From contig CAWCKH010000004.1 of assembly GCA_963796055.1 (NCBI GenBank), positions 2,560,001-2,624,000 on the forward strand: 64,000 bases of DNA, in the 5' to 3' direction. The notes under the pieces are model-generated. The model saw nothing but the letters and a program-made list of their open reading frames with translations, did no database searches and had not been told where the DNA came from. Shown here in pieces: positions 1 through 64,000 of this stretch; the stretch's first letter is position 1; each line of letters begins with the position of its first letter. Source of the DNA: an uncultured delta proteobacterium (GTDB lineage Bacteria; Myxococcota; Myxococcia; Myxococcales; Myxococcaceae). Made by a program: the position numbers and the translations under genes.

Positions 1-469
1 CTCGGAGAAGAAGGACCGCCTGCTTGCCGCCCTGGAGCGGGGACTGGTCATGGTCCATCTGGACGCCCGCCGCCCGGGGGTGCTGGTCCCACCCGAGCTT
101 CGCTGCGAGTCCCACCTCCGCTTGCACCTCAGTTACAAGTTCGTCCCACCGGACCTGGCGGTGGGTGAATGGGGCATCCGCAGCACCCTGAGCTTCAGCG
201 GTCGGCGCTTCACCGTGGCGCTTCCGTGGAGCGCGCTCTTCGCCATCACCAGCAAGGTGACGCACGAGTTCTGGATGTTCCCCGAGGACATGCCGGCCGA
301 GCTGACGCAGATCCCGCCGCCCACCTTGCGCGCCGCGGCCACCGCCCATCGGCCGCTGGAGGCGAGGCCAGTCGGGCTCCGCGAGGTGAACGGCGAGCGC
401 AAATCCGGTGAGGACGAGGGCGGAGAGGCGCCCCCCGGCAGGGCGCACCTCAAGCTCATCAAGTCGTAG
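1..469 (+). CDS. SspB-like ClpXP adaptor (stringent starvation protein B family), 5' partial
   Basis: Frame is open from the window edge (SEKKDRLLAALERGLVMVHLDARRPGV...LSFSG...LPWSALFAI). C-terminal tail RAHLKLIKS resembles the SspB ClpX-binding motif. Confidence 0.7.
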   Translation, partial: SEKKDRLLAALERGLVMVHLDARRPGVLVPPELRCESHLRLHLSYKFVPPDLAVGEWGIRSTLSFSGRRFTVALPWSALFAITSKVTHEFWMFPEDMPAELTQIPPPTLRAAATAHRPLEARPVGLREVNGERKSGEDEGGEAPPGRAHLKLIKS

Positions 470-484
470 GAGCACCGGCCAGCG

Positions 485-1126
485 ATGTGGGCTGCGCTCG
501 TCTGCACCCTGCTGCCCGGCGCGCCGACGCTCCCGTCGGAGGTCCCCTTCCTCGCCCGCGAGGTGACGCCCGACGGGCACCTCGATGCTGCCGAGTGGGT
601 GGGCGCCCGCGAGGTCCGTGCCGACGGGATGCGGGTGCGCCTCGGCCGGCGGGGCGAGGTGCTCGCGGTCGCGGTCGAGCTCGAGGCGCCGGGCATCTCC
701 ACCCTGCTGCTGGGCTCGGGGGACCGGGTGTGGGTGCTGCATGTCTCGGCTGCGCTGGGGACGGGCGAGTACCGCTGCGCGAATGGGAGCGCATGTACCC
801 GGACGCGGGACTTCGACTACCGCTGCCGGGACCCATCGTCCTCGCCGGCGGCAGAACGCTGCCGGACCGAGTTCCGCCGCGGCGATGGCTGGATCGCCAA
901 CGTGAACCCGCAGGGCACGCGGACCCGGGAGTTCCTCGTCGACGTCCGCCGGTTCGGGGCCGAGGGGCAGCCGGTATTTCTCGCGGTGACCGGCCTGGTG
1001 TTTCCCGAGCGGGCGGGACGGTGGCCTGCGGGAGATGACGACGCGGGGTCGCTGAAGCTCCAGCAGGGGTTTCTCGGGGAATCCGCCCGGTTCTCGCCGC
1101 GGACGTGGTGGCCGATCCGCCTCTGA
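485..1126 (+). CDS. Hypothetical exported protein
   Basis: 213-aa ORF with a hydrophobic N-terminus and paired Cys; GC3-rich codons; directly follows the sspB-like gene. Confidence 0.55.
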   Translation: MWAALVCTLLPGAPTLPSEVPFLAREVTPDGHLDAAEWVGAREVRADGMRVRLGRRGEVLAVAVELEAPGISTLLLGSGDRVWVLHVSAALGTGEYRCANGSACTRTRDFDYRCRDPSSSPAAERCRTEFRRGDGWIANVNPQGTRTREFLVDVRRFGAEGQPVFLAVTGLVFPERAGRWPAGDDDAGSLKLQQGFLGESARFSPRTWWPIRL

Positions 1127-1463
1127 GCCCAGCGGAGGCTCCGTCACCGTGTCGACGGGTTCCGGAGTGAGCGGAGGACCCCGGCGGTCACGGCTGGCCC
1201 GGGAACGCGGCCGCGGTACGAATCCCCGGCGGCCTGCGCGACTCCTGGCGCTCTGACGGCGCGCGGGCAGACGTCCGGGGCTGCGGACCATGTTCGGAAC
1301 GTGGAGTGCGACTTGGCGTTCCCGAAGTGCAGTCGATCCGGGGATCGCAGGGTCGACCGTGATAACCCGGGCACGCGCGGGGCCGAGGCCAGCGCCGTCC
1401 CGCCCGAACCTCACGGACCCGGGAGCCGCTGTCTCCTCGGGGCAGCCGTTCCGTCCGTGCGAC

Positions 1464-2144
1464 CTACCGCCGGCGCAGGTTCGCCTCCAGCGTTGCCTGC
1501 TGCCCGCCCATGGTGAGGCCCACCCACGGCCTGTAGCCAGCCTTCCGCACCTCGACCCGGAGCGGCTCCCTCGGCCAGACGTTGTCCCCGGCCCAGGGCG
1601 TGATGCCGACCTCCGTTCCGCCGACCAGCACCGTGGCCCCGGAGGGCTCGCTGAGGACCAGCAGCGTGGGTGCGGGCGTGCCCACCCGCTTCTCCTTCAC
1701 CTCCGCATCCTTCTTCGGCTCGGTCCGGAGGAGGTCGAAGGAGAATCCCTTCCAGCCGGTGAGCTTGCCCGTCGTCACCACCCAGACGCCGGCCACCGCG
1801 ACCCCGAGCACCGCGGCGCGGAGGATCCACCGTCCCCAGCGGATGTCCGGCATGCCGTACCGGATCGGCTTCTCCGGCGGGATCGGGGCGAAGTCCGACA
1901 CCATCGGCGGCGGCGCCCGCTCGGCCAGCTCCACCCGCTCCGGCCGATCGGCAACCGTGCGGACCGGTGGCGGCAGGGAGATGATGGTCGGCTCGTAGGC
2001 GGGATCGCGGAGAAGCGAGTCCTCCTGCGGCACCGTGACCTCGTGGAGGAGCGGGATGGGCTTGGCGGGCCGGAGCGCGCCATCCTCTCCCAGCGCCTTG
2101 CCGGAGAAGATTCGATCCTCGTCCTCGTCGGGGGGCTGGCTCAT
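1464..2144 (-). CDS. Membrane-anchored PEGA-domain protein
   Basis: One TM helix, then LLVLSEPSGATVLVGGTEVGITP...VEVRKAGYRPW (PEGA pattern). Confidence 0.75.
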   Translation of the reverse strand: MSQPPDEDEDRIFSGKALGEDGALRPAKPIPLLHEVTVPQEDSLLRDPAYEPTIISLPPPVRTVADRPERVELAERAPPPMVSDFAPIPPEKPIRYGMPDIRWGRWILRAAVLGVAVAGVWVVTTGKLTGWKGFSFDLLRTEPKKDAEVKEKRVGTPAPTLLVLSEPSGATVLVGGTEVGITPWAGDNVWPREPLRVEVRKAGYRPWVGLTMGGQQATLEANLRRR

Positions 2145-2157
2145 CGTCGGCGGCGGC

Positions 2158-2508
2158 TCAGCTGGGGGCGGGCGCGCGCTCCGTCACCTCGCGCAGCACC
2201 GCCCAGGGGAAGATTCCGGTCGCGTGCTGGTCGCTGAAGGTGATCTGCAGCGCGTAGTTCCCCACCGGCGTGACCTCCCGGATGGTGAGCGTCTCGGGCA
2301 CGCTGGCCGGGTCCACCGTCCGCGCGCTGGTCCACTCGTCCACGCATCCGGCGCACGGACAGGCCAGGCGGAGCGAGCGCGCGGTGGAGGCGGTACGCTT
2401 GCCGTCCTCCCAGTGCAGCCGGAGGACCTTCCCGTCGCGGGTCACGTCCATGTGTATGGCGGTGGGCGGCGCCGGCGGCGCCGGCTTCAGCTTGTCCCAG
2501 AAGCTCAT
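2158..2508 (-). CDS. DUF971 / gamma-butyrobetaine hydroxylase-like N-terminal domain protein
   Basis: LRLACPCAGC and VGNYALQITFSDQHATGIFPW motifs; start taken at MSFWDK. Confidence 0.85.
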   Translation of the reverse strand: MSFWDKLKPAPPAPPTAIHMDVTRDGKVLRLHWEDGKRTASTARSLRLACPCAGCVDEWTSARTVDPASVPETLTIREVTPVGNYALQITFSDQHATGIFPWAVLREVTERAPAPS

Positions 2509-2534
2509 GGCCGTTCCCATCGCCTGTTCACCGC

Positions 2535-4244
2535 TCACGATGCAAGCGGCACCGCCGACCGCGCGGGCGCCTCGGCGAAGGCCCCCTTCTTCTCCAGGAC
2601 CCGGGCCAGTGCGTCCACCACCTCGGGGTCCAGCGACACGCCGCGCAGCCGGTTCATCACCTCCATCGCCGCGTGTGTCCCCATGGCCCGCTGGTAAGGC
2701 CGGGTGGAGGTGCACGCGTCCCAGGTGTCGGCGCAGGCGACCACCCGGGCGATGAGCGGGATGGCCGAGCCACGAAGCCCCTCGGGGTAGCCCGTCCCGT
2801 TCCACTTCTCGTGGTGGCTCCGCACCGCGTCCCGCGCTGTCCCGAGGAAGCTCACCGGCCCGACGATGGAGGCGCCGATGCTGGGGTGCTCGCGCATGAT
2901 GCTCATCTCGTCCGGCGTGAGCTGGGTCTGCTTGCAGAGGATGTTCTCGGCGATGCCGATCTTCCCGATGTCGTGGAGGATCCCCCCGTAGCGGAGCTGC
3001 TTCACCTCGCGTTCGCTCAGCCCGAGCTCGCGGCCGATCTCCGCCGCCATGTCCCCGACCCGCTGACTGTGGCCCCGGGTATACGCGTCCTTGCTGTCGA
3101 TGCTGTTGGCCAGAGCGAGGATGGTCTCGAGGTACCCGCGCTCCAGCGACTCGTAGAGCCCGCGGTTCTCCTTGTCGTAGGCGAGCAGCTGCTGGCTCAT
3201 GTAGTTGAAGGTCTGGGCCAGCTCACCCAGCTCGTTCCGCGTTTGCACCTGCACCTGCGTCCCGAACTGCCCGCGGGCGATCTCCAGCGCCCCCCGGGTG
3301 AAGCCCTTCAGCGGCCGGGTGAGGCCGCGGGAGAAGACCAGCGCCAGCAGGAGCGCCACGCCCGCCGCGGCCACCAGTCCCAGCCCGATGCGCCGCTGCA
3401 TCAGGTGCACCTGGGTGTACGCCGCGTCGAGCGGCTGCTCGCTCACCACCGCCCAGCCGGGGCCGGGGATGACCGCCGAGGCGGCGACCACCCGCCCCTC
3501 GCCTTCGCCGAAGTTGCCCACCCAGGTGACCTCGCGCTCGGGTGAGCCCTTCAGCATCCTCAGCGCCGGGGTCACCGCCGGGCGTGCCGAGGCGTCCTCG
3601 CCGGCACGGACGTGGTCGGGCGCGCCGGCGAGGAGTCGCCCCGCGGCGTCCACCACGTAGGCGAAGCCGGTGCTGCCCACGTGCTCGGCCTCCAGTGCGT
3701 GGCCCAGCGCCGACAGCGACAGCTCGGCCGCCACGTACCCGCGCGCCGGTTCGCCGAGCGGGAAGGCGAAGGTGAGGCTCGGCGGGCGCCCGGGGAGGAT
3801 GGTGGCCGGGCTCCAGCGCACCGCCTCCGGTCCGGGCCCGAGCAGCGCCCGGGCGCGGGCCTCGTGCTCGGCGACCTCGGTGGGCGGCAGGTCCTTCACC
3901 GCGAACGCCTGCAGCCCCGGGAGGCGCTCGCCGCGGGCGGAGAAGACGGTGATCGCGGTCAGGTCGCGTCGCTCGGTGAGCACCGCCGCCAGGTGCGCCC
4001 GCTGCTCGGCCGGTGGGAGGGAGAAGAACCCCGGCACCCGGGCCAGCGCGGTGGCCGCGCGCACCGGCGCCTCGAGCGCCATGGTGGCCTTCAGCGAGAC
4101 CTGACCCACGCGCTCGGCGGCCAGCTCCTGGGCGTCGCGGGTGAGGAGCTCGCGGGTGTCGGAGAGCACGAGCAGTCCCACCAGGCCCGTGGACACCAGG
4201 GCCACCCCGAGCATCAAGAGGAAGATGGCGGTGAAGAGCCTCAC
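2535..4244 (-). CDS. Cache-HAMP-HD-GYP cyclic dinucleotide phosphodiesterase (probable PmxA orthologue)
   Basis: Two TM helices flanking a Cache-like domain; HAMP (LTRPLK...NELGELAQTFNYM); YTRGHSQRV, LHDIGKIG, HHEKWNGTGYP. Confidence 0.9.
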   Translation of the reverse strand: MRLFTAIFLLMLGVALVSTGLVGLLVLSDTRELLTRDAQELAAERVGQVSLKATMALEAPVRAATALARVPGFFSLPPAEQRAHLAAVLTERRDLTAITVFSARGERLPGLQAFAVKDLPPTEVAEHEARARALLGPGPEAVRWSPATILPGRPPSLTFAFPLGEPARGYVAAELSLSALGHALEAEHVGSTGFAYVVDAAGRLLAGAPDHVRAGEDASARPAVTPALRMLKGSPEREVTWVGNFGEGEGRVVAASAVIPGPGWAVVSEQPLDAAYTQVHLMQRRIGLGLVAAAGVALLLALVFSRGLTRPLKGFTRGALEIARGQFGTQVQVQTRNELGELAQTFNYMSQQLLAYDKENRGLYESLERGYLETILALANSIDSKDAYTRGHSQRVGDMAAEIGRELGLSEREVKQLRYGGILHDIGKIGIAENILCKQTQLTPDEMSIMREHPSIGASIVGPVSFLGTARDAVRSHHEKWNGTGYPEGLRGSAIPLIARVVACADTWDACTSTRPYQRAMGTHAAMEVMNRLRGVSLDPEVVDALARVLEKKGAFAEAPARSAVPLAS

Positions 4245-5152
4245 TGCCAGGGAGTCTCCTTCACCTCGAGCTTGATGCGACCCGGGACGAGCTGGACCGC
4301 CCGGGTCGCCCCCGGCCCGAGCGTCCCGTCCGACTGCACCGCCCGCACCGTCCAGCGGTACTTGCCCGCCGGCAGCGCGGGCACCGTCACCACCGGCTGT
4401 GCGGTGCGGATGCTCTGGCTGCGTGGGCCCGCCAGCTCCAGCACGTACCCCGTTGCCTCGGCCACCGGCTTCCAGGCGAAGCGCACCGGGCCGAGCCCGC
4501 CCGGCGCGGGCTCGAGCGCCAGCTTCAGGCCCGGCTCGGGCGAGAGGAGAATCGGCGGCTCGCCGGCGACGGCGCTCGCCGCCGACTCGAGCTGCGGGGC
4601 CCCTGGCGGCTCACCCCGGATGACGGTGAGCGTCTCGCCGGCGCGCACCGCCCGGGCCCGGCCCTGGGCCTCCACCCGCACCGGCACTCCCTCGCGCACC
4701 GCCACCCGGGTGCGCCCGTCGGGTTCCACCGCCACCGCGAAATGCGAGCGCTCCTCGCGGGCCTCGGCGAGCAGCTTCCATGCTCCGTCGGCCTGCGCCG
4801 CCGCCTCGGCATACCTGGCGCGGGCGAGCAGCGCCTCGGCCTCCGCGAGCCGGGCCTCGGCCTCGGTCCGGGCGCTACCCGCGGGGGCCTGCCCCACCGC
4901 GCTCCGGGCCGAGCCGATGGCTGCCACCGCCCGGGCGCGCTCGGGCCCGGGGACGAGCACCCGGGTGCCAGCGGCCGGAGTTCCCTGGAGGTGGTTGAAG
5001 GCGAGCAGCTCGGGGCCGGCGCCTTCGCTGCCCAGCGTGCGCGCGGCGAGCTGGGCCAGCGACTCCCCGGGGCGGACGACGGTCTCCCCCGAGAGCGGGG
5101 TGGTGGCCGCCGAGGTGAGGAGCGCGAGCGCGGCTGCGAGGGCGGGGCTCAC
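4241..5152 (-). CDS. Secreted LysM / FecR-like / fibronectin-III-like protein
   Basis: GTG start overlaps the upstream stop; signal peptide; LysM-like VVRPGESLAQLAARTLG; C-terminal FN3-like FAWKPV...YRWTVRAV. Confidence 0.7.
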   Translation of the reverse strand: MSPALAAALALLTSAATTPLSGETVVRPGESLAQLAARTLGSEGAGPELLAFNHLQGTPAAGTRVLVPGPERARAVAAIGSARSAVGQAPAGSARTEAEARLAEAEALLARARYAEAAAQADGAWKLLAEAREERSHFAVAVEPDGRTRVAVREGVPVRVEAQGRARAVRAGETLTVIRGEPPGAPQLESAASAVAGEPPILLSPEPGLKLALEPAPGGLGPVRFAWKPVAEATGYVLELAGPRSQSIRTAQPVVTVPALPAGKYRWTVRAVQSDGTLGPGATRAVQLVPGRIKLEVKETPWQ

Positions 5153-5607
5153 TGGAAGACGATCTCCCGCCCAGCACGCACGGTGGCTGCCGGGGTGCCG
5201 ACGGTGAGGGACTGGTTCGCCGGACGGTCGAGGGTGGCGTCGACGGCGCCGCGGAGCACCGTGACGTCCGCCTGCGGCCGTCCGGGGGCGGCGCGCGTCT
5301 CGGCGATGCCGAGCAGCGTGTCCTCGGAGACGACCACCACCGTCCCCGAGGGGAAGCGCAGCTCGGCCGAGCCGCCGCGCTCGGTGCGCAGCTTGTCGTC
5401 GTCGTAGAGCGCGGTGCCGTTCACCGCCGCCTGCCATTCGTCCCCGGCGGACCGCTTCACCGACACCGAGCCCGACACCTCGGCGAGCGTCGCCCGGACC
5501 GACTGCTTCGGCGCCGGTGCGGGCGGAGCCTTGGCGTCACGGCGACAGGCCGGAGCGCACACGAGCAGCGACAGGCACAACGCCATCGGAATCCAGTGGG
5601 CGAACAC
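5149..5607 (-). CDS. FecR-domain lipoprotein
   Basis: Lipobox-like APAC; LAEVSGSVSVKR...LYDDDKLRTERGGSAELRF (FecR pattern). Confidence 0.75.
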   Translation of the reverse strand: MFAHWIPMALCLSLLVCAPACRRDAKAPPAPAPKQSVRATLAEVSGSVSVKRSAGDEWQAAVNGTALYDDDKLRTERGGSAELRFPSGTVVVVSEDTLLGIAETRAAPGRPQADVTVLRGAVDATLDRPANQSLTVGTPAATVRAGREIVFQ

Positions 5608-5647
5608 TTCCCTGCTTCGAGTGTACTTCAGCCTGCCTCGTCCAGGC

Positions 5648-6451
5648 TCAGGGCCCCAGCCGCCGGTGCCGCAGGGCCGGGAGGTTCCGTCGCACCCGGG
5701 CCAGCAGCTCCGGGTCCAGCTCGGCCAGGGCGAGCCCCTCGCCGTCCGAGGCCCGGGCGACGACCAGCCCCCAGGGGTCCACCACCATCGCCTGGCCGTA
5801 GGTGACCCGCTGATCCGTGTGCCGACCGCCCTGCGCAGGTGCGAGAACGTAGGCCTGGTTCTCGATGGCCCGGGCCCGGAGGAGCACCTCCCAGTGGTCC
5901 TTGCCGGTCATCAGGGTGAAGGCCGAAGGGACGGTGAGGAGCGTCGCGCCGGCGGCGGACAGGGCGCGGTACAGCTCGGGAAAGCGCAGGTCGTAGCAGA
6001 TGCTCAAGCCCACCGTGCCCAGCGGGGTCTCGGCGGTCACCGGACCCTCGCCGGGGGCCACGGCGTCGGACTCGCGGTAGCTCGCGCCGTCGCCCACCTC
6101 GGCGTCGAAGAGGTGGATCTTCCGGTACACGGCGAGCCGCCCACCGTCGGGCCCGAACAGGACGCTGGTGTTGTGGACCCGACCGCCCGGGGCACCGGCC
6201 TCGAGCACCGAGCCGGCCAGCAGGAAGATCCGGAGCTGCCGGGCGAGCTCGGCGAAGCGCGTCAGGGTCGGGCCGTCGAGTGGCTCGGCGGCGGACGGTC
6301 GGTCCTTCTCGGACCCCATCCAGGCGACGTTCTCCGGCAGGCCCACCAGGGCAGCGCCGCGCTCGGCGGCCCGACGCACCAGGCCGGTCGCGACGTCCAG
6401 GTTCCGGGAGCGGTCAGGGCCGGACGCCATCTGCACTGCGGCGATCAGCAT
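5648..6451 (-). CDS. Carbon-nitrogen hydrolase (Nit1-like deaminated glutathione amidase family)
   Basis: LPEN, YRKIHLFD, SICYDLRFPE and RARAIENQ motifs; start taken at MLIAAVQM. Confidence 0.9.
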   Translation of the reverse strand: MLIAAVQMASGPDRSRNLDVATGLVRRAAERGAALVGLPENVAWMGSEKDRPSAAEPLDGPTLTRFAELARQLRIFLLAGSVLEAGAPGGRVHNTSVLFGPDGGRLAVYRKIHLFDAEVGDGASYRESDAVAPGEGPVTAETPLGTVGLSICYDLRFPELYRALSAAGATLLTVPSAFTLMTGKDHWEVLLRARAIENQAYVLAPAQGGRHTDQRVTYGQAMVVDPWGLVVARASDGEGLALAELDPELLARVRRNLPALRHRRLGP

Positions 6452-6640
6452 GCCGGGGTCACGCGTAGCACGCCGGTGTGGACGGCGCGAAACGCCCGGG
6501 CCACCCACCCGGGGCCGGCCCGGAACCGGGGCGTGTCTGAGCGTTACAGTACGGTCGGCTGGTCGCTCAGGAGGCATCTCGCGGGTTTGACACGCCCCGG
6601 CCCGACCGGGCATGTGATGACTTTTTCCGGAGGTTTCGCC

Positions 6641-6823
6641 ATCGCTGCACCTGGAGCCACCAAACGGCTGAAAGAGCTCGCCCGGCAGCAGAAGCAGCGC
6701 GAGAAGGCCGAGAAGCGCGAGCAGCGGAAGCGGGAAAAGGCCGAGCGTCCGGCGCCCGCGGAGGGCGTGGACCCGGACATCGCCGGCATCGTGCCGGGCC
6801 CCCAGCCGCCGCTGGAGTTCTGA
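6641..6823 (+). CDS. Small basic coiled-coil protein (start either ATC 6641 or ATG 6617)
   Basis: KRLKELARQQKQREKAEKREQRK...DPDIAGIVPGPQP; GGAGGT Shine-Dalgarno at 6629-6634. Confidence 0.65.
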   Translation: MAAPGATKRLKELARQQKQREKAEKREQRKREKAERPAPAEGVDPDIAGIVPGPQPPLEF

Positions 6824-6955
6824 CCCGCCCGCCCACCCGTGGAATATGCCCGAAGTCCGCGTGCTTCCGCTGCCGGGCTGGCCCCGGTCGCCTTGCGCCG
6901 GTGCGCCCCCGCGTGGTAGGGACCTCGGCGACATTTTTCGACGCTGCAGCACCTC

Positions 6956-6983
6956 GAAAAGTGGGCCCCGCGCCCGCTTTTTT
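6956..6983 (+). promoter_or_regulatory. rimP leader hairpin (terminator-like attenuator)
   Basis: GAAAAGTGGGC-CCCGC-GCCCGCTTTTTT stem-loop with a U tract just upstream of rimP. Confidence 0.65.
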
Positions 6984-7000
6984 CGTTTCTAGGGCTCACC

Positions 7001-7507
7001 ATGGCCGAGAGCACCCACCGACAGGACGTCGTGTCCCGCGCCGAGGCGCTGGTGGAGCCCATCGTCGGCGCGGAGGGCTTCGAGCTGGTCGAGCTGGAGT
7101 ACGTGCGCGAACCGGCGGGCTGGGTGCTGCGGCTGTTCATCGATCGCCCGGGGCGTGACCCGATGTCGAAGCAGGGCGGGGTCGGGCTCGACGAGTGCGC
7201 GCAGGTCTCGCACGCGGTGGAGACCGCGCTGGAGGTGGAGGACCTCGTCCCCCACGCCTACGCGCTCGAGGTCAGCAGCCCCGGCATCAACCGGCCTCTG
7301 CGGCGGCCGGAACACTTCGCGAACGTGGTGGGGAAGCGGGTCAAGGTGAAGACCTACGGACCCGTGGGACAGCCGCCGCGAAGGAGCTTTTCTGGTGTCC
7401 TGCTCCAGTCGAGCAGCTCCGACATCACCGTGCAGGTCGAGGGCGGCGGGGACTTTCACATCCCCCTCCGCGACATCGCCAAGGCGAACCTCGACTTCGA
7501 GTTCTGA
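7001..7507 (+). CDS. rimP: Ribosome maturation factor RimP
   Basis: LRLFIDR, YALEVSSPGINRPL; lies upstream of nusA. Confidence 0.95.
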   Translation: MAESTHRQDVVSRAEALVEPIVGAEGFELVELEYVREPAGWVLRLFIDRPGRDPMSKQGGVGLDECAQVSHAVETALEVEDLVPHAYALEVSSPGINRPLRRPEHFANVVGKRVKVKTYGPVGQPPRRSFSGVLLQSSSSDITVQVEGGGDFHIPLRDIAKANLDFEF

Positions 7508-7537
7508 CAGACATCCCGAGGAACCGGAACGAACCCC

Positions 7538-9223
7538 ATGGCGACGCCCAGCACTCCGTCCGTCAATCTCAACCTGGTCCTGGAGCAGGTGGCCAAGGAC
7601 AAGGGCATCGACAAGAGCGTGCTCGTCGCGACCCTCGAGGACGCGATGCAGACCGCCGCCAAGAAGCACTTCGGCCAGGACCGGAACCTCGAGGCCAAGT
7701 ACGACACCGACAAGGGCGTGGTGGAGCTCTTCCAGGCGGTGACGGTGGTCGAGGCGATCACCGACCCGATCCAGGCGGTGAACCAGCTCACGCTGGACGA
7801 GGCGCGGAAGAAGGGGATGGAGGTCGAGCCCGGTGACGAGCTGGTCTTCCAGATCTTCTACCGGGACGAGGACGCCGCCGAGGCCAAGGCCCAGGACGAC
7901 CAGTACGGCGACATCCTGAAGCTCAGGACCTTCCGGCACGGCTTCGGACGCATCGCCGCCCAGACCGCCAAGCAGGTCATTCTCCAGCGGACCCGCGATG
8001 CCGAGCGGGAGAACGTCTACAACGAGTACAAGGACCGCAAGAACGAGATCGTCACCGGCATCGCCCGGCGGTTCGAGCGGGGGAACATCATCGTCGACCT
8101 GGGGCGGGCCGAGGCGGTGCTCCCGGTGCGCGAGCAGGTGCCGCGGGAGACGTACCGCGCGGGGGACCGGGTCCAGGCCTACGTGCTCGACGTGCTGCGG
8201 GAGTCGAAGGGCCCGCAGATCATCCTCTCCCGGGCGAGCGTGAACCTCCTCACCAAGCTGTTCGAGATGGAGGTCCCGGAGATCGCCGAGGGCATCGTGG
8301 TCATCGAGGCCGCGGCGCGCGAACCGGGCGGCCGGGCGAAGATCGCCGTCAGCAGCCGGGACCCGGACGTGGACCCGGTCGGTGCCTGCGTGGGCATGAA
8401 GGGCAGCCGGGTCCAGGCGGTGGTCCAGGAGCTCCGCGGCGAGAAGATCGACATCGTGCCCTGGGACGAGGACCCGGCCCGCTTCGTCTGCGCGGCCCTC
8501 GCCCCGGCCGAGGTGGCCCGGGTCATCATCGACGAGGCCAACCATGCCATGGAGCTCATCGTCCCCGACGACCAGCTGTCGCTGGCCATCGGCCGCCGCG
8601 GGCAGAACGTGCGTCTGGCGGCCCAGCTCACCGGGTGGAAGCTGGACATCAACAGCGAGACCCGGGTCCGCGAGATGCGGGAGTTCGCCAACCGCTCTCT
8701 CGGCGCGCTTCCCGGGGTGACCGAGATGCTGGTGGAGACGCTGTACGCCCACGGCTTCCGCCAGTCGCGCGACGTGGCCGAGGCCTCCCCGGAGGTGCTG
8801 GCGCAGATCCCCGGCCTCGACCCGGCGCGCATCCCGGCGATGCAGGAGCAGGCCAAGAAGCAGATGGTGGACGACGAGATCGAGCTCCGCCGCCTGGAGA
8901 TGGAGCGCGAGCAGGCGCGGGCCATCGAGGCCCGCCGCCACCCGGACGAGCTGTCGCCGGCCGAGCGGATGATGCGCGTCCGGGGGATGAGCGAGAAGAC
9001 GGTCGAGGCGCTCGCCCTCTCGGGCTACAAGACGCCGGAGGAGCTGGCCAAGGAGACCGACATCACAAAGCTCGGGGACGTCCCGGGGGTGGGCATCAAG
9101 AAGGCCCGGCAGATCAAGAGCGCCGCCGAGAGCTATCTGTTAGAGGAAGCAAAGTTGCGCGCGGAGCTCGATGCCGAGCGTGCGGCGATGGGCGCCGCCA
9201 CCCCAGAGCCGGGGGCCGCCTGA
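7538..9223 (+). CDS. nusA: Transcription termination/antitermination factor NusA
   Basis: [14 protein letters not shown]1 and KH domains ([41 protein letters not shown]), C-terminal HhH repeats. Confidence 0.98.
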
Positions 9224-9260
9224 TGGTCCTCTTCCCGCCAGCCGAGGAGGCGAAAGCGCC

Positions 9261-9521
9261 CTGAGCAGGGAGCCCGGACGAACGTGCATCGGGTGCGGGA
9301 CCAGGCGTCCCCAGCGTGAATTGAGGCGGCTCTGCCTGTCGAGCGAGGGCGAGCTCTTGTGGGACCGAGACCGACGAGCGCCAGGACGGGGCGCTTACCT
9401 CTGCGGGGCAGGCTGTCTGACCGCGGCGGTGAAGCGGAAGTCGCTGGGGCGGGCCTTCCGGGGGCGGATGACCGGCGGGCTCGAGGCGGTGCAGCGGGAG
9501 CTGATCGCCTCCGAGGGTTAA
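9261..9521 (+). CDS. ylxR: YlxR/RnpM (DUF448) RNA-binding protein, probable CTG start
   Basis: PGRTCIGC and PGRGAYLC motifs; sits between nusA and infB; GAGGAGG at 9244-9250 precedes CTG 9261. Confidence 0.85.
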   Translation: MSREPGRTCIGCGTRRPQRELRRLCLSSEGELLWDRDRRAPGRGAYLCGAGCLTAAVKRKSLGRAFRGRMTGGLEAVQRELIASEG

Positions 9522-9572
9522 GTCCCGGGCGCAGGTGGAGTAGAAGGCAGTCGCTGTTTCGAAGGGGTCTGG

Positions 9573-12575
<3,003 letters not shown>

Positions 12576-12613
12576 GGCCGGGCTGCCCCTCGAACCCGAG
12601 GGGAGGTGCAGCC

Positions 12614-13135
12614 ATGTTCGTCGGCGTCGCACGCCTCACTCTGCAGATCGCGGACTCCGGCTCGCTGAAGTCGAAGCGGCAGGTGCTCCGACGGATCACC
12701 GATCGGCTCAAGGCCCGCTTCAACGTCTCGGTCGCCGAGGTGGAGGACCAGGACCTCTGGCAGCGGGCCACCATCGCCCTGGCGGTGGTGAGCGCGGACC
12801 GCCGGCACGTGGACGAGCAGGTGCAGAAGATGATCCACTTCGTCGAGGAGATGTACGTCGCTCCCCTGGTGAGCCGCGAGCTGGAGATCCTCGCCTTCGG
12901 CGACCAGCTCTTCGGCGGCAATAGCCCCCCGGATGACGGGAGCACGCTGGAGCTGCCCTTCGCCCGGGAGGATCGGAGCCTTGCCGAGGCCGAGGGCATG
13001 GCCGAGTGGGACCGGCGGCCCGGAGCGCTGGTCCAGGGCCGTCCGGGCTCACGGGGCGGAGGAGACCTCTCCCTGACCGAGGCCCGTGCCCGGGCCCGCA
13101 AGCTGCGCAACAAGCGCGACTGGGAAAAGACATGA
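12614..13135 (+). CDS. DUF503 (YlxP-like) protein with C-terminal extension
   Basis: [12 protein letters not shown]...[21 protein letters not shown] precedes ATG 12614. Confidence 0.9.
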
Positions 13136-13491
13136 GCGTTCCCGGACGCCCCGAGCGGGTGGGGGCGGAGATCCAGGCCGCGGTGGGTGAGCTACTCAGC
13201 CGTGGAGACCTGCGCGACCCCCGCATTGGCTACATCACCATCACCGGGGTGAAGATGAGCCCCGACCTCCAGGTGGCCCGGGTCTACTGGTCGTCGCTCG
13301 GGACGGAAGCCGAGCGCACCGAGACCCAGGCCGGGCTGGACGCGGCCAAGGGCTTCGTTCGCCGCGAGGTGACCGCCCGGGTCAAGCTCCGCGTCTCGCC
13401 GGAGGTCTTCTTCGTTTTCGACAAAAGCGTGGGGGAAGGAGACAAGATCGACCGTCTCCTCCGGGAAGTGAAGACGAAAGAGGGATGGTGA
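13132..13491 (+). CDS. rbfA: Ribosome-binding factor A
   Basis: [38 protein letters not shown] overlap with the upstream gene. Confidence 0.95.
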
Positions 13492-13540
13492 GCCCCGGCT
13501 GGAGCGTTACACTCATGCTCTGGGGTTTGCCCCCTCCTGC

Positions 13541-14434
13541 ATGCACGGCGTTCTGGTCATCGACAAGCCGCAAGGCCCCACGTCCTTCGAGGTCGTGCGC
13601 CGGGTCCGTTCGGCGCTCGGCCTGAAGCGGGCCGGGCACACCGGGACGCTGGATCCGATGGCCACCGGCGTCCTCCCGGTCTGCCTCGGCGAGGCCACCA
13701 AGCTGGCGGGCCTGCTGACCGAGGGCGACAAGGCCTACGACGCGGTGGTGCGTCTCGGGGTGGTGACCGATACTCAGGACGTCACCGGCACCGTGGTGGA
13801 GACCCATCCGGTCCCGCCCCTGTCCACCGAGCTGCTCGAGGCGGCGCTCGAGAAGTTCCGTGGCACCTTCTCGCAGGTGCCGCCGATGTACTCGGCGGTG
13901 AAGGTGAAGGGGAAGCGGCTCTACGAGCGCGCGCGGGCCGGTGAGTCCGTCGAGCGCACGCCGCGGCGGGTGACGGTGTACGCGCTGGTGCTCCGCGACT
14001 TCTCGGCCTCGGAGTGCACGCTCTCGGTCCGTTGCTCGAAGGGGTTCTTCGTGCGCACCCTGGCCGAGGAGCTCGGGCGCGCGCTGGGGTGCGGCGGCAC
14101 GCTGAAGAGCCTCCGGCGGACGGCGAGCGGGCCCTTCGCCCTCGACCGGTCGCTGCCTCTCTCGCAGGTGGAGGCGCTCGGCGTCGCCGGTCCGGGGGGC
14201 CGCGCCCAGCTCGAGGCCCGCATCATCCCCATGGCCGACGCGCTGCCGGAGTTCCCGGTGGTCCGTGTCTCCGAGAGCGACGTCAGCCGGGTGGTGCACG
14301 GCGTTCCACTGGTGCTCGAGCCGTCGGTGCCCGCAGGACGGGTCCGGGTGCTCGGGCCCGATGGTGCGCTGCTCGCCGTGGGCGAGGTCCACGAGGGTCG
14401 GCTCGGCTACGTCCGGGTGGTGGCCCCCCGGTGA
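13541..14434 (+). CDS. truB: tRNA pseudouridine(55) synthase
   Basis: GHTGTLDPMATG, QVPPMYSAVK, CSKGFFVRTL. Confidence 0.97.
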   Translation: MHGVLVIDKPQGPTSFEVVRRVRSALGLKRAGHTGTLDPMATGVLPVCLGEATKLAGLLTEGDKAYDAVVRLGVVTDTQDVTGTVVETHPVPPLSTELLEAALEKFRGTFSQVPPMYSAVKVKGKRLYERARAGESVERTPRRVTVYALVLRDFSASECTLSVRCSKGFFVRTLAEELGRALGCGGTLKSLRRTASGPFALDRSLPLSQVEALGVAGPGGRAQLEARIIPMADALPEFPVVRVSESDVSRVVHGVPLVLEPSVPAGRVRVLGPDGALLAVGEVHEGRLGYVRVVAPR

Positions 14435-14718
14435 ACGTCACTGTCCTCGTCCCCTTGACGCTCCGCTCGGCGGTGGACGGCAAGCAGAAGCTCGACCTCG
14501 GGGTGCCGGCCGGCGCCGGAGTGGGCGAGGTGCTCCAGACCTTGCTCACTCTCTACCCGAAGCTGCGCTCGGCGATGGCCAGCGAGACCCGTCCCCGCCG
14601 GCAGCAGCTGACGGTGGTGTTCGAGCCTCGCCCGCTGCTCCGCGGTTCACGTGACGGGGTGCGGGTGTGGCTGTTCGCCGCCCCTGGCTCGGCGGAGCCG
14701 GTGGGTGCAGGGCGGTAG
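14431..14718 (+). CDS. MoaD/ThiS-like ubiquitin-fold protein without C-terminal GG
   Basis: GTGA overlap with tru[16 protein letters not shown]...[15 protein letters not shown] beta-grasp pattern. Confidence 0.6.
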
Positions 14719-14781
14719 GTCCCCTCAGAACGACGACAGACGGACGGATTCCCTCCGGTTTTCGCCAGGCGTTCCGCGCGA

Positions 14782-14810
14782 TTGCAATCCCGCGTCGGGG
14801 GGCCTATAAG
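14782..14810 (+). promoter_or_regulatory. Sigma70-type promoter for rpsO
   Basis: TTGCAA-17 bp-TATAAG. Confidence 0.7.
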
Positions 14811-14918
14811 CCCGCGACCCCCGGGTCCGGCGCCTGCACCCCTCCGCGGACGTCCGACAACGGCCCTCGGGGGCGATTCCAGGACCATCCTCAGGAGCGG
14901 GACGGAGCTTCACCGATC

Positions 14919-15188
14919 ATGGCAGTTCTCAGCGAGCGCAAGGCGGCTGTCGTCCAGCAGTACCGCACCCACGAGACCGACACCGGCTCTCCCGAGGTGC
15001 AGGTGGCGCTGCTCTCCGAGCGCATCAACATGCTCACCGAGCACTTCAAGACGCACAAGAAGGACTTCCACAGCCGGCGGGGGCTGCTGAAGCTCGTCGG
15101 CCAGCGTCGCCGGCTGCTCGACTACCTCAAGACCAAGGACAACGCGCGGTACCGGAAGCTCATCGAGGGCCTGGGCATCCGGAAGTAG
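14919..15188 (+). CDS. rpsO: 30S ribosomal protein S15
   Basis: [40 protein letters not shown]. Confidence 0.99.
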
Positions 15189-15258
15189 CAATGGCTGTTT
15201 GACAGACTCTGCGCCGGCGCTGCACGGAGCGCCGGTGCCTCCCGTCCCCACGCGGAGA

Positions 15259-15337
15259 GGAGTTTCCGGTTTCCGTTCGGAGCCGCCGACGACAGTTCCG
15301 GAGGGTCGGCGGCTGCGGTCAGAGACTGAAAGTTCCT
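15259..15337 (+). promoter_or_regulatory. Long stem-loop in the pnp leader (RNase III-type processing/autoregulation stem)
   Basis: GGAGTTTCCGGTTTC pairs imperfectly with GAGACTGAAAGTTCC; inner GCCGCCGAC/GTCGGCGGC stem; position matches known rpsO-pnp leaders. Confidence 0.5.
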
Positions 15338-15405
15338 TTGCCGCCAGGGCGCCGGGGCCAACCCACGCCACATCGGCCCGTGCCCGAGAGCAAGGAACGA
15401 GTCAC

Positions 15406-17562
15406 ATGCATCTGAAGAAGAGCGTCCGCGTCGGCGAGCAGGAGCTGGTTCTCGAGACCGGGAAGCTGGCCAAGCAGGCCGACGGATCGGTCACGGTGCG
15501 CTACGGCGACACCATCATCCTGGTCACCGCGGTCAGCGCGAAGGAGAAGAAGGACGTCGACTTCCTCCCCCTCACGGTCGAGTACCAGGAGAAGCTGTAC
15601 TCCGCCGGCCGGATCCCCGGGAGCTACTTCCGGCGCGAGGGCCGGCTGACCGAGAAGGAGACGCTGACCTCCCGTCTGGTGGACAGAAGCTGCCGCCCGC
15701 TGTTCCCCGAGGGCTACGCCTACGAGACCCAGGTCATCGCCTCGGTCATCTCCTCCGACTCGGAGAACGAGGGCGACGTGCACGGCATCACCGGCGCCTC
15801 GGCGGCGCTGATGGTCTCCGACATCCCCTTTAACGGTCCCATCGCCGGCATCCGGGTGGGCCGCGTGGGTGGGCAGCTCATCGCCAACCCCAGCGCCAAG
15901 CAGCGCGAGCAGTCGGACCTGGATCTGGTCATGGCGTGCAGCAAGGACGCCATCGTCATGGTCGAGGGCGGGGCGAGCGAGGTCTCCGAGGCGGACATGG
16001 TGGCCGCCCTCGAGTTCGGCAAGGCCGCGGTGGCCCCGGTGCTCGAGCTTCAGGAATCGATGCGCCGCGAGCTGGGGGTGGCGGTCCGCGTGTACGACAA
16101 GGCCCCTGCCGCCGACGAGGCGCTCCGGGAGAAGGTCCGCGCGCTGGCGATGCCGGGCATCGCCTCCGGCTACGGCATCCACGAGAAGCACGACCGCTAC
16201 TTCGCGCTCTCGACGGTGAAGAAGGAGGTCATCGCCCGGCTCAAGGAGTCGATGGGCGAGTCCTTCACCCCGCAGACCGAGAAGCTGGCCAAGGCGGTGG
16301 TCGAGGACCTCAAGTACGAGCACATGCGTGAGCTCACCGTGAACGGTGGGCGTATCGGCGGCCGTCCGCACGACGTGGTCCGCCCCATCACCAGCGAGGT
16401 GGGGCTGCTCCCGCGCGTCCACGGCTCGGCGCTCTTCACCCGCGGCGAGACCCAGGCCCTGGTCGCGGTCACCCTCGGTACCAGCGAGGACGAGCAGCGG
16501 CTCGAGCTGCTCTCGGGCATGACCTTCAAGCGGTTCATGCTCCACTACAACTTCCCGCCGTTCAGCGTGGGCGAGACCAAGCCGCTCCGCGGCCCGGGCC
16601 GCCGGGAGATCGGCCACGGCGCGCTCGCCGAGCGGGCGCTCCGCGGGATGCTGCCCAGGTCCGAGGACTTCCCCTACACCGTGCGGATCGTCTCCGACAT
16701 CCTGGAGTCCAACGGTTCGAGCTCGATGGCATCGGTGTGCGGCGGCACCCTGAGCCTCATGGACGCCGGCGTGCCGATCAAGGCGCCGGTGGCCGGCATC
16801 GCCATGGGCCTGGTGAAGGAGGGGGAGAAGATCGCCATCCTCTCCGACATCCTGGGTGACGAGGACCACCTCGGGGACATGGACTTCAAGGTCTGTGGCA
16901 CCAAGAACGGCATCACCAGCATCCAGATGGACATCAAGATCACCGGCCTCACCACCGAGATCATGTCCCGGGCGCTGGAGCAGGCCCGCCGCGGCCGGCT
17001 GCACATCCTGGGGGAGATGCTGAAGGCCCTGGACGCGCCCCGCAAGGAGATCAGCCGCTACGCGCCGCGCATCACCACCATCATGATCCGGCCGGAGTTC
17101 ATCAAGAACGTCATCGGGCCGGGCGGCAAGGTGATCAAGGACATCATCGCCCGCACCGGGGCCTCCATCAACATCGAGGACTCGGGCCGGGTGGACATCG
17201 CCTCCAACAACTCCGAGGCGGTGCAGCAGGCCATCACCATGATCCAGGCGCTCACCCGCGAGGCCGAGGTGGGGAAAATCTACCTGGGCACGGTGCGGAA
17301 GATCGCCGAGTTCGGGGCCTTCGTGGAGCTGTTCCCGGGAACCGACGGGCTGATCCACATCTCCGAGCTCTCGGACAAGCGGGTGAAGAGCGTCTCCGAC
17401 GTCCTCAAGGAGGGCGACGAGGTGATGGTGAAGGTCATCTCCATCGACCGGAGCGGGAAGATTCGCCTCTCGCGCAAGGAGGCGCTCGCCGAGCGGGCCG
17501 GGACCCAGGTCCCTCCGGCCCAGGGGACGTCCGCGGACGAGGCGCCCAAGGCGAAGGCCTGA
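15406..17562 (+). CDS. pnp: Polyribonucleotide nucleotidyltransferase (PNPase)
   Basis: [41 protein letters not shown], plus KH and S1 domains. Confidence 0.99.
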
Positions 17563-17564
17563 TC

Positions 17565-17625
17565 GCCGAAACCACCCTGGTTGATCGGTCCTTGTATCCT
17601 CTCGGCCGGCCAGGGTGGTCTCGGC
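17565..17625 (+). terminator. Stem-loop after pnp
   Basis: GCCGAAACCACCCTGG ... CCAGGGTGGTCTCGGC inverted repeat (15/16 match); no clear U tract. Confidence 0.45.
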
Positions 17626-17656
17626 TATGACACCTCTCGACGTCAGGAGGTGAGGC

Positions 17657-18109
17657 GTGACCACGATGCGGATCCAGGTGCGGCGGGTGCGGTCCCACGC
17701 GACCCCGCTGCCCCTTCCCCGGTACCAGACCGAGGGAGCGGCCGGACTCGACCTCTGCGCCGACATCGACGGCGAGTGGACCCTCGCGCCGCTCGCCCGT
17801 CGCGCCGTTCCCAGCGGCATCGCCATCGCCCTGCCCGGGGGATTCGAGGGCCAGGTACGTCCGAGATCGGGGCTGGCTCTCCGACATGGGATCACCTGCG
17901 TCAACGCGCCCGGCACCATCGATTCCGACTACAGGGGTGAGATCCAGGTCCTGCTGGTGAACCTCTCCAGCGAGCCGTTCACGCTTCGCCGCGGAGAGCG
18001 CATCGCGCAACTCGTGGTCGCGCCGGTGGTTCGTGCCCAGCTGGAGGAGGTGGACACACTTCCCACCTCCGTCCGCGGCGAGGGCGGCTTCGGAAGCACC
18101 GGACGCTGA
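17657..18109 (+). CDS. dut: dUTP diphosphatase
   Basis: [37 protein letters not shown]. Confidence 0.97.
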
Positions 18110-18196
18110 GCAGCCACGCGCTTCGGCGCTGCAGCGCTGCCTGGTACACTCCTCCGCGCTCGTTTCTCCCGCCTGGTCTCGTAGGAGCCCGCGCAC

Positions 18197-20701
18197 TTGC
18201 TCTGCTATCGCTGCGGCAGCCACGTTCCCGACTCGGCCGAACGCTGCAACACCTGTGGCCAGCGCCAGGTGGGCACGGCGCGCATGCCGAGCACCACCGC
18301 CATCCGCCGCCGCCTCTCGCCGACGCTGCTCGCGGGCGCGCCGTACCGCGTCGGCGATCGGATGGGCGAGCGCTACGTGGTGAAGGATGCGATCGGCATC
18401 GGCCCGCTCGGCTACGTCTTCCGTGCCAGCGACGAGAAGCAGGGCATCGACGTCGCGGTGAAGATGATCCATCCCCGCTTCGTGCAGACCGCCGAGGAGC
18501 GCGAGGCGTTCGCCCGGGCCGTGGAGCCGGCGCGCAGGTTCATGCAGCCGTCGCTGGCGCGGGTGCACGACCTGGGCGTGGACCAGGGCTGGCCATACGT
18601 CAGCTACAGCTTCCTCGACGGGCTCACCCTGCGGCGGATGATCGACTCGCGGCTGGCGAAGGGGCAGACCTTCACCCTCGAGGAGGTCGAGCCGTTCCTC
18701 GGGCAGCTCGCCGCGGCGCTCGAGGCCGCGCACCCGCTGGGCGCGCACGCCGACCTCAAGCCGGAGAACGTGGTCATCCTCCCGGACATGCTCCGGGTGG
18801 TGGACTGGGGTCTGGCGCGGGGCCTGCCACGGCTCCCGTTCGTCCAGGCGCAGAAGCAGAAATCCGCCCACCGCTACCTCGCGCCCGAGATGGTGGCCGG
18901 CGCCGAGCCGGACCCGCGGGCGGACCTCTACGCCCTCGGCGTGCTGGTGGGAGAGATGCTCACCGGCCTCACCCCGGACGAGGACATCCCCGAGCTCCGG
19001 CTCACCGCCCCCGAGCTACCCGAGGCGGTGGAGGGCTTCTACCGCAAGGCGCTGAACGAGCGCCCCGAGGCCCGCTTCCGCAGCGTCCGCGAGCTGTACG
19101 AGGAGTTCGTCACACTGCTCGCCCCCGGGGCCGGGTCGCTGGCGGTGCTTGCCAGCCGTCCGGGCGCCGAGGCCGTCGCGACACCGGCCGTGGAGTCCGC
19201 GCCGGCCGTCGCGCCGTCGGCGGAGGCGACTGCCGGGGCCGCGGCCGAGGACCAGGCCGTCGAGGCGCTGGTGGAGGACCTCGAGCCCATCGCCGACTCC
19301 CACGAGCCCATTGCCGCGCAGCCCGGGGCGCCGTCTGCCAGAGCCGAGCCCATCGCCGCCGCGGCTCTGCCCCGGTTCGAGGGGCAAGCCTGGGAAGGCC
19401 CGAGGCACACCCGCGAGGTGGTGGCGCTCGAGCCGCCCGAGTGGACGGGCGCCTCCAGCCCGGCGCCGCAACCGCCGGCCGACCGGTCCGGCTCGGATCG
19501 CTGGCGCTCGCTCAAGCTCTGGGATGCCGAGTCCGACCCGCAGGAGCACCCCCCCGCGCTGGCCGAGCCCGCGCCACCGCCCGGACCTGCCGTCGCGGCC
19601 GAGGCCACCGGACCCGAGCTTCCGCTGAACACCGAGCCGGCCCTCGCCTTGCTGGGCAGCGCTCCGCCGCCGCCCGCGGACGCGCTGGAGCCGTCCGAGG
19701 ACGAGGCCGAGCGGGCCGTGGCCGGCCTGACCGAGGTGGAGGAGGCATCCGAGCTGGTGGCCGAGGAGGGTGGTGACGAGCCGCTCCTGGCCGAGGCGCT
19801 CGGTGTCGACCTGGTGGTGGACGGCGACGAGCCGGTGCCGGAACGCACCGCGTCCGGCGGACAGCCGTCCGGACTGGTACCCATGCCCGAGCAGCCGGCC
19901 CCGTCACCCGCCGCGCCGGCCGTTCGTGAGGTGCCCCGGCTCGTTCCCGACTCACGGTCCTGGGCCACCGAGCCGAAGCCCGCTCCCTACCGCCGCGAGA
20001 CGCGCGAGACGCCGGTCCTCCATCCCCGTCCGGCGCCCACGGCCGCCCCGGCCGCCTCGCTGGCGGATGCACCGGCGGTCGCGGCGCGGAGCGTGCTGCC
20101 CCCGCCGCCCAGCATCCCACCACTGCTCTCCACCGTGGCGCGGCTGTCGCCGGTGGGGCAGGTCGCTGCCACCTCCGCTGCACCGACGCCCATCTCGGTC
20201 GTCCCCGAGCCGGCGCCCACGCGCCAGGAGAAGGTGGTGGCGCCCCCGCCACCGTTGGAGGCCCTCGGTCCGGCGCAGGTCTCCGTCCCGGCACGCAGCG
20301 CAGGGAGCTGGAGCCCTGCGGAGCTGCTTGCCCAGGTCATCGCCGAGGTCCAGGCCGAGGAACGCAGGGCGGGACTGCCCCGGGGGACCACCTGGGAGCC
20401 GGTGCCGCTCGACGCCACCCAGCCCATCTCCCTCGACGAGGTGGCGGTGCGGCTGGCGGCCGAGCCGGGCGGGCCGGTCACCGTCTCCGTCGCCGCGGCG
20501 AACGACGACGGCGACCTTCCGGCGCTTCGTCACGAGGCCGGCCGCGCCGGGATGCGGATGGCGCTCCTCGCCGCGGGCGGGCTGATCATCGGAATGCTGG
20601 GCGGGTGGAGCCTGATGAAGGTGCTCACCAAGCCGCCGCGACCCCAGACCGAGCGCATCTCCGAGGCGAACCCCGCGCAGGCCCCCGCGCCGAAGAACTG
20701 A
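18197..20701 (+). CDS. Ser/Thr protein kinase with N-terminal zinc ribbon, long Pro/Ala linker and C-terminal TM
   Basis: CxxC-x10-CxxC; VAVK, HADLKPEN, DWG, YLAPE, DLYALG; TTG start. Confidence 0.85.
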   Translation: MLCYRCGSHVPDSAERCNTCGQRQVGTARMPSTTAIRRRLSPTLLAGAPYRVGDRMGERYVVKDAIGIGPLGYVFRASDEKQGIDVAVKMIHPRFVQTAEEREAFARAVEPARRFMQPSLARVHDLGVDQGWPYVSYSFLDGLTLRRMIDSRLAKGQTFTLEEVEPFLGQLAAALEAAHPLGAHADLKPENVVILPDMLRVVDWGLARGLPRLPFVQAQKQKSAHRYLAPEMVAGAEPDPRADLYALGVLVGEMLTGLTPDEDIPELRLTAPELPEAVEGFYRKALNERPEARFRSVRELYEEFVTLLAPGAGSLAVLASRPGAEAVATPAVESAPAVAPSAEATAGAAAEDQAVEALVEDLEPIADSHEPIAAQPGAPSARAEPIAAAALPRFEGQAWEGPRHTREVVALEPPEWTGASSPAPQPPADRSGSDRWRSLKLWDAESDPQEHPPALAEPAPPPGPAVAAEATGPELPLNTEPALALLGSAPPPPADALEPSEDEAERAVAGLTEVEEASELVAEEGGDEPLLAEALGVDLVVDGDEPVPERTASGGQPSGLVPMPEQPAPSPAAPAVREVPRLVPDSRSWATEPKPAPYRRETRETPVLHPRPAPTAAPAASLADAPAVAARSVLPPPPSIPPLLSTVARLSPVGQVAATSAAPTPISVVPEPAPTRQEKVVAPPPPLEALGPAQVSVPARSAGSWSPAELLAQVIAEVQAEERRAGLPRGTTWEPVPLDATQPISLDEVAVRLAAEPGGPVTVSVAAANDDGDLPALRHEAGRAGMRMALLAAGGLIIGMLGGWSLMKVLTKPPRPQTERISEANPAQAPAPKN

Positions 20702-20777
20702 CGGGAACGACAGGGCGGACCGCACCCCGGCCGACGCTGGCGCGGCTGGTGCCGGGTCGGATAAAGCCTCTGAAGGA

Positions 20778-22097
<1,320 letters not shown>

Positions 22098-23695
22098 GAG
22101 CCTGTAGGGCGTAGAGGTCAGGGCGGCGTGATCCGCTGGGCGGCATGAAGACCTGCCGCCCGTGGGCGCCGCTGCAGTCGTACCTGCTCCCGCCGTCGCC
22201 GGCGGACTGGCTCCCGGAGGGGCACCTCGCCTATTTCGTGCTCGAGGTGGTGGACCAGCTCGACGTCGCCGCCATCGAGCGAGCCATTTCCCAGAAGGAC
22301 CCGCGTGGGGAGCGCCCGTACTCGCCGCGGATGTTGCTGGGGCTGCTCATGTACGGCTACTGCGTGGGCCTGTTTTCCTCGCGGAGGCTGGCGCGCGGGA
22401 CGTACGAGGACGTGGCGCTTCGGGTGCTGGCGGGGGAAGAGCATCCGCACTTCACCACCATCAACCAATTCCGGCTGGTGCACCGGACGGCCATCGCCGG
22501 CCTCTTCGTGCAGGTGCTGGAGCTCTGCCGTCGAGCCGGGTTGGTGAAGCTGGGACACGTGGCGCTGGACGGGACGAAGCTGCTGGCCAATGCGAGCAAG
22601 CACAAGGCGATGAGCTACGAGCGGATGAAGAAGGACGAGACGCGGCTGCGAGGAGAAGTGGAGAGCCTGCTCACCCAAGCCGACGCGGTGGACGAAGCCG
22701 AGGACGCCCGCTACGGCAGAGGCATTGCCCCCGACGACTTGCCGGCCGAGTTGCAGCGTCGCGAGACGCGGCTCGAGCGCATTCGGCAGGCCAAGGCAGC
22801 GCTCGAAGAGGAGGCCCGCGCAGCACGGGCCCGGAGACTTCGAGAGAACGCCGAGGGGCTCGAGGCGGACGCGCTGAACGCCCAACTACCCGCCCGCCAG
22901 CGCAAGACAGCAGCCACCCTCGCCAAGCGGAGCGCCGCTCAAGCGGACCTGCTCGACGGCGGACGAAAGGACGACGATGACGACCCGCCCTCAGGCGGTG
23001 CCACCGGCCTACCCACCCATCGGGTGAGGGCTCACGTCGACGGCACTCCGAAGTCGAAGGCACAGCGGAACTTCACCGACCCCGACAGCCGCATCATGGA
23101 GAAGAACGGCAGCTTTCTGCAGGCATACAACGCCCAAGTCGTGGTGGACGAAGCCCACCAAGTCATTCTCGCGCACGGCCTGTCCAACCAGCCGCCCGAC
23201 GTCGAGTACCTCGAGCCACTGCTGAGGGCCGCTGTCGCCAACTGCGGGGCGTCACCGGAGAAGGCCTCTGCGGATTCGGGCTACTTCTCGGCGGAGAACG
23301 TCGCGGCGTGCGACTCCTTGGGCATCTCGGCCTACATCTCCGTCGGTCGCGACGCGCACGACGGGCGCATCACCGACCCACGAACGACTCCGGCGAAGGA
23401 CGCGATGCGGCTGAAGCTCGAGTCGGAGGAGGGCAGAGCCGTGTACGCGCGCCGGAAGGCCATCGTCGAGCCTGTCTTCGGGCAGATGAAGGCAGTCCGC
23501 GGCTTCCGTCGCCTCTCGATGCGGGGCAGGCAGAAGGCAGCGGGCGAGTGGGGCCTCGTTTGCCTCACCCACAACCTCCTGAAGCTCTTCCGGGAGGCCT
23601 GGCTCCCGGCACTCATGCCCGCGTAGCGCCGACGGGCCGCCAGTCAGCCACCGACGGCGCCCGCGCCAACGAGAGCGGCTACGCCCTACAGGCTC
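22098..23695 (+). mobile_element. IS1182-family insertion sequence, copy 1 (1598 bp)
   Basis: Perfect 17-bp terminal IRs GAGCCTGTAGGGCGTAG (22098-22114, 23679-23695); CTAG duplication at 22094-22097 and 23696-23699. Confidence 0.92.
22145..23626 (+). CDS. IS1182-family DDE transposase
   Basis: DWLPEGHLA, YGYCVGLFSSRRL, ALDGTKLLANASK, TDPDSRIM, ADSGYFS, RKAIVEPVFGQMK. Confidence 0.93.
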   Translation: MKTCRPWAPLQSYLLPPSPADWLPEGHLAYFVLEVVDQLDVAAIERAISQKDPRGERPYSPRMLLGLLMYGYCVGLFSSRRLARGTYEDVALRVLAGEEHPHFTTINQFRLVHRTAIAGLFVQVLELCRRAGLVKLGHVALDGTKLLANASKHKAMSYERMKKDETRLRGEVESLLTQADAVDEAEDARYGRGIAPDDLPAELQRRETRLERIRQAKAALEEEARAARARRLRENAEGLEADALNAQLPARQRKTAATLAKRSAAQADLLDGGRKDDDDDPPSGGATGLPTHRVRAHVDGTPKSKAQRNFTDPDSRIMEKNGSFLQAYNAQVVVDEAHQVILAHGLSNQPPDVEYLEPLLRAAVANCGASPEKASADSGYFSAENVAACDSLGISAYISVGRDAHDGRITDPRTTPAKDAMRLKLESEEGRAVYARRKAIVEPVFGQMKAVRGFRRLSMRGRQKAAGEWGLVCLTHNLLKLFREAWLPALMPA

Positions 23696-23845
23696 CTAGG
23701 CGCGCTGATTCACCACGTCGAGGAAGGTCGTGGTTCGGCGGGTGGCCAGGACCCAGAGGCAGCGGAAGACGCAGCGGGTGCCGAACTCCCGGTAGATGAG
23801 CCCGAGGTGGCGAACCACGTCTCGATTGGTGATGACGCCGCGCAT
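23696..23845 (-). CDS. Small 49-aa protein MRGVITNRDVVRHLGLIYREFGTRCVFRCLWVLATRRTTTFLDVVNQRA (below ORF-track cutoff)
   Basis: Read manually; GC3-rich codons, purine-rich upstream region; its TAG is the IS target CTAG. Confidence 0.7.
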   Translation of the reverse strand: MRGVITNRDVVRHLGLIYREFGTRCVFRCLWVLATRRTTTFLDVVNQRA

Positions 23846-24034
23846 CTCTCCGAACACCTCCGAACCAACCGTCCCTTCTCCTAAGCAATCGGCGGGCCAG
23901 GGCTCGGACTACGGAGTTCCGCGGGGTTCGCTACGAGGAGCAGCCCGTCCTGCCCAAAGGTGTCCGGATTGCCGGGTCCGTTTCACCTGACGGTGTCTGG
24001 GAATGACCCAGTGGGCGCGCAGATGGGCGAGTGT

Positions 24035-24991
24035 TCAGAGGTAGCCGTGCATCTGTAAGTTCTTCTGGATGCGGGCCTCGACGTCGCCCGCGACCGGCTT
24101 CAGCGCCGTCCCGGTGATCTCCGCGTAGGCACCCAGGTACAGCTCGGCGGTCTTCACCCGCACGTCCTCGGGGATGACCGGGAGCGGGCCGTGACCGCTG
24201 AAGCCCTTCTCGCGGATCAGCCACTGGCGGACATTCTCCTTGTCGAGCATCGCCTGGTCGGCGCCGGAGGCGAACCGCTCCTCGTAGCTGGCGGCCCGCC
24301 AGAACCGCGAGCTGTCCGGGGTGTGCATCTCGTCGATGACGTAGAGCGTGTCCCCCACTGCCCCGAACTCGTACTTGGTGTCCACGAGCAGCAGCCCGCG
24401 GCTGAGGCACCACGCCTGTCCGGCCCGGAACAGGGCCAGCGCCGCCTCGCGGATGCGAGCCCACTCGCGTGCGGGCACGATGCCACGGCGAACGACCTCG
24501 GCCTCCGAGAGCGGCTCGTCGTGCTCGCCCACCGGCGCCTTGGTCGACGGGGTGAGGATGGGCTCGGGGAACGGGGCGTCCTTCCTCATGTCCGGCGGGA
24601 TGTCGAGGCCGTAGGCGGTGTGAGCCCCCTTCTGCACGTCGCGCCAGAGGCTCCCGGTCAGGTAGCCGCGGACCACCACCTCGACCGGGTAGGGCTTGGT
24701 CGCCCGGGCGACGGTGACGTTGGGGTCGGGTGTGTCCAGCACGTGGTTGCGCACCACGTCCTTCGTCTTCTCGAACCAGAACTGGGCGATGCGGTTGAGC
24801 ACCTCACCCTTGAAGGGAATGGTGGTGAGCACGCGGTCGAAGGCGCTGAGCCGGTCGGTGGCGACGAGGAACAGCCGGTCGCGCTGGCGGTACACGTCGC
24901 GCACCTTGCCGCGGTAGCGCTCACCGAGGGCGTCGAGGTGGGTTTCGGCCAGGGTGTGCCCGAGCTGCTCGGAGAGGACGGGATCCGCCAA
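24035..24991 (-). CDS. purC: SAICAR synthase
   Basis: [55 protein letters not shown] start inferred. Confidence 0.96.
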
Positions 24992-25002
24992 GTCGGGATG
25001 CC

Positions 25003-25566
25003 TCAGCGCGCGTCGGCCGGAGCCGCCGCGAGGTAGAGGAGGGCGGGATTCAGCCGGAGGACGCCCTCCGCATAGGCCGCCGCGTAGGGAGCGCCCGCGG
25101 CGCGCTCGACGCGGAGCGCGGCCCGCGGCCGCAGACCCCAGCGCGTGGCGAGTGACCGGGCGACCATCTCCGCCGCCTCGCGCTCGCTGAGCCCCTGAAG
25201 GGCCTCCCGGCGCTCGCTGGGCCACCGGTCCGACAGCGCGGCGTCCAGGTTGAGGACCAGCGGGTCACCGCCGTCGGCGACGTCGAGGAGGTCGAGCCGT
25301 CCCTCCAGCGGAGGCGCCGCCCGCACTTCCCCATCCTGGACGAGGGGGAAGAGCGCCAGCAGGCCATCCGGGGTGCCAGCGCCGCTCGCCCGGAGGAGAG
25401 AGTGGAACAGCTCGGCCCGCGCCTGGACGCTGAGCGCCTCGATCTGCTCCGGAGGCTCGAGCAGCACCTGCCGGACCGAGGGCAGGCTCGGCGGAGGCGC
25501 ACCCATACCCACCTCGCCACAGGCGGCGAGCAGAAGGCAGGGCAGGAGCAGGGCGATTCGTCTCAT
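25003..25566 (-). CDS. Lipoprotein of unknown function
   Basis: MRRIALLLPCLLLAAC lipobox. Confidence 0.7.
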   Translation of the reverse strand: MRRIALLLPCLLLAACGEVGMGAPPPSLPSVRQVLLEPPEQIEALSVQARAELFHSLLRASGAGTPDGLLALFPLVQDGEVRAAPPLEGRLDLLDVADGGDPLVLNLDAALSDRWPSERREALQGLSEREAAEMVARSLATRWGLRPRAALRVERAAGAPYAAAYAEGVLRLNPALLYLAAAPADAR

Positions 25567-25640
25567 CGCGGGAAGGCGGCCAACCACCTTACCAACGTGC
25601 CGATTGAGGGGGAAAGTCACGAGTGGAGGGCGCCACCGGC

Positions 25641-26369
25641 ATGTTGCTCCGTCGCCAGCTACGCGTCGTGCTGCATCAGATCCAGTCGGCCGAGAATCTT
25701 GGCGCGGTGGCCCGGCTGCTGGCCAACTTCGAGTTTCCGGTGCTCCGGCTGTCCGACCCACGGCTGGAGGACACCGCGGCGGCGCAACGTACCGCGGTGC
25801 ACGCAGGGCACGTGCTGGAGTCGGCCGAGCGGCTGTCCCGACTCGAGGACGCGGTGGCGGACGCGGTCTACGTGCTCGGAACAAGTGGGCGTGACGCGCT
25901 CCGTGGCCGGACGCCGGTGGGCCCCGAGGAGGGGGTCGCACGTCTGCAGGCGGCGGCGGCGCGGGGCCCCGTGGCGCTGGTGCTCGGCGGAGAGCGGCGG
26001 GGGCTGTCCGACGAGGAGCTCGCGCTCTGTCAGGACGTGGCCTGCATCCCGGCGCCCGGACCCCAGCCGTCGTTGAACGTGGCCCAGGCCGCGGCGGTGC
26101 TTCTCTACCTCGCGTCGCGGACGGACGAGGCCCCGCCGCCGGCGGTCACTCCTGACCCGGGTGCACCCCAGGCGCTGCGCGCGGTGCTCCGTCGGCGGAT
26201 GGAGCGGGCCCTGCGCGCGGCGGACGGCCTGAATCCCCAGTCACCCCTGCCGGTGCTCGACGAGATGCTCAGGGCGCTGGACCGGGCGCAGCTGTCCCGG
26301 CGCGAGGCGGAGCTGTGGGCGGCGGCCTGGAAGCAGGTGGCACGCGCCGCCGGAGCGCCGGGCGACTAG
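25641..26369 (+). CDS. TrmJ/LasT-family SPOUT RNA methyltransferase
   Basis: ENLGAVARLLANF, ALVLGGERRGLSDEEL, PSLNVAQA. Confidence 0.88.
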   Translation: MLLRRQLRVVLHQIQSAENLGAVARLLANFEFPVLRLSDPRLEDTAAAQRTAVHAGHVLESAERLSRLEDAVADAVYVLGTSGRDALRGRTPVGPEEGVARLQAAAARGPVALVLGGERRGLSDEELALCQDVACIPAPGPQPSLNVAQAAAVLLYLASRTDEAPPPAVTPDPGAPQALRAVLRRRMERALRAADGLNPQSPLPVLDEMLRALDRAQLSRREAELWAAAWKQVARAAGAPGD

Positions 26370-27966
26370 GAGCCTGTAGGGCGTAGAGGTCAGGGCGGCG
26401 TGATCCGCTGGGCGGCATGAAGACCTGCCGCCCGTGGGCGCCGCTGCAGTCGTACCTGCTCCCGCCGTCGCCGGCGGACTGGCTCCCGGAGGGGCACCTC
26501 GCCTATTTCGTGCTCGAGGTGGTGGACCAGCTCGACGTCGCCGCCATCGAGCGAGCCATTTCCCAGAAGGACCCGCGTGGGGAGCGCCCGTACTCGCCGC
26601 GGATGTTGCTGGGCTGCTCATGTACGGCTACTGCGTGGGCCTGTTTTCCTCGCGGAGGCTGGCGCGCGGGACGTACGAGGACGTGGCGCTTCGGGTGCTG
26701 GCGGGGGAAGAGCATCCGCACTTCACCACCATCAACCAATTCCGGCTGGTGCACCGGACGGCCATCGCCGGCCTCTTCGTGCAGGTGCTGGAGCTCTGCC
26801 GTCGAGCCGGGTTGGTGAAGCTGGGACACGTGGCGCTGGACGGGACGAAGCTGCTGGCCAATGCGAGCAAGCACAAGGCGATGAGCTACGAGCGGATGAA
26901 GAAGGACGAGACGCGGCTGCGAGGAGAAGTGGAGAGCCTGCTCACCCAAGCCGACGCGGTGGACGAAGCCGAGGACGCCCGCTACGGCAGAGGCATTGCC
27001 CCCGACGACTTGCCGGCCGAGTTGCAGCGTCGCGAGACGCGGCTCGAGCGCATTCGGCAGGCCAAGGCAGCGCTCGAAGAGGAGGCCCGCGCAGCACGGG
27101 CCCGGAGACTTCGAGAGAACGCCGAGGGGCTCGAGGCGGACGCGCTGAACGCCCAACTACCCGCCCGCCAGCGCAAGACAGCAGCCACCCTCGCCAAGCG
27201 GAGCGCCGCTCAAGCGGACCTGCTCGACGGCGGACGAAAGGACGACGATGACGACCCGCCCTCAGGCGGTGCCACCGGCCTACCCACCCATCGGGTGAGG
27301 GCTCACGTCGACGGCACTCCGAAGTCGAAGGCACAGCGGAACTTCACCGACCCCGACAGCCGCATCATGGAGAAGAACGGCAGCTTTCTGCAGGCATACA
27401 ACGCCCAAGTCGTGGTGGACGAAGCCCACCAAGTCATTCTCGCGCACGGCCTGTCCAACCAGCCGCCCGACGTCGAGTACCTCGAGCCACTGCTGAGGGC
27501 CGCTGTCGCCAACTGCGGGGCGTCACCGGAGAAGGCCTCTGCGGATTCGGGCTACTTCTCGGCGGAGAACGTCGCGGCGTGCGACTCCTTGGGCATCTCG
27601 GCCTACATCTCCGTCGGTCGCGACGCGCACGACGGGCGCATCACCGACCCACGAACGACTCCGGCGAAGGACGCGATGCGGCTGAAGCTCGAGTCGGAGG
27701 AGGGCAGAGCCGTGTACGCGCGCCGGAAGGCCATCGTCGAGCCTGTCTTCGGGCAGATGAAGGCAGTCCGCGGCTTCCGTCGCCTCTCGATGCGGGGCAG
27801 GCAGAAGGCAGCGGGCGAGTGGGGCCTCGTTTGCCTCACCCACAACCTCCTGAAGCTCTTCCGGGAGGCCTGGCTCCCGGCACTCATGCCCGCGTAGCGC
27901 CGACGGGCCGCCAGTCAGCCACCGACGGCGCCCGCGCCAACGAGAGCGGCTACGCCCTACAGGCTC
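26370..27966 (+). mobile_element. IS1182-family insertion sequence, copy 2 (1597 bp, 1-bp frameshift in the transposase)
   Basis: Same IRs as copy 1; CTAG duplication at 26366-26369 and 27967-27970; GGG at 26611-26613 where copy 1 has GGGG. Confidence 0.92.
26417..27897 (+). pseudogene. Frameshifted IS1182 transposase
   Basis: N-terminus is in ORF 26417-26818 and the remainder in ORF 26434-27897; otherwise matches copy 1. Confidence 0.8.
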
Positions 27967-27982
27967 CTAGCGGGGTGGCTGC

Positions 27983-28084
27983 TCAGACGGACCTCCGGCG
28001 GAATCGCCGCGCGACGAGCACCCCCAGCGTGGCGCTCGACACGGCCGACCAGAAGATCACGAACGACAGCGTCGCACCATCCAT
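27983..28084 (-). CDS. Putative 33-aa single-TM microprotein (MDGATLSFVIFWSAVSSATLGVLVARRFRRRSV)
   Basis: Hydrophobic helix followed by a basic positive-inside tail. Confidence 0.45.
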   Translation of the reverse strand: MDGATLSFVIFWSAVSSATLGVLVARRFRRRSV

Positions 28085-28173
28085 TGCAGACCCCCGACCC
28101 GCCTCGACCAGCGGACGAGATGACAACGGGATCGTAATCTTGCAACTGGCTCTGGCAAAAAAAGGAATCACCG

Positions 28174-28725
28174 TCATCGCGAACGCTCGAACTCGGGCCG
28201 CAACAGGCCAAAAACGAGCAATTCCTCGCGGCTTCCATCCTCGTTGAGCGTCCGGTCGCGGAGCCTGCCCTCCAGGCGGAAACCGAGCCGTTCGGCGAGC
28301 CGGAGCGAGGCCACGTTCCCCGGGTCGATGCGCGCCTCCATCCGGTGCAGCTCGAGCGCCTCGAACCCGTGCCGGACGAGGACTGGCAGGACCTCGCGCA
28401 TCAGACCCTGCCCCCAGCGCGCCGGCGCCAGCACGTAGCCCAGCTCGGCGGACTGGTGCGGGACGTCCCAGCGGAAGAATCCGAGGTACGCCAGCGCGCG
28501 GTCGGCTCCGGGATCGGTCATCACCCAGAACGCCGCCTCGCCGCGCTCGATGTCCTCGCGCATGCGCACCAGGCGCGTCTGCACCTGCTCCAGGGTCTGT
28601 ACCGGGCGTCCGAGGTAACGCACTCCCTGGGCGTCGCCGTAGATGTCGAGCAGCGCCTCGGCGTCCTCGAGGCGAACCTCACGGAGCCGCGCGCGAGGGG
28701 TGTGCAGCTCCGGGACGGGAGACAT
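28174..28725 (-). CDS. GNAT family N-acetyltransferase (RimJ/RimL type)
   Basis: AELGYVLAPARWGQGLMRE, NVASLRLAERLGF. Confidence 0.9.
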   Translation of the reverse strand: MSPVPELHTPRARLREVRLEDAEALLDIYGDAQGVRYLGRPVQTLEQVQTRLVRMREDIERGEAAFWVMTDPGADRALAYLGFFRWDVPHQSAELGYVLAPARWGQGLMREVLPVLVRHGFEALELHRMEARIDPGNVASLRLAERLGFRLEGRLRDRTLNEDGSREELLVFGLLRPEFERSR

Positions 28726-28736
28726 CGGGCCTCGGA

Positions 28737-29009
28737 TCAGCCGGCGGACTGGCCGCCCTTGGCCCCGTAGGTCTCGGCCTCGTGCTTCTCGCACAGGCCG
28801 TGGCGCACCGCCTTGCTGCGGCAGTCGGCCTTGCTACATGTCCGGTATCGGCTGTGCGGCAGCTCGCCTTGCCGCCACTTCTTGAAGTGGAAGTAGCAGT
28901 AGCCCTTCGCGCGGTAGGGGCGCTTGCACCCCTCGACGCTGCAGGCGTTCTCCGGCCTACCCTTGGCGCGGCGGTCCCAGCCCTTCTTCTCGGTGGTGGT
29001 GGCAGGCAT
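28737..29009 (-). CDS. Small basic two-zinc-finger protein (VegA-like C-x4-C...C-x2-H motifs)
   Basis: CSVEGCKRPYRAKGYCYFH and CSKADC...GLCEKH. Confidence 0.75.
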   Translation of the reverse strand: MPATTTEKKGWDRRAKGRPENACSVEGCKRPYRAKGYCYFHFKKWRQGELPHSRYRTCSKADCRSKAVRHGLCEKHEAETYGAKGGQSAG

Positions 29010-29117
29010 TCGCCGCTCCATAGCGGGACGGTGGCACGTGCTGCAAGCGAGTAGGAGCTGCCCCCAAAAGGGTTGACACCGCCGGGCGGGACCGACACAT
29101 CCGCCCCTCCGCCCACG

Positions 29118-31187
29118 ATGTCAGCGGTCGATCCACAGCGGGCCATCGCCGAGGAGGAGGCGCTCCTAGAGCGCGTCCGGACCGCGCTGGGCTCGGCGCA
29201 GACCCGCCGCGCCCGGGCCGCGGGGCCGAGCCGCGAGACGCTCCAGGCGCTCCGCGAGGACGCGGCGAGCGCCCACGAGGAGGACGCCGCGCCGCTCCTG
29301 CACGAGCTCGCCGTCCAACACCAGCTCGGCGGCCGGGCCCCTCCGGTGCTGCCGGACCCGGCCTCGCCCTACGTCGCGCACCTGGCCGTCAACGAGCAGG
29401 GGCGCCGCCGGGACTACCTGCTCGGGCATGCCACCTTCGTCGACCCGGAGGCGGACGTCTGGGTGGTGGACTGGCGCGTGGCTCCCGTCGCCCAGCTGTT
29501 CTACCGCTACCGCGAAGGCGACACGTTCGAGGAGTCGTTCCCCGGCCGCGAGGCGAGCGGGGTGGTGGAGGCCCGGCGGGTCCTGGTCGTGCACCGGGGG
29601 CGCCTCCTCCAGGTCCTGGGCGAGGGATTCCAGGCGCGGCGCCGGCCGGACGACAGCTGGGCCATCGGTGGCAGCGAGGTCCTGGTGGCGGGCGGCGCAG
29701 GCACTGCCCCGAGGGCGGGGCACCTGGGGCTGGGGATCGGCACCGAGGAGCGCGGGACGCGTGCGGATGTGACGGCACTCCTGGACGCGGACCAGTACGC
29801 GGCGGTGCGCGCGCCCGCCGACGAGCCGCTGGTGGTCCTCGGCAGCGCGGGCAGCGGGAAGACCACCGTCGCCCTCCACCGGCTGGCACGCCTCGCCGCC
29901 GCCGAGCCCGGGCGCGTCCCTCTGGGCAAGGCGCGGGTCGTCGTCCCCGAGGAGGGACTGGCGCGGCTCTCGGCCCGGCTGCTGGCTCCGCTCGGCGGAG
30001 GTGCGGCGCGGGTCCAGACGCTCGACGCGGCGTTTCTCGAGCTCGGCCGGCGGGTGTTCGGTCCGCTCCCGCGCATCGTCGACGACCCGCCGGCGCTGGT
30101 GACCGCGGTGAAGCGCCACCCCGCGCTGTACGACGCGCTCCGTTCGCGGCTCGGCCGTCGGCGTGGCAGCGGCGCTCCGAGCTGGAGGCGGCTCCAGCGC
30201 GAGCTGTCCGTTCCTCTCACCGACCGCACCTTCCTCGAGGGCGTCGTCGCCCGCGCTGCCGGCACGCTGCCCCGGACCGTGGTGGAGGAGACGGTTCGCC
30301 ACACCCTGCGCCAGCTCGCGGATCCCACCAGCCGGCTGCTGGCCTCCATCACCGACGAATCCCGGAAGGAGGCGGTGGACGGGCGCCCCATCGACGAGGG
30401 GACGGACGACGCGCTCGCCGGGACGCTCGACGTCGAGGACCTGCCGCTGCTGCTCGCCATCGCTGCCTGGCGCGGCCAGCTCTCCTTGCCCCAGGCCTCG
30501 CATCTGGTCGCCGACGAGGCCGAGGACTTCTCGCTCTTCGACCTCGAGGCGCTGGCCAGCCTGCTGCGCGGCACCCGCTCGGTGACGGTGGCCGGGGACG
30601 AGGCGCAGCAGACCTCGCCGAGCTTCGCCGGGTGGGACCGGGCGCTGGAGACGCTCGGGGCTTCCGGCGCCGCCCGGGTGCGGCTTCCGGTCTCCTACCG
30701 CTGCCCGAAGCCCATCGCCGACCTGGCCCGGGCCATCCTCGGGCCGCTCGCTCCGCCGCAGCCCGTCCGCGCCGCCCGCGACGGAGCGCCGGTGGGCCGG
30801 TCCTCGTTCCCCGGGGAGCCCCAGGCGCACCTCTTCCTCGCCGGGGTGCTGCGCGAGCTGCTCGAGGCCGAGCCGCACGCCGCGGTGGCGGTCATCTGCC
30901 ACGATGCCGGTACCGCGCGGCGTGTCGCCGGCGTGGTCTCCGAGCTTCCCGCGAGCCGCCTGGTGCTCGACGGCCGGTTCAGCTTCGAGCCCGGGCTCGA
31001 CGTCACCGACGTGGACAGCGTGAAGGGGCTGGAGTGGGACTACGTGGTGGTCCCCGATGTGGTCGAGTCCGCGTGGCCCCTCTCGGACGACGGGCGACGG
31101 CGTCTGCACGTCGCGGTCACCCGCGCCTCCTGGCAGCTGTGGCTCGTGTCTCCCGGGACTCCCAGCCGGCTGCTCCCGCCGGCCTGA
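29118..31187 (+). CDS. Superfamily-1 helicase-like ATPase (HelD/UvrD-like)
   Basis: VVDWRVAPVAQLFY, GSAGSGKTT, DEAED, GDEAQ, SYRCP, KGLEWD, LHVAVTRA. Confidence 0.85.
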   Translation: MSAVDPQRAIAEEEALLERVRTALGSAQTRRARAAGPSRETLQALREDAASAHEEDAAPLLHELAVQHQLGGRAPPVLPDPASPYVAHLAVNEQGRRRDYLLGHATFVDPEADVWVVDWRVAPVAQLFYRYREGDTFEESFPGREASGVVEARRVLVVHRGRLLQVLGEGFQARRRPDDSWAIGGSEVLVAGGAGTAPRAGHLGLGIGTEERGTRADVTALLDADQYAAVRAPADEPLVVLGSAGSGKTTVALHRLARLAAAEPGRVPLGKARVVVPEEGLARLSARLLAPLGGGAARVQTLDAAFLELGRRVFGPLPRIVDDPPALVTAVKRHPALYDALRSRLGRRRGSGAPSWRRLQRELSVPLTDRTFLEGVVARAAGTLPRTVVEETVRHTLRQLADPTSRLLASITDESRKEAVDGRPIDEGTDDALAGTLDVEDLPLLLAIAAWRGQLSLPQASHLVADEAEDFSLFDLEALASLLRGTRSVTVAGDEAQQTSPSFAGWDRALETLGASGAARVRLPVSYRCPKPIADLARAILGPLAPPQPVRAARDGAPVGRSSFPGEPQAHLFLAGVLRELLEAEPHAAVAVICHDAGTARRVAGVVSELPASRLVLDGRFSFEPGLDVTDVDSVKGLEWDYVVVPDVVESAWPLSDDGRRRLHVAVTRASWQLWLVSPGTPSRLLPPA

Positions 31188-31213
31188 ACGGGCCTGGCGG
31201 CGGCGAGGCGAGC

Positions 31214-32386
31214 TCAGGGTCTCCCGCCGCCCTTGCCGTTCCCGCTCGCCTCGCTTCCGGAGCTGGGGCCGGTGCTCGCCTCGGCGCTGGCCGCCGCTGG
31301 TCCGGTCGATCCGGCGGGGGGGAGCGTGCCGTGCGGCGACACCGCGGTGAGGGTGGGCGTGGAGATCGGGGTGATGGCCACCAGCACCGGATGGCCCGCC
31401 CGGGTGATGCGCACGCGGAGCGCGCCGCCGGGCCCGGTCTGCGCCACCTTCCACCGGAGCGCCTGCGCCCGTTGCACGGGGGTGCGGTTCACCTCGAGGA
31501 TGATGTCCCCGGTGCGGAGGCCGGCGCGCTGCGCGGGGCTGCCGGCGACGACGTCCGAGACCATGACCCCGCTGTAGCTCGGGCGCCCGAGGCTCTTCGC
31601 CACGTCGGGCGTGAGGTCGACGACCGACAGCCCGAGCCAGCCTCGCCGGACCTGCCCGTGGAGCCGGAGCTCGTCGACCACCGCCCGGGCCACGTCCACG
31701 GGAATGGCGAAGCCGATGCCCTGGCCAGTGGTGTTCACCGCGTTGGCGATGCCCACCACCTTGCCGTCGATGCCCAGCACCGGCCCGCCCGAGTTGCCGG
31801 GATTGATCGCGGCGTCGGTCTGGATGAAGTCCACGAAGCCGGTGCGCGCCCCGGGGATGATGTCGGTGCGTCCCTTGGCGCTCACCACGCCCACCGAGAC
31901 CGACCGGTCCAGTCCGTACGGGCTGCCGATGACCACCACCCAGTCGGCAATCTCGACGTCGTCGGCGCTGCCAAGGGCGAGGCTGGGGAGCCTGCGGTGC
32001 GTGTTCAGCTTGAGCAGCGCGCAGTCGGTCTGCGGGTCCGAGCCCACCAGCGTGGCCGGGACCTCCTCGGGCCAGCCACGCGGGTCGAGCAGGGTGACGG
32101 TGAAGCTCCTGGCATCCTCGATGACGTGCGCCGCGGTCAGCACGTAGCCGTCGGGCGAGATGATGAAGCCGGAGCCGATGCCCCGTTGCGGCTCACCGGA
32201 GGGGTCGGGCTGCTCCTGGGTGGTGATGGAGACGACCGCGGGGATCGCCGCCCGGGCCACCTGGACCAGGGCCAATCGCTCCGCGCTGATCCGCCGCTGC
32301 TTCGCCTCGTGCGCTGCCGCCCGCGCGGTCGCTGGTGTTGCCAGCAGCACCCATGCGGTCATCCACACCGCCCACGCCCGACCCAT
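31214..32386 (-). CDS. HtrA/DegP-family serine protease with PDZ domain
   Basis: GSGFII, LTAAHVI, IQTDAAINPGNSGGP, C-terminal PDZ domain. Confidence 0.93.
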   Translation of the reverse strand: MGRAWAVWMTAWVLLATPATARAAAHEAKQRRISAERLALVQVARAAIPAVVSITTQEQPDPSGEPQRGIGSGFIISPDGYVLTAAHVIEDARSFTVTLLDPRGWPEEVPATLVGSDPQTDCALLKLNTHRRLPSLALGSADDVEIADWVVVIGSPYGLDRSVSVGVVSAKGRTDIIPGARTGFVDFIQTDAAINPGNSGGPVLGIDGKVVGIANAVNTTGQGIGFAIPVDVARAVVDELRLHGQVRRGWLGLSVVDLTPDVAKSLGRPSYSGVMVSDVVAGSPAQRAGLRTGDIILEVNRTPVQRAQALRWKVAQTGPGGALRVRITRAGHPVLVAITPISTPTLTAVSPHGTLPPAGSTGPAAASAEASTGPSSGSEASGNGKGGGRP

Positions 32387-32456
32387 CGCCTGCCCCCGAC
32401 CGCCGCCCTCCCCACGAACGTAGGGTGGAGTGGACGGCGGCGGTAGCCCCGGGTGT

Positions 32457-32729
32457 TCAGTGGCTGCTGCGCTTGGCGATGATCCGGTCCAGCGCGGCGC
32501 GATCCTCGTCGCTGTGCCGCTCCCGTGGCTTCTGTGGCTGCCCCAGTGCACCGCGCGCATGGTCCACGGCATCGTCCGCCCGGTCGCGGAGCCAGTCGCC
32601 CGCCTCGCTCCTCGCCCACGCTGTCCGGGCATACGCCAGGGGCGTCCTTCCCCCGATCTCCACCGTCGCCAGCCCGACGCCCAGCCCCACCGCCGTCGCC
32701 GTCCACACGCAGGACCGAATGAAGCCCAT
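32457..32729 (-). CDS. Small hypothetical membrane/exported protein
   Basis: GGAGG Shine-Dalgarno, hydrophobic N-terminus, co-oriented with htrA. Confidence 0.6.
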   Translation of the reverse strand: MGFIRSCVWTATAVGLGVGLATVEIGGRTPLAYARTAWARSEAGDWLRDRADDAVDHARGALGQPQKPRERHSDEDRAALDRIIAKRSSH

Positions 32730-32955
32730 GGGAACCTCCCGGCGAGTGTCTTACATCGACATACTTCAGCCCACAAAGAACCGTCCATCCACGTCTTCCC
32801 CGATCACAGACCCCGGGACTGGTGCTTCGTTTCCGGAGGAACTCCAGGGAGTTGACGCATCCGGGTGGCGGGCAGCAGGGACCCGGGGCTCCCCGGGGAG
32901 CTCGGCGCGGGACCCCTTCCCCGGGGCCGGCGAATCGGGCAGTGACAGGGCGCTC

Positions 32956-34008
32956 GTGACCCCGGACCAGGCCTTCGCCGCAGCACTGGATCGGGCCCGC
33001 GCGCTGGGCCCGCCCCCGCCCGGTTCCGGGCCGCTGGACGCCTTCCGCAGCGAGAGCACCGAGTGGCTGGCCCGCATTCCCGAGCCCCCGCTCTATCCCC
33101 GCGCGGGAGATCCGGCGCGGGCCCGCGCGGCGGAGCTACTCGAGGAGGGGATCGGCCTGCTCGGGCGCGGCTTGGCGCTCCAGCACGCCTCCCGGCTCGC
33201 GGACGCCGACCTGCCGCTGGTCCGCGCGGTCCAGGCGCACGCCGAGGCGCTGGCCGCCACCACCGAGGGGCGCATCGCGCAGGCGGAGGAGGCCTGGGCC
33301 CGCGCCAGCCTCCTCGAGCGGGACAGCCGCACCCGCCGCCGGGCCTGGGTGCGGGAGGACGAGCTGGAACGGCCGGTGTGGGACCCCCAGCGGCGGCTCT
33401 CCCGCTACGACCCGCGGCCGGCACCCACGGTGCGCGCCCGCATCGCCTGTGCCCACACCGGCTGCCGCGCCGAGCAGGAGGTCAGCTTCCCGCCGAGCTA
33501 CGCGCTGCACGCCTTCACCTGCGTCCGTTGCCGGCAGCCCTTCTCCGCCTACCTGGCCGAGTCGCGCGAGGTCCGCTCGATGGCTGCCCCGTTCGGACGC
33601 CGGCTCTCCTTCCGCCTCGAGCCGCTCGGCGGCGGCGGCTCGCGGGTGGAGTTCGACGACGGCTCCCCGGAGCCGTTCCACGCCGCCCGTGGGGACCTCC
33701 TCGCCTTCCTCTACACCGAGGGCCCGGTGCTGCGGGGCGTCACCAACCTCTCCTCGGGCCGGACGCTGTGGCGCCGCCGGACCGGCCCGTGCTGGATCGC
33801 CACGCAGGCCTACGGCGTGGGTGCGGTGGAGCTGGACGTCCTGCGGACCTGGCGCGACGAGGTGCTGCTGCCGACGAGGATGGGCCGGGCCGCCGTCGCG
33901 TGTTACGACCGGTGCTCACCCTGGGTGGTGCGGTGGCTCGAGCATCGCCCCCGCACCCGGGCCTGGGTGCGGCGGAGGCTGGACGCGCTGGTGCGGAGGA
34001 TCGCGTGA
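32956..34008 (+). CDS. Zn-ribbon protein with CFI-box-CTERM-like C-terminal domain
   Basis: CAHTGC...CVRC; PCWIATQAYG...LDVLRTWRDEVL...Y...SP; start uncertain. Confidence 0.7.
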   Translation: MTPDQAFAAALDRARALGPPPPGSGPLDAFRSESTEWLARIPEPPLYPRAGDPARARAAELLEEGIGLLGRGLALQHASRLADADLPLVRAVQAHAEALAATTEGRIAQAEEAWARASLLERDSRTRRRAWVREDELERPVWDPQRRLSRYDPRPAPTVRARIACAHTGCRAEQEVSFPPSYALHAFTCVRCRQPFSAYLAESREVRSMAAPFGRRLSFRLEPLGGGGSRVEFDDGSPEPFHAARGDLLAFLYTEGPVLRGVTNLSSGRTLWRRRTGPCWIATQAYGVGAVELDVLRTWRDEVLLPTRMGRAAVACYDRCSPWVVRWLEHRPRTRAWVRRRLDALVRRIA

Positions 34009-34595
34009 CGACGGACGGAGGATCGGAGGAGACCGCGGGCGAGCTGGCAGGGCCGGTCCCGCGGCGCTTCCCGGTGCTCCCGGTGGTGTTGCTCGCCCTC
34101 GGCATCGCCGGGCTGCTCTGGTCCGGCATCCAGGAGGCGCGCAGCTCCCGCCCGGTCGAGGCGGGGCAGCGGGTGGCTCCGCCCTTCCGCCTGGAGCGCT
34201 TCGGGGGTGGATCGATCAGCTCCTCCGAGCTCCGGGGCAAGGTGGTGATGCTCGACTTCTGGGCGACCTGGTGCGGGCCGTGCATCGCCGAGATGCCCAC
34301 CCTGCTGAAGCTCGCATCCGAGTACGAGCCCCGCGGCGTGGTGTTCCTGGCCGCCAGCCGCGACGACCCGAGCGTCGCCAAGGTTCAGGTGGGGATGTTC
34401 ATCGACCAGCGGGCCCCGTCACTGTCCCGTTACGCCGCCTTCGCCGACGACGGCACCGCGGACGCCTACTCGGTCTCGGCCATCCCCACGATGGTGCTCA
34501 TCGATCGCAAGGGGCAGCTCCACGCGAGCTACCTGGGCGCGGCGAGCGAGCGCACCTGGCGCGCCCGGATCGAGGCGGTGCTGGCCCGGGACTGA
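34005..34595 (+). CDS. TlpA-family thiol-disulfide oxidoreductase
   Basis: TM anchor; DFWATWCGPC; IPTMVLID. Confidence 0.9.
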   Translation: MTTDGGSEETAGELAGPVPRRFPVLPVVLLALGIAGLLWSGIQEARSSRPVEAGQRVAPPFRLERFGGGSISSSELRGKVVMLDFWATWCGPCIAEMPTLLKLASEYEPRGVVFLAASRDDPSVAKVQVGMFIDQRAPSLSRYAAFADDGTADAYSVSAIPTMVLIDRKGQLHASYLGAASERTWRARIEAVLARD

Positions 34596-34598
34596 GAG

Positions 34599-35672
34599 CT
34601 AGAGCGCCGAGACCCGCGTCCCGCCGGTCATCATCTGCCGCATCCCGGGCTCGAAGAAGTGGTAGGGGTGCACGGTCTCGGGGCGGGTCACCTCGTCGAG
34701 CTTCCTGCGGAGCGGCTCGGGCAGCTCGAAGGAGAGCGCGGCGAGGTTGTCCTCGAGCTGGGACGGCTTGCTCGCCCCGATGATGGTCGAGGCCACCCCG
34801 GGACGGTGCGCGACCCAGTTCAGCGCCACCTGCGCCGGCGACCGCCCGACCTCGGCCGCCACCGCCACCAGCACGTCGACGATCTGCCAGTTCCGCTCGG
34901 TGAAGAGCTTCAGAAAGCCGGGGTTCCCGGACTGCTGCACGGCTCCGAGCCGGCCCTGGCCCTCGAGCGACCGGTCGCGCCGGTACTTGCCACTGAGCAT
35001 CCCGCTCGCCAGCGGGCTCCACGGGCAGATGCCCACTCCGAGGGCGAGCGCCGCCGGCACGTGCTCGCGCTCGATGTTGCGCTCCACCAGCGAGTACTCC
35101 AGCTGCAGCGCGCAGACCGGCTCCCAGCCGCGGAACTCGGCGATGGTCTGGGCGCGGGCCAGGTACCAGGCCGGCACGTCGGAGAAGCCCACCGCCCGGA
35201 TCTTCCCCGCGCGCACCAGGGCGTCGAGCGTGGACAGCACCTCCTCCATCGGGGTCAGCCCGTCCCAGGCATGCATCCAGTACAGGTCGATGCAGTCGGT
35301 CTGGAGCCGCCGGAGCGAGGCATCGAGCGCGCGGTGGATGTTCTTCCGACCGTTTCCACCGGCGTTGGGGTTCCCCGGCTCGGCGCCAAAGGTGAACTTC
35401 GTCGCCAGCACCACCCGGTCCCGGTTCCCCCGGTCGCGGATGAACTTCCCCACCAGCGTCTCGCTCGTCCCCCCGGTGTAGCCGTCCGCGGTGTCGACGA
35501 AGTTCCCGCCCGCGTCGAGGTAGCGGTCGAAGATCTCCCGGGCCGCCGACTCCGGCGACCCCCAGCCCCACTCGGTGCCGAAGGTCATCGTTCCGAGGCA
35601 GAGGCGGGAGACGCGCAGGCCACTGCGGCCGAGGAGCACGTAGTCGTCGAGGCGGGGAGCAGCGTCGGGCAT
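34599..35672 (-). CDS. Aldo/keto reductase
   Basis: LGRSGLRVSRLCLGTMTFG, DTADGY, LATK, IDLYWMH, WSPLASG. Confidence 0.93.
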   Translation of the reverse strand: MPDAAPRLDDYVLLGRSGLRVSRLCLGTMTFGTEWGWGSPESAAREIFDRYLDAGGNFVDTADGYTGGTSETLVGKFIRDRGNRDRVVLATKFTFGAEPGNPNAGGNGRKNIHRALDASLRRLQTDCIDLYWMHAWDGLTPMEEVLSTLDALVRAGKIRAVGFSDVPAWYLARAQTIAEFRGWEPVCALQLEYSLVERNIEREHVPAALALGVGICPWSPLASGMLSGKYRRDRSLEGQGRLGAVQQSGNPGFLKLFTERNWQIVDVLVAVAAEVGRSPAQVALNWVAHRPGVASTIIGASKPSQLEDNLAALSFELPEPLRRKLDEVTRPETVHPYHFFEPGMRQMMTGGTRVSAL

Positions 35673-35728
35673 GGCGAACCTCCAGCGGGAAGCCCTCCCG
35701 GCATAACGCGGCCCGGGGCCGCGCAGCA

Positions 35729-37354
35729 TCACTTCGTCGGCTTGGCGGCCGGTTCGTCCTCGACCAGCCGGAACTCGACCCGGCGGTTCTTCGCCCGTCC
35801 GAGCGCGGTGGCGTTGTCGGCGATCGGCCGCTCGAAGCCGTAGCCGGCGCTGAGCAGCCGCTTGCGGGCGATGCCATGCTGGACCAGGTACTCGACCACC
35901 GAGGCGGCGCGCCGGCGCGAGAGGTCGAGGTTGTACGGCGCCGTCCCGCGGTTGTCGGTGTGCCCCTCGACCTGCACGTGCTTCAGCTGCGGGTTCTTGG
36001 AGAGAACGCCCACCACCTCGTCGAGCAGCGGGAAGGACTCGGGCTTGATGATCGCCTTGTCGGTGTCGAAGTGGACGCTGCCGCGCAGCCGGACGCGATC
36101 CGACTCCAGCGTCACCAGCGGACCGGTCACCGGACAGCCGTCGTTCTCGGCCGGGCCGGGCTGATCGGGGCACTTGTCCTCGGGGTCGGGGATGCCGTCC
36201 AGGTCGCGGTCGGGGCATCCGTCGAGCTCCATGGTGCCCGGCTCGCGCGGGCAGCGATCGTCGACGTTGGGGATGCCGTCCTTGTCCCAGTCCAGGTCGG
36301 GGCAGCCGTCGGGTCCGTCGCCGGGCTCGTCCGGGCAGCGGTCCCGCTCGTCCGGCACCCCGTCGTGGTCGCGGTCCTTGAGCGGCACCGGCGGCGGCTC
36401 GGGCTCGACCTCGTAGCGCACCGAGGCGAGCATCCGGAACGCCTCGCGGCCGTAGCCGGCGGTGCTGGCCACGCCCCGCCCCACGGCGACCTCCCCGCCC
36501 CAGTGCTTGCCGAACAGCGTGCGCGCCCCGAGGAGCCACTCCCAGGGCGTGGTGGCGGAGGCGCTGGTGGTCCCGACGTTGCTGGCGAACGGCTGGGAGA
36601 GCGGGGTGGAGAAGGTGGTCTCGACGATGAGCTCGGGTCGCCGGAAGACGCTGCCGGTGGGCAGGGTCCAGATGACGGCGCCGCCGCCGGTGAGCTCGTT
36701 CTCGACGATGAGCTGGAGGAAGCGGGCGGTGGTCCGGTATCGGAGCCCGAGGTTGAGCAGCAGGCGTACCGGGCCGAAGGCGTGCTCGAGGTTGGCCCGC
36801 GGCGCGAAGATGAAGTCCCGTCCGCCGAGGAAGCTGTCGGCGCTCCCGGTGGGGAAGCGCAGCTCGGGGACGATGGCGACGTCGACGGGCCACTTCCAGC
36901 TCGCCGGGGTGAAGAGACGGGGGACGAGGCGGATGTCCCCGAGGCCGCCCGAGACTGGTGTGGACACCGGAGGCCCGAACGCGCCGGCGATGGCCTCGAA
37001 GTTGTCGCCCTGGGCAAAGGTGACCTGGAAGTCGCCGCCAAGCTCGAGGAACGGGAGCAGCGTCCAGGCGCCGAGCAGGTGCCCGTCCACTCGCCAGGGG
37101 ATGAAGTTGCCCTTCTTCTGGTCTCCGTCCCGGTAGGCGAGGATCTGCACGTTCCAGTCCAGGAGCAGCTCAGCGTGCCAGCTGCCGGCCGGGGCCGCCC
37201 GCGCGCCCTCCACGACGAAGGCCGACAGCGACAGCGGACTTGCCTTCTGGGGTACGGCGTCGAACCCGCGCACGAAGGGATCCGGCAGCTGGGCAGCCGC
37301 GGGCGCCGCCAGCAGGATGGCGACGAGTCCGGCCGTGAGCGCGGCGCCCCTCAT
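35729..37354 (-). CDS. Outer-membrane protein: beta-barrel + thrombospondin type-3 repeats + OmpA domain
   Basis: Signal peptide; DRDHDGVPDERDRCP-type repeats; VEGHTD, NLDLSRRRA, NRRVEF. Confidence 0.88.
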   Translation of the reverse strand: MRGAALTAGLVAILLAAPAAAQLPDPFVRGFDAVPQKASPLSLSAFVVEGARAAPAGSWHAELLLDWNVQILAYRDGDQKKGNFIPWRVDGHLLGAWTLLPFLELGGDFQVTFAQGDNFEAIAGAFGPPVSTPVSGGLGDIRLVPRLFTPASWKWPVDVAIVPELRFPTGSADSFLGGRDFIFAPRANLEHAFGPVRLLLNLGLRYRTTARFLQLIVENELTGGGAVIWTLPTGSVFRRPELIVETTFSTPLSQPFASNVGTTSASATTPWEWLLGARTLFGKHWGGEVAVGRGVASTAGYGREAFRMLASVRYEVEPEPPPVPLKDRDHDGVPDERDRCPDEPGDGPDGCPDLDWDKDGIPNVDDRCPREPGTMELDGCPDRDLDGIPDPEDKCPDQPGPAENDGCPVTGPLVTLESDRVRLRGSVHFDTDKAIIKPESFPLLDEVVGVLSKNPQLKHVQVEGHTDNRGTAPYNLDLSRRRAASVVEYLVQHGIARKRLLSAGYGFERPIADNATALGRAKNRRVEFRLVEDEPAAKPTK

Positions 37355-37455
37355 TCCAGCCAAGGGTTACCGCAACTCGACGCACTTCCCGAAAAAACGG
37401 CCACTTGCTTGGTGGGCGTGACACCCACCTCCGGTTGACCCCGGCAGGCCAGCGG

Positions 37456-39189
37456 TTAGTGTGAATGCTGCTGAAGGGGGCGCCCTGGTTTCGACGGGGG
37501 CACAGAAGCCCTTGGACGCGTGCCGAGTGGGCCTGACACTCGTAAATCACGAAGGCAACGACACAAAAGCCAACGACAACGTTGAGCTCGCGCTGGCTGC
37601 TTAAACAGTCCTAGTGCGCGGTCATCCGGGTCTCCGCCCGTGGGCTCGGGAATGACCGTCAGAATGCGGGCTGGCCGTCCGGGAGGGCCCGGACCCTGGA
37701 CGGCGAGACTGTTCCGGGATGGGGTAGATGGAAGGGTGTCCGTGCCCGTCCTCCGCCCGACTCCAAATCGCGGACTACGCACGTAGGGTCTCGGGGTGGA
37801 AGGCTTCCGGACGCGGGTTCGATTCCCGCCGCCTCCATGGTTGTTTTTCGCGTGAAGCCCTCGAAACTCCTCGAGGTCGGTCACCTGCGCGGTCGACTGT
37901 AGTACGGGCTGTAGTAAGAGCTCGACGTTCGCCTCGGGCGCGGTTGGGCTCGGCAGTCGTGCCAGCGGTGGTGTCGGGGCGTCCTCCAAGGCCAGGAGCA
38001 GGACAGTGCTGCAGAGCGATGGCCAGGTGGCGCTGAAGTACCCCCCGCGCGCGTCGCTGTGCTCAGGCGGACCGTGGGTAATCCAGTCGAGGAAGCGCTC
38101 CTGTGCCCCCCTTGCCAGGCAGAGGGTGCGAAACGTCCGGCGGGTGTCGTGGAAGCGGCGGCGACGGACGCCGAGCCGGTCCGAGTCCTCGTGGAAGCGC
38201 TTGAGGGCCTGGCTCGTCGTGCGGTGCTTGGCCTCGCGCGACGGGATGAGCAGGTCCGCCTCGGTGGGGTCTCGGCCGAGCATCCGCTTCCAACCCTGAG
38301 CCCGCCACTCGGCGAGGAGCGCCGCGAGTCGCGGGTGGACCGGGACGTCGCGCGGGTTTTCGGTCTTCACTTCCTTCACCCCGTGCGCCTTGGTGTCGTA
38401 CGAGTAGCCCACCAGGAGCCTGCCCAAGGGCTTCATGGTTGACTGGTAGGCGCTCCAGGTGAGCGCGGAGAGCTCTCCGAATCGCATCCCGGTGAAGAAG
38501 GCCAGCGCGTAGAGGACGCGGCGGTCCTCTGGAATGCGGGTGTCTTCCAAGAAAGCCCGCACCTCGTGGGGCTCGAAGAACGCCGTCTTGCGCCAGAGCG
38601 GATCCTTGTCGCGCTTCTTGGGGAGGAGTCCCGTCTTCCTGCGGAAGGTGCAGGGGTTGGCAGCGACCAGCCCTTCCTCCTCGGCGGCGAAGAACAGGCT
38701 CTTCAACGTGTTGTACACGTGGCGGACGGTTCTCGGGGCGAGCTCGTGCCGCCCGGGGCCGACCCGGTGCTTGAGCTGGATGAGAAGCTCTCGCACGTGG
38801 CTCGACTGGACCTCGGTGAGCCTGAGAGTGCCGAGCAGCGGGAGCACGTGCTTGGACAGCCGGCTCGCCTCGTCGTCGACGGACCGGATGCCCTCGGCGC
38901 GCCGCCCCTCAATCCAGCGCTCGAAGTAGCCGCCCACCGTCAGCTCGGAGGGGCGGAGCCGCGGAAGGCCTCGGGCTCGCACCTTCACCTGCTCCAGGAG
39001 CCGGCGCGCTTCTGCCTCCTGACCAATGGGAAGCCCTGTGGCCGAGTACGTCCAGCGTCCATCAGGCGCCTTGAAGCCAATCCACAGCTTCTGCCCCCTG
39101 CGGTAGACGGTGCCCTTCGCGGTCCTCGTTATCGGTGCACCCCCACTACAGCCGCCGCCTGTCGACGACACGGCGCTGGATGATGTCAC
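37456..39189 (-). CDS. Tyrosine integrase; att site inside the ORF, integrated-state C-terminus read antisense through ssrA (start uncertain)
   Basis: GMRFGEL (R), VKTE (K), FHDTRR (HxxR), THG, GGY (Y); ORF crosses attL in frame (NHGGGGNR). Confidence 0.9.
   Translation of the reverse strand: MTSSSAVSSTGGGCSGGAPITRTAKGTVYRRGQKLWIGFKAPDGRWTYSATGLPIGQEAEARRLLEQVKVRARGLPRLRPSELTVGGYFERWIEGRRAEGIRSVDDEASRLSKHVLPLLGTLRLTEVQSSHVRELLIQLKHRVGPGRHELAPRTVRHVYNTLKSLFFAAEEEGLVAANPCTFRRKTGLLPKKRDKDPLWRKTAFFEPHEVRAFLEDTRIPEDRRVLYALAFFTGMRFGELSALTWSAYQSTMKPLGRLLVGYSYDTKAHGVKEVKTENPRDVPVHPRLAALLAEWRAQGWKRMLGRDPTEADLLIPSREAKHRTTSQALKRFHEDSDRLGVRRRRFHDTRRTFRTLCLARGAQERFLDWITHGPPEHSDARGGYFSATWPSLCSTVLLLALEDAPTPPLARLPSPTAPEANVELLLQPVLQSTAQVTDLEEFRGLHAKNNHGGGGNRTRVRKPSTPRPYVRSPRFGVGRRTGTDTLPSTPSRNSLAVQGPGPPGRPARILTVIPEPTGGDPDDRALGLFKQPARAQRCRWLLCRCLRDLRVSGPLGTRPRASVPPSKPGRPLQQHSH
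37476..37837 (+). ncRNA. ssrA: tmRNA; tag peptide ANDNVELALAA* at 37569-37604
   Basis: 5' GGGGGCG...TTTCGAC; 3' T-arm/acceptor GGTTCGATTCCCGCCGCCTCCA; typical tag ORF ending LAA-TAA. Confidence 0.95.
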
Positions 39190-39505
39190 GGGCCCGTTCC
39201 TCGGTCGTCCTCACAGAGCGCCCGTCGGAGCTCACGGTGAGGAGCAGTTGTTCCAGCTCACGTCGGACGACACGGCGCGTGCGCCGCACGCCGGAGATTC
39301 TGAGGAGGCCTCGGTTCGCCCAGCGGCCGAGCGTGGATTTCGAGACGCCCGCCAGCGCCGCCGCGTCGTCGAGAGACAGCAGTTGGAGCGGGTCGGGTGG
39401 GGTCGTCCGAAGCGCGAGCTCCTCTCGCACCACCTGCCGCATCCGCTCCAGGACGAGCTGAAGGGCGAGCTGGACGGCATCCTCGCTGGGCGGGGCCGGC
39501 GTCAT
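39146..39505 (-). CDS. Excisionase-like HTH protein
   Basis: LLSLDDAAALAGVSKSTLGRWANRGLL (MerR/HTH_17-like); immediately upstream of int. Confidence 0.75.
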   Translation of the reverse strand: MTPAPPSEDAVQLALQLVLERMRQVVREELALRTTPPDPLQLLSLDDAAALAGVSKSTLGRWANRGLLRISGVRRTRRVVRRELEQLLLTVSSDGRSVRTTEERARDIIQRRVVDRRRL

Positions 39506-39609
39506 CGAGGCTAGGAACCTTATTGAGACTCACATGAGACTAACAAAAGACCCGAGCGGCGACAAGGTGGCCCATCGAACGCTGCCGACAGGGGTGAGCC
39601 GGGCGGAGG

Positions 39610-39966
39610 TCAACGCCTGCCTGGCCTGGGGTGAGCGGCGGTCGTCGGGCGAGAGAGCCCGGGGCTCTTGCCCTGCCTGCGCGCACTGGAGGCCAGCTCC
39701 TCGTAGCGCCTATGCAGGAGCACCTGCAGGTACTCGAGGATGTTGAGACGCTGGGCGGCGGCGTCCCGCTTGAGCAGTTCGACGACGTAGGCCGGCAGCC
39801 GGAACCACGTGCGGAGCTGGGAGATGACTTCCCGGACCGCCTCGGCATTGTAGGGGAAGCCGAGGGCGGGACGGAGAACCTCCTGGACGAAGTGGGCGTC
39901 CTCGGGGGGAACCTTGACGTTCAGCTGACGCATCTCCTGGTCTGCAGGCATCGGTGTCTTGGCCAT
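39610..39966 (-). CDS. Putative ribbon-helix-helix DNA-binding protein
   Basis: RQLNVKVPPEDAHFV and TWFRLPAYVVELLKRDAAAQRLNILEYLQVLL resemble RHH beta-strand/helix patterns. Confidence 0.5.
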   Translation of the reverse strand: MAKTPMPADQEMRQLNVKVPPEDAHFVQEVLRPALGFPYNAEAVREVISQLRTWFRLPAYVVELLKRDAAAQRLNILEYLQVLLHRRYEELASSARRQGKSPGLSRPTTAAHPRPGRR

Positions 39967-40159
39967 GAGCAAGAGCATCGCACAAGAGTCCAACATGGGA
40001 TGCACTTAAAACTCGACCGAGGGGTGGCAACGGAGCTCCAGCTCGCGCCTCCCGCCGCGGACCAGGGGCCAGCGGCGTCGTGCCCGGTGGCCTTCTCCGT
40101 CGTCGCTCCGAGTCCCAGCTCGACCAACTTAACTGGCTCCACTGGCGGACAGTCAGCCC

Positions 40160-40275
40160 TGCTCACCCATCTCGCGACTCCGCAGTCACTACCCCGCCGG
40201 CCTTCGGTCACCCATCCCGCGGCTCTGCTGTCACCTATGTCCCCGGTCTGATCTGTCACCCATGTATCCGGTCCG
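40160..40275 (+). repeat. Iteron-like degenerate direct repeats (TCAC(C/T) core, x5)
   Basis: TCAC at 40163, 40186, 40208, 40231, 40256 (spacing 23, 22, 23, 25); consensus GTCACCCAT. Confidence 0.55.
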
Positions 40276-40370
40276 TACCGTCCGTACCCTCGCCCGCCCA
40301 TTCTCCAACTCATACACTCCTTCCCATCTCCTCTTTGCCTTCACACTCATCCGGACTCCACTGATGAGGT

Positions 40371-40519
40371 CTCTTCGCCCTCGCCCACCCCGTCGAATTT
40401 CAGGGGTACCCCCAAGTTTCCCGTCCACGCCCTCATCTCATCGTTGCGAGGGCGTGGACGGGAAACGCAGGGGGACTCCCGATGATGCAGCCGAACCGGG
40501 GTGGGCGAGGGCGGAAGGG
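40371..40519. repeat. Long nested inverted repeat (hairpin)
   Basis: 19-bp perfect inner stem 40416-40434/40448-40466; 15-bp perfect outer stem 40377-40391/40498-40512. Confidence 0.85.
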
Positions 40520-41195
40520 CGCGACATGCCGGACGACGGCTGCTCGAATCCGCCCTGCATCCCGCCCGGGAAGCGGCCCGACAATGCGCCCGATCCAGGA
40601 GCGTCTTGTGGAGCGTATTTCCGAGCGCATTCGAGAGCCATTTCGAGTTCGAAGATGGCGGTCCCGCAATCGATTGCGGGAGCTGGTTTTCAGCGTTCCA
40701 GGGCCTGGAGCAGCGTCCGGAGCTTCCCGGCAACTACGCTGCGCTCGCTGTGACCTCCGCCTTGGGGAGTGACGGAAACGGTCAGACGCCCCCGTCGGGG
40801 CACCGACGCGGTGACCGGCACCTTCACCCTCCTAGGTCTCACCGTGCAGACCGATGCGCTGACCGAGTTCAAGGACTTCCACGGCGACCCATCGATCTCC
40901 AGCACCTCGACGGGCCGGTCGCCGTACGCCGCGCGCTGGGCCGGGCCGGGACGTTGGTGATCGCCTCGCGACTGAGCGAACCGACGACACCCGGATCGAG
41001 ATTCGGGGACCCGCCTCGTCGAAGGATGCGGCCGCGCTCCGCCTGGTCCTCCTGGGGATGCAGGTGAACACGTCCGGAGCGGAATTCGAGGGGTCAAGGA
41101 ACGAGCAGCAAGCCATTTCGGAACCTCGTCACCTCGCTTGCTTCATGCGACCGCACGAACTCCAGTCAGTCGCGAACGGGCCTGGTCTACTCCGT

Positions 41196-41331
41196 AACTA
41201 CGGCGCCCCGCGGGCGGGCGCCGTAGTTGCAGAGCCGCTCGAGGCCGACGACGTCATTCTCGTGAAGCCAGGTGTCGGCGTGGAGCGAGAAGCCCTCGAT
41301 GAAGGCGCGGGGGTGGCCCCGCGGGCGGGCG
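41196..41331 (-). pseudogene. Short IS91/ISCR-type transposase fragment
   Basis: Encodes GFSLHADTWLHENDVVGLERLCNYGA; near-identical to ~50027-50108. Confidence 0.7.
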
Positions 41332-41470
41332 AGGCGGACGCAGCCCGCTCAAAAGGACCGGTGACGATCACCGCGACCAAGGGAACGGTGGCTGGAACGG
41401 CGAGGAGCCGCCCGCTCAGAACGCGGGTTCGCAGTCCGCAACCAGGGCGAGGCCGGGGCAGCCCTGGACG

Positions 41471-41646
41471 CTAGACCCTGGCCCACGAGACGGTGGGGAC
41501 CTGCGCCGAGGCGCTCTGAACGTAGCTGCCATAGAGCGCGCCGGACCCACCGACACCGACCAGAAAGAGGACGATGCCGGCGACGATGAGGCCGAGGCCC
41601 CGGTTCTTGACCGACGACGAGAAGAGCGAAGGGGTGAGGGTGGACA
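41471..41646 (-). CDS. Small single-TM protein (MSTLTPSLFSSSVKNRGLGLIVAGIVLFL...)
   Basis: AAGGAGG Shine-Dalgarno before ATG; hydrophobic helix. Confidence 0.55.
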
Positions 41647-41899
41647 TAACGGCCTCCTTTCGGGTGGCCCCGGGGAGAAGTCCTCGTTGCCAGCCCGCCC
41701 GCCCCTCCTGCATCACCGGGACCACTCGCAAGTCACCGGAAATGCAGAGAAGCCCTCGGGCCGGAGTGACCGGCCGTGCAACACGCTGCATTGAAGCGTG
41801 TCGCGCCGTGCTGCAGGGGCGAAGCCGGTCAGTGGCCGGGACACTCCGAGCCGCCGTGCAGTCCGACGATGGAAGGCGGAGAGCGCCCGGACGAAGAGC

Positions 41900-42065
41900 C
41901 CCAGCACGACAAGTGGTTCAAGAGCGTGAAGCGGGCGACGCTGATGCTCCAGCAGCCGGCGTACCACGCCCAGGCGCGGCACGGGTACCTGCGGGCACCG
42001 AGCCGGTCCGGTACGTCTCGGAGATCCAGACCCGCTACGAGAACTACCTCAAGCTCGTGCCCTGA
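41900..42065 (+). pseudogene. 3' fragment of an MltF-like lytic transglycosylase
   Basis: DKWFKSVKRATLMLQQPAYHAQARHGYLR, frameshift, then GTEPVRYVSEIQTRY. Confidence 0.55.
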
Positions 42066-42193
42066 GCCTGAGCGGCGCAACTGTCATTGGACCCGCTGAT
42101 GAGCGTCATCAGCTGCCATCCTCGCTGTCCGTGGCTCGGCGATTGGCAGAGCTCGGTGGGTCGTTGGAGGACTAAGTTACCCTCCAGCAAGGG

Positions 42194-44710
42194 GTGCGAA
42201 TGCAGCCAGAGCGCCCACCGAGCAGGGACGCACCGACCGAGCTGGAGGCGTCTCCGCAGATGTACGGGACGGAGCCGCTGGCGGCGCCGCTGGCCGCGGG
42301 TCAGCAGCTCGAAGCCGGAGCTCAACTCGAGGGGCGCTTCCGCATCGTCCAGATGCTCGGCCAAGGCGGGATGGGCGACGTCTACGAAGCGGTCGACGTG
42401 GCGCTCGGGACCCGCGTCGCGGTGAAGACGGTCCGCCTCGAACAGGCGGCGAACGAGAACGCGCTCCATCGTTTCCGACGTGAGATCCTCCTGGCCCGGA
42501 AGATCGCTCACCCGAACGTGTGCAAGGTCTTCGAGCTGCACGTCGGCGGATTCGGTGAGCCGCCCCTCTTCCTGAGCATGGAGCTGCTCGAGGGCGAGAC
42601 GCTCGCCCAGCGGCTGCGGAGGGAGGGCCGCCTCGACGAGGGCGTGGCGCGGGGAATCGTCCTGCAGATCGCCTCCGCGCTCGGGGCCGCGCACGCGGAA
42701 GGAGTCGTCCACCGAGATCTCAAGGCGAGCAACGTGATGCTCGTCCCGGACCACGGGGGCCGTCAGCGGGCCGTCGTCACCGACTTCGGCATCGCCCATG
42801 CGGCCGGAGCGCTCTCGGATGCGACGGCGACCCTGGAGGGACCCCTCGGAACGCCGGCGTATATGGCCCCGGAGCAGGTGACGGGCGGAGCGGTGACCCC
42901 GGCGACCGACCTCTACTGCCTCGGCGTGCTCATGTACGAGATCACCACCGGCACGCTCCCCTTCACCGGTGAGAGTCCGAGGGAGATCGCTTACCGGCGC
43001 CTCGGTGCCGAAGCGCCCGACCCGCGCGCCTCGACTCCGGCCCTGAGCAAGCGCTGGGGCAAGGTCGTTCGATGGTGTCTGGCGAGCAATCCCGCGCAGC
43101 GTCCGCAGACCGCCGCGGCCATCCGGCAAGCGCTGGAGGGGAAGGCGCGCCCGCCGCGGCGTCTCTCGCGCCGGCGGCTGGTCGCCATGGGCCTCGCGCT
43201 AGCGGCCGCGGTGTCGGTCGTCCCGCTCGTGGCCCGGCTCCGCTCACTGCGCGCTGCTGCCGCGCTCTCAGCACGACCGGTGGTGGCCGTACAGGCGACC
43301 GGCACCGCCGAACTCGCAAGCGCTCCCGCTGCCCTGCCCTCCGTGGCCGTGCTGCCATTCGCCGACCTCTCGCCCGGGAAGGACCAGGAGTACTTCGCCG
43401 ACGGCGTCGCGGAGGAGATCCTGAGCGCGCTCTCCCACGTCGAGGGCCTGCGCGTCGTCGGCCGCACCTCGTCGTTCTCGTTCAAGGGGAGAAGCGTCCA
43501 GATCCAGGAGATCGGCCGACAGCTCAACGTCCGCGCCGTCCTGGAGGGCAGCGTGCGGCGGGAAGGCGACCGGGTGCGCGTCACCGCCCAGGTGGTCAAC
43601 GTGGCCGACGGTTACCGCGTGTGGTCGGAGAGCTACAGCCGCCAGATCACCGGCATCTTCGAGGTGCAGGACGACATCGCCAAGGCCGTGGTCGAGGCGC
43701 TCAAGGTGAAGCTCGTGCCCGGCAAGGGCCCGGGCGGTGGCGAAGGGCGAGCGACCAACCCGGACTCCTACAGCTACTACTTGTTGGGCCTTCATCACGA
43801 ACGACAAGGAACGCTCGAAGGAATCCGGCGGGCCAGGGCGGCGCTCGAGAAGGCGCTCGCCCTCGACCCCGGCAATGCACCGGCCCAGGCAGCCCTGGCG
43901 ATCGCCATCTTCAACGTCTGGGCGTGGGGCGGGACGAGCACGGCCGCGGAGGTGGAGGACGTCCGGCAGCAGTCGCTGGCCGCGGCCGAGAAGGCGGTCG
44001 CCCTGGCCCCCTCCCTCGCGGACGGGTACGCAGCGCGCGGCTTTCTGCGGGGGGCGTACTTCGACTGGGCGGGCTCACGAGCGGACCTCGACCGCGCCCT
44101 CGCCCTCCGTCCGAACGATTCCCACGCGCTCAATTACCTGGGCGAGTGGATGTCGGTGTTCGGAAGGGTGACGGAATCCATTGCCCTCACGCGCCGGGCG
44201 CTGGAGCTCGATCCTCTGTGGGAGCGCCCCCTGAGTCGCCTCTGCCACCTCTACCTGGCGAGCGGCGAGCTGTCCCTGGCACGGAGCGCCATCGACCACT
44301 GGCTCGAGGTCAACCCCGACCATGCCGACCAAGCCCGCTCCATGGAGGTGCTGCTCCACCTGCTGGAAGGCAACCCCGAAGCGGCGCTCTCCGCCGCCCA
44401 ACGCTTTACCCGCCCGCGCGCCCGCCTGTGGGGCATTGCCCTAGCGGAGAACGATCTGGGTCATGCCGCCGAGTCGAACAAGGCGCTCGAGGAGCTGACC
44501 TCGAAGTTTACGGGCGCCTACCCGCACGGGATTGCGCAAGTATACGCTTGGCGAGGAGATGCCGACCACGCCTTCGAGTGGCTGGAGCGCGCCTGGCGCG
44601 AGCGCGACTCGAATATTGGGCGGATCAAGTTCGACCCGCTCCTGCGCAAGATCCGGGGTGATCCGCGCTACCCGGCGCTGCTGAAGAAGATGAACCTGCC
44701 GGTTGACTGA
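42194..44710 (+). CDS. Ser/Thr kinase - TM - TolB-like domain - TPR repeats
   Basis: LGQGGMGDVY, HRDLKASN, TDFGIA, GTPAYMAPE; SVAVLPFADLSPGKDQEYFADG; TPR-like helices. Confidence 0.92.
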   Translation: MRMQPERPPSRDAPTELEASPQMYGTEPLAAPLAAGQQLEAGAQLEGRFRIVQMLGQGGMGDVYEAVDVALGTRVAVKTVRLEQAANENALHRFRREILLARKIAHPNVCKVFELHVGGFGEPPLFLSMELLEGETLAQRLRREGRLDEGVARGIVLQIASALGAAHAEGVVHRDLKASNVMLVPDHGGRQRAVVTDFGIAHAAGALSDATATLEGPLGTPAYMAPEQVTGGAVTPATDLYCLGVLMYEITTGTLPFTGESPREIAYRRLGAEAPDPRASTPALSKRWGKVVRWCLASNPAQRPQTAAAIRQALEGKARPPRRLSRRRLVAMGLALAAAVSVVPLVARLRSLRAAAALSARPVVAVQATGTAELASAPAALPSVAVLPFADLSPGKDQEYFADGVAEEILSALSHVEGLRVVGRTSSFSFKGRSVQIQEIGRQLNVRAVLEGSVRREGDRVRVTAQVVNVADGYRVWSESYSRQITGIFEVQDDIAKAVVEALKVKLVPGKGPGGGEGRATNPDSYSYYLLGLHHERQGTLEGIRRARAALEKALALDPGNAPAQAALAIAIFNVWAWGGTSTAAEVEDVRQQSLAAAEKAVALAPSLADGYAARGFLRGAYFDWAGSRADLDRALALRPNDSHALNYLGEWMSVFGRVTESIALTRRALELDPLWERPLSRLCHLYLASGELSLARSAIDHWLEVNPDHADQARSMEVLLHLLEGNPEAALSAAQRFTRPRARLWGIALAENDLGHAAESNKALEELTSKFTGAYPHGIAQVYAWRGDADHAFEWLERAWRERDSNIGRIKFDPLLRKIRGDPRYPALLKKMNLPVD

Positions 44711-44771
44711 CTGTGCAAGCGGGCTGATGGGTGACGTTTTAGAGCGGGCACACGGGTAACACTGGCCAGCG

Positions 44772-45065
44772 TCAGCCGTCGTCACGCGTGGCGTCTGGAG
44801 AGCGCGGGAGTCGGATGCGCTCCATCAGAAGGAGCAACTTCAGGAGGGACTGACGAAGCTGCTCCGGGCTCCGCAGCGCCCGCCACCGCGCAGCGACCTC
44901 CGCGAGTGCCATGCTCACCGAGTCGGCCTCGCCAGGGGCCGCTACTTCCGTACTACACGCGGTGCGGCCGAACGCGTGCTCCTGCGCGCTCTGGGGGCAG
45001 CAACCGGGCGCTGTTGCGGGCTTCTGCGCGCACGTGCTCACCGAAGAGTCTTCGCCAGCATGGCT
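44772..45065 (-). other. Detached C-terminal coding segment of the integrase (joined at attP after excision)
   Basis: In frame with the GGA-GGC-GGC-GGG-AAT-CGA codons of the att core; 97 sense codons then TGA at 44772. Confidence 0.75.
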
Positions 45066-45086
45066 TCGATTCCCGCCGCCTCCAAA

Positions 45087-45440
45087 CTACTTGGCGCCGG
45101 AGTCTGCAGAGTTGGCGGACCCGGCCCGTAGCTCCCGCTTGGCTCGTACGGGCGAGCCCCGAATCGTTGCCCAGTATTCCTCGGCAACGTCGTCGATGTG
45201 CACCGGGAATCGCGACCGAAGCCTGTCGGCGCCGTTCCGTTTGCAGCCGCTGATCCAGTACTCCTCGCCCGACTCAACCTCGACGTAGTTACCCCTGATG
45301 CCTGTGCCTCCGAGCGAGCGGAACGACTTGCCACGGTAGTAGAGCGTCCGTCCCGTCTTCGAGAAGGACACGCGGCCGATCCAGGCCTCGCCCGCGCCCG
45401 CCTTCCGCTCGACGTAAAGAATCCTTGGTGATCCCGCCAT
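45087..45440 (-). CDS. Small hypothetical protein (RILYVERK...GRVSFSKTGRTLYY...EEYWISGCK)
   Basis: Clean protein-like sequence; 5' end abuts the IS21 left end. Confidence 0.7.
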   Translation of the reverse strand: MAGSPRILYVERKAGAGEAWIGRVSFSKTGRTLYYRGKSFRSLGGTGIRGNYVEVESGEEYWISGCKRNGADRLRSRFPVHIDDVAEEYWATIRGSPVRAKRELRAGSANSADSGAK

Positions 45441-46460
45441 TCCAAGACCGACCCACACCCTTGCCGCTCGGCCCGTCAGGAGCCGGGCGTCCGCTGGGAG
45501 GGTGCTCATCATGGAAGAGGCCGTCGTCCTCCGCCGCCGGGTGCTCGTGGACCACCACTCGATCCGCCGAGTCGCCCGCGAGACGGGAATCTCGCGCAAC
45601 ACGGTCCGTCGGTACGTGAGGGGAGCGCCGCCCGGTGTCGGCAAGCCACGGGACCTCCGGGGCGCGCCCATCCGCGACCGAGTCGCAGGGCGTGCCCTGG
45701 AGCTGTTCCAGGAGGCCCCGCGCTGGACCGCCGGCGAGCAGAGGCTCACCGCCGCATGCCTCCACCAGCTGCTGCTGCAGGAGGGCCTCGTCGTGGGCTA
45801 CTCCGTCGTCAAGCAGCTGGTGCGGGAGTGGAAGCGGGAGCGGCAGGAAGTCTTTGTCCCGCTCGTCTACCGGCCGGGTGACTTGGCCGAGGTCGACTTC
45901 TTCGAGGTGCTGGTCGACATCGCGGGCGAGCGACGCAAGGCGCACATGTTCCTGCTCGGTTGATGCACTCGGGCCGGGACTTCGCCTGGCTCTACCCGCG
46001 GCAAGACCAGACGTGCTTCCTCGACGGGCACGTCCGGGCGTTCCACCACCTCGGCGTCGTCCCGCACCGGCTCGCGTACGACAATCTCAAGGCCGCCGTC
46101 CGGAAGATGCTGCTCGGCAGCGAGCGCGAGCTGCAGCCGCGCTTTCTGACTCTCGCCGGGCACTACCTCCTCGAGGCCAGCTTCGCCCGGCCCCACACCG
46201 GGCACGACAAGGGCGGCGTCGAGGCTCGAGGGAAGGGCATCCGCTGGCGACGGTGGGCGCAGCGCTGCTGGCGCGGCTCGATGCGGCCCTGCGAGCGCTT
46301 CGAGGTGGAGCGGCAGGCGATGCAGCCGCTCCCCACCGCGCCGTTCGGCGCTGCCCGGTGTGTCCCCGGCGTCTCGGTGTCGAGCAGGAGTCTCGTGAAG
46401 GTCGAGGGTGCCTCGTACTCCGTCTGGTCCTCCTGGGCGCGACGCGACGTCACGGCGACG
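45429..46460 (+). pseudogene. istA: IS21-family element remnant (fragmented istA, no istB)
   Basis: SIRRVARETGISRNTVRRY HTH, AEVDF, YDNLKAAV, HDKGGVE; frameshift near 45960; TG...GCCATTCCAAGACCGACCCAC left-IR-like end. Confidence 0.8.
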
Positions 46461-46470
46461 TGGCGAGCAC

Positions 46471-46805
<335 letters not shown>

Positions 46806-47110
46806 TCCCTCCACAGATCGTTGTGCTTCTGGTGTGCTGCTCGCCAGGCGTGACGCGAAGGGGATCCATCTTCGAGCCGCTCCGCACCGGGTCGGCCACG
46901 CGCGGCGTTGCCCACCGAACCTAGGACCCGCGGGTGCCGAAGCCGGCCCGATTCCGTCCATGCTCGCTCCTCCGGGGGCTGGCCACGAAGACCTCGAGAT
47001 CGCCTTGGCCGCGTCCGACCGGGCCGCGGCGTACCTCTACGGCCGGCCCAGGGTTGCTCGAAGCTCGAGCAACAGAGCGCCGGACGCGACCTCCTCTCAC
47101 CACCGACCGT

Positions 47111-49546
47111 TCATCTGCGGACGCGCTCGCCGAGCTCGGGCCGGGGACGCTCCGAGCAGCCCCGAGCGATCAGGCCACTCCCGATGGCGAGAAGGAGCGC
47201 TCCGACCAGCGCCGCCTGAAGAAACCAGTGCCGCCCGGTTCGACTCTCGATGAGCGCCGCGGCCACGTCCCCGGCACGTTGGAAGCGCCGCCTGGGGTCG
47301 CGGTCGAGACAGCGGAGGATGGTACGACTCCACCGCGGGTCCAGGCCGGGAACGAGCAACTCCGGCCTCGGCGGCGCCTGCTCGACGTGGCAGACGGCCG
47401 TGACCAGCGGCGTCTCGCCGGCGAAGGGCAATCGCCCCGTTACCATCTCGTACATCACCACGCCGAGCGCATAGAGGTCGGTCGCCTGCGAGATCTTGCT
47501 GCCGGTCACCTGCTCGGGTGCCATGTACTCGGGCGTGCCGATGATGCCGGCGCCTTCGGTGATCGCGTCCTCGCCGGGCGCGCCCCGCTGCTCCAGCGCC
47601 CGAGCGACACCGAAGTCGGTGATAACCACTCGCGCCGCGCCATGAGCCTCCTCGCCGCTGTTCGGCACGAGGATGACGTTCGAGCTCTTGAAGTCCCGGT
47701 GGATGACACCCTCGGCGTGCGCGGCGGCGAGCCCGTCGCACATCTGCCGCACCAGGGGCAGCGCTTCGGCAGTCGTCAGCCGCCCCGCCCGGCGGATCCG
47801 CGCGGCAAGTGTTTCACCCTCGAGGAATTCCATCGAGAGAAAGTTGACGCGCGTCCCGCTCGCGGTGGTCGCCTCGTAGAGCTCGTAGACACGGCACACG
47901 CTGTGGTGGCTCACCCGGCGGGCGAGCAGAACCTCTCTCCGAAACCTCTCCATCGCCGCGGCGTCGGGTCGGATTCGTGGTTCCAAGACCTTGAGGGCAA
48001 CTGGCGCGCGGAGCATTGCGTCGTTGGCCTGGTAAACGGCGCCCATGCCCCCTCGGGCGATGAGGCGGAGAACCGTGAACCGCATTCCGAGGACCTCCCC
48101 AACGCGGAATTGCTGCGCGTGATCCGAGCCGGGTGCGGACCTGCAGAGAGCGTCGCTGCCAGAGCCGAGGCCCACGGTTTCGTGTCCGGCGCGCTCGCCC
48201 AGCGCCGTCTCCCCCATCGACTCACCCACTTCGGCCGGTCGCCGACGCCCCCGCCACGGCGGCCCGTCCGTTGGGCCGGGCAAGATGTCGGCCGCGGCAT
48301 CCTCACCTGGGGCTCGCAGCGCACCGGATGTTTGCTTGGCGAGGCCGACCAGGAACAGAGGCCGCCCAGAGTTCGTTTCGAAGCGGCGCATCATGAATTC
48401 CTCGCCCGCCGTTCTGATCGGGCAGAAATCGGGTGGCTGCGCCGCGCCCGGACTCCGTTCACGCGCCCACGCGCGCACCCAGGTCTGAAGCTGCTCGAGC
48501 GCGCCGCTGTGCCGGAGCATGAGCGAGCTACCCACCCGGAGTGCGTCGCCGGAGAGCCGGGAGGCGGCTTCGTCGGTGAGCCAGAGGAGTCTGCCGGCGG
48601 AGTCGAAGAGGAACCATGCTGCGGGCGTCGCTCGGGCAAGAATTGCGAGTGTGTCCTCGAGCTTCCCCACGCCAAGCTGCCGTTGGGTCGACAGCGAACG
48701 GTCGATTCTGGCCCGGATCACCTCGAGTTCATGAAGATCGCGAGCGGTGAACGGCGATTCGTTCGCGGCCCGCGCAGCGCAGACGAATCCGCGCGGCGCC
48801 TTCGCCGTCCCGAGCAGTCCGATGAGCTGCCGTTCGACCGCCATCGGCTGCCAGAAGGTGTTGAACACCTCGCTCCGGTGCGCGGCCTCGATCCGGGATG
48901 TGAGATCGAAGCTCTTCGGCTTGGAGGCGAAGAAGGACGGCAGTGGCATGAACTCGCGATCGAGGTGTTGGAGCAGCCCTGCCCGGGCTCGTCCCTCAGC
49001 CGGACTCAGGCGCGAGCCATTGGCGTAGAAGTCGTCCGCTGAGACGACAGGTCCGGAGATGCGCATGAAGGTCCCCGTCGAGATCCCGATCCGCTCGTCC
49101 ATCGCCCGGGCGATCGCCGAACCCATTGCGGCCGTCGTCTGCGCCTTGTGCAGCGCGTGGGCCAGGTCGTTGATGGCGCGACCCTTGCCGCGTCGGACAT
49201 ACCGGCTCGTGAAGCGCAGAGTCCCTCGAGAAGCGCGCTCAGAGGGCACGGTCTTGCGGGGCCGCACGGAGTCTCCTCTTGCATCGCATTCCCTGCGTCC
49301 CGGCGCCGAAGCACCACTCTGCACCGCGGCGACACCCGAACGCCGCCGGCAACCAGAGGGTCCGGCAATGCTTGCGGCCTGGGCCAAGGCGGGCGCAAGA
49401 CCTGCCGTCGGATTCACTCCGATCAGCACAAAACCCCATGGAACCTCCTTTTGGAGGCCGGCGAGACGGTGAGTTGCATCCCGTAGGCCACCGCGGGCTG
49501 CAACGCCGCCGAGCTCTCTCCGGGGCCGTTCCACTGCGCGCTGCAT
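47111..49546 (-). CDS. GAF/PAS-like sensor domain fused to a Ser/Thr kinase, C-terminally truncated (start uncertain)
   Basis: IARGGMGAVY, HRDFKSSN, TDFGVA, GTPEYMAPE, TM; N-terminal FWQPMAVERQL...FTARDL...WFLFDSAGRLLW. Confidence 0.75.
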   Translation of the reverse strand: MQRAVERPRRELGGVAARGGLRDATHRLAGLQKEVPWGFVLIGVNPTAGLAPALAQAASIAGPSGCRRRSGVAAVQSGASAPGRRECDARGDSVRPRKTVPSERASRGTLRFTSRYVRRGKGRAINDLAHALHKAQTTAAMGSAIARAMDERIGISTGTFMRISGPVVSADDFYANGSRLSPAEGRARAGLLQHLDREFMPLPSFFASKPKSFDLTSRIEAAHRSEVFNTFWQPMAVERQLIGLLGTAKAPRGFVCAARAANESPFTARDLHELEVIRARIDRSLSTQRQLGVGKLEDTLAILARATPAAWFLFDSAGRLLWLTDEAASRLSGDALRVGSSLMLRHSGALEQLQTWVRAWARERSPGAAQPPDFCPIRTAGEEFMMRRFETNSGRPLFLVGLAKQTSGALRAPGEDAAADILPGPTDGPPWRGRRRPAEVGESMGETALGERAGHETVGLGSGSDALCRSAPGSDHAQQFRVGEVLGMRFTVLRLIARGGMGAVYQANDAMLRAPVALKVLEPRIRPDAAAMERFRREVLLARRVSHHSVCRVYELYEATTASGTRVNFLSMEFLEGETLAARIRRAGRLTTAEALPLVRQMCDGLAAAHAEGVIHRDFKSSNVILVPNSGEEAHGAARVVITDFGVARALEQRGAPGEDAITEGAGIIGTPEYMAPEQVTGSKISQATDLYALGVVMYEMVTGRLPFAGETPLVTAVCHVEQAPPRPELLVPGLDPRWSRTILRCLDRDPRRRFQRAGDVAAALIESRTGRHWFLQAALVGALLLAIGSGLIARGCSERPRPELGERVRR

Positions 49547-49616
49547 GGCGGATGTGGATCCTCCATCCTGCTACCTGCGCGCCGTAAGCCCCTGGAGCGC
49601 GGCTGCAGGAATTCAG

Positions 49617-50220
49617 AGGTCCAAGGAAGAACAAACGGGGCTTTCGTGGCGGAGGCCCGTGCAGGGGACCCGAGTCGCCGGGCCGGAGGGGGCAGGACGA
49701 GGCTGCCGGAAAGGGCTCGGCGGAGGTGGTGACCCGTCGGAGGGTAGAGCAGTCCCGGGGCGGTGGTCAGGCCGGGGCGAGTCTCGAACGTCGGACGGCA
49801 CTCACCAGAGGCCGAGCTGGGGCGGGGAGGTGGCCGGGGCAAGGGGAAGCGGCGTAGCGGACGCGGGTTGGCCCTGGGGGCGGGACGAGCGTGGCCACCG
49901 GGGCGGAGGAAGGCCACCGGAGCCAGGACGAGGTGCGTCTCTCCGGTGGGGGAGGCCCGCTTCAGCCGGTAGGCGAGCCGGCCGTCAGGCAAGGCCGAGA
50001 GCCGCTCCAGCGACACGGGCCCGTGGGCGCCGTAGTTGCACAGCTGCTCGAGGCCGACGACGTCATTCTCGTGAAGCCAGGTGTCGGCGTGGAGCGAGAA
50101 GCCCTCGACGAAGGCACAGCGGCGGGCAGACCGGCGCGCGGGAGAACGCGGCCTGCTCCGTGGCACCCGGATGCCTTCGAGCTGGAGGACATCGAGCGCT
50201 CCGGCCCGAAGCGCCGGCAT
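49617..50220 (-). mobile_element. IS91/ISCR-like transposase remnant with oriIS-like end, copy A
   Basis: GFSLHAD...LEQLCNYGAHGPVSLERL...LAYRLKR; internal deletion; minus-strand end CGTTTGTTCTTCCTTGGAC. Confidence 0.72.
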
Positions 50221-50250
50221 TCCCGATACGCGGGTGAACCTTCCTGTCGC

Positions 50251-51339
50251 CTAGTTGTACAGCTCCGCGCTCGCGAGCCCCCCCGGCTGCCCCCCGGCGA
50301 CGAGCACTTTCCCGCTGGGTAACAACGTTGCCGTGTGAAACGCCCGCGCCGTAGCGAGGCTGCCGGTGGCCGTGAACGTTCCTGTGGCGGGGTCGTACAG
50401 CTCCGCGCTGGCGAGGTAGCCCTGGTCCTTACCTCCAGCGATAAGTACCTTCCCGCTGGGCAGCAGCGCCGCCGTGTGACCGTACCGGGCCGTGGCCATG
50501 CTCCCGGTGGCCGTGAACGTCCCCGTCGCTGGGTCGTACAGCTCTGCGCTCGCAAAGTCCGAGCTCGGAAAGGAGTTCAAGTCAAATCCTCCTGCGATGA
50601 GCACCTTCCCGCTGGGCAGCAACGTCGCCGTGTGACTGGCGCGCGCCGTGGCCAGGCTCCCCGTTGGCGTGAACTTCCCTGTGGCCGGGTCGTACAGCTC
50701 GGCGCTGGTGTCGACTCCGCCTGCCACCAGCACCCTACCGTTGGGCAGCAACGTCGCCGTGTGACTGGCGCGCGCCATGGCCAGGGTCCCCGTGGGCGTG
50801 AACTTCCCTGTGGCCGGGTCGTACAGCTCGGCGCTGGTGTCGACTCCGCCTGCCACCAGCACCTTCCCGTTGGGCAGCAACGTCGCCGTGTGCTCGTACC
50901 GGGCCGTGGCCATGCTCCCGGTGGACGTGAACGCCCCCGTCGCTGGGTCGTACAGCTCTGCGCTCGCGAGCGGACTCCCCTGGTTCCCACCCGCGATGAG
51001 CACCTTGCCGTTTGTCAGCAACGTCGCCGTGGGATGTTCCCGCGCCGTGGCCAGGTTCCCCGTGAGCGTGAACGTCCCTGTGGCCGGGTCGTACAGCTCT
51101 GCGCTCGCGAGGTAGCCCTGGGGGCCGGAATAGCCTCCGGCGATGAGTACCTTCCCGCTGGGCAGCAACGTCGCCGTGGGGACAAAGCGCCCTGTGGCCA
51201 GGCTCCCCGTGGAGGCAAACGTCCCTGCGGCGGGAGGCGGAGGCGCTTCCGAGCTTGACGAGCCGCAATGCGTGGTCCCGAGCGCAAGACCAACCACCAC
51301 AGCAACGACGAACTGCCGATTCGCGCGATGACGGAGCAT
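50251..51339 (-). CDS. Seven-bladed Kelch-repeat lipoprotein
   Basis: Signal peptide ending THC; seven repeats of [16 protein letters not shown]...SAELYDP. Confidence 0.9.
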
Positions 51340-51589
51340 GGCAACCTCCCTCGTGTCGCACTAGAACCTGCATTTCTTGAGCCGATTACACGGCCTAGCT
51401 CGTCGTCACCCGTCCGATTTCATGCGCTCGTGCTGCGTTCGCTGATGCACGAAACGCAGTTCGTGCGTCCGCGCGGGGCGGAGCACCGTCAGAGCGCCGA
51501 GCATCAGCACCATCGCGGCGAGCCTCGTCGGACGACCTCCATCAGCGCGGGCGAGGGAGGGCGACAGTCTGCCAGCGCCTCCGCCGGTA

Positions 51590-51945
51590 AGGTCCAAGGA
51601 AGAACAAACGGGGCTTTCGTGGCGGAGGCCCGGGCAGGGGACCCGAGTCGCCGGGCCGGAGGGGGCAGGACGAGGCTGCCGGAAAGGGCTCGGCGGAGGT
51701 GGTGACCCGTCGGAGGGTAGAGCAGTCCCGGGGCGGTGGTCAGGCCGGGGCGAGTCTCGAACGTCGGACGGCACTCACCAGAGGCCGAGCTGGGGCGGGG
51801 AAGTGGCCGGGGCAAGGGGAAGCGGCCTGGAGGGGAGCCGCAAGTGCTTGAGGATGGTCTGGGCCGTCGAGGAACGGAGAACGACTGCCACGACGCGGCA
51901 GGTGCCCCCGCAGCGAGGGCAGGCGAGGACGTCGCGCCCTCGCTG
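51590..51945 (-). mobile_element. IS91/ISCR-like transposase 3' end with oriIS-like end, copy B
   Basis: DVLACPRCGG...ILKHLRLP...PPQLGLW*; 51590-51826 matches 49617-49853 with 2 mismatches seen. Confidence 0.72.
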
Positions 51946-51977
51946 GATCGCCGTGGAATAGCTCGGTCCCTCAAGGT

Positions 51978-52677
51978 TCAGAGGAGCGGAGACAGAATCC
52001 CGCTGAAGACGTCGCTCCAGGCATGGGACAACATGCCCGGGCGGAGGCTGCGACGCCACCAGGCCAATAAACCGTAGAGCAGCCCCAGGGCCGTGATGGT
52101 CACCACCTGCCTCCCTCCCTGGTACCCGTGAGAGATGCCGAAGACGGCGGCCTGCGCCAGGGCGGCGACCAGGGCGCTCCGGCTGAAGGCATGGAACTGA
52201 CGCTGGAGATAGCCCCGAAAGACCAACTCCGAGTACCCAGAGCCCGATTTCAAGGGCTCCTTTCGGCAAGAGGACGGAGATGGACCTGGCGGTGTCGGGG
52301 CCAAGCAGGAGGTGCATGAGCCAGGCGGTCGCCTCGAAGACTCCCCAAAAGAGGACGGCGATGACGAGATCGCGCATCACGTCGCGAAGCCGGTTCCAGT
52401 GCCCGCTCACCAGGTCGCGCAAGCGAGTTCGTCGCCGTATTCCCAGCCAGACGTAGCCCACCAGCGCCCACTCGAAGACCAGGGTCGAGAGGTAGATGGC
52501 GATCAGCCCCTGGTGCTGCGCAATCACCCCCGGAGCCGAGGAAGACCGGCTCTGCAGGCGCGCGCCGCCGAGGGCGAGCAAGAGGAGGATGGCTACCAGC
52601 AGCACAGTGTGCCACAGGGGCGCGACCTGGCTGGGGGGCGGGGTCACGACACGAGGAACCGATGGAGCGGTCGTCAT
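51978..52677 (-). pseudogene. CPBP (CAAX/Abi) intramembrane protease, frameshifted
   Basis: N-terminal TMs in one frame; (E)LVFRGYLQ, FGISHGYQG and HAWSD in another; break near 52230. Confidence 0.75.
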
Positions 52678-52824
52678 GGTCCCTCCTCATGTGCCTTGGC
52701 GCCGCGCGCATCGCGGGTGAGCGACTGCAGCGTCTCGTCTGATACAGGAGATGCTGCGTGCTGATCAGCGGGTTCGATTCCGGCCGCCTCCACAAGGTAT
52801 TGGCAGATCGGCCGGTCCTCTCGG

Positions 52825-53589
52825 CTACCAGAGCTGCGAGTCCACGCGCAACGTGACGGCCAACCCGAGGACGATGAGCACGCCGCCCACCGGCCTGGCC
52901 AGCGCTCTGCCCCAGGAAACGTTCTTCTCGACCGCCATGACTGCGCCGAGGAGCAGCATCCATCCGAGGTTCCCGGCGCCCAGCGGGAACATGAGCAGCA
53001 TCAACGACCAGCAGCAGCCCACGCAGAACAGGCCGTGGTCGACGCCGAGCCGGAGCGCCTGCCGCCGGTGGCGCTGCCCAGTCCAGTGCTCGGTGACGAA
53101 GCTGAACGGCGACCGACACTTGTCGAGACACCGGTACTTGAGCCGGGTGAACTGATAGCCGCCGGCCACGAGGAGAGTGGCCGCACCGAGGAGCCATGCG
53201 TTCTCCGACAGCCAGGGGGTGCGCGCGGTCGCCTCCCGGAACGAGACCGCGCCGGCGTAGGCGAGTGCGCCAAATGCCGCCCACGTCGCAAGGTAGCCGG
53301 CGACCACCAGCGCGACGAGCAACGTGCGGTCGCGCCGTTCTCGCGCCACGGTCGAGAACACGCCCAGCAGCGGAATGCTCGTGGGCAACATCATCGCCAC
53401 GGTCATCAGGGTCCACCCGGAAACGAAGATCATCGCGGCGACGAACCCGCTACCGCTCGGCGGCGCGTGCTGGTGGGCGTGGTGGACGTAGTGGAGGTAG
53501 GGCGAGTGCCCCCAGTGCCAGAGCACGAACCACGCGATTGCGCTGACTGCCACGAGCAGGGTGACGAGCAGTCGGTGGTCGCGGCCCAT
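52825..53589 (-). CDS. DUF2182 membrane metal-binding protein
   Basis: WTLMTVAMMLP, YQFTRLKYRCLDKC, GLFCVGCCWSLM. Confidence 0.88.
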   Translation of the reverse strand: MGRDHRLLVTLLVAVSAIAWFVLWHWGHSPYLHYVHHAHQHAPPSGSGFVAAMIFVSGWTLMTVAMMLPTSIPLLGVFSTVARERRDRTLLVALVVAGYLATWAAFGALAYAGAVSFREATARTPWLSENAWLLGAATLLVAGGYQFTRLKYRCLDKCRSPFSFVTEHWTGQRHRRQALRLGVDHGLFCVGCCWSLMLLMFPLGAGNLGWMLLLGAVMAVEKNVSWGRALARPVGGVLIVLGLAVTLRVDSQLW

Positions 53590-53591
53590 CT

Positions 53592-54197
53592 CTACCCGAG
53601 GAAGGTGAACTCACCCTGGATGGCGTTGTGGCCACGCAGGTCGATGTCGAAGTCGAGCCGCGGTTCCTTGGCGCGGTAGTACTCGGCCTTGCTCACGAAG
53701 GCGGGTGCACCGGGGATGGTGGAGAACGCGGTGTCGAGCAGCTTGGTGACCTTGCCGGTTGCACCGGTGAAGGGGGCCATCCTCGCCTCGATGCGCTTGC
53801 CGATCTGAAGGGTCCCCCGGCCCTCGACCATGTCGAAGCGAATCGGCGCCTTCTCCACTGCGAGGATCTCGCCGTAGAGCCCGACGAGGTCCTTCACCGG
53901 CCCGGCCGCCTTCCCGGTCCAGACCCGGACCACGGCCTCATGCTGGGGCGGGCTGGCGCGATCGTCGACGAAATAGATGACCTTCCAGTTGCCCTTGAGC
54001 ACGTTGCCGGGGATGCGGTTGACGCCGGCGATGGTCAGGTCGGCCACGTCGACGCCGTCGATGGTGCCCTTGTCGATGTGCCAGGAGTTGACCGACAGGC
54101 ACGTGCCGTCCCCGTCGGGATCCTCGCCCACCCAGCAGGGACAGAGGATCTTGCAGGTGCAGACTTCGAGGAGCTTTCCTTCCAGCTGGTAGGGCAT
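53592..54197 (-). CDS. DUF1326 protein
   Basis: EVCTCKILCPC, WHIDKG, VDDRA; usual partner of DUF2182. Confidence 0.88.
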   Translation of the reverse strand: MPYQLEGKLLEVCTCKILCPCWVGEDPDGDGTCLSVNSWHIDKGTIDGVDVADLTIAGVNRIPGNVLKGNWKVIYFVDDRASPPQHEAVVRVWTGKAAGPVKDLVGLYGEILAVEKAPIRFDMVEGRGTLQIGKRIEARMAPFTGATGKVTKLLDTAFSTIPGAPAFVSKAEYYRAKEPRLDFDIDLRGHNAIQGEFTFLG

Positions 54198-54424
54198 GTT
54201 CCCTCCTCGGGTGCGCCACGTACTTCACCCCTCGGGCACTTGGCCTGCAAGGCGCGTGTGCTTGCCGCAGCCCGACGCAGCGACGGTGCTTCCAGCACGC
54301 GTGGCTTCCGTCCCAGGCGTTACACGGTGCGTGCGACCTCGGCGCAATCGACCAGGTTCCGGGGGAGGGGACGAGGCGGTGGCTCGCCGAGGCGATTCTC
54401 GCGGGCGAACCGGCTGGGCCTGGT

Positions 54425-54907
54425 TCACTGATCGGCGACCAGCCCGAGCGCGCGCTCCACGGCCTCGGCCGGAGTGCTCGCCCGGACGATCTCCGTTGCC
54501 GGCACGCCTCGCCTCGCCAGCTCCCAGGTGTCGATGCCCACCACGGGTTTGCCGGTCTTCAGCGCGAGCGCTATCTCCGAGAGCGTCCCGAACTCGCCGC
54601 CGATGGCGATGAGCACGTCGGCGGTGCGGACCACGAGCGCGTTCCGTGCCTCGCCGAGCCCGGTGGGTATCGCGACGTCGACCCACGGATTCGCCGCGCG
54701 CCGGTCGAGCCCCGGGAGGATGCCGACCGTCCTGCCGCCGGCGGCCTTCGCCCCCCGGCAGGCCGCCTCCATCACCCCGCCCAGACCGCCGCAGACCACG
54801 AGCGCGCCTCGGGCGGCGACGAGACGTCCCACCTCCTCCGCGGCGAGGTCGAGCCGCCGCTCGCTGGCGCCGCTGCCCACCACCGCGACGTACAGGTCAG
54901 GTGTCAT
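54425..54907 (-). CDS. TIGR00725 / LOG-family Rossmann-fold nucleotide-binding protein
   Basis: VCGGLGGVMEAACRGA, ARNALVV, GGEFGTLSEIALAL. Confidence 0.88.
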   Translation of the reverse strand: MTPDLYVAVVGSGASERRLDLAAEEVGRLVAARGALVVCGGLGGVMEAACRGAKAAGGRTVGILPGLDRRAANPWVDVAIPTGLGEARNALVVRTADVLIAIGGEFGTLSEIALALKTGKPVVGIDTWELARRGVPATEIVRASTPAEAVERALGLVADQ

Positions 54908-55188
54908 GAGAGCCGTCCGGTGCCGCGGACTCTACCGCGCTGTCGTCCCCGTCCACGCTGCGGACCGATGCGCTCTGGACCGCTCACGGTTCAGTCCGGG
55001 AGCCGACGAGACCTGGCAGCTCGTGGAATGGCTCGATGATGGCGAGGCGGACCCCTTCCAGACCTACTGCGACTACCCGCTGGACTGCGTGCCACAGCCG
55101 GGACAGCCGTTCGGCGAGAAGACGTTCCGCTTCGCCGGAGCGGGACTGACGACCGTCACGGTCTCCCTGCATCCGCCCTGAGCACGCG

Positions 55189-56073
55189 CTACGCCGCGAT
55201 GCCCGGCGCGGCCTGCCGGTCGGTCGGTCGGTCCTGAATCCGGCGCCTGTACTCCTCGGCCGGCGCGACGAACTTCGGATCGCCGTGGTGCAACCTGGCC
55301 GCCTCCGCGGGCCCCCGGGGACGGACCACCGCCTTGGGCTGGAACTTCCGGAAGGCGAATGCCTGCTGTACGACGATGTTCTGCGGCCAGCTCACGTCCA
55401 GCCCGTAGCTCTCCGGCTTCCGGTCAGGCAGATAGGCGGTCCGGAGCAGCCAGTCCCAGAACGCGAACTTCGTGGCGAAGTTGACGTCATGAACCTCGCG
55501 GGCATGGTGCCAGCGGTGCATGTACGGCCCGTTGACCAGGTACTTCAGCTTCCCCATGTCCCAGTCGATGTTGGAGTGGATCCACATCCCCCAGCAGGCA
55601 TCGATGACCGACTTGATGGCCGCCACCTCGGGGGACATGAACAGCACGATGGGCGCCAGCTCTGCCGTCCCGGTGATCATGTTCTCGATCACGTGACCGC
55701 GCGAACCCCCCACCCAGTCGACGGCCGGTGTCGAGTGGTGGGCCTCGTGGATGCGCCACAGGTACTTGTTCACGTGCATCGCACGGTGAAAGAGGTAGAT
55801 GAACAGGTCGTGGGTGAAGAGGGAGACCACGATCTGTGACCAGAGAGGCCACTCGCGGATTCCCCGTGTCTGGCTCCAGCCGGTGAGATGGTCGATCCCG
55901 GGGATGACGAACCTGGCCGCCAGGAACCCCATGAGCACCGAGAAGACGGTGCTGAACCAGAGCAGGTCGGTCCAGAACTCGCGGCGCAGGAAGGGCTGCG
56001 GCTCGTACGGGAACCGCCGCTCGAGGGCGACCATCAGAAGCGCCCAGAGAACGATGAGGACCGTTGGGAGCAA
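55189..56073 (-). CDS. Sterol desaturase / fatty acid hydroxylase superfamily protein
   Basis: His boxes HRAMH, HEAHH, HSN, HRWHH; TM helices; TTG start inferred. Confidence 0.88.
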   Translation of the reverse strand: MLPTVLIVLWALLMVALERRFPYEPQPFLRREFWTDLLWFSTVFSVLMGFLAARFVIPGIDHLTGWSQTRGIREWPLWSQIVVSLFTHDLFIYLFHRAMHVNKYLWRIHEAHHSTPAVDWVGGSRGHVIENMITGTAELAPIVLFMSPEVAAIKSVIDACWGMWIHSNIDWDMGKLKYLVNGPYMHRWHHAREVHDVNFATKFAFWDWLLRTAYLPDRKPESYGLDVSWPQNIVVQQAFAFRKFQPKAVVRPRGPAEAARLHHGDPKFVAPAEEYRRRIQDRPTDRQAAPGIAA

Positions 56074-56196
56074 ACCGTCTGGAGTTATCAGCGGAAGAGG
56101 CGCTGCGCAGCTTTTTTCGCACCAACCGCCCGGCTCGCCTGGATGTCGACTTGACGTGGGGCTCGTTGCCGGTGAAAGGGGTGTCATCTCCATCCG

Positions 56197-57573
56197 ATGA
56201 CCGTCCCGTTCCTCCTAGTCGCAGCGCTCGCTGGAGTGGTGGCCGTGGCGGCCTGGGTCCGTACCCCGGAATACGACCGTCCGCGGATCTACCCGCGCGA
56301 CCCCGAGCGCTGGGCCGGCATCACCGGAAAGCCGGCGTCGCTCCGGCACGGGCTGCGGACGCTCCTGTTCTGGGCGATCGCGGCGTTCGGACTGGGCGTC
56401 GGTGGCGCAGTGGCATCGGCCTTCGCTCCGGGTGAAATCGGGCTCGCGCTCGCGGCCGGGGTCGCGCTCGGCGCGGTGCTGGCCACCTGGACGGCCGCGC
56501 GGATGTTGCAGGTCGGCCCTGGAGCGATGCGAATGATGCCCCGCCATCGCAAGACGCCCCTCGGGCGGGTGCCCCGCGTGCTCTTCATCGGGGGCTCGCC
56601 CAACCAGACCAGACAGATGCTGCAGATCGCCCGGGCGCTCCCGGAGGTGGAGGCCTGGTTCTCCCCGTACTACTCGGACTGGCCGCACCACGTGATGCTG
56701 CTCAAGCTTGGATCGCTCGAGCCGGCGATCAACGGCCACAAGCGCCGGGGCATCTGCGCCGACGAGCTGAACGGGCACGGGCTCCGGATCGACCTCGGCG
56801 CGGAGCGCAATGAATACGATCTCTGGGTCTGCCCCAACGACGCCGCGCTTCCGCGCGGGCTCGCCCGAACTCCGATGGTGCTGGTGCAGGAAGGCATCAT
56901 GGAGCAGCCCAACTGGCGCACCTGGGTCTGGCGGAACACGCGGCTGATGCCGAGGCCGCTCGCCACCACGGCCGTGTTCGGGCTCACCCAGCGGTACGAG
57001 AAGTTTTGCGTGGCCAGCGAGGGGTACCGGAAGCAGTTCGCGGCCGAGGGCATCCCGTCGGGGAAGCTGGTGGTCACCGGCATCCCCAACTTCGACGACT
57101 TCGCCCGCTTCCGGGACAACGACTTCCCTCACCACGGCCACGTGCTGGTCTGTACCAGCGATGGGCGGGAGACGATGATGGCGGTCGACCGTCCCGCGCT
57201 GCTCAGGCGATCCGTGCAGATCGCTGCGGGCCGGCAGTTGATCTTCAAGCTCCACCCCAACGAGAACGTGGAGCGGGCCACCCGGGAGATCCTGGCCATC
57301 GCCCCGAAGGCGCTGGTCTTTGCCGGCGGGAACGCCGAGGAGATGGTGGCCAACTGCGAGGTCTTGATCACCGAGCACAGCTCGCTCACCTTCTGCGGTC
57401 TGGCTCTGGGCAAGGAGGTCCACACCAACCTCCCCCTGGAACAGGTCGAGGCGCTGCTGCCGGTACAGAACCGGCGCGCTGCCGCCGAGATTGCCGACGT
57501 GATACGGGACGTCCTCCGCGCCCGGGGTCGGGCGCCGGAGGTCGGAACCGGCGCGCAGCGGATCGCGTCTTGA
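56197..57573 (+). CDS. Membrane-anchored GT-B-fold (glycosyl/glycerophospho-transferase-like) protein
   Basis: Three N-terminal hydrophobic segments; LVQEG, VTGIPNFD, FKLHPNE, CEVLITEHSS. Confidence 0.6.
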   Translation: MTVPFLLVAALAGVVAVAAWVRTPEYDRPRIYPRDPERWAGITGKPASLRHGLRTLLFWAIAAFGLGVGGAVASAFAPGEIGLALAAGVALGAVLATWTAARMLQVGPGAMRMMPRHRKTPLGRVPRVLFIGGSPNQTRQMLQIARALPEVEAWFSPYYSDWPHHVMLLKLGSLEPAINGHKRRGICADELNGHGLRIDLGAERNEYDLWVCPNDAALPRGLARTPMVLVQEGIMEQPNWRTWVWRNTRLMPRPLATTAVFGLTQRYEKFCVASEGYRKQFAAEGIPSGKLVVTGIPNFDDFARFRDNDFPHHGHVLVCTSDGRETMMAVDRPALLRRSVQIAAGRQLIFKLHPNENVERATREILAIAPKALVFAGGNAEEMVANCEVLITEHSSLTFCGLALGKEVHTNLPLEQVEALLPVQNRRAAAEIADVIRDVLRARGRAPEVGTGAQRIAS

Positions 57574-57590
57574 CGGAGAAACGGAAAACG

Positions 57591-58922
<1,332 letters not shown>

Positions 58923-58930
58923 GACGCGGG

Positions 58931-59749
58931 TTACTTGGGGGGCGCCTTGCGCTCGTGCTCGGGAACCCGGGTGCGCGAGGCGTCCACCGTCTTCAGCTCG
59001 CCCAGGTGGTGCCGGTACCAGTTCACCCCGGCGAACTTCTGGTTGAGGGCGAAGACCTCGGGGTGGGCTTCCAGGTAGTCCAGGATGGCCTGCAGACCGA
59101 ACGGCGGCTTCCCCTCGGAATACAGCGCGTCGTACACGCGGCGGATGAGCTCGTAGTCCTCGGCGTAGTCGATGGTCAGCCGGTGCGTCATCTGGAGGTC
59201 ACGGTCCCAGACGACGTTCTTGAGCTTGAACCGCTCGGGGCGCTCCCAGATGAACGGAGTGGTGTGCTCGCGCTCCATCGGGAGCTTGGCCTCGCGCCAG
59301 GCGGTCTCCAGGGTGTCGCGCCGCATGACCTCCACGTCGTAGCCGTCCGGCCAGGTGGCGGGGTGGAGGTTGGACACGTAGTCGTATGACGGGTCCTCGA
59401 GGAATGCGCCGATGATCCGGTCGACCACCGCCGGATCGATGAGCGGGCAGTCGGAGGGGATCTTGGAGACGGCGTCGCAGTCGGTGGTACGCGCGGCGGC
59501 GATGTGCCGATCGAGCAGGTCGGTGGGGTGGCCGCGGACGCAGGCGACGCCGGCCTGCTTCGCCAGCTCGACCACCGGGTCGTCCGAGGCAGCGGTGGTG
59601 GTGGCGACGACGATCTGTGCAGGGGTCCGGGCCGCGTGGAGCCGCTCCAGCATCCGGACCAGCAGCGGCTTGCCGGCGAGCGGCATCAGCACCTTGCCGG
59701 GGAGCCGGGTCGAGCCGGTGCGCGCCTGGACGACGACCAGAACCTTCAC
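58931..59749 (-). CDS. SpsF-like cytidylyltransferase family protein
   Basis: VVQARTGSTRLPGKVL, SDCPLID, REHTTPF, RLTIDYAED. Confidence 0.88.
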   Translation of the reverse strand: MKVLVVVQARTGSTRLPGKVLMPLAGKPLLVRMLERLHAARTPAQIVVATTTAASDDPVVELAKQAGVACVRGHPTDLLDRHIAAARTTDCDAVSKIPSDCPLIDPAVVDRIIGAFLEDPSYDYVSNLHPATWPDGYDVEVMRRDTLETAWREAKLPMEREHTTPFIWERPERFKLKNVVWDRDLQMTHRLTIDYAEDYELIRRVYDALYSEGKPPFGLQAILDYLEAHPEVFALNQKFAGVNWYRHHLGELKTVDASRTRVPEHERKAPPK

Positions 59750-60162
59750 TTTGCAACCTCCGTGAACGGCAGGAGCCGGGTGTGTAGCGCAACGGACGAG
59801 ACCGCGCCGGCAAACTCGTCCGACCCCGGGACATGCCCGCTGTCTCGGAGCGGAAATCGGCCGCCGCCCGTGGTCTCAAATGGCCTCGCGCACAACGAGC
59901 GAGGTGGCGGCTGCGACCGGAACGCCACAGTTTCGTCCCGTCCCGTGGAGGGGTGTTGAGCGCGACACGAATGCATTGGAGGCTGGGGCGGACGGCTTCT
60001 CCTGGTGGGACGAGACCCAGCGGGGCAATTCGTCGGTGATGGGAGTGCCGGGCAATCCTGTGCTCCAGCAGCCGTTCCACGACGTGCTGAACGGGCCGCT
60101 CGCGCCCAATCTGGTGGACCGGCCGATCGTCCACTGAAGCCCGCGTCGGGACGGCTGACTGT

Positions 60163-60906
60163 CTAGAGCACGCCCCAGCCGCCGGGGTCCTCGTAGGTGA
60201 TGCGGATGTCCGACTCTGGCGGAGGGCGGGGGACCTCGCGGCGGACGTTGGGCACCTGGGTCTGTGCGACCGTCGGTGGACGCGGCGGACGGGGTTCGGG
60301 GTTGTTGGTCGCGGCGAATCCGCGGATCGCGGCGCGTGCCGGGCTCTCCTCCTCGGCGGGTTGAGAGACGCTCGTCCCGTTCCGTGGCGGTACCACCGGA
60401 ATCTCGCGGGGCCGCAGCGCGCGCGTTCGCACGGTCGGGAGGTCCGCGTCGTCGAAGCGCCGATCCGGGGCGGGCAGGGGGACCGACTCCACCATCGGCT
60501 TGGTCGTCACCCCCGCCGGTGCGCGGAACGACGGACCGAGCAGCGCGCGGTCGGACTTGCGGCGGTCTCCGCCGCCCGTTCGCCGCTCGAACGCGCGTTG
60601 CAGCGGATTCTCCGGCAGCGGCTCCACCATCCGCTTTGCGTGGCCCAGCACCTCGTCCACGTGCGCCATCAGCGGCTCGACCGCGGGCCCGTACAGCTTC
60701 CGGATCGCCTTCCCCATCGCCTCGAGCCGGCCGGCGTCCTCGCCGACCAACGGCGCGACCAGCGCCTGCGCCTTGCTGAACACCGCGCGGAAGCGCTCCA
60801 GCTCGTCGTAGAAGTCCTGAAGCCTGGCCCTGTCGAGGTCGTCCACTACCTGCTCCTCCCGTACATCGCCCACCAGCAGACTACCGGTCTGTAGCGACAC
60901 CCCCAA
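60163..60906 (-). CDS. Hypothetical protein
   Basis: 247-aa ORF; helical N-terminal half, Pro-rich C-terminal half; co-oriented with neighbours. Confidence 0.55.
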   Translation of the reverse strand: MGVSLQTGSLLVGDVREEQVVDDLDRARLQDFYDELERFRAVFSKAQALVAPLVGEDAGRLEAMGKAIRKLYGPAVEPLMAHVDEVLGHAKRMVEPLPENPLQRAFERRTGGGDRRKSDRALLGPSFRAPAGVTTKPMVESVPLPAPDRRFDDADLPTVRTRALRPREIPVVPPRNGTSVSQPAEEESPARAAIRGFAATNNPEPRPPRPPTVAQTQVPNVRREVPRPPPESDIRITYEDPGGWGVL

Positions 60907-60941
60907 TTTTTCGGCTGCAGTTTTCAGGGGTTGGGAATGGA

Positions 60942-62219
60942 CTAGCGGGCGAAGACCGATTTCCCCGCCACCCAGGTCTGCCGGATCCGCGTCAGGGCCT
61001 GCACGTCTACTTCAGGGTTCCCGTCCACCAGGACCAGGTCCGCCGGGCCGCCCACGGCCAGGCTGCCGCGTGTCCCGTCCTTCATCCGCCTCGCCGGGGC
61101 CGAGGTCAGGGACACCAGGATGGCCCGCCAGTCCATCCCCGCGCCCGCCATCCGTCCCACCTCCTCGTCGGCGTCCTTCTCCGGGATGTAGCCGACGTCG
61201 GTGCCGAAGAGCACCTCACCGCCGGCAGCGGCGAACGCCCGGAGCTGCTCGGCGCCCGCCCGGACGAACCGCTCGCGGACCTCGTCGGGCGCCCCCGCGC
61301 GCTGCATCTCCACCCGCCAGAGGCTCAAGGTCGGCACGAGCCCCATCGCCTTCCCGCGGATGCGCGCAATCAGCTCGGGCGTCCACGGGCCGGCGTCGGG
61401 CGCGGTGTGGGCGAGCACGTCCACCCCGCCGTCGATCGAGGTCGCGACTCCTTCGGCCGACTGCGGATGGGCGAAGACCAACAGGCCATGGCGGTGGGCT
61501 TCGGTCGCGGCGCCCCGGACCACGTCCAGCGCCATCAGCCCGGTCTTCCCACCTCCCAGCCAGGTCCCCACGAAGAGCTTCACCCCGCGCGCCCCGAGCT
61601 GGACGCTCGTGCGGACGAATTCCGCCGCTTCCTCGGCAGTTCGGGGCTGCGCGAGCTGCGCCGCCCTCTCGTCGCCAAGCGCCTTCCGGACGTAGATGGG
61701 CACCTGGTCGACCGGGAACATCGAGATCCCGGTGGTGAGGATGCGCGGGCAGTCCAGGTGCGATGCCCGCTCCCGCAGGACGACGGTGTTCCCCGGATCC
61801 GAGCTCAGATCGATCACGGTGGTGAACCCGCGTGAAGTGAGCATCTCCGCGCACGCTCGACTCAGCGCCTCGGCGGGGCGAATGGCCGCGTTCGCGAAGC
61901 GCGGTTCGGTGAAGTGGACATGCACGTTCCAGAACCCCGGAAGCACCGTCCCGCCGTGACCGTCGACCCGGTGGGCTCCGGTGGGCACGCGGACCGACGT
62001 CGACCGGCCGAGCGCAGCCACTCGACCGTCCCGTATCACCACGGTCCCGTCCTCGATCGCCGCACCGGTCGCCGAGGGAAGGATCCGCGCGTGCTCGATC
62101 ACCCACGTCTCGCCGGCCCGGGCCTCCACCCCGAGCACCAGCGCCACGACACAGACAGCCTCACGCCACCCGCGACTCGCCGCGCGGCGGCTCCGCTGCT
62201 CGATCCCGGGACTCGGCAT
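60942..62219 (-). CDS. Amidohydrolase family protein
   Basis: VLPGFWNVHVH, VFAH, VLAH, FGTDVG, ADLVLVDGNP. Confidence 0.88.
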   Translation of the reverse strand: MPSPGIEQRSRRAASRGWREAVCVVALVLGVEARAGETWVIEHARILPSATGAAIEDGTVVIRDGRVAALGRSTSVRVPTGAHRVDGHGGTVLPGFWNVHVHFTEPRFANAAIRPAEALSRACAEMLTSRGFTTVIDLSSDPGNTVVLRERASHLDCPRILTTGISMFPVDQVPIYVRKALGDERAAQLAQPRTAEEAAEFVRTSVQLGARGVKLFVGTWLGGGKTGLMALDVVRGAATEAHRHGLLVFAHPQSAEGVATSIDGGVDVLAHTAPDAGPWTPELIARIRGKAMGLVPTLSLWRVEMQRAGAPDEVRERFVRAGAEQLRAFAAAGGEVLFGTDVGYIPEKDADEEVGRMAGAGMDWRAILVSLTSAPARRMKDGTRGSLAVGGPADLVLVDGNPEVDVQALTRIRQTWVAGKSVFAR

Positions 62220-63366
62220 ACGCGGCAGGCGCCTCCTGCGAGGTAGACCCGGTCAGCGCTGCGCCCACGATCCAGTGGATCGCCCGCTGGAAGGAGACGC
62301 TGTTGTACGTCCGGGCGAGGGCGTCCATGGCTCCCGACGAGATCATGTCCCGCAGCAGGTACCCAGCGGCAAACCCCAGCGTGAACCTCCGCCGCAGCGC
62401 GCGCAGGTACCCCCGCCACGCCACCCGCTCGGTCGCCTCGCCCCGGACCACCCGCGCCACCGCGTCCGCGCCGTAGATGCCCGACTGCATCGCCTGGCTG
62501 ATGCCCTCGCCCGTCCCGTGGTGCGTCAGCCGCGCCGCCTCGCCGATCAGCAGCGCCCCCGGCCGGGTCACGTTGGCGATCCAGGTGGTGTGCACGATGG
62601 GATGGCCCTTCCACTCGCCGACCTGCTTCGCGGTCGACAGCAGATCTGCATAGTGCCGGTCCAGGAACCGCTGGAAAAGCGCCCGCAGATCGTGCGGCAC
62701 CTTCCGCCCGTATTCGTCCTGGGCGTCGATGCAGATGCCGATGTTCACCCGCGTCGGCGTCTCCGGAAACAACCAGCCGTAGAGCGGCGACAGCTCCCGG
62801 TCGAAAACCATGTCCAGCCGCCCAGGCTCGAAGTTCGGCCCTTCCCACCAGCCCATCAGCGCGTCGATGTGCCGGCGCTCCCGGTCGTCTCGCGAGAACA
62901 GGCTGTGGGCCCCGTCCGCGAACAGCGTCCACCCTGCGCGGATCTCGCTCCCGTCCAGCCCTCGCACACCGACCACCCGACAGCCCTCCTCCAGCGCCTC
63001 CGTCACCCGGAACCCGCCGCGGAACCGCACCCCCAGCGATTTCGCCCGCTCCACCAGGAGGTTGTCGAACTCCTTGCGGAGGAGAATCACCGCCGCCGAG
63101 TTCGCCGGGACCCGCAGCTCCTCTCCGGACGGGGTCACGAAGCGCACCGTCAATACTGGATTGGCCCGCTTTCGAAGCTCCGGTCCGATGCCCAGCGCCT
63201 CGGCCAGGTGCAGCGCGCTCGGCGACAGCCCCGAGCCGCAGGTCTTGTTGCGCGGGAACTGGTCCCGGTCCACCAGCAGCACGTCCTTGATTCCCAGCTG
63301 GCCCAGCTGCACCGCCGCCGCGGCGCCCGAAGGACCCGCACCCACGATGAGGATCTCGGTCTCCAT
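62161..63366 (-). CDS. Geranylgeranyl reductase-family FAD oxidoreductase
   Basis: IVGAGPSG, FPRNKTCGSG, ADGAHS, YGWLFP, GEGISQA. Confidence 0.88.
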   Translation of the reverse strand: METEILIVGAGPSGAAAAVQLGQLGIKDVLLVDRDQFPRNKTCGSGLSPSALHLAEALGIGPELRKRANPVLTVRFVTPSGEELRVPANSAAVILLRKEFDNLLVERAKSLGVRFRGGFRVTEALEEGCRVVGVRGLDGSEIRAGWTLFADGAHSLFSRDDRERRHIDALMGWWEGPNFEPGRLDMVFDRELSPLYGWLFPETPTRVNIGICIDAQDEYGRKVPHDLRALFQRFLDRHYADLLSTAKQVGEWKGHPIVHTTWIANVTRPGALLIGEAARLTHHGTGEGISQAMQSGIYGADAVARVVRGEATERVAWRGYLRALRRRFTLGFAAGYLLRDMISSGAMDALARTYNSVSFQRAIHWIVGAALTGSTSQEAPAAYAESRDRAAEPPRGESRVA

Positions 63367-63472
63367 TGTTGGACCCACCCCAGGTAGCGAGATGTGGTCG
63401 CCTGCTCAAGCGTCTCTGCATGGGCCCGCAACCTGTCCAACGGATGTCCGTCGTCTATGCTGCGGGAACACC

Positions 63473-64000
63473 GTGCCCCAGACCGCCGAGCGTCCCGTCC
63501 AGTCACCTCGCCGCCCCCGGTTCGTCGGCGAGCTGGACACGCTCATCCGCGCCCGGTACCCGCTGGTCTACCTCGTCTCCTCCGAGGAGGCGCGGGTCGA
63601 CGAGCTGCTCCGCGGCATCGCCACCGGCCACGGCAAGTCACTCATCGGATGGTCGGCCGTCCGCGGGCTCCACCGCCTCGACGAGACCCGGGGCGTCGCG
63701 CTCCCCGACCAGACCGAGGAGCCATTCGCCGCGCTCCAGGCCCTCCGCGGGCTTCAAGAGCCAGCGCTGGTCGTCCTCAAGGACCTCCACGCCTGGCTCG
63801 ATGACCGCCGCCTCGTCCGTTCGCTTCGCGAGCTCGGCCAGTCGCTGAAGAGCAGCTACACCACCGTCATCGTCCTCGCCCCGGTGCTCCAGCTCCCCAT
63901 CGAGCTGGAGAAGGAGATCGCGGTCCTCGACGTCCCCCTGCCCACCTTCACCGAGCTGGCCGACCTGCTCCGGGACATCGTGGGCGTGCTCCGCAAGGCC
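63473..64000 (+). CDS. Ycf46-like AAA ATPase, 3' partial
   Basis: Read manually: ELDTLIRARYPLVYLVSSEEARV...VLKDLH...LPIELEKEI; runs off the window. Confidence 0.8.
   Translation, partial: MPQTAERPVQSPRRPRFVGELDTLIRARYPLVYLVSSEEARVDELLRGIATGHGKSLIGWSAVRGLHRLDETRGVALPDQTEEPFAALQALRGLQEPALVVLKDLHAWLDDRRLVRSLRELGQSLKSSYTTVIVLAPVLQLPIELEKEIAVLDVPLPTFTELADLLRDIVGVLRKA

Follow-up and report, generated by a model that had tools for sequence, protein, structure and literature searches.

What becomes of an integrase whose gene runs through its own attachment site? The window, the 64,000-nt stretch of DNA analysed here, holds such a gene at the 3' end of ssrA, and raises the question of what each of the two alternative tails of the enzyme might be for. 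The tmRNA gene itself (37476..37837, plus strand; found by ARAGORN, with a tag ending ANDNVELALAA) is the integration target, and its final 20 bases are the att core. At attL this core (37818..37837, plus strand) is covered by codons 452-457 of the integrase ORF, which read G-G-G-G-N-R. The ORF lies on the minus strand at 37456-39189 and has 577 codons: first the catalytic part and linker of an Mx8-type tyrosine integrase (37838..39189; PF00589, phrog_1), then the core, and then 120 sense codons antisense through ssrA (37456..37817, minus strand), ending in a TAA at 37456-37458. An exact copy of the 20-bp core forms attR (45065..45084, plus strand), where the same register continues for 97 sense codons (44772..45064, minus strand) to a TGA at 44772-44774; this attP-form tail comprises a linker of about 45 codons followed, at about 44811-44936, by what is predicted to be a hairpin of two helices. 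Upstream of the att core lie all the catalytic residues (R236, K275, H347/R350, H372 and Y384), and our alignment A2 shows no variation at R, K, R, H or Y. The earlier note had described an integrase ORF crossing the core and all of ssrA, a 97-codon continuation in frame at attR, and catalytic residues kept upstream of the junction, and the coordinates bear out all three. Because the int gene spans its own att site, insertion exchanges the integrase tail.

The lengths of the tails by themselves are not above chance at a G+C content of about 69%: after base shuffling a 97-codon frame has a 0.14 chance of being open and a 120-codon frame a 0.057 chance; at random contig positions, with genes retained, the values are 0.45 and 0.40.

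The element is a 7.2-kb xis-int cargo island in the ssrA of a myxobacterium. The 7,247 bp between the first two cores encode the integrase, an excisionase, small ORFs and a kinase-TPR cargo gene. The excisionase-like HTH gene (39146..39505, minus strand; HTH_17, phrog_66, Mx8 annotation) lies directly upstream of int, as uoi does in Mx8. Further upstream is a 131-codon ORF lacking a family match (39610..40005, minus strand), which falls within a block common to a related island, L017. The cargo gene, a Ser/Thr kinase with TPR repeats (42194..44710, plus strand), is absent from L017. That island is 8,057 bp long, has an integrase 88% identical to that of the window, and has the segments 37720-40508 and 44766-45084, though not the cargo, in common with it, which fixes attR at 45084. 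Two direct TGTAGTA repeats (37898..37917, plus strand) are likely arm-type Int sites, and a similar pair adjoins ssrA in L066. An inverted copy of the repeat (44950..44957, minus strand) lies in the attR-side tail and would link this attR with the integrase arm of attL.

A third copy of the core, in which one base is mismatched (52768..52792, plus strand), closes a second array member at 45085-52792, so that the islands form a tandem array. The earlier note had mentioned neither this copy nor an ATA codon at the family start of int, described below. No integrase was found in the second member, and the whole genome has a single strong integrase match. Genes downstream of ssrA in two members of the genus match window positions 54437-54893, which places the return to host sequence beyond the third core. 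The third copy was considered as the true attR and rejected: the integrase register continues for only 2 codons past it, it has no arm-like repeat, and L017 ends at the equivalent of 45084. Among the ORFs scanned in the 7,247-bp element we found no phage structural family, nor the head, tail and replication genes that define an Mx8-like prophage. The element does have the features by which Islander defines a tDNA-targeting genomic island (taken from the part of PMC4383910 available to us), namely an intact tDNA, a displaced 3' fragment in the same orientation and an integrase gene between them. A scan found no sigma-70-like promoter, and such a scan is uninformative at 68% G+C.

The arrangement is not peculiar to this locus. 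After removal of 29 duplicates, merged pieces and ssrA-only loci, our survey took in 147 sequences including the window, part of the regions having been selected, on length of match and size of contig, out of about 100 places. This gave 123 distinct loci covering the catalytic end, 83 of them with an antisense tRNA or tmRNA gene within 450 nt. The int ORF enters the adjacent tDNA in 72 of these 83 loci and stops short of it in 11. The earlier note had counted homologous integrases stopping before the att core among the things that would speak against it, and most cross it instead; reading across att is the family norm. The tmRNA target, which the earlier note had set against the tRNA target of Mx8, turns out to be ordinary in this respect, as 17 of 19 int ORFs adjacent to tmRNA genes cross att. 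Members that target tmRNA fall into 8 separate tree groups. In the tree all 119 family sequences group together to the exclusion of 4 distant integrases, with support 0.83.

With flanks of mostly 10-20 kb to search, 20 of the 72 crossing loci yielded an attR. The attP tails are 76-117 codons long in 18 of these 20 closed elements, with 39 and 49 codons in the other two. Those 18 end in a similar segment; control frames reach at least 76 codons in 6 of 40 cases (Fisher p 2e-8, a value that is overstated because kin are not independent). The median attL tail is 21 codons long, and 5 of 72 reach 76 codons or more. Given the 11 of 83 ORFs that stop before att and the two short attP tails, the tail is dispensable in some lineages.

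Is the 97-codon attP tail then a protein segment? At the DNA level, homology with L017 extends from the core to about 8 nt beyond the tail stop, with one 12-nt indel that keeps the frame. In this single pair, dN/dS is 0.46 over the whole tail, 0.75 in the linker and 0.21 in the helical part; the other same-strand frames give 1.64 and 1.31, and the mirror frame, which has its third positions in common with the tail frame, gives 0.37. Mismatches in the helical part number 1, 5 and 11 at the first, second and third codon positions (10, 6 and 39 in the int core of the same pair). These substitution patterns indicate that the 97-codon tail is under coding constraint. The claim of the earlier note that excision would build a different integrase is thereby supported, the tail to be joined being a real and conserved segment.

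The last segment of most attP tails is rich in Ala and Leu and contains a short turn. AlphaFold predicts two helices in the window tail with pLDDT of about 90, and in a naturally joined form (P0036) it predicts an ordered hairpin following a disordered linker of 80 residues, so we describe the tail as a predicted two-helix hairpin of about 40 residues. The prediction for a tail homodimer scored 0.34, against a mark of 0.42, and counts neither for nor against such a dimer. Sequence similarity among tails across the family is weak. Searched with a profile built from 8 tails that were chosen by eye in other elements, the window tail ranked first of 72,590 genome segments (E 0.016), while with a broad profile of 22 tails it ranked 311th of the same 72,590, and one of 13 tails gave it 9.2 bits, less than the 13.9 of the top decoy. 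Pairwise BLASTP gave no tail-to-tail match between the window and L163, P0030 or P0036. Pfam and PHROGs held no family for the window tail, with weak TPR-like matches in at most 3 of 18 members; ESM Atlas returned no usable match, and a PDB fold search none at E <=0.001.

Natural forms in which integrase and tail are joined occur in L044, P0024, P0030, P0035, P0036 and P0042, and L044 is a circular-looking 8.9-kb contig with a 135-nt terminal repeat. In L125 the hairpin follows about 20 residues past the catalytic domain, and no tDNA was found there. A search for longer proteins containing the tail gave one match, a frameshifted orphan attR, and orphan tails decayed by frameshift are seen in P0074 and L174.

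In view of the anatomy, the Mx8 homology, the constraint that marks the attP tail as coding and the recurrence of the arrangement in the family, we favour the following reading and put its probability, as a whole, at roughly 0.65. On the free circle the gene would specify an enzyme made up of catalytic core, long linker and conserved predicted hairpin; in the integrated copy that core is followed instead by the antisense ssrA tail. If Mx8 is a guide, the enzyme with the hairpin would be the one that integrates efficiently, the hairpin probably serving as a protein-protein contact that aids the attP x attB synapse. Integration would strip the hairpin in one step, leaving it at attR, and the remaining enzyme would be weaker but still able to excise with Xis, its antisense tail being likely functionless. 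A more tentative extension, and one that may well fail, is that throughout a large clade of myxobacterial integrases the hairpin is one small module acting as a built-in directionality switch, which would drive integration on the circle, be left behind at attR, be exchangeable between neighbours in a tandem array and occasionally become permanently fused, as perhaps in L125.

Whatever the mechanism in the family, this particular copy could be a resting relic that no longer excises, which we regard as doubtful though it deserves serious attention. The codon at the family start position (39130-39132) is ATA in the window, a reading that exactly matching contigs from two runs (X1 and X2) of a single study bear out, whereas ATG stands there in L017, in P0001 and, from run X14, in two contigs; the neighbouring array member lacking an integrase and the decayed orphan tails point the same way. 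Yet the ORF, xis and the catalytic residues are intact here, as are the two cores and the arm-like repeats, and an in-frame GTG (39187-39189) that might serve as a start lies 19 codons upstream of the family start, just as Mx8 int is annotated with two starts. The frame from this GTG is not kept in L017. Counted from the family start, the attP form has 535 aa and the attL form 558 aa. L017 int has a 1-nt deletion at codon 175, so that, with the ATA in the window, either copy may be decaying. No attP (circle) or attB (empty-site) joint was found over 37200-45600 in runs X1, X2, X3 and X5, all from one study, whose contigs are fragmentary and whose depth of 2-6 is too shallow to argue absence.

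The tail exchange might also act on the amount of enzyme and not on synapsis, the hairpin form being stable and the attL form degraded, so that the integrase level falls after integration. Non-polar C-terminal ends favour proteolysis, and many attL forms do end in small non-polar residues (PPA in 7, LRA in 5, LPA in 2 and PAV in 2 of 72), while four close attP tails (window, L017, L173 and P0074) end in acidic ones. We nevertheless think this explanation unlikely: the attL form of the window ends in H-S-H, which is not degron-like, the attL ends are dictated by the target tDNA, and a folded hairpin of 40 residues exceeds what is needed to mask an end.

We consider it less probable still that the conserved segment is a separate small protein made from an internal start, such as a directionality factor, or that it is conserved merely as att-arm DNA. 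Both the window and L017 have a GAGG 8 nt before an in-frame GTG, which in turn precedes the ATG at the helical part by two codons, and the linker combines its dN/dS of 0.75 with an arm-like repeat. On the other side, the linker is open from the core for at least 45 codons in 18 of 20 elements, compared with 8 of 40 control frames; the natural full-length fusions also speak against it, and the internal ATG is ACG in L173. Constraint on DNA alone is at odds with the third-position bias of mismatches in the helical part.

The other tail, antisense to ssrA, has a simpler probable explanation. Near-full-length ssrA loci in the genus number nine, and the antisense register is open over 124 codons in five of them and has stops in four; two of the open ones (G006 and G007) have no integrase match and none beside ssrA. 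In L017 a single substitution stops the tail after 16 codons, in P0001 it stops after 72, and attL tails at the other 16 tmRNA-crossing loci run to 12-58 codons. The 120-codon tail has no Pfam match. Because the frame is open in the integrase-free G006 and G007 and closes after 16 codons in L017, the antisense tail is likely chance filler of no function. We propose that its length is set by the stop that the host gene happens to carry in that frame, and the earlier note's view of a whole-tmRNA read-through as a designed feature is not sustained. Antisense tmRNA might possibly arise from any int gene pointing at ssrA. That such a transcript at full length, or the 120-residue tail itself, was selected as part of the switch is thus very improbable, even though int in P0037 and P0065, of the same group as the window, also reads through the whole of ssrA and our scan found no terminator-like site between int and ssrA.

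What this adds to the known Mx8 principle is modest but usable. In this clade the Mx8-type arrangement is the rule, and it occurs at tDNA targets of at least 13 kinds. The 40-residue hairpin is the part to mutate for learning the role of the tail that integration removes. Anyone taking integrases of this clade from genomes as tools should reconstruct them from the attP junction. Gene callers append long and likely meaningless antisense-tDNA tails to these integrases.

The integrase is, by its sequence, a homologue of Mx8 Int, for which the C-terminal swap is published, so the principle was already known. The earlier note had drawn the Mx8 comparison, and it holds as homology: identity is 40.6% (E 8e-65) over residues 1-379 of 381, or 99% of the core, and among the phage matches listed, four Mx8 records and no others span 80% or more of the query. 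Passages of PMC6070905 place attP of Mx8 inside int; those of PMC4701971 report that integration replaces 112 C-terminal residues by 13 and lowers activity, and both papers describe the catalytic residues as retained. The principle goes back to work in print in 1996-1999, as cited in the available parts of PMC6070905, PMC4701971 and PMC4383910, and Islander makes an explicit exception for integrases of the Mx8 kind (same part of PMC4383910). Our counts match the published ones, with 112 residues after the core peptide in Mx8 Int and 13 in four Mx8-like integrated copies (L001, L008, L056 and L082).

The two systems are alike in having attP inside int, 60 codons past the catalytic Tyr in Mx8 and 68 here, in the length of the attP form (533 and 535 aa, the latter from the family start), and in the xis-int order, with uoi or xis directly upstream of int. 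They differ in target (a tRNA gene there, the ssrA 3' end here), in the integrated form, which is shortened there and lengthened here to the 558 aa given above, and in the element, a phage there and here a 7.2-kb cargo island in which no phage structural genes were seen. Moreover, the window tail is a short predicted hairpin with no significant match to the 112-residue Mx8 tail (BLASTP E 0.13; profile scores 4.3 and -2.8 bits). The Mx8 tail is at background level on the 13-tail and 22-tail profiles, and so the two tails are possibly not the same module. We found neither a tmRNA-targeting integrase of the Mx8 type nor a conserved hairpin tail described in a literature search that had most subscription journals outside it.

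Other systems are more distant. A similar principle has been shown for the Mx9 integrase (in the available part of PMC6070905), which is compared here by description and is absent from the best 15 of 303 phage matches listed. For archaeal integrases of the SSV type, the gene is described as containing att and as being interrupted by integration (excerpts of PMC5861418 and PMC4383910), whereas here the catalytic residues stay on the promoter side and an accessory tail alone is exchanged. The streptococcal ICE integrases that target rumA likewise have att inside the gene and acquire a different C-terminus after excision (excerpts of PMC4701971), but they are serine recombinases with a protein-coding target.

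The tail, i.e. the segment encoded beyond attR, which includes a predicted two-helix hairpin and would be joined to the integrase gene int on the circle, has diverged by 19% between the window element and its close relative L017, versus 5% for the int core. Because the tail is so much more diverged, the sequences suggest mosaic ends or swapping of tails among elements. The L017 int carries a 1-nt deletion at codon 175, and in the window the family start codon reads ATA (39130-39132) rather than the ATG of relatives, as borne out by two runs from a single study. The window and L017 also share an apparently non-coding stretch (40035-40500) that contains repeats of two kinds, short direct ones and a 35-nt inverted one (40400-40482); it is possibly an origin or regulatory region.

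The second member of the tandem array at ssrA occupies 45085-52792 of the window, within which no integrase was found. It contains a second Ser/Thr kinase, a Kelch-repeat gene and transposase remnants, one of them IS21-like and another matching Y2_Tnp. The mismatch in its core copy falls in the T-stem. One repeated remnant has a copy in each array member (41216-41331 and 50025-50140, 89% alike), and another pair lies at 49617-49860 and 51590-51833 (98% alike); these repeated remnants, present in both members, adjoin the Y2_Tnp-like fragment.

Further observations concern other loci of the family: (i) Two further genus members (G003 and G010) bear decayed remnants of a window-type attL arm and int adjoining ssrA (L099, L100). 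(ii) L046, L070 and L124 are tandem arrays that contain another att copy or an additional hairpin tail left as an orphan. (iii) The 8.9-kb contig L044, whose two ends share a 135-nt repeat, encodes a joined attP-form integrase and is likely a free circle. (iv) At L125 (G347:C5, about 3226500-3226700) the hairpin is fused about 20 residues past the catalytic domain of the integrase, with no tDNA nearby; this may be a permanently "on" form. (v) A 48.6-kb element at tRNA-Asp in G024 (L166-L167 with L082) has an attP tail that by eye resembles that of Mx8, both bearing a C-x-x-C near the end, and would constitute a second tail subtype.
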